Shown here piece by piece: positions 1-32,000 of a stretch of DNA of 32,000 nt. Location of the stretch: contig CAXXFI010000001.1 in assembly GCA_963665155.2 (NCBI GenBank), positions 760,558-792,557 of the forward strand. Direction: 5' to 3'. Source of the stretch: Dehalococcoidia bacterium. GTDB lineage: Bacteria > Chloroflexota > Dehalococcoidia > Lucifugimonadales > UBA3495. The notes under the pieces were generated by a model. That model saw only the letters and a list, made by a program, of their open reading frames with translations. It did no database searches and was not told the origin of the DNA. Position 1 is the stretch's first letter; each line of letters starts with the position of its first letter. Both the position numbers and the translations under genes were made by a program.

Positions 1-7135: not shown

Positions 7136-8866
7136 ATGACCACAACAACTAAGTCAGAATTTAGCCCCGAATCGCCATGGTTAGAGGGTGTGGAAGGTGA
7201 TGCTGCGCTCCAACTAATAACCAGCTCGGCCCCGATAATGAGGGTCTTGGCAGGCCCAGGCACGGGAAAAACGTTTAGTCTGCAGCTTCGTGTCTCCAGA
7301 CTGATTCACGGTGAAGGTCAAGACGCCACGAAAATATTTGTCGGGACTTTCACAAGGGCGATCACTGCCGACTTGGCCAACGCGCTAGAGGAGCAAGTTG
7401 AGCAAGGCATAGAAGTCTCCACTATCCATTCTTTGGCCTACAAGCTGATTAGGCAACACCCAGCCGCTAGGCAAAACCGCCCACTAAGGTTTCTTCTGAA
7501 TGTTGAAACTGAACCTATGTTGTATGACATCGGCGTCACGCACTCCCAATTTGGTAATCAGAGAGAACGAGCGCAATTATTGCGGCAGTTAATCGCTGAT
7601 CTAGTAAAGCGGGACCTAATCGAGCATGAGTTTTCCGGGGAAGTAGATCGTTGGATCAGATTGCACGGAGCAATGCTAATAGACCAAGTTGTACCGTTAG
7701 TTACCGAGGCTTTAAAGAACAGTGACATTCCTGCAGGAGGATTTGACCATGTGATTATCGATGAATACCAAGACCTGACGGCTTGCGAGCAAGAATTGGT
7801 CGAACCTATCTGGTCGACCAACGGTTCACTCGTCGTCTTAGGAGACGACGACCAGTCCATTTATAGTTTTAGATATAACTACCCGGAGGGGATGAAAGAG
7901 TTTGCTACGAGGCATGAAGGGGATGGGCTGCTGAACATCGAGATTCCCGATAATCGCAGGTCTGGCAAAGGGATAGTAGACTTTGCGAACTCAGTTATCG
8001 CGGAGAGTGGCCCAACCAAGCCACCTCTGGTCCAAAGATTCCAGCATGACGGTGATGTGACTCGCCTTCATTGGGAGTCCGAGGGAGAGGAGATAGAAGG
8101 TCTGGCGAAAATGCTAAACTCGCGTAGCCAAGACCCATTTTTGGTGCTCGTTCCTCGGAGGTTCATCGGGACCCGGTTGCAAGAAAAGATAGGACCTGAT
8201 GCAAAAACATCATTTAACCAACAGCTACTGTCTCAGCCGTTGGCGAGTGAGAGATTTTCGTTGGCCTCGCTGATCGCAAACCCAAATGATCGAGTCTCGC
8301 TGCGATCATGGTTGGGTCTGAAGGGGTCCGAATCAGAACACGCACAAGATTGGAATTGTGAGGCATATGCTTCCATCATAGATCTCGATTTCTCCGGGTC
8401 CGATATTCTTAACGCTCTCAGCGATGGGTCTGTGAAAATATCTGGAACAGGTAAAGCAAATTTGCTTTCCAGAGCGAAGATGTTTACACAGATCCAGGCT
8501 CAGATGCCAGCAGATTTAGAAGAACAAGTTATGGTTTTGTTCGACCCGAATTTGGTCACGTCGTCCACAGATGATGAATCCTCCCGCTGGGTGAGGCACG
8601 ACCTTGAAACGCTCCAGACTCTCTCACTAAGGATGATTCGCTCTGTTTCAGCCGCAAACCTGAGTGCTATAGTAGATTCGCTACGTTACCGGATTGGGAC
8701 AAATCTTCCCATTGAAAATGAGGCCGACACCCGGGTGCGAATTATGACCCTTCACTCTGCCAAAGGCCTACAGTCGGATAATGTGATTATTGCAGGCGGG
8801 ATTGCCAAGGATGGGGCCAGCGAATGCCCTGCCGGTTTCGCGCCGCGAGTTTTGATTATCTTTTGA
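7136..8866 (+). CDS. UvrD/Rep-type superfamily 1 helicase; orphan, probably C-terminally truncated
   Basis: 576-aa ORF. Motifs: Walker A VLAGPGTGKTF, motif Ia GTFT, motif II VIIDEYQDLT, motif III VLGDDDQSIYSFR, motif VI IMTLHSAKGLQSDNVII. The ORF ends about 20 aa after motif VI, with no RLLYVA.TRA-type tail. G+C by hand on two lines is 29/60 and 25/60, against 39/60 in acs. The RBS is poor. Confidence 0.75.
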   Translation: MTTTTKSEFSPESPWLEGVEGDAALQLITSSAPIMRVLAGPGTGKTFSLQLRVSRLIHGEGQDATKIFVGTFTRAITADLANALEEQVEQGIEVSTIHSLAYKLIRQHPAARQNRPLRFLLNVETEPMLYDIGVTHSQFGNQRERAQLLRQLIADLVKRDLIEHEFSGEVDRWIRLHGAMLIDQVVPLVTEALKNSDIPAGGFDHVIIDEYQDLTACEQELVEPIWSTNGSLVVLGDDDQSIYSFRYNYPEGMKEFATRHEGDGLLNIEIPDNRRSGKGIVDFANSVIAESGPTKPPLVQRFQHDGDVTRLHWESEGEEIEGLAKMLNSRSQDPFLVLVPRRFIGTRLQEKIGPDAKTSFNQQLLSQPLASERFSLASLIANPNDRVSLRSWLGLKGSESEHAQDWNCEAYASIIDLDFSGSDILNALSDGSVKISGTGKANLLSRAKMFTQIQAQMPADLEEQVMVLFDPNLVTSSTDDESSRWVRHDLETLQTLSLRMIRSVSAANLSAIVDSLRYRIGTNLPIENEADTRVRIMTLHSAKGLQSDNVIIAGGIAKDGASECPAGFAPRVLIIF

Positions 8867-9757
8867 GCCATCCCCCGTTAAATTGTCCCTAAGATTCCCC
8901 GTTGAACCGAAACCCATGTCCGACAACTCAGTCGACTGGTCTTGGGTCAACGGTATCAGTTGGGATATATCAATTTGCGGTTGTTGGTAGCCGGGGTCCA
9001 GAGATTCACCGGAGTATGGAAGTACCGTTAACTGGGTCGTTCCGGCCAAGCTCAGATCTCCCCTTGGCATCATCCAGAAGGCCAACCCCGATAATATGAA
9101 AACGGCGCAGGATATCCCTATCCAGTAGGGCAACATGGCCGCCCGGCCCAGCCGGTGATGGGCCCAATGTACCTTGGCGCCCCGGATGCTGTCTTCCAGA
9201 AAACTCAGGGTGAGGAAAGCCAGCAGGACCACTATGAACCCCATAATAAAAATGCCGAAGTTGGTCTCGAACGCCTGCTGGCTTGCGAAAAACAAAGCGG
9301 TGCCGCTGAGGACTAACCCGGCGTAGATTCCACCGCGGGACTTGGAGTCAAAGCTGGCGAAGGCTTGCACCAGAATCAGGAATTGACCCAGTGGCAGCCA
9401 GTTTCCGGACAAAGCTTCCAACATCTGTGGCCGCATGAATAAAGATAACCCAACGACCAGAGTGGCAATGATCAGAGATTTGGCGATGGATTTTCGATAA
9501 CGCAACCGCCAACCTACCCAGTAGCCAAGGGTGCCTATTCCGGCCCCCAGTATGGGCAGTGTGAATCCTCCTCCAACCCAGACCAGGCTGGTGGCCGCCA
9601 GCCACAGGGCTGCAAGCACCAACACCCTTAACCTCAGGGAGTCTTCGATCCGTGGCGAGAAAAGGCGCTTTGGTGAAAGGATGGAAGGCGAGCTTCGGTT
9701 CGGGATTAGTGCGTCCACGGAGGTTTTATCCATAGGGTTGCTCTTCCCCACTGCCAA
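8768..9757 (-). CDS. Polytopic membrane protein resembling the N-terminal membrane domain of TgpA-type transglutaminase-like proteins; no catalytic domain (probably truncated)
   Basis: 329 aa with about 6 hydrophobic helices (e.g. VLVLAALWLAATSLVWVGGG, LIIATLVVGLSLF, GIFIMGFIVVLLAFLTLSF). It sits third in a MoxR-DUF58 operon. Its last 33 codons overlap the helicase 3' end. Confidence 0.45.
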   Translation of the reverse strand: MAVGKSNPMDKTSVDALIPNRSSPSILSPKRLFSPRIEDSLRLRVLVLAALWLAATSLVWVGGGFTLPILGAGIGTLGYWVGWRLRYRKSIAKSLIIATLVVGLSLFMRPQMLEALSGNWLPLGQFLILVQAFASFDSKSRGGIYAGLVLSGTALFFASQQAFETNFGIFIMGFIVVLLAFLTLSFLEDSIRGAKVHWAHHRLGRAAMLPYWIGISCAVFILSGLAFWMMPRGDLSLAGTTQLTVLPYSGESLDPGYQQPQIDISQLIPLTQDQSTELSDMGFGSTGNLRDNLTGDGSKDNQNSRRETGRAFAGPILGNPACNNHIIRL

Positions 9758-11213
9758 CTTGGCTCGTGGCGTAGGCGGTCCGCATTGGGGTGGCCTCAGG
9801 CGTTGTGAATGACCTGCTTCGCCCTTCGCCTCTACCGCTGCCTAGAGCATCCAAAGCTTGCTTGAGTTGTCCTGGTCGACAAGTAATTACCGGTATTTTA
9901 GCCGCCAACAGAGCCCTCAAGTCATCGGCGTGCATCTCCGGGCGCTCCTCATCTTTACCAAACCCTTCAAGGGACACCAATACCAGCGTTCGGAGCGAGG
10001 AAGATGCTTTGGCGAGGCTTTGCAACGCTGGACGGTCGGCGGCGGAAACTACCGCCACAGCGCTGGCGCCTAGGGGCAGTTTGGCGAGATTTTCCGCCAT
10101 TTCGTGCCCATCTCCAGGATTCACCATCGCCAATTGTTTGAGCAACTTGGGCCAAGGCATGGGAACACGGCTGGGAGCCCCACCGGCCCGGGTCGATTGT
10201 CCGTTACTCAATCCTCCACCCAGCACCTGCACCGGCAGTTGGCTTCTCTGGGCGAAATTCGCCACGCTGGCAACAAGCTTGATTGCGTACTCAAGGGTCG
10301 TTTCTCGGCCAGTACCCCAAACGCGGGTCGCGTCGAAGAGCAAAAAGGTTGTCCGGTCCAAGGGGTCTTCCAGTTCCTTGACCATAAGCTGACCGGTTTT
10401 CGCCGAGTTGCGTTGCGCCAATGGATGTTCCGGCGCGAGTCTCCTGGAGCATAGGGGCGGGTACCCAAGAGATCGATACCCGTTCGCGCTTTCTTTCCCT
10501 GGGACTCCATACCCGAAAAACCTTGGGCCATAGCCAGCCGCCGCATGGGTTGGACTTGGGGGTACACCAGCACCGGCTCAGTCCCGGTTAATTTGCGCCT
10601 TCGCCGGAAAAGGCCAAAGGGCGCAGTCGATTCAATCACAACGGGACCCAGGTGGTGCAGTCCCCTCTGGTAGGCATCGACGGTGATTTCCATTGTTTGA
10701 GGGCCGATTTGAGGGCCAGTTTGTGGGCCGGACAGCTTGCCCGAAGTTTGGCCCAAAGGTTGGCCCGAAGATTTGCTGGAAGCCTGACCGTTCCCGAACA
10801 CGTTGGATACGAAAAATCGGTGCAACCGGTTCCGGAGGGGCAACGGTGCAATCATAGTAAACGTTGAGGAGATAGCTGGGCCAGAATGCTCTGCTGCCCA
10901 AGCTCAAGGTAATCCGCACGGGATCACCTTCCGTGGGACTGGCGGATGGCACGACAGAGTCCCTTGGTCTCGAAGACGCCCCTTGGGCTGGGAAACCAAC
11001 AGGCCCATGTGCTACCGGGTTGGAATTGGGCGCTTGGATACTTCGTTGGGCCGTGACAAAGGCGACGCCCAACCATGGGAAAATGGCGGAGAGGACGATA
11101 ATGCCCCAGAGCACGGCATCCACTAGGTAGAGCCAACCCACTTGCGTCAACCGTCCCAGCAAGAGCAACGCAATGGCGGCAACTAGAAACCCGATTCCCT
11201 TGCCGGTGATCAT
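9726..11213 (-). pseudogene. DUF58 (vWA-like, MoxR partner) gene split by two frameshifts
   Basis: Three consecutive minus-strand ORFs carry successive parts of one DUF58 protein. 10632-11213 holds the N-terminal TM helices. 10208-10855 holds ...TAPFGLFRRRRKL...GTRPYAPGDSRRNIHWRN. 9726-10421 holds SAKTGQLMVKELEDPLDRTTFLLFDATRVWG.... The second break is a GCAAC GCAAC tandem duplication (plus strand gttgcgttgc, 10407-10416). Confidence 0.8.
10694..10777. repeat. Degenerate 12-bp tandem repeat (7 units) inside the DUF58 gene
   Basis: Plus-strand units end in gcc: tgtttgagggcc gatttgagggcc agtttgtgggcc ggacagcttgcc cgaagtttggcc caaaggttggcc cgaagatttgct. On the coding strand they give GQPL GQTS GKLS GPQT GPQI GPQT. 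Confidence 0.7.
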
Positions 11214-11277
11214 GCGGTTCGTAGCGTCTGCTTGGAGAGGTGCCTAGATCCACAAGGCCTTCCAGTGATTAGGAATA

Positions 11278-12249
11278 TCACAGCGGTACCGGAACGGAAT
11301 TGGGCAGTCCGGCTATTGCTTGGCGGCCGGAGGCTGTGTCGTGGTCCACACCCACAAGGATTCGGTGGGACCAAACGTACGGCGCCAGGTCCTGTACGTC
11401 TTCGGGAACCACAAAGGTGCGGCCATCGAAGGCTGCCCAAGCTTGACACGCTTTTTGCAGTACCGTGGAACCCCTGGGACTGACGCCCACCGAAATGTCT
11501 CCGCCCTGGCGAGTAGCGGCGGCCAGGTTCACTATGTACTCCTGCACGGGAGCCGATAATTGGACGTTGGAGACTGTCCGTTGCATTTCCGCAACATCGG
11601 CTTGGCTAAGCAGTGGCCTGACTTCGATGGGACCTCCTTCGGAGCGTCGCAGGATTTCCAGTTCATGCTCCGGCGTGGGTAGGCCCAACTCCAAAGAGAT
11701 CATAAACCGGTCCAGTTGAGAGTTGGGCAAAGGGAATGTGCCGTAGGTTTCGATCAGGTTTTGAGTCGCAATCAGGAGAAATGGCCGGGGTAGCTGCCAT
11801 GTCTCGCCATCGGAAGTGATAGCCCCTTCGGCCATTGCTTCCAGAAGGGCTGATTGAGTGCGGGGACCCGTGCGGTTTAACTCGTCGGCGATGACTACGT
11901 TGGCGAAAATTGGGCCTGGTACGAAAGTGAATGATTGGCTGGCCGAGTTGTATATAGAAGACCCGGTGATATCACCGGGCAACAGGTCGGGAGTGAATTG
12001 AATGCGGGAAAACCGTCCGTCGATGGAACTGGCAATGGTTTTAGCCAGAAGGGTTTTCCCTACCCCGGGCAAGTCTTCCAGTAGCAGGTGCCCTTGGGCA
12101 AAAAGCCCCAACAGCGCCAATCGGACTTTATGCGGAGAGGTGACGACAACGTCCCGGATTTGCTCTGAGAGTTCAACGAATTTTTCTTGGAATGTGGCGG
12201 GAGCGTCGAAAATCGGGTTGTATGATTCGTAATTTACCGCGAGCTTCAT
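11278..12249 (-). CDS. MoxR-family AAA+ ATPase
   Basis: 323 aa. Motifs: Walker A LLEDLPGVGKTLLAKTIA, Walker B/sensor VIADELNRTGPRTQSALLEAMAEG, and IATQNLIE..GTFPLP..QLDRF. Confidence 0.9.
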   Translation of the reverse strand: MKLAVNYESYNPIFDAPATFQEKFVELSEQIRDVVVTSPHKVRLALLGLFAQGHLLLEDLPGVGKTLLAKTIASSIDGRFSRIQFTPDLLPGDITGSSIYNSASQSFTFVPGPIFANVVIADELNRTGPRTQSALLEAMAEGAITSDGETWQLPRPFLLIATQNLIETYGTFPLPNSQLDRFMISLELGLPTPEHELEILRRSEGGPIEVRPLLSQADVAEMQRTVSNVQLSAPVQEYIVNLAAATRQGGDISVGVSPRGSTVLQKACQAWAAFDGRTFVVPEDVQDLAPYVWSHRILVGVDHDTASGRQAIAGLPNSVPVPL

Positions 12250-12980
12250 ACTTTTCAGTCCTTGTCACGCGTCATATATTGCCGGGTTTATCGTGTGCCT
12301 TCACTGACTGGTGCCTGCACTGTTTGGTGCCTGTAGTGCCTGGAGATTGCTTCTTGGTCTCTCGCAGGGTTTTGGTTGTCTTAAATCAAAAAATAGCCGT
12401 GTTCTAAAAGTAATGCTGGCTAAAAAGCCGTCTCAAGACTACTGGAGAACGACTCGATCGGTTTCATGTCCTAGGTTTGATGCGCGCTAACCCCGGTTGC
12501 GCTTCCGGGCAAAATGTGACCCCGAAAAAAAGAAAGATCTGTTCATAAGAAAAACAGATTTCGGTCTGATGGGAAGTTTTCGCTAGGATGAACTCACAGG
12601 GTCCTGTCTTCCCTCGAATTCCAATGCGTAGGGAAACTCAACTGGCGAGGGTTGCGTGGCGTCTGGGCTTGATCAATTTGCATTGGAACAAAGGCATCGG
12701 AACAAAAAAAGCCCGCTGTTAGCTTTGTCGAGGCGCAAAAGTCCGGGATTAGTTGAAATATTTGTGACCGGGACGGGCCCTGCAGTCTGTCCCTTTGGCT
12801 TGCTACATCTTGAATGCTAATTCAAAAGCGCAGCCACATGGAGGGTGTTGGCTCGGATGTGGATTAGGGGAGACACCTTGTAGGATAGGGCAAACTCTGG
12901 GGCAGCCGACCAATTGGATCGGAAAATAGTCTAGTTGCCCTAGGCGATCTAGGTTTACCCTGGGCGATTAGTAGGGCGAA

Positions 12981-14582
12981 CTACCAGCCAACAGCGCAGC
13001 CGTCCTTGCGCGGTTCGGACGCTCCACGCAACACCCCGGTGTCCGGGTCCCGCTGAATCATCTGGGCCCCGCCGAATCCCCCGGTAATTCCCCGACCATA
13101 TCCGCTCATGACCGCTGTGCGGTGGCCTCGGCGCCCCATCTCGGTCACCACTTCGGGGGAGATGCCTTCTTCGAAAGAGACTGTGTCGGAGGCGATCATG
13201 AATCTCAGCGCATTTAGCGCTTTTTGGGGGTCCATTCCGAAATCCACGACGTTGCTAATCATCTGAAGGTGTCCTTGCGGCTGCATGAAGGCGCCCATCA
13301 CGCCATAGCACAATTGCAACTCACCATCCAACGTGGTCATGCCGGGGATTATCGTGTGGTAAGGCCTCTTGTTGGGAGCTAGTGCGTTGGGGTGGTCTTG
13401 GTCTAGGGAGAATAGCGAGCCCCGGTTGTGCAGGACGATACCGGTACCTGGTACCACCATCCCGGTGCCAAAGTTGGCGTAGACGCTGTAAATGAACGAG
13501 CAAGCGTTGCCTTGCCCGTCAACAACGGCGATGTATACGGTGTCGCCGCCGCTCTGAACCTGACCGTAAGGCACCGTAGTCATGGCACGGCTGGGGTCGA
13601 TCAAGGAGCGGCGCTTTGCGGCGTACTCTTTGGAATTCAATTCACTTGTTGGTACTCGAACCTGGGAAGGATCGGCAATGTATTGAAAGGCGTCGGCGAA
13701 GGCCAACCGCATGGACTCTACCAGATGGTGGTATGTGTCGGCGCTCTGGGCGCTCATGGCCGGAATGTCGAACCCTTCGGCGATGTTCAGGGCTTCCAAT
13801 GCGGCGAGACCATGGTCGCTGGGCGGCAATTCCCAGCAGGTAACGCCCCGGTAGGTAGTACTGATGGGTTCCTCCCAGTCGGAGGTGTGCCCGGCCATGT
13901 CTTCCGCTGAGAGCCACCCGCCCTGTTCTTGGACGAAAGCGGCGATTTTGGGCCCGAGTTCTCCCTTGTAAAAGGCATCAGCACCACCTTCCGCTATGGC
14001 CCGGAGCGTCCGGCCCAGCGTCGGAATGCGCATCACCTCACCCTGCTTGGGCGGCCTTCCGTTGAGGAGCAACTCTTCTCCCGAGGGGAGTTGCATCAGC
14101 TTTTTTTCCTCGGTCGACCACTGAAAGGAAATCACGTCGGAGACCGGATATCCCTCTTCAGCGTACTGGATCGCTGGCTGCAACACCTGTGATAGGGGCA
14201 TGGTTCCGTGGGCCTTGATCAGCGTTTCCCAACCGTGGACGGCGCCAGGAACGGTTATGGAATGAGCGCCGAAAGCGGGCATTGCGCGGATACCCTGGGC
14301 AGTTAACTCTTGTAGAGACGAGGCGGCAGCGGACCGTCCGCTGCCGTTTATGGCCCGCACCTTTTTTTCATTGTTGTTCCAGACCAAGGCGAACATGTCG
14401 CCGCCCACTCCTGTGGACACGGGCTCGACCACGTTCAGCACGGCGGCCGTCGCGACTGCGGCGTCGACGGCATTTCCTCCATCAATCAGGGTTCTCAGTC
14501 CGGCCATAGCCGCCAGGGGCTGGCTGGTGGCCACCATGCCATTTTTCGCCAAGATTGTGGAGCGCCGCGAATCGAAAAACAT
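12981..14582 (-). CDS. ggt: Gamma-glutamyltransferase family protein
   Basis: Start is probably ATG 14582 (MFFDSRRSTILAKNGMVATSQPLAA...); the ORF is open to 14633. Motifs: GGNAVDAAVA..AVL.VVEP.S.G.GGD and the nucleophile region GGDTVYIAVVDGQGNACSFIYSVY..FGTG. Confidence 0.88.
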   Translation of the reverse strand: MFFDSRRSTILAKNGMVATSQPLAAMAGLRTLIDGGNAVDAAVATAAVLNVVEPVSTGVGGDMFALVWNNNEKKVRAINGSGRSAAASSLQELTAQGIRAMPAFGAHSITVPGAVHGWETLIKAHGTMPLSQVLQPAIQYAEEGYPVSDVISFQWSTEEKKLMQLPSGEELLLNGRPPKQGEVMRIPTLGRTLRAIAEGGADAFYKGELGPKIAAFVQEQGGWLSAEDMAGHTSDWEEPISTTYRGVTCWELPPSDHGLAALEALNIAEGFDIPAMSAQSADTYHHLVESMRLAFADAFQYIADPSQVRVPTSELNSKEYAAKRRSLIDPSRAMTTVPYGQVQSGGDTVYIAVVDGQGNACSFIYSVYANFGTGMVVPGTGIVLHNRGSLFSLDQDHPNALAPNKRPYHTIIPGMTTLDGELQLCYGVMGAFMQPQGHLQMISNVVDFGMDPQKALNALRFMIASDTVSFEEGISPEVVTEMGRRGHRTAVMSGYGRGITGGFGGAQMIQRDPDTGVLRGASEPRKDGCAVGW

Positions 14583-14781
14583 GCCTTGATTACTCCGGAA
14601 ATTTAATTGCCGACGACTGGGCAATTCTAACATAGACGCAATTTGGACGCACCGTCTTGACCGGCGGCTTTAGCTTCTATCTACTATGATAAGATATGCT
14701 CGGCTCGTGACTACGAGCGCCATATTCCTATTCCGGCCTTCGGCCTTGGGCTGAGTGCCGTTAACATTCGGAGGTTATGCA

Positions 14782-15255
14782 ATGGCGGTAGAAGTTGGTC
14801 AGGCGGCACCCGAATTTTCTATGTACGACACAGACCGCACCAAGAGGTTGTTGGGCGAATATAAAGGCAAAAACGTAGTGCTGGCATTCGTGCCCGGCGC
14901 GTTCACTGGGGCCTGCACCACCGAGATGTGTAGTTTCCGGGACCAGATTGAGCAGTTCAACTCCCTGAACGCCGAGGTGTTGGGAATTAGCGTGGACCCG
15001 CCTTTTTCCCAGAAAGCTTGGGCCGAAGCAAATAACCTGAATTTCACCCTCTTGAGTGACTTTAATCGTGAAGCGACCCAGGCCTATGACGTTGCTTTGC
15101 CCAATCTGGCTGGCCTGGAAGGCTATGTCGCCTCTAACCGAGCGGTATTCGTGGTCGACAAAGACGGCGTGGTGCAATACAAGTGGCTCGCCCCTACCCC
15201 GGCCGACCTTCCCGACTACGACGTGATCAGGCAGGCCATTAGTAAACTGGGATAG
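14782..15255 (+). CDS. Peroxiredoxin (AhpE-like, AhpC/TSA family)
   Basis: ATG 14782 lies 7 nt after ggagg; the ORF track starts at GTG 14755. Motifs: VGQAAPEF, VVLAFVPGAFTGACTTEMC, LGISVDPPFSQKAW and LLSDF. Confidence 0.88.
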   Translation: MAVEVGQAAPEFSMYDTDRTKRLLGEYKGKNVVLAFVPGAFTGACTTEMCSFRDQIEQFNSLNAEVLGISVDPPFSQKAWAEANNLNFTLLSDFNREATQAYDVALPNLAGLEGYVASNRAVFVVDKDGVVQYKWLAPTPADLPDYDVIRQAISKLG

Positions 15256-15305
15256 TTTTTCCGGGTTAAACCTTTTCCCGGCACTGGATTATCCTTAGGC
15301 CATCT

Positions 15306-15352
15306 GAGAAGCGCAGAGTCCAGGCGACAAAAAACCGGTTCTCTGCGTTCTC
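15306..15352. repeat. GCAGAG-type inverted repeat, copy 1
   Basis: gagaagcgcagag (15306-15318) pairs with ctctgcgttctc (15341-15352) across a 22-nt loop. The same GCAGAG/CTCTGC modules occur at 16135-16157 and 17141-17210. Confidence 0.65.
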
Positions 15353-15385
15353 GTAGAAACTTGTGACTTATTAGGAGGGCGCGTT

Positions 15386-16126
15386 GTGACGGTGTTCGTC
15401 CTGGTTCACGGAGCTTGGCACGGCGGATGGTGTTGGCGTAAAGTTGCGCCGCTGCTTCGCCAGGCTGGCGCCGACGTGTTTACCCCCACGCTCTCCGGCT
15501 TGGGCGAGCGAGCCCACCTTTCCGACCACTTGGACCCAGCCGACATCAACCTGGACTTGCACCAAAAAGATATTGTAGGTCTATTGGAGTCGGAAGACCT
15601 GACCGATGTGATTCTGGTGGGACATGCCTACGCTGGCATGGTCATATCCGGGGTGGCCGAAGCCTGCCCGGAACGGTTGAAGCATCTGGTCTACGTGAAT
15701 GGCGTGGTCCCGGCAGACGGCGAGTCCATGGCTGACCAGCTACTCGCCGTGCGGGGACCCCAATTCGCTGCTTGGGTCAGGGAGCAGATCGACACCGGCG
15801 ACGGTTTTCTGCCTCCTCCGGCCTCGGCCGAGGAAGTTGGCCGCCGGTGGGGAATCACCGACGCCGCCGACCTAGCCTGGGTCGGCTCCAAAGTGACACC
15901 CCAACCAGCGGCGGCCATGGCGCAAGCGGTGCGGTTGGAACGGGCCGAGGCTAAAACAATCCCCCGCAGCTTCGTGGGAAGCAGCGAGGCGGGCTTCGAT
16001 TCGGTGGCCAAACGGGTAGAGGCTGCCGGATGGCTGATTTACCACATCGATTCCGGCCATGATCCAATGGTGACCAATCCCGAAGACCTAGCAGGCATTT
16101 TGCTGAACATTGGCGGGGAGCAGTGA
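15386..16126 (+). CDS. Alpha/beta hydrolase fold protein (SABP2/methylesterase-like) with Ala at the nucleophile position
   Basis: GTG start lies 7 nt after aggagg. N-terminus is VFVLVHGAWHGGWCWRKV. The nucleophile elbow reads VGHAYAG (15619-15636) instead of G-H-S-x-G-G. A C-terminal SGHDPM His motif is present. Confidence 0.7.
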   Translation: MTVFVLVHGAWHGGWCWRKVAPLLRQAGADVFTPTLSGLGERAHLSDHLDPADINLDLHQKDIVGLLESEDLTDVILVGHAYAGMVISGVAEACPERLKHLVYVNGVVPADGESMADQLLAVRGPQFAAWVREQIDTGDGFLPPPASAEEVGRRWGITDAADLAWVGSKVTPQPAAAMAQAVRLERAEAKTIPRSFVGSSEAGFDSVAKRVEAAGWLIYHIDSGHDPMVTNPEDLAGILLNIGGEQ

Positions 16127-16134
16127 CTCGGCTG

Positions 16135-16220
16135 TCACCGCAGAGAATGCCGAGACCTCATAGCAGGTGTTATTAACCATTCCATTTAAGCTGACCGCTG
16201 ACCGCTGAGCGCTGATAGCT
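16135..16220. repeat. GCAGAG-type repeat (16135-16157) followed by a heptamer array (16190-16220)
   Basis: tcaccgcagagaatgccgagacc is followed by gctgacc gctgacc gctgagc gctgata gct, ending 10 nt before the aaggagg RBS of the HAD gene. Confidence 0.7.
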
Positions 16221-16242
16221 ACTAACCCAAGGAGGTTTAGTC

Positions 16243-16956
16243 ATGGTTGCTTCCCAAGTGAAAGCCCTGGTTTTTGATGTGTTCGGCACAGTGGTGGACT
16301 GGCGCTCCAGTATCGCCGGAGAGGGCCGGAAGCTGGGCCAAGAAAAGGGAATCACCGCCGATTGGGAGGCTTTCGCCGACGCTTGGCGCGGTAAATACCA
16401 GCCCTTTATGGCCAAGGTCCGCAGCGGAGAACTTCCGTGGACGAAGCTGGATGAACTTCACCGGATGGCCCTGGAGGAGGTGCTGGCCGAGTTCGGAATT
16501 ACGAATCTAACCGAGGACGACAAGAGCGATTTCAACCGGGCCTGGCACCGGTTAAATCCCTGGCCCGACTCGGTTCCCGGCCTGTACCGGCTTAAAGGCA
16601 AGTTCATTTTGGGCACCATGTCCAACGGCAATCTGGCGTTGATGACCAACATGGCCAAATTCGCTGGGTTGCCCTGGGACTGTATCCTGGGCGCCGAGTT
16701 GGCCAAGGCTTATAAGCCAGACCCCAAGACCTACTTGACTGGCGCTGAACTGTTGGACCTACCTCCCGAGCAGGTGATGATGGTGGCGGCCCACCAGAGC
16801 GATCTCCTGGCGGCCCAGAAAGTTGGGCTCAAGACCGCCTTCGTCCCCCGGCCGTTGGAGCGGGGACCTGGCAATACTCCCGACCACACTCCCGACCCGT
16901 CCTTCGACTACGTGGCCAGCGACTTTGTGAATCTGGCCAGTCAGTTGGGTGCCTAG
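16243..16956 (+). CDS. HAD-superfamily hydrolase, haloacid dehalogenase type II-like
   Basis: 237 aa with RBS aaggagg. Motif I is ALVFDVFGTVVDW. Also present: ...TMSNGN..., K.YKPDP..Y and VAAH..DL.AA...G. Confidence 0.8.
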   Translation: MVASQVKALVFDVFGTVVDWRSSIAGEGRKLGQEKGITADWEAFADAWRGKYQPFMAKVRSGELPWTKLDELHRMALEEVLAEFGITNLTEDDKSDFNRAWHRLNPWPDSVPGLYRLKGKFILGTMSNGNLALMTNMAKFAGLPWDCILGAELAKAYKPDPKTYLTGAELLDLPPEQVMMVAAHQSDLLAAQKVGLKTAFVPRPLERGPGNTPDHTPDPSFDYVASDFVNLASQLGA

Positions 16957-17140
16957 AGGTCTGGCCGGAAAGCCATTGGCCGGGTTTCGCGCTACGCCAA
17001 GCAGACGTATTCCAGTCTTATACGGTATAATAGTATATGTAATACGTTTCAATAACCAGCTGTTACTTCGATAATCGACGTTAAGAAAACGACGGCTTGG
17101 GGAGAATCGGGGTTTCCGTCCGAGTTTCTAGAAAACGTTT

Positions 17141-17210
17141 TCACCGCAGAGCGCGCCGAGACCGCAGAGTAATTATTTATATTGGCTCTGCGCCCTCCGC
17201 GTCTCTGCAG
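17141..17210. repeat. GCAGAG-type inverted repeat, copy 3
   Basis: tcaccgcagagcgcgccgagaccgcagag (17141-17169), spacer taattatttatattgg, then ctctgcgccctccgcgtctctgcag (17186-17210). accgcagag pairs with ctctgcg. Confidence 0.7.
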
Positions 17211-17255
17211 TAATTTAAAAATCTATAGCTTGAACCCACCTTAACGGAGTAAAAC

Positions 17256-18251
17256 ATGGCCCGATTCGGCGTTCGGTTCGACAATAACGCAAAATTCACG
17301 ACTGGAGACTACTCAGCCTTGGCGTCATTGGCGGAGAGCAGAGGCTACGAGGCGGTGTGGATGCCCGAGGGAGGCGGTGGATACGATGTCGTGTCCCAAC
17401 TGACCGCCATGGCTGGCAACACTCAAAATATCGGTCTGGCCACCGGCATACTGCCCATTTTTTCCCGGACGCCTTTGGCCATTGCCATGGCGGCGGCGGG
17501 CCTATCGGCTGTCTCGAATGGCCGATTTATTTTAGGTTTGGGGACGGGCCACCGGCCATCGGTTGAAGGCCGGGACGGCGTCCCGTTCAAAAATCCGATG
17601 GCCCGTTTGCGCGAGACCATTCAGATCGCCAAAGGCTTGTTGGCCGGGGAAAGTGTGAGCCATCAAGGACGGGTGTTCAGTCTAAACAACGCAAGTCTGG
17701 GCGCTGCGACCCCTTCGGTCAAAGTCCCCATTTACATCGCAGCTTTGGGACCGAGAATGTTGGAGTTGGCCGGGGAATTGGCCGATGGCGTGCTGCTAAA
17801 CTGGACGGCTGCGGATTACCTCCAGCAAGCCATCGATCACATTGGTAGAGGCGCTGCAAAAGCGGGACGAGACCCGTCGGAGATAGTAATAGGCGGCTAC
17901 GTGCGGGTGGCGGTGGTGGACGATGTGGAGTCGGCCAGGCACGACTTGCAGGGCCAAATAGCCGGTTACGCCAACATCCAGTACTACCGAACGTTTTTTG
18001 AGCAAACAGGGTTTAAGAACGAAATGGCTGCAGCACAGACCGCCATGGAACGGGGAGACCCCGCTACGGCGGCAAGAGCAATCACTCCTGAGATGCAGGA
18101 CCAAATTGCGGTGGTGGGCAGTCGGGAGCATTGTCAAAACGAGTTGGAAAAACGTCGGTCTTTGGGCCTTGAACTGCCGGTGATCGCACCCTTCCCCGTT
18201 GGCGACGCCATGACATCGTATCAACGGACGATAGAAGGTTTTGGAAGGTAG
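17256..18251 (+). CDS. LLM-class (luciferase-like) flavin/F420-dependent oxidoreductase
   Basis: 331 aa. ...AESRGYEAVWMPEG...GILPIFSRTP...A.A..S.GRF.LGLGTGH... is typical of LLM family proteins. Confidence 0.8.
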   Translation: MARFGVRFDNNAKFTTGDYSALASLAESRGYEAVWMPEGGGGYDVVSQLTAMAGNTQNIGLATGILPIFSRTPLAIAMAAAGLSAVSNGRFILGLGTGHRPSVEGRDGVPFKNPMARLRETIQIAKGLLAGESVSHQGRVFSLNNASLGAATPSVKVPIYIAALGPRMLELAGELADGVLLNWTAADYLQQAIDHIGRGAAKAGRDPSEIVIGGYVRVAVVDDVESARHDLQGQIAGYANIQYYRTFFEQTGFKNEMAAAQTAMERGDPATAARAITPEMQDQIAVVGSREHCQNELEKRRSLGLELPVIAPFPVGDAMTSYQRTIEGFGR

Positions 18252-18351
18252 ACAGTCGTAGATTTTGTAGAGATGACAACAATGGTGGATTTCGAGTCAT
18301 TGTCATCAGCAGATTTCGCAAGATGATCGAAATACCGATAGGAGCTGGGTT

Positions 18352-19616
18352 ATGAAGGTTTGTTTGTTCATCGGGTGCTTCATGGCGCTGCCTCTGTTAT
18401 TTGCATATGGTGGACCAACAACTACTGAAGAAAAACCAACACGTACACATGAACCATCTCACCTGCCGACAGTGCCTTTTTCAACGGTGGCTTCCACAGA
18501 ATCTCCCTCAAATGAGCTTTCTCCCTCACCGACGGTGCCTTTTTCAACGGTGGCTTCCACAGAATCTCCCTCAAATCAGCTTTCTCCACCACCGACGGTG
18601 CCTTTTTCAACGGTATCTACCGCAGGATCTCCCTCATCGACCGACACTGCAGGTCTACATTTCGACGCCGGCTTAGAACTTCAGGAAGACGGGCGGCTGG
18701 AAGAGGCCATTTCAGAATTTGACGAAGCGATTAGGCTTTCTCCGGTGTTTGCAGGAGCCTGCAACGAACGAGGTATTACCTATAGCAAACTTGGCTTTCC
18801 AAGCTTAGCGATTTTAGACTATGGTGATGCGATCCGATTTGACCCTCAGTTTGCCGAAGCTTTAACCAACCGGGGCAGAGAGTTTTCGGGCTTAGGTCAG
18901 TATGACAGAGCGATCCAAGATTTAGACGAGGCGATCCGCGTTGAACCTGAGTTACCCAGTGCGTTGCTCAACCGAGGAATCGTGTATGGACGTCTAGGAC
19001 AGCACTCAAATGCTCTGAAAGACTTAGACTCAGCGGTCCAGGTAGCCCCTCAAGAGCCTCTCGCCTACTACAATCGAGGAATCACCTTCAAGAATCTAGG
19101 ACAGTTACAGCTAGCTATTTAAGACTTCGACGAAGCAATCCGCCTTGACCCTCAGCTTACCCCAGCGCTCATTTCCCGCGGCAACGTTTATACGGCCCTC
19201 AACCAACATGGAAAAGCCATCGAAGACTACAGTGAGGTGTGATCCGCCTCGACGCTGAGCACGCCCCAGCCTATTACAATCGTGGCCTCTCTTACGAGCG
19301 TCTAGGACAAGCTCAGCTAGCTATAAATGACTTCGACGATGCGATTCGTCTTGATTTTCCGCAAATTGCCAATGCTTTCATGAATCGGGGCGATGCTTAC
19401 ACAGCGCTGCACCAGTACGAGCGAGCTATCGAAGACTTAAACGAGGCCATTCGCTTGGACCCTGAGTTACAATTTGCCAATGGGATTCGGGCTTTAGCCC
19501 ACACAATGCTCGGCAACGACACACGAGCCAAAGAGGATGTCGACCGAGCCGTGGAGCTAGGATTTGACCGTGATAGGTTGGACGGCCTAATAGACGAAAT
19601 TCTGAAACAGCGATAG
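18352..19616 (+). pseudogene. TPR-repeat protein gene (signal/lipoprotein-like N-terminus) disrupted by an in-frame TAA and a 2-nt insertion
   Basis: RBS aggag. The TPR units (AI.DFDEAIRLDP....A..NRG..Y..LGQ...) continue across TAA 19120-19122 (LQLAI-*-DFDEAIRLDP). They continue again after a shift to frame 3 at 19238-19241 (gag gtg tg atc cgc = EDYSEV/IRLDAEH). Confidence 0.75.
18466..18654. repeat. 63-bp tandem repeat, about 3 copies, in the TPR gene N-terminal region
   Basis: Units start at 18466, 18529 and 18592. They encode PTVPFSTVASTESPSNELSPS, PTVPFSTVASTESPSNQLSPP and PTVPFSTVSTAGSPSSTD... Confidence 0.85.
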
Positions 19617-19630
19617 TTGGAAGTCAATAG

Positions 19631-20671
19631 TCAAATAGAATAACTATTAATCCCGCAGATTTTGGCCACCAATTCGTACGAATGCACCCGGGGGGCCAGT
19701 CCGTGACAGATGGTCACCACGCTCAAGTCTGGGGTCTGGTATAGCTCGGCAATATCCTCGAGTTTTTCCTTTACCTGCTCGGGAGTGCCGTCGGCGCACA
19801 ATCGCTGGTATTGCTGCATGAAAGCCCACTCGTTTGGATGGTACTTATAAGCCAAGGCGTCTTCCGGGCTTGGCACGCCTTCAGCCCGACCGGTGATGGA
19901 GAAAATCCGGGCCAGGTTTCGGCTGGACGCCAGACGCGCCGCTTCTTCTTCGGTGTCGGCGCAAAGAACTTGAACACCCACGTTAACCTTAGGCTCGGAC
20001 AAGTATTCGGAGGGCACGAAGTTCTTTTTGTACCGATCGACGATGGCCGGTCCTTCCTCAACCCCCAAACCAAAAAAGTGGGCGTAAGCAAAGGGCAGAC
20101 CCATCTGGGCTGCCATCATGCAACTTTCGTACCTGGAGCCTAGCAGCCACACTTCCGGCACATCGTCGGGTTTTGGCACGCTGGGCCCTGCCTGAATGGC
20201 GGAGAATGGATGCTCCGGCTCCAGATTGCCCCTCAGGTGACCCAATAAGTCCTCCACCTGCCGAGGGTAATGGGTAATATCGTGGGGGCGGTTGGGGTAG
20301 CTCAAGGCTGCCATGGTTACTTGATCGCTACCGGGCGCTCGGCCGACACCAAGGTCGATCCGGCCGGGAAAAAGGCCAGCAAGCATCCGGAAGTTTTCAG
20401 CCACCTTGAAAGAGCTGTAATGGGAAAGCATTATCCCGCCCGAACCAACATGTATGGTCTTGGTTCGAGACGCGACCAAACCGATGAGAACCTCGGGGCT
20501 TGTGCCTGCGAAGTTCGCAATGCTATGGTGCTCGGCCAGCCAATACCGTTTGTAGCCCAAGGATTCGGTGGCTATGGCCAGCTCTATGGTGTCCCGCAAA
20601 GCGTCGGCGGCGGTCTCGCCTTGACGCATCGGCGATTGGTCTACCACGCTTAGAATTAGTTTTTTGTCCAT
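19631..20671 (-). CDS. LLM-class flavin-dependent oxidoreductase (luciferase family, group 1 type)
   Basis: 346 aa. LSVVDQSP......A.DALRDTIELA...E.LGY.RYWLAEHH and GSGGIML.HYS..KVAE.F..L...FPGRIDLG.GRAPG are characteristic. Confidence 0.8.
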   Translation of the reverse strand: MDKKLILSVVDQSPMRQGETAADALRDTIELAIATESLGYKRYWLAEHHSIANFAGTSPEVLIGLVASRTKTIHVGSGGIMLSHYSSFKVAENFRMLAGLFPGRIDLGVGRAPGSDQVTMAALSYPNRPHDITHYPRQVEDLLGHLRGNLEPEHPFSAIQAGPSVPKPDDVPEVWLLGSRYESCMMAAQMGLPFAYAHFFGLGVEEGPAIVDRYKKNFVPSEYLSEPKVNVGVQVLCADTEEEAARLASSRNLARIFSITGRAEGVPSPEDALAYKYHPNEWAFMQQYQRLCADGTPEQVKEKLEDIAELYQTPDLSVVTICHGLAPRVHSYELVAKICGINSYSI

Positions 20672-21042
20672 GGTTTTGGCCTCGAAGCTGATGGGGCTGT
20701 TGGGTCTATTTTATCGGCATGGATTCGGATTACCGTCGTTGGACCGGGTAACCTAAATTCGCGAACTTGAACTTGGGCGTACCGGTTAGGGTAGGCCAAA
20801 AATCATGGGCTATTTCCTATTCCCAAGAGTGTCTTGGGGCCGTAATATATAGAGGCAGACAATTCCGATGTTGGAACCTCTAAGCCAATTCTCGGGGGAG
20901 AATTCCTGAAGTTTGTGAATGCCACCGGGTAGTTCTCGGCTCTGGTTTACTAAGTATACAGGCTACTTAACATAGAAGGCACACCTGGCATTTGATTGCT
21001 TCATTCTCAATTACCAACTCTGAAGGCCGGTAATTGGCCGGT

Positions 21043-22086
21043 ATGGACTTGTTGGGAGCGGGATTGGGAGAGAAACGCCGTAGAGGCGTCCGCAAACCGG
21101 CGATTATATTCCTGGGACTTTTATCTTTAGTCATGACGCTAACGGCCTGCGGGATTAGCCTTGGCGGCTCTGAAACCCTGGACATGGACGGCTCAAGTAC
21201 CGTTTTCCCCATCACCGAGGCTGTGGTGGAGGAGTATGGAAAATTTCTAGGTGGGTCCGCTAGGATAACGGTGGGCATTTCCGGCACCGGCGGTGGGTTC
21301 CAGAAGTTCTGCAACGGCGAAACGGATATTTCCAGTGCGTCCCGGCCAATAAAAGCTGTTGAGGTGGAACGTTGCGCCAAGGCGGGTGTGGAATTCATTG
21401 AACTCCCCATTGCGGTGGACGGTTTAACGGTGGTAGTAAACTCCGAAAACGATTTCCTGCAGTGCGTGACCGTTGAAGACCTCCACCTCATGTGGGGTCC
21501 TGAATCGGAGGAAATAGTCAATCGGTGGAATCAGGTGCGAGACCAATGGCCCGACGAGCCGTTGCTTCTATTCGGCCCCGGCGCGGATTCAGGCACATTC
21601 GATTATTTCACCAAGGTGATCAACGGCGAGGCTCAAGCTTCCCGGGGCGATTTTATCGCCAGCGAGCGGGATGACGTTCTGGTTCAAGGAATTTCCGGAG
21701 AGAAGAACAGCTTGGGCTACTTCGGTTTTTCGTTCTTCGAGGAGAACCAGGATATTTTGCGCGGGGTGGCCATTGACGGTGGATCGGGATGCATTGCCCC
21801 CACCCGGGAAACTATCAACAACGATACCTACAATCCCCTCTCTCGGCCATTGTTTATTTACGTGAGTAAAGAGTCGGCTCAGGATGCCGACGTCGACCAA
21901 TTCGTGCGTTTTCATCTGGGTGAGGTGAGCCAACAACTGGTCGCCGAAGTGGGATACGTAGAATATCCGGCTGAAGTATACGATATGATCCTGGCAAGGT
22001 TCGAAAATGGCATCACCGGCACCATCTTCGGAGGCAGCGATCCAAAAGAGGGGTCGGTGGCTGAGGTGCTTTCGTCGAACCAATAG
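21043..22086 (+). CDS. pstS: Phosphate ABC transporter substrate-binding lipoprotein
   Basis: ATG 21043; the ORF track starts at TTG 21034. Lipobox is LVMTLTAC. Also GSSTVFPITEAVVEEY, ISGTGGGF.KFC and SLGYFGFSF. It lies upstream of pstCAB. Confidence 0.85.
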   Translation: MDLLGAGLGEKRRRGVRKPAIIFLGLLSLVMTLTACGISLGGSETLDMDGSSTVFPITEAVVEEYGKFLGGSARITVGISGTGGGFQKFCNGETDISSASRPIKAVEVERCAKAGVEFIELPIAVDGLTVVVNSENDFLQCVTVEDLHLMWGPESEEIVNRWNQVRDQWPDEPLLLFGPGADSGTFDYFTKVINGEAQASRGDFIASERDDVLVQGISGEKNSLGYFGFSFFEENQDILRGVAIDGGSGCIAPTRETINNDTYNPLSRPLFIYVSKESAQDADVDQFVRFHLGEVSQQLVAEVGYVEYPAEVYDMILARFENGITGTIFGGSDPKEGSVAEVLSSNQ

Positions 22087-22154
22087 TCGAATCTGAATTA
22101 CCGGCATTACTGATCTCTGAGTAGACAACTAAACGTGTTAGCGATCCCGATTGC

Positions 22155-22208
22155 GGGGAAATCCCCCTAAATCCCCCTTTGCAAAGGGGGACCGAGGGGG
22201 ATTTCCCC
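22155..22208. repeat. G5/C5 palindromic repeat, copy 3 (nested hairpin) between pstS and pstC
   Basis: ggggaaatccccc taaat ccccctttgcaaaggggg accga gggggatttcccc. The outer 13-nt arms are exact reverse complements and the centre is a self-complementary hairpin. Confidence 0.85.
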
Positions 22209-22377
22209 GGCAGTACAATCTCAAATTCTGTTTAGGTACCTTTGCAAGGGTGTGTAGTTAGCTAGCTTGAATCCGGCATCGGCCCAATTATGCTTTAAAA
22301 GGCGGTCGGCGAATCGAGACAGTATTTGCAAATGACAATGAAGGACTTGGCGTGAGGATTGGGGATTAGGGCCGGAC

Positions 22378-23322
22378 ATGGACGAGCAGGCTAACGGTGA
22401 TGGCCGCCCCCCAATTCTTCGCCCGCGTAACCAGCACATTTGGCATAGGTTGCCCTCGGAACGCATAATAGCGGTTTTGCTGTTCCTGTGTGCTGGGATT
22501 TCGATTTTAACCACAATTGGAATCGTAGCCTTCCTGGTTTGGGAGGCAGCCCAATTTTTTGGCGCAGTAAATTTCCTGGACTTCATAACGGGGACCAAGT
22601 GGACCCCTCTTTTCTCATCGAAGCACTTCGGAGTCCTGGCGCTGGTGGCGGGCACGGTGCAAACAGCCATCGGCGCAATGATAGTAGCCCTCCCCTTGGG
22701 CCTGCTCAGCGCCGTTTTCATGAGCGAATACGCCCCGAACCGGATCCGCCGATTGGTCAAGCCAGTGTTGGAAGTGCTGGCCGGAATACCCACCATTGTT
22801 TACGGGTTCTTCGCTCTATTGTTCATTACCCCTTTGCTTCGAGACGTTTCCGGGGGCATTTCGGTTTTCAACGGACTGAGCGCCTCGATAGTCATGGGCA
22901 TCATGATTTTGCCAATGGTGTCGTCGTTGAGCGAAGACGCAATGCGCGCCGTGCCCCGGTCCCTGCGCGAGGGCGCCTATGCCTTGGGAGCCACCAAGCT
23001 GGAAGTAGCGACGAGAGTCGTTATTCCAGCCGCTCTATCGGGCATTGTGGCGTCTTTCATTCTGGCCATGTCCCGGGCGATTGGCGAGACGATGATCGTG
23101 ACCATCGCCGCTGGTCAGAACCCCAACTTTACGCTAAATCCACTGGTGCCCATCGAGACAATGACGGCGTTCATTGTTCAGGTCAGCCAAGGGGATTCGC
23201 CGACCGGGACTATAGAATTTAAGACCATCTTCGCGGTTGCCTTAACCTTGTTTGCTTTCACTTTGCTTATGAATCTGCTCAGTCAGTACCTTGTGGGGCG
23301 CTTTAGGGAGGTCTACGAGTAA
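22378..23322 (+). CDS. pstC: Phosphate ABC transporter permease PstC
   Basis: 314 aa, multi-TM. The EAA-like loop is [27 protein letters not shown]. Position in the pst operon supports the call. Confidence 0.88.
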
Positions 23323-24200
23323 TGGCGGTAATCGCTCCCACGGATTTCAAAAAGAGATTGGACCGCAGAAAGTGGGAAGGGCGGGCATTTTACGTCTTGT
23401 GTCTCCTGGCCATAATTGTGGCATTGGGAATGCTGGCCGTTTTGCTCATTTACATCGGAATGAAGGGCTGGTCTCACGTCAATTGGGGCTTCATCAGCAG
23501 TTTCCCATCGCGCCATCCCGACGAAGCGGGAATTAAGAGCGCACTTTTAGGCAGCGTATATCTGGTGATCATTGCCGGGCTAGTGTCGTTCGTGCTGGGT
23601 GTCGGCGCTGCCGTTTATCTGGAAGAGTACGCTGGCCGAAACCGATTTGCCCGGATAGCACAGATAAACATCGCGAATCTGGCAGGTGTGCCGTCCATCG
23701 TCTACGGCATTCTGGGACTGGAAATATTCGTACGCAGCATGCACCTTGGGAAGAGCCTGCTGGCTGGCGGATTTACCCTGGCGCTTCTGATCCTGCCCAT
23801 AATTATTATTGCGTCCCAGGAGGCGATACGGGCTGTTCCCCCGTCCATTCGAGAAGGCGGATATGCCCTGGGCGCTTCTCGTTGGCAGACGATCTGGCAT
23901 TTAGTGTTGCCCCAGGCTTTCTCAGGGATATTAACCGGGGTTATCCTCTCCATGAGCCGTGCCATTGGGGAGACCGCCCCTTTGATCGTAATCGGAGCGC
24001 TGACTTTCGTACCTTTCACCCCAGACGGGCCATTAAGCCGGTTTAGCGCGTTGCCGATACAAATATTCAACTGGACGTCCCGGCCCCAAGCGGGTTTTCA
24101 AGAGGCGGCCGCTGCTGGAATAATCGTATTGCTGATTTTGCTCCTGAGCATGAATGCGCTGGCTGTGCTGCTCCGCAGCAAACTGGAAATCCGGTCTTAA
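23322..24200 (+). CDS. pstA: Phosphate ABC transporter permease PstA
   Basis: 292 aa. The start overlaps the pstC stop (TAATG). Motif: QEAIRAVPPSIREGGYALGASRWQ....VLP.A..GI.TG. Confidence 0.88.
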   Translation: MAVIAPTDFKKRLDRRKWEGRAFYVLCLLAIIVALGMLAVLLIYIGMKGWSHVNWGFISSFPSRHPDEAGIKSALLGSVYLVIIAGLVSFVLGVGAAVYLEEYAGRNRFARIAQINIANLAGVPSIVYGILGLEIFVRSMHLGKSLLAGGFTLALLILPIIIIASQEAIRAVPPSIREGGYALGASRWQTIWHLVLPQAFSGILTGVILSMSRAIGETAPLIVIGALTFVPFTPDGPLSRFSALPIQIFNWTSRPQAGFQEAAAAGIIVLLILLLSMNALAVLLRSKLEIRS

Positions 24201-24209
24201 GGACGGGCA

Positions 24210-24983
24210 TTGGTGCAAGCTGACACTATCCTCCAGACCAAGAACTTGAGTGTCTATTACGGTACCAACCGGGTAGTTACCGAAGTCACTTTGGATGTTC
24301 TGCGGAACCGGATCACGGCTATTATCGGACCTTCCGGCACGGGGAAAAGCACTTTGCTCAGGTGCTTCAACCGGATGAACGACCTGATTCCCACCTTTCA
24401 CCTCTCCGGTGAAGTATTGTTTGAAGGGCGTGATCTCTACGCGCCGCATGTGGACCCCACCGAAATTCGGTACCAGATAGGTATGGTCTTCCAGAGGCCT
24501 AACCCATTCCCCAAGTCTATTTTCGACAATGTGGCCTTCGGCCCGAGAATCAACGGATATAATGGCAATCTGGCGGATTTGGTGGAAAAATCCCTGCAGC
24601 GTGCTGCTTTGTGGGATGAGGTGAAAGACCGGTTAAAGGGCAGCGCTCTGGCGCTGTCGGGTGGTCAGCAACAGCGGCTATGCATCGCCAGGACCCTGGC
24701 TATTGAACCGACCGTGATCTTGATGGACGAGCCTTGCTCTTCCTTGGACCCCATCGCCACATTGGCCATAGAAGAGTTGATGCGAGAGCTTTCCGAAGAC
24801 TATTCCATTGTGATAGTGACCCACAACATGCAACAGGCGGCCAGGGTTTCCAACTACACCGCTTTTCTAATGGCCGAAGCTGATAGGGTGGGCGTGCTCG
24901 TCGAGTTTGGCGAAAGTAGACAGATTTTTACCAATCCCCAAGACGAACGGACTGAAGCCTACATCACCGGCCGGTTTGGTTAG
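24210..24983 (+). CDS. pstB: Phosphate ABC transporter ATP-binding protein PstB
   Basis: 257 aa with a TTG or GTG start. Motifs: Walker [25 protein letters not shown], signature [13 protein letters not shown] and Walker [12 protein letters not shown]. Confidence 0.92.
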
Positions 24984-25266
24984 AGAACTGTTGGGTTTCC
25001 GGTCTGGAGCCCAATCGTAGGGTTGAAACGATCTCTTACTCGCCTTTGGCCGGGTGACCGGGATCTGTTTATTGACCTCACGGGTTCCCGGATAGGAAGC
25101 CCGCACCGTTTCCCTATAATTGATTTTTCTGTATAATAATTTTCAGGCACTATTTACTCGAGTCGTAGGCACAAGGCCGAGACCATAGCGTCTATTCTGG
25201 AAACATTCGTTTTGCCTCTCGATTGGGGCCATCTTTTTCCGCCGGGACTGAAGTACTGGAGGGGTC

Positions 25267-25671
25267 ATGCCTGAGAAGTACAAAGACGAAATTGAAGAAA
25301 TATTGAAAAGGGCTGGAGAGGCGGCTCCTACCCGTCCTGCCGACGAGTCCGAGGGTCACCCGGAGAACCGGAGTAAAGTCCGTGACGATGTGGTAAGCCG
25401 TCAGGCACCTGCGCCCCGCACCAAGCCCAGTCGGAGCCGACCTTCAATCACTCCTGGTAAGCTGATGCTATTAGGGGTGATATTGTTGATCGTAGGCATC
25501 AAGTTCTGGCCACTAATTTGGGTTGGCCTGGCCACCCTGGCTGGGGGCTATATGATGTATTTCGTCAGTCCCCGGACGATCACTTATGAAAAGAGATGGC
25601 GCGGTAGGTCCGTGGACGAAGACGCTCCATCATCACAGTGGGACAGGCTTAAACGCTGGATCAAGAATTAG
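25267..25671 (+). CDS. Hypothetical small membrane protein
   Basis: 134 aa with RBS ggagg. It has a charged N-terminal region followed by two hydrophobic helices (LMLLGVILLIVGIKFWPLIWVGLATLAGGYMMYF). No family was recognised. Confidence 0.55.
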   Translation: MPEKYKDEIEEILKRAGEAAPTRPADESEGHPENRSKVRDDVVSRQAPAPRTKPSRSRPSITPGKLMLLGVILLIVGIKFWPLIWVGLATLAGGYMMYFVSPRTITYEKRWRGRSVDEDAPSSQWDRLKRWIKN

Positions 25672-25733
25672 GCTGTCAACCCAAAGAATCGATCGACCGA
25701 GTAGTACTTATCCAGGGCCAACGATTAGCTAAT

Positions 25734-25763
25734 AAAATGGGCGGCAAAATTGCCGCCCATTTT
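25734..25763. terminator. Bidirectional intrinsic terminator between convergent genes
   Basis: aaaatgggcggc aaaatt gccgcccatttt. The GC-rich stem is perfect, with an A-run on one side and a T-run on the other. It lies between the stop at 25671 (+) and the stop at 25802 (-). Confidence 0.8.
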
Positions 25764-25801
25764 GCTGTTAAGAGACTTCAGGACCCGGGAGACCCATTTG
25801 G

Positions 25802-26623
25802 TCAGGCTTTTTGGAAATATTCTACCAGTGCTTGTATCAGGTTTCCCATATGGGGGTGGTCAGGCTCCACATCGACATGGATGCCCGCTTGCTTCATGCG
25901 CCGGGTGCAGACCGGTCCCACTGAAGCCACGGCCAGAGCTGGGCTTGCCAGACATTTCCGGAGTGAGCTTTCCTCGCCGGCTTCGGCTGCGATTTGTAAA
26001 AGATTGCCCACTTGGGGCTGGCTGGTAAACGCCAGAGCATCGATCTTGTTATCGGCCAGATCGTCTATGAGTTTAAGCACCGGACCCGTATCCTCTGGCA
26101 ACCCCCAGTTATAGACGGTAAATTCGCTTACCTGAGCGCCCAACTTGGTCAAGCCTTGGGTCAATATGTTGTTGGGGGCACCGTAGGCTTGCACTGCTAC
26201 CCGGCGGCCATCGAGGTCGAACTCCTTCACCGCAACGAGCAGTTCTTCCGAGGTGTAGGGTTCCGGAGGCATCAAGTCTATGTGGACCTTGTGCTGGCGT
26301 AGAATCCGGGCGGGCTTGGGACTACGAGCGAAGATGGTGCGCTGGTTCAAAGATGCGATGAACTCGTCCTGACGGCCCATTGAAGCTGCTGTTTCCACCA
26401 AGGCTTGGGTGCCCACGCCTGTAATGAGCACAACGACTTCGATGGTTCCTTGGCAAATGTCGTCGATGAGCTCGTGTAGCTCCGGGCTATCTTTCAAGTA
26501 AATTTCTTGGAGGACCGGCGCAGCGTAGGGAACCCCTCCGTGGCGCTCGATGAGAGAACCCATCTCCGAACGCATACGCGCTTCCACGTAGGCAATGACT
26601 TTTCCGTTTAATGACGCGGCCAT
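25802..26623 (-). CDS. hemD: Uroporphyrinogen-III synthase (HemD) family protein
   Basis: 273 aa. It has a two-lobed HemD-like pattern with ...VLITGVGT... and IDALAFTSQPQV. It lies downstream of sulfite reductase, a siroheme enzyme. Confidence 0.6.
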   Translation of the reverse strand: MAASLNGKVIAYVEARMRSEMGSLIERHGGVPYAAPVLQEIYLKDSPELHELIDDICQGTIEVVVLITGVGTQALVETAASMGRQDEFIASLNQRTIFARSPKPARILRQHKVHIDLMPPEPYTSEELLVAVKEFDLDGRRVAVQAYGAPNNILTQGLTKLGAQVSEFTVYNWGLPEDTGPVLKLIDDLADNKIDALAFTSQPQVGNLLQIAAEAGEESSLRKCLASPALAVASVGPVCTRRMKQAGIHVDVEPDHPHMGNLIQALVEYFQKA

Positions 26624-26733
26624 TAATTTATCTGTTTATCCTTTCGCTGGTATGTAAATAGTGCTCGCCACAGTCAGAATGATGCGGCGATAGAGTAGTT
26701 TTTCTGACCTTGTTCTCTGGTTTGGAAACAAGT

Positions 26734-26759
26734 GCGGCGGCAATAATAATCGCCGCCGC
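26734..26759 (-). terminator. GC-rich hairpin between sir and the hemD-like gene (possible weak terminator or processing site)
   Basis: gcggcggc aataataatc gccgccgc forms an 8-bp all-GC stem 52 nt downstream of the sir stop. On the minus strand only a weak U tract follows (acuuguuu). Confidence 0.35.
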
Positions 26760-26811
26760 TCTTTCCATGACTCGGAAAATTTCACATTGTTTGTCGGAGT
26801 GGACCGGGAGG

Positions 26812-28656
26812 CTAGACCATGCACTCGCCCTCGCCGCGCTCCAGCTTGTAGATGTTGCTTCTTTCCCAGTCGAAGTACAGGTCCGACCCTGCCTCAGCTT
26901 CCCTGGCCTTACCTTGGGCTTCGGCAGCCACTGCAGTCAGTTCTTCCAGGCCTACCCGGTCAAGAAAGTCGTTGAAACCTTCGGTGTCCTTCCGGTTCTT
27001 GTTGAAATACGAGGTGATTTCCCGAACGATGGAAGGGACAGACTTGGCTGGTACCTTCACCAAGGGTATGCGAGTGCCAATCCGCGAATCTTCGATTCGA
27101 CTGGACCCATAGTTGCCGCCCAAGAACAACTCGTAGGCGGGTATTTGCTGGCCGTCGGGGCCTTTAACCGCAGCGCCGTGGAAGCCGATGTTGGCAATGT
27201 GGTGCTGGCCGCAACCGTTTGGGCAGCCGCTGATTTTGATGCGCATTTTTTGAACTTCAGGGTCCTCCAGGAGGCCGTTCCAAGACGCTATCTCATCAGA
27301 AATTGCCTTGGACAATCCCATTGAGGACGTGATACCCAACTTGCAGCTATCAGTTCCCGGGCAAGACCCCACGTCGCTAATCGTCTCGGCGCCAGCCGCC
27401 GCAAGGCCAATGTCTTGTAACGCATGCCATACATCGTGCAGGTACCCGTCGGGAACATACCGTAAGGTCAGATTCTGTTCCAGCGATGCAACTGCCCGCC
27501 CTCCTGTGTAGCGGCGGACTATCCCAGCTAGAGCCTTGAACTGGGCGGATGTAAGATCGCCCCTGGTAACGGAAATATAAACCAGGTTGTAACCTTGTTG
27601 CCTTTGGGCTACCACGTTGCTGTTGTGCCACTTTTGATAGCCATCTCCGCCATTGTGGCCGTTGCTGGTGACTGCCGGTGGTTGAGGCGGGGTTTCCCGT
27701 TGCAACTCTTCGGCTGCCATGTAGGGTTTAGGGTCGATTGGGCCTATGTTTTCCAACTCGGCATCGACCAGTTCCCGGAAAGCGTCAAGACCGATCCTGT
27801 CGATCAGGACCTTTACCCGGGCCATCATCCGGTTCTTCCGCAGCATTTCGGCGTTATTGAATACGGTCCAGAGGGCTAATGTCACCCTCAAGTAGTCCTC
27901 TTCCGCCACAAAATCGTAAAGTGGTTTGGCCAGCTTGGGCATGATTGACGTGCCACCCCCGACGTATACCTTAAAACCTTTCTTTTGAACCCCGCCTTCA
28001 TCGCGGATTTGGGCCACGAACGTCAAGTCTTGAATGGCTGCTGCTACATGGTCGTGACCGTCGCAACCGGTGAAGGCCGACTTCCATTTGCGGGGGAAGT
28101 TCTGGCTGATGGGATGGCGGACACCAAAGCGCACGTAGGCCGTAAGGTAGGGAGTGGGATTGAACACCTCCCCAGTGCATACTCCCGCTGTGGGGGAGCC
28201 AATCACGTTGCGGACCGTGTTGCCGCAAGCTTCCCTGGTGGTTAGGCCAACGCTTCCCAGCATTCGCAGGACTTCGGGACAGCGGTCCAAAGGGATGTGG
28301 TGGTACTGGATGTTCTCTCGGGTGGTGATGTGGCCTCTGTCCAAGGGCGCATATTCCTTGGCTATGTCACCCAAAACATCAAGGGCTTCAGGTGTTAGTA
28401 TGCCGCCTGGGATTTTTACTCGGATCATCTGGGCGTCTGGCTGACGCTGTCCGTAAACACCCTGGCGCAAGCGGAAGGGCGTGAATTCAGCGACTTCCCT
28501 TTCACCGGCCTGGAAAGCGGCAGCCTCCTCTTCCAAGCGCTCAATCTCGTATTCGATATGAGGAATAATCCCCAAAGATGACTTGGATAGTTCCAAGCTC
28601 TCTTGGTAGATATCCTCTTGGTTTTTTATGTTGGGGTTTTCGGTCCGAGTACTCAA
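26812..28656 (-). CDS. sir: Ferredoxin-type sulfite reductase (nitrite/sulfite reductase hemoprotein family)
   Basis: 614 aa with a TTG start 5 nt after aggagg. The siroheme/4Fe-4S ligand motifs are CPGTDSCKLGI and SGCPNGCGQHH. TTRENIQYH and CGNTVRNV are also present. Sulfite (rather than nitrite) specificity is inferred from size and the Cys-rich leader. Confidence 0.85.
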   Translation of the reverse strand: MSTRTENPNIKNQEDIYQESLELSKSSLGIIPHIEYEIERLEEEAAAFQAGEREVAEFTPFRLRQGVYGQRQPDAQMIRVKIPGGILTPEALDVLGDIAKEYAPLDRGHITTRENIQYHHIPLDRCPEVLRMLGSVGLTTREACGNTVRNVIGSPTAGVCTGEVFNPTPYLTAYVRFGVRHPISQNFPRKWKSAFTGCDGHDHVAAAIQDLTFVAQIRDEGGVQKKGFKVYVGGGTSIMPKLAKPLYDFVAEEDYLRVTLALWTVFNNAEMLRKNRMMARVKVLIDRIGLDAFRELVDAELENIGPIDPKPYMAAEELQRETPPQPPAVTSNGHNGGDGYQKWHNSNVVAQRQQGYNLVYISVTRGDLTSAQFKALAGIVRRYTGGRAVASLEQNLTLRYVPDGYLHDVWHALQDIGLAAAGAETISDVGSCPGTDSCKLGITSSMGLSKAISDEIASWNGLLEDPEVQKMRIKISGCPNGCGQHHIANIGFHGAAVKGPDGQQIPAYELFLGGNYGSSRIEDSRIGTRIPLVKVPAKSVPSIVREITSYFNKNRKDTEGFNDFLDRVGLEELTAVAAEAQGKAREAEAGSDLYFDWERSNIYKLERGEGECMV

Positions 28657-28676
28657 GGGGGCCTCCTAATATGTGG

Positions 28677-28714
28677 GCAAAATAAAAAACCCGCCACTAA
28701 CGATCTTGGCGGGT
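28677..28714 (-). terminator. Intrinsic terminator inside the sir leader (attenuator segments 3:4)
   Basis: Minus-strand RNA is CCCGCCA AGAUCGUUAG UGGCGGG UUUUUUAUUUUG. The U tract ends about 15-20 nt before the sir RBS. Confidence 0.75.
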
Positions 28715-28761
28715 GCAGGACTGGCTGAATCGGTGTCTAAAGCAAAATTCGTCGCCTGCGC

Positions 28762-28815
28762 CCTATGTAGGCGGACAACAACAACAGGTGCAACAGATTC
28801 CGTTCACTAGCTTCA
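28762..28815 (-). CDS. Candidate Cys-rich leader peptide (17 aa) of the sir attenuator
   Basis: ATG AAG CTA GTG AAC GGA ATC TGT TGC ACC TGT TGT TGT TGT CCG CCT ACA TAG = MKLVNGICCTCCCCPPT*. Confidence 0.6.
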
Positions 28816-28824
28816 TTAATTAGG

Positions 28825-28853
28825 GAGTCTATCCCATAGGAAAGAGGGTGTCA
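28825..28853 (-). promoter_or_regulatory. Sigma70-like promoter for the sir leader
   Basis: Minus strand has TTGACA (28853-28848), a 17-nt spacer and TAGACT (28830-25). The leader ATG lies 9 nt after the -10. Confidence 0.45.
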
Positions 28854-28912
28854 ACAGTTGCCGCTGCAACTGCAAATGGCCGGTGGCGGCTTTAGGAATC
28901 AGGTCCTCGGCG

Positions 28913-28941
28913 ATTGACACGAAATATCAGCCGCAATAGTA
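28913..28941 (+). promoter_or_regulatory. Sigma70-like promoter for the divergent FAD-oxidoreductase gene
   Basis: TTGACA (28913-28918), a 17-nt spacer and TAGTAT (28936-28941). Confidence 0.4.
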
Positions 28942-29070
28942 TTATTCATGCCTATCAAGCCTACGGTTTTATCGACTTCCTAAGCGAACAGGTAGATATA
29001 CCGGTGGATGAATTGGTAATGCGGCAACTCGACCATATTGGGTTCTGCCGAACATCAAGGACAACAAGAC

Positions 29071-30237
29071 ATGAAACGATCAGCCGACGTAGTGATAATT
29101 GGCGGCGGGGTAATCGGTTGCAGTCTCCTTTACAACCTGGCAGATATGGGCATGGCCGACTCCCTGCTATTGGAAATGGATGTATTGGCCTCCGGTTCTA
29201 CGGGAAGGTCTCAAGCAATCTGCCGGATGCATTACTCCAACCCGGTCACCGCCTCAATGGCCTGGGAGAGCGTTAAAATTTTCGCCAACTTCGGAGATGC
29301 GGTTGGCGGCGCATCGGGTTTCGTCAAAACCGGCTATTTGGTGGTAGTGGAAGGCATCGAACGCGCGGGTCTGGAAAAGAACGTGGCTATGCAGCAAGAC
29401 CTGAACATTAGCACCAGCCAGGTTTCGGCTGCGGATTTACGGGAATTGGCCCCCATGGTAGCGGTGGATGAAACGGAGGTTTTGGCCTGGGAGCCGGAAT
29501 CGGGATACGCCGACCCCTACTTGGTCACAACCTCCTACGCTTCCAAGGCCAGAGACTTAGGGGCGGAGGTGGCCCAGAGAACACCGGTCTTGGGGATTGA
29601 AGTGTCCGGGGACCGGGTGCGCGCCGTGTTGACCCCGGAAGGCCGGGTGGAAACCAACACGGTGGTTGTGGCCGCGGGCCCGTGGTCCAAAATGGAAATG
29701 GCCAAGATTGGCGTGGACTTGCCGCTGATTCCGGTGCGTCATCAAGTCGCCTCTTTGATCCGGCCTGTGGACCAAGTGCCGGAGCATCCTACAGTCGGGG
29801 ACATTGCCCAGTCCTTCTCGTTCAGGCCCGATGGCTCGTCCATGACGTTAATGGGCTTCGGCGAAGATGAGGAAGTAGACCTGAACACCTACAATCAGGG
29901 CGTCGACATGAGCGCAGTCGCCGAATCCATGAGCAAATTGGCCCGGCGAATTCCGGCCATGGCCGATTGCTACTTCCGGGGCGGTTGGTCCGGCCTGTTC
30001 ACGACAACTCCCGATTGGCATCCGATCTTGGGCCGAGTGCCTGGAATTGAGGGTCTGTACTGTGCCGTAGGGTTTAGCGGTCACGGGTTCAAGCTATCTC
30101 CATTGATCGGCAAGACAATGGCGGAACTGATCCTCCACAGCCAGGCCAGTTCGGTGGATATTTCCCCGCTCCGCTATACGCGCTTCGCCGAGGGAGACTT
30201 GATCAACTCCAGCTACCGTTACCGGGTGTTGGCCTGA
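29071..30237 (+). CDS. FAD-dependent oxidoreductase (DAO family: sarcosine oxidase beta / glycine or D-amino-acid oxidase-like)
   Basis: ATG 29071; the ORF track starts at TTG 29038. The dinucleotide fold is DVVIIGGGVIGCS. Also VVVAAGPWS, and GFSGHGFKLSP near the C-terminus. Confidence 0.8.
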   Translation: MKRSADVVIIGGGVIGCSLLYNLADMGMADSLLLEMDVLASGSTGRSQAICRMHYSNPVTASMAWESVKIFANFGDAVGGASGFVKTGYLVVVEGIERAGLEKNVAMQQDLNISTSQVSAADLRELAPMVAVDETEVLAWEPESGYADPYLVTTSYASKARDLGAEVAQRTPVLGIEVSGDRVRAVLTPEGRVETNTVVVAAGPWSKMEMAKIGVDLPLIPVRHQVASLIRPVDQVPEHPTVGDIAQSFSFRPDGSSMTLMGFGEDEEVDLNTYNQGVDMSAVAESMSKLARRIPAMADCYFRGGWSGLFTTTPDWHPILGRVPGIEGLYCAVGFSGHGFKLSPLIGKTMAELILHSQASSVDISPLRYTRFAEGDLINSSYRYRVLA

Positions 30238-30324
30238 ACGAATCTTACGGGTTTCCAAGCATTTCCTCTAATCCTCAAATTCCTGTTAGTAAAGGGTACC
30301 CATTAAATTCGGGACGATCCTTCC

Positions 30325-31545
30325 ATGAATCGCTATTTGCGTATTTTTAGCCGTAAAAGCGTGGTGGCAGTTTTAATTACCCTGCTGGTGTTTACGGCGG
30401 GTATCGGCGATTTCCGCCCGTCCAGCTTCGACCTCACCGTCGCTCCCTACAAATACAGCCTGCTCAACTGGGAGACATCCCACTTTCTGGATAAGTGGTT
30501 CCACAAGCTTTTCGACCTCATGCCATGGACCACCGAGTTGTCCCGGGAAGAGCGGTTCACGCAGATCATTGAGTTTTTTGATCTTGGTGAAGAGGCAAGG
30601 GAGTTTGAGCGCCGGTTGCTGAACAGCCCTTCTGGCTGTGAGGCGGAAACGGGACTGCGGGCTGACATTGAAAGAATTTCCCAGCGAAGGGGTGAATTAC
30701 AAGCCGCAGTGGAGGAATCCATAGAGTCCGAGATCAGCAAAGTTCTGGCCGAAGAAGGATTCGCTTCCCGCATCGGACTGATATTCCCACCGGTGGACAC
30801 GGTGTTCGCCCGCTCGCCGGGGGTACTGATCCTTTCGCCCAGGGACCGCATACACCGGCAAGAGTCCATACTAATGAAACCGGGCTTGAACGGGGATATT
30901 CGGGACCGCATCGAAGACCGGATATTGGAGGACCGGAACCTAGCGGCGCTGGTGGAAAGCACCGGTGGCGTTGCTGTCTTTCCCAGCGTGGTTAGCGACT
31001 CCGGCGGGCTGCGTCACTCGGTGGTCACCGCAGCCCACGAGTGGCTGCACCACTGGTTCTTCTTCCAACCCTTGGGTCAGCACTTTTGGGACAACTCCGA
31101 TATGACCACCCTGAACGAGACGGCAGCAACTCTGGGCGGACAAGCCATCGGCGACCGGGTATTCACCGCCATCACCGGCGAGCAGGTCAGCCGCGACGCT
31201 GAACCGCCTGGTCCTGTGGACCCCGACGCCTTCAATTTCAACGACGAAATGCGTGAAACGCGCCTGCGAACCGAAGGATTACTGATGCAAGGCAAGATCG
31301 AAGAAGCAGAGGCTTACATGGAGGAGCGTCGCTTGTTCTTCGAGGAAAACCGGTTCCTGATTCGCAAAATCAACCAGGCATTCTTTGCTTTCCACGGCTC
31401 TTACGCCACCAGCGCAGCGTCGGTCAGCCCCATCGACGACCAATTGAGGCAACTGCAAAACCAAAGCGAGTCTCTGGAAGATTTTTTGAAGACAGTGGGC
31501 ACATTTGGCAGCTACGGGGAGTTTCTGGAGTATTTGGGGGGCTGA
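30325..31545 (+). CDS. Hypothetical membrane-anchored protein with an HExxH motif (putative zinc metallopeptidase)
   Basis: 406 aa. It has an N-terminal TM helix (VVAVLITLLVFTAGI) and the motif TAAHEWLHHW. No family was recognised by eye. Confidence 0.45.
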   Translation: MNRYLRIFSRKSVVAVLITLLVFTAGIGDFRPSSFDLTVAPYKYSLLNWETSHFLDKWFHKLFDLMPWTTELSREERFTQIIEFFDLGEEAREFERRLLNSPSGCEAETGLRADIERISQRRGELQAAVEESIESEISKVLAEEGFASRIGLIFPPVDTVFARSPGVLILSPRDRIHRQESILMKPGLNGDIRDRIEDRILEDRNLAALVESTGGVAVFPSVVSDSGGLRHSVVTAAHEWLHHWFFFQPLGQHFWDNSDMTTLNETAATLGGQAIGDRVFTAITGEQVSRDAEPPGPVDPDAFNFNDEMRETRLRTEGLLMQGKIEEAEAYMEERRLFFEENRFLIRKINQAFFAFHGSYATSAASVSPIDDQLRQLQNQSESLEDFLKTVGTFGSYGEFLEYLGG

Positions 31546-31547
31546 AG

Positions 31548-32000
31548 TTAGCCACCAAGCAGGCTGGGCGGCCGACCCCGCAATACTTGCTCCGCTTCGG
31601 CCACAATTCGCCGCACAATGTCTCCCGCAGGCTCAATTCTGCTGATTAGCCCCGAAGCGTTGCCCGCCCGCACTGGCGCAATGCTGGCGTCTTCAGCGGC
31701 GTCCGCGGTAGCGATTTCTTCCTGCAACACCCCTCGCCGGGCTACCACCTCGGCCTCTCGACCGTGCCATGTGTCGGTGAAGTTGTTGCGCAAAACCCGG
31801 TCGCCGACGGCCAACGGAAACGGAGCGTTGGACGCCAGATCGTAGACTTTCGTGAGAATGGTGTCGTCGGCGGTGGCTGCCACGACCTGGTCTTTAATCC
31901 ACTCGGCACCCGCCCATTCTTTGCTGGCGACGAACCTGGTTCCTATCCACACGGCATCTGCTCCAAGCATCAACGCCGCAGCCAGACCGCGACCGTCGGC
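31548..32000 (-). CDS. Nitronate monooxygenase / enoyl-ACP reductase II family protein, C-terminal part (continues beyond the window)
   Basis: The frame is open to the window edge. ...AALMLGADAVWIGTRFVASKE... is the conserved FMN-barrel motif of this family. The stop is at 31548-31550. Confidence 0.7.
   Translation of the reverse strand, partial: ADGRGLAAALMLGADAVWIGTRFVASKEWAGAEWIKDQVVAATADDTILTKVYDLASNAPFPLAVGDRVLRNNFTDTWHGREAEVVARRGVLQEEIATADAAEDASIAPVRAGNASGLISRIEPAGDIVRRIVAEAEQVLRGRPPSLLGG

Follow-up and report, generated by a model that had tools for sequence, protein, structure and literature searches.

A candidate cysteine-specific transcription attenuator with a leaderless-type Cys-rich uORF upstream of sir in SAR202 Chloroflexota

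The window, the whole 32,000-nucleotide stretch of DNA analysed here, carries on its minus strand a gene for a siroheme sulfite/nitrite reductase of the NirA/SirA type, sir, whose product has the NirA family as its best NCBIfam match and Mycobacterium tuberculosis NirA (1ZJ8) as its closest solved structure. Directly after sir lies a gene for a HemD-type uroporphyrinogen-III synthase of the siroheme precursor pathway, which, given its adjacency on the same strand, is probably the second gene of a sir operon. Upstream of sir, with all of its features on the minus strand, is a leader combining a promoter, a short upstream open reading frame (uORF), and segments that pair as a first helix (P1), an antiterminator, and a terminator. 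The features are as follows:

28849-28854, minus strand: -35 hexamer TTGACA of a consensus promoter, with a 17-nt spacer to the -10 hexamer
28826-28831, minus strand: -10 hexamer TAGACT
28763-28816, minus strand: uORF of 17 codons and a UAG stop encoding MKLVNGICCTCCCCPPT, with the ATG at 28816 and the TAG at 28765-28763
28769-28779, minus strand: seg1 GUUGUCCGCCU, the 5' arm of P1, overlapping the last Cys codons and the Pro-Pro codons
28751-28763, minus strand: seg2 GGGCGCAGGCGAC, that is GGGCGCAGG(CGAC), the 3' arm of P1 and the 5' arm of the antiterminator, its first base being the G of UAG
28711-28719, minus strand: seg3 CCUGCACCC, the 3' arm of the antiterminator, overlapping the bottom of the terminator 5' arm
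28679-28714, minus strand: predicted intrinsic terminator, ACCCGCCA (28714-28707) and UGGCGGGU (28696-28689) forming an 8-bp stem with a 10-nt loop, with U6AU4 at 28689-28679
28662-28667, minus strand: Shine-Dalgarno sequence AGGAGG of sir, 12 nt past the U-tract
26812-28656, minus strand: sir, 614 aa, TTG start at 28656, Pfam NIR_SIR and NIR_SIR_ferr
25802-26623, minus strand: gene for the HemD-type uroporphyrinogen-III synthase, Pfam HEM4 and NCBIfam

The initial annotation of this DNA had described these sequence features, all of which are present on the minus strand, although its coordinates were uniformly one base too low. The 17-codon uORF with six Cys codons, four of them consecutive, is thus seen at 28816-28763, with the Cys codons at 28795-28790 (CC) and 28786-28775 (CCCC); the uORF is unannotated. 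The three mutually exclusive helices proposed at the same time, and the terminator ahead of the sir Shine-Dalgarno sequence, could likewise all be located. P1, the helix between seg1 and seg2, is recovered by ViennaRNA, however as a duplex of 11 bp with a 2-nt bulge (arms 28779-28769 and 28763-28751, -14.9 kcal/mol) rather than of 7 bp. The antiterminator duplex between seg2 and seg3 in the window has an energy of -16.5 kcal/mol, and the terminator hairpin (-14.4 kcal/mol) is present in the minimum free energy structure computed with RNAfold. A simple terminator scan of the region returned no site, because the 10-nt loop exceeds the 8-nt maximum of the scanner.

The arrangement of this leader recurs far beyond chance. 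A covariance model of the element has a single match in the 32-kb window (73.7 bits, E about 2e-15), and among 80 related SAR202/Dehalococcoidia loci it locates the element at the corresponding position ahead of sir in 78, with E-values below 1e-7 at 77 loci and of about 1e-5 at locus L005; at locus L002 the E-value is only 0.05. A protein search for more distant homologues of Sir listed relatives of 67% identity or more. A promoter and a Cys-rich, leaderless-type uORF are kept in all 80 sir loci, whereas the initial annotation had named absence of the uORF or its Cys codons from orthologous leaders as grounds for refutation. Among 77 homologous leaders, the -35 hexamer matches the consensus at 6/6 positions in 67, the spacer is 17 nt in 74, and a TANNNT box is found at -10 in every one.

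The position of the start codon is tied to this promoter, lying 4-9 nt past the -10 box in 77/77 leaders and 6-9 nt past it in 75, with a distance of 8 nt in 45 leaders and of exactly 6 nt in 14, all of the latter having a GTG start. This spacing supports leaderless initiation, and agrees with the near-leaderless uORF that had been suggested from the window alone. In the window itself the AUG is found 9 nt past the -10 box, as the tenth base after it, and the transcription start predicted from this promoter geometry would be equally compatible with a 5' UTR of 1-4 nt and with a true leaderless start.

Several observations are indirect signs of translation of the uORF. Cysteine accounts for 20% of the residues over 70 distinct uORF peptides, compared with 1.5% in Sir, and a 5-nt indel between leaders leaves the Cys codons in frame. 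Many SAR202 leaders carry an alternating C-x-C-x-C pattern in the uORF and not consecutive Cys codons, and peptide motifs extending beyond cysteine, CxCxCPPT and MRxEDDLFxLC, are conserved. The third-position variation over all subgroups shows a marginal excess (p=0.09). In one clade, with peptides of the form MR(L/F/M)EDDLF(H/R/Y/C)LC..., 64 synonymous differences stand against 26 non-synonymous differences, and the peptide is therefore under purifying selection. The uORF of the window's own clade is presumably translated. The Pro-Pro codons were considered as an essential stalling motif and ruled out; they overlap the P1 arm and are missing in the CYIGIR clade.

Ten leaders possess only 1-3 Cys codons yet retain a conserved non-Cys peptide, a combination that a pure counter of Cys codons does not explain. 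It is conceivable, if unlikely, that in this ten-leader clade, and perhaps in the whole family, the nascent peptide, still within the ribosome, has an arresting or sensitising function, with a single Cys codon being enough, or with free cysteine or a related thiol being sensed directly. TnaC is a nascent peptide that senses tryptophan in this manner. Were such a reading true, the element would be more than a codon counter.

Compensatory changes in the helices are strong for the terminator and P1, and moderate for the antiterminator, such that the helices initially drawn from a single sequence find support in covariation to these different degrees. The terminator shows the strongest covariation of the whole element, with 97.5% of the cells in the pair count able to pair, compensatory changes at 6 of 8 pairs, and none of 500 shuffles matching the observed value; at one pair position, G-C is found in 38 sequences and A-U in 35. 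P1 was assessed with an alignment-free test comparing the energies of cognate and non-cognate arms, which gave z=-5.8 and p about 0 across 22 clusters. The same test gave p about 0.03 at the cluster level for the antiterminator, whose mean energy over the 77 leaders is -15.3 kcal/mol. In a pseudo-alignment built blind to pairing and comprising the leaders outside the GTG-start subgroup, 92.2% of antiterminator cells pair, compared with 87.5±0.8% in shuffles (0/500 reaching the observed value) and 23-51% with the partner slid. One antiterminator pair changes from G-C to U-A in 6 sequences; double changes occur at only 3 pairs, and in every case the helix is interrupted by a mismatch at its centre. 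Leaders with a GTG start form the antiterminator in another register, with GGUGGGUG pairing directly with the terminator arm. A column-wise antiterminator count on MAFFT/CM alignments was dropped, the gaps around seg2 and seg3 differing between subgroups.

The three helices compete for the same bases throughout the family. P1 and the antiterminator have 4-10 nt of seg2 in common in 77/77 leaders, and the antiterminator claims the lowest 3-6 nt of the terminator arm, again in 77/77 leaders, in most of them only the 3 bottom C residues. The stop codon is placed at the edge of this competition, with its last base forming the first base of seg2, or with the stop located 11-12 nt further downstream (27 nt in locus L075).

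Constrained partition-function folds of the 77 leaders, in which the transcript ends before seg4 and the ribosome is assumed to protect 12 nt past the first base of the A-site codon, reproduce a three-state behaviour. Seg2 captures the terminator base with a probability of 0.16 when the leader is free of ribosomes, rising to 0.86 once a ribosome is stalled at the last Cys codon and falling to 0.01 for one at the stop codon; the corresponding values for the window are 0.0, 1.0, and 0.0. In full-length equilibrium folds, however, P1 and the terminator prevail despite masking of seg1. Of the exchange proposed between a P1-plus-terminator state and an antiterminator state, the ribosome-masked folds therefore bear out the three states, whilst the minimum free energy does not favour the antiterminator. 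As the equilibrium folds, made with simple 5' truncation, prefer P1 and the terminator in every state, the switch would have to be kinetic, as it is in trp, and is assumed here to be so. A quick switch test on the leaders of a second operon class, described below, was noisy and is not relied on here.

Taken with the start geometry and a second cysteine operon, this conservation, covariation, and folding behaviour make it probable that the element is a cysteine-specific transcription attenuator operated by the ribosome, with termination and a cysteine response as predicted outcomes; the trpL/hisL-type attenuator built on Cys codons that the initial annotation had put forward is upheld on this basis. 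We infer the transcription start site, the termination event, and the response to cysteine from the sequence and from models of its folding. A strong and probably constitutive promoter would yield an mRNA whose 5' end lies at or a few nt from the uORF AUG, with translation beginning in leaderless fashion. When Cys-tRNA(Cys) is ample, the ribosome would reach the UAG and mask seg2, since the G of UAG is the first base of seg2, and the terminator would form, stopping transcription 12 nt short of the sir ribosome-binding site. With no ribosome on the leader, P1 would keep hold of seg2 and the terminator would again form. When Cys-tRNA(Cys) is scarce, the ribosome would stall at the Cys codons (28795-28775) and cover seg1, leaving seg2 free to pair with seg3 once this is transcribed and so to occupy the bottom of the terminator stem beside the U-tract. 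RNA polymerase would then read into sir, and probably into hemD.

Across the family, a median of 23 nt separates the first base of the U-tract from the sir Shine-Dalgarno sequence, and sir would thus depend on read-through, because a gap of this length leaves no room for a promoter; a separate sir promoter downstream of the terminator was ruled out for want of space. Homologous leaders also stand ahead of an operon encoding a ThiF/MoeZ-type E1 and a cysteine synthase (CysK/M) in SAR202 contigs (class 2). The occurrence of the same leader before the sir and ThiF/MoeZ-CysK/M operons suggests that it marks a small cysteine regulon. A gene for an Rrf2-family regulator adjoins the class-2 leader, and Rrf2 proteins are DNA-binding regulators.

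The uORF could sense Cys-tRNA and yet act on translation, with unmasking of the sir Shine-Dalgarno sequence as the output instead of, or beside, antitermination. For Cys-rich leaderless sORFs, no mechanism other than this has been proven by experiment (10.1101/834739), and the core of the sir Shine-Dalgarno sequence in full-length folds is unpaired with a mean probability of only about 0.41, falling below 0.3 in 23% of leaders, a value that is ambiguous in this respect. However, a hairpin and U-tract with the strongest covariation of the element lie between the uORF and the Shine-Dalgarno sequence in 78/80 loci, the Cys tract pairs with seg2 and not with the Shine-Dalgarno region, and a conserved helix pairing with the Shine-Dalgarno sequence was looked for in folds and alignments and not found, making a translational output improbable compared with attenuation of transcription.

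Less probable still is that the uORF encodes a functional Cys-rich micropeptide, such as a metal- or thiol-binding peptide or a RiPP-like precursor, followed by a terminator of its own, in which case the arrangement would reflect an operon and not a sensor. The conserved CxCxCPPT and MRxEDDLFxLC motifs and the purifying selection in one clade would suit such a peptide, and an independent peptide function was likewise left possible by the authors of the mycobacterial study (10.1101/834739). Against this, the CPPT codons and the P1 arm occupy the same bases, and in one clade a 5-nt deletion removes PPT whilst both the RNA motif ACAUAGGG and the reading frame of the Cys codons are kept. Furthermore, sir lacks space for a separate promoter, a free-standing peptide gene would have no use for the conserved antiterminator or for a stop codon placed at the edge of seg2, and the leader is common to two different cysteine-biosynthesis operons.

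It is similarly very doubtful that the terminator and antiterminator are controlled by a ligand or a bound protein with the short ORF being incidental: the motifs ACAUAGGG and CCUGCGCCC are kept even where the reading frame shifts, and the class-2 leader has its Rrf2-family neighbour, however these motifs are fully explained as helix arms, a search of the whole window against Rfam at the gathering score gave zero matches, and a search of 28000-29500 at E<=10 gave as its sole match a spurious DUF2693 RNA on the opposite strand. A translated uORF is favoured over such an RNA switch because the locking of the start codon to the promoter (77/77), the Cys codons held in frame through indels, and the coding-type substitutions of one clade are unexpected in a non-translated leader.

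Read as a transcription attenuator, the element resembles the trpL, hisL, leuL, thrL, ilvL, and pheL leaders of E. coli and Salmonella in its short uORF rich in codons for the end product, and in segments forming 1:2, 2:3, and 3:4 helices, the last of which is an intrinsic terminator. The predicted logic is also that of the trpL class, with a stall on the regulatory codons freeing seg2, a ribosome at the stop codon masking it, and termination as the default without translation. In contrast to these proteobacterial leaders, the SAR202 element would sense cysteine, its uORF lacks a Shine-Dalgarno sequence and starts at or a few bases from the predicted transcription start, and its host belongs to the Chloroflexota. 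To our knowledge, and in the literature consulted, a terminator-based attenuator for cysteine has not previously been reported.

The closest likeness in the uORF itself is to the mycobacterial 'Cys ribulon' of cysteine-responsive, leaderless polycysteine sORFs (Canestrari et al. 2020, 10.1101/834739, Mol Microbiol 114:93). At Ms5788A, the single locus dissected, control is translational: pairing with the poly-Cys tract conceals the downstream Shine-Dalgarno sequence, and transcription past the leader is unaffected (10.1101/834739). In both systems a leaderless short ORF with a C-terminal tract of Cys codons forms the first cistron of a cysteine-metabolism operon (here with a transcription start predicted from promoter geometry), several operons fall under one principle, the ORFs are missed by gene callers, and the non-Cys residues are partly conserved. 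The uORF of the window, like the mycobacterial sORFs, has Cys codons in runs of two or more close to its C-terminus, many other members of the family having C-x-C-x-C, and Sir is of the NirA/SirA type, as is the mycobacterial enzyme. Compared by arrangement, the SAR202 element differs in having a covarying terminator and antiterminator between the uORF and the Shine-Dalgarno sequence; it is found in another phylum, and its Cys tract pairs with seg2 instead of sequestering the Shine-Dalgarno sequence.

Cys leader peptides whose Cys codons form runs close to the stop codon have also been predicted before cys and cbs operons of Actinobacteria (Seliverstov et al. 2005, PMC1262725). These resemble the present element as short ORFs with Cys codons upstream of cysteine genes that were predicted by comparative genomics; however, they were described as 'without obvious terminators', with Rho-dependent termination suggested (PMC1262725), whereas the SAR202 element has all of the classical attenuator components. 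Terminator/antiterminator control of methionine/cysteine-pathway or aminoacyl-tRNA-related genes is shared with the S-box (SAM) riboswitches and T-box leaders of Firmicutes, and T-boxes also read tRNA charging, but both of these sense the metabolite or the uncharged tRNA directly by RNA structure, without a translated uORF.

If confirmed, the element would be the first classical (terminator/antiterminator) attenuator for cysteine. The only characterised cysteine case that we know of is the mycobacterial, translational one, with cysteine otherwise missing from the list of terminator/antiterminator systems, although attenuation by leader peptides is textbook knowledge. The novelty of the SAR202 element is somewhat lowered by this mycobacterial precedent (10.1101/834739). 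Coupling through a leaderless uORF would, if confirmed, make one ask how the ribosome is kept in step with the polymerase when there is no Shine-Dalgarno sequence, and attenuation would be extended to the Chloroflexota (SAR202). SAR202 bacteria are among the most abundant, still uncultured bacterial groups of the deep ocean. The element is furthermore a candidate compact, protein-free cysteine sensor for synthetic biology. For the ambiguous NirA-family enzyme, the leader favours sulfite reductase as a name, and the covariance model offers a mark for the cysteine-regulated operons sir-hemD and ThiF/MoeZ-CysK/M in SAR202 genomes. A metagenome scan with a 14-base pattern returned at least 120 matching stretches, most of them chance matches, and 5 of the 80 loci examined passed the covariance-model filter.

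The leader upstream of sir, which encodes a siroheme sulfite/nitrite reductase, is probably a cysteine-responsive, ribosome-mediated transcription attenuator, a reading whose basis is wholly computational. The initial annotation had proposed a Cys-codon attenuator here, with a Cys-rich upstream open reading frame (uORF) followed by alternative helices: a P1 hairpin (seg1:seg2), an antiterminator (seg2:seg3), and a terminator (seg3:seg4). All of these features are present when the minus strand is read across 28500-29100, with every coordinate having been placed one base too low; the uORF, for example, lies at 28816-28763 rather than 28815-28762, and the -35 box begins at 28854. The corrected features are as follows.

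28854-28849, minus strand: -35 box TTGACA, with a 17-nt spacer to the -10 box
28831-28826, minus strand: -10 box TAGACT
28816, minus strand: uORF start codon ATG, nine bases 3' of the -10 box
28816-28763, minus strand: uORF, product MKLVNGICCTCCCCPPT
28763-28751, minus strand: seg2, GGGCGCAGGCGAC
28719-28711, minus strand: seg3, CCUGCACCC
28714-28707, minus strand: terminator 5' arm, ACCCGCCA
28696-28689, minus strand: terminator 3' arm, UGGCGGGU
running to 28679, minus strand: U-tract U6AU4, after the terminator 3' arm
28667-28662, minus strand: sir Shine-Dalgarno (SD) sequence AGGAGG
28656, minus strand: sir start codon TTG

The uORF reads ATG AAG CTA GTG AAC GGA ATC TGT TGC ACC TGT TGT TGT TGT CCG CCT ACA TAG, with UGU accounting for five of its six Cys codons, against 16 UGC and 5 UGU in the six flanking genes (a small sample). 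A bias towards the wobble-read codon may lie behind this excess, as may constraint from P1 and the upstream pairings. The uORF is unannotated, with public gene calls leaving the DAO-sir interval empty (9587-10000 of the source contig L201, window about 28657-29070; ENA ERZ28669045 contig_12, a 1.14-Mb MAG contig). The terminator is present in the MFE structure of the whole leader (RNAfold; -49.3 kcal/mol, z=-1.8), the built-in terminator scan making no call there solely because the loop is 10 nt, and no Rfam family matched the leader or any other part of the window.

Relatives of sir, sought in one genome per species, gave 80 loci, all from SAR202/Dehalococcoidia (Chloroflexota) MAGs with protein identities of 61-87%. 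A short ORF with at least three Cys codons lies ahead of sir at about 70 of these loci, and a hairpin with a U-tract at about 68. A covariance model (CM) built from 67 leaders, with the P1 core and terminator as its only structural input, matches the window once (28680-28791, 73.7 bits) and likewise has a single hit ahead of sir at 78 loci, with a second copy in no flank. Loci L002, L005, L076, and L078 are missed or poorly scored and keep the promoter and an MRLEDDLFxLC-type uORF, with no recognisable terminator in L076 and L078.

In the CM alignment, 97.5% of terminator cells pair, with both-side changes in six of the eight pairs (one, for instance, is G-C in 38 sequences and A-U in 35, another G-C in 31 and A-U in 28); not one shuffle in 500 gives values this high, and pairing in slid controls is 33-55%. 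As registers differ between subgroups, P1 and the antiterminator were assessed by an alignment-free test, in which segments were cut by pairing-independent anchors and duplex energies compared between cognate and non-cognate pairs of 67 unique leaders. Cognate pairing is favoured in P1 (z=-5.8, 0/2000 permutations), the antiterminator (z=-3.2, 3/2000), and the terminator (z=-11.2). When each of 22 clusters (70% leader identity) is represented by a single randomly chosen leader, p is about 0 for P1 and terminator, and the antiterminator median p is 0.028. In a pairing-blind MAFFT alignment of seg2, spacer, and seg3 pseudo-sequences from 46 main-type leaders, the antiterminator pairs in 92.2% of cells, compared with 87.5+-0.8% when shuffled (0/500) and 23-51% when slid, with a covariation score of 0.172 against 0.127 in shuffles (0/500), and a G-C to U-A switch at one pair in six sequences. 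Covariation in the antiterminator is modest. Its mean energy is -15.3 kcal/mol, it overlaps P1 by 4-10 nt within seg2, and in every leader it takes the 3-6 5'-most bases of the terminator 5' arm, the stem base beside the U-tract. In the window, 28763-28761 pair with 28711-28713 and 28759-28755 with 28715-28719, with a C-A mismatch between, leaving just four terminator base pairs available.

The equilibrium fold of the full leader favours P1 and the terminator even with seg1 masked, and transcripts were therefore folded only to just before seg4. In the trp leader, equilibrium likewise favours that state, with kinetics deciding the outcome. The 77 truncated transcripts model kinetic competition crudely, with the ribosome masking everything from the 5' terminus as far as 12 nt past the first nucleotide of the A-site codon, and the readout being the probability of seg2 capturing the CCC at the foot of the terminator arm. 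Without a ribosome this probability has a mean of 0.16 (median 0.03; window 0.0), rising to 0.86 (median 0.99; window 1.0) with a ribosome stalled at the last Cys codon and 0.70 (median 0.86; window 1.0) at the third-from-last, and falling to 0.01 (median 0.00; window 0.0) with a ribosome at the stop codon. This outcome stems from the geometry of the stop codon and seg2, with the last base of the stop being the first of seg2 in 45 of the 77 leaders and the stop lying 11-12 nt further downstream in nearly all others (27 nt in L075), such that a terminating ribosome always covers seg2. Additionally, the U-tract starts a median of 23 nt (range 17-56) from the sir SD, which leaves no space for a promoter of its own and makes sir dependent on read-through.

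All 77 high-scoring leaders surveyed have a -35 TTGACA (6/6 in 67) and a TANNNT -10 box, at a spacing of 17 nt (18 nt in three). The uORF start codon lies 4-9 nt past the -10 box in every one (8 nt in 45; 6 nt in 14, each with a GTG start; 7 nt in seven; 9 nt in nine including the window; and 4 nt in two), leaving no space for an SD, so that initiation, if the uORF is translated, is leaderless or nearly so. Leaderless translation in SAR202 is assumed here, with the TSS predicted from promoter position, and the near-consensus promoter across the family would fit constitutive initiation with control coming afterwards.

Cys makes up 20% of uORF residues, compared with 1.5% of Sir, with 187 TGT and 111 TGC codons across the uORF family. 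Peptide subfamilies include ...CCTCPPT*, ...CICTCTCPP(K/T)(S/A)GAG*, ...CCTCTCYIGIR*, and MRxEDDLFxLC.... The last clade (L002, L004, L005, L006, L007, L059, L071, L076, L077, and L078; uORF some 100-165 nt ahead of sir, which lies at about 2501) uses five different Arg codons and varies synonymously at Leu, Phe, His, Asp, and Glu, with 64 synonymous and 26 non-synonymous single-nucleotide codon differences; over all subgroups, variable sites at third positions number 55 versus 39 and 36, which is marginal (p=0.09). From codon variation, uORF translation would seem well supported in the MRxEDDLF clade and plausible in the remainder. A simple Cys-codon counter does not account for the ten MR(L/F/M)EDDLF(H/R/Y/C)LC... 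uORFs, which hold just 1-3 Cys codons within a conserved non-Cys peptide, so a nascent-peptide effect is possible. In the YIGIR clade (L020-L027, L031, L039, L042, L046, L051, and L068; alignment A3, columns 17-41), a 5-nt deletion takes out the Pro-Pro codons and puts the former UAG out of frame, the peptide now ending ...CYIGIR*. This clade still has its Cys codons in frame and also keeps the motif ACAUAGGG at the nucleotide level, which shows separate selection on Cys codons and RNA helices, and seg2 and seg3 have changed jointly (GGGAUCAGG with CCUUGA(A/G)CCC).

Matches to the leader core TGTCCNCCNACATAGG in a metagenome scan were mostly due to chance, the CM filter leaving five real leaders among the matches listed (L090:3861-3970(-), L122:904-1013(-), L131:828-940(+), L149:278-388(-), and L154:1706-1815(+)), none of which stands before sir. 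Four precede a 281-aa ThiF/MoeB/MoeZ-family adenylyltransferase, the L149 contig stopping before any downstream gene, and where the contig is long enough a 316-aa cysteine synthase follows (TIGR01136 cysKM, 359.8 bits, cutoff 344). This operon is preceded by genes for an Rrf2-family regulator and a thioesterase and followed by nusA-infB. The adenylyltransferase is annotated in the sources as SAR202 cluster bacteria, with single sequences on 100-260 contigs, and the contigs belong to abundant marine SAR202. On five long contigs the leader occupies the Rrf2-ThiF gap (L202-L204:5790-5899; L205-L206:5800-5911). These second-class leaders share the promoter, placed 10 nt from the start codon, and the same P1 around ACAUAG; their uORFs include MITNFSELTCACTCPPT and MLTAKYQLTCHCTCPPT, their terminator is longer, its base being the CCUGCGC box itself, and the quick switch metric is noisy on them and carries no weight. 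In its adenylyltransferase and synthase genes the pair resembles the mycobacterial sulfur-carrier (CysO/MoeZ/CysM) route to cysteine. The occurrence of one attenuator family before two distinct cysteine-pathway operons provides strong functional support for cysteine sensing.

Translational unmasking of the sir SD is improbable: the SD accessibility of 0.41 is ambiguous, but no SD helix is conserved. A free-standing Cys-rich micropeptide gene is about as improbable, and so is an RNA switch controlled by a ligand or protein, with the ORF incidental; none of the three can jointly cover the covarying terminator and antiterminator, the stop at the seg2 edge, the start codon locked to the promoter, and the occurrence before two cysteine operons.

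The working principle of the attenuator proposed here agrees with that of the trpL/hisL ribosome-mediated transcription attenuators in every testable feature. The closest precedent for the sensed signal is the mycobacterial polycysteine leaderless sORF, likewise unannotated, whose authors state that uORF-mediated cysteine attenuation was, to their knowledge, undescribed earlier (bioRxiv 10.1101/834739). Ms5788A acts translationally, via SD sequestration with transcription unchanged, the mechanism at other loci being left open (bioRxiv 10.1101/834739). For Actinobacteria, Seliverstov et al. 2005 had predicted Cys leader peptides, these being 'without obvious terminators', and in a 2026 Mtb study control by cysteine is still cited as a case of translational attenuation. 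Full-text literature searches gave no Chloroflexi/SAR202 case and no terminator-based Cys leader. The classical mechanism is already known and the cysteine signal has precedent; their combination with a leaderless uORF is, as far as could be found, new, and leader-peptide attenuation appears from the same searches to be unreported in Chloroflexota until now.

The sir product is a NirA/SirA-type siroheme reductase of 614 aa (Pfam NIR_SIR and NIR_SIR_ferr), with NirA as its best NCBIfam match and M. tuberculosis NirA (1ZJ8), itself a sulfite reductase, as the closest solved structure. A HemD-type gene comes after sir. Just past sir-hemD lies an ABC transporter cluster (window 23322-24983 (+); L201:13674-17623) of a PBP_like_2 protein, two BPD_transp_1 permeases (one with DUF3333), and an ATPase, which resembles a phosphate (Pst-type) transporter and not one for sulfate, and is thus probably outside the cysteine regulon. 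A SelB-type selenocysteine elongation factor gene, for which we know of no connection to the sir leader, is found at L201:2912-4777, about 5-7 kb past the high-coordinate end of the window. A second promoter-like site (window 28914-28942 (+); TTGACA-17-TAGTAT, 10/12 match) lies upstream of the DAO-family FAD oxidoreductase gene (29038-30237 (+)), divergent from and ~60 nt away from the leader promoter, such that the sir leader shares a compact divergent promoter region.
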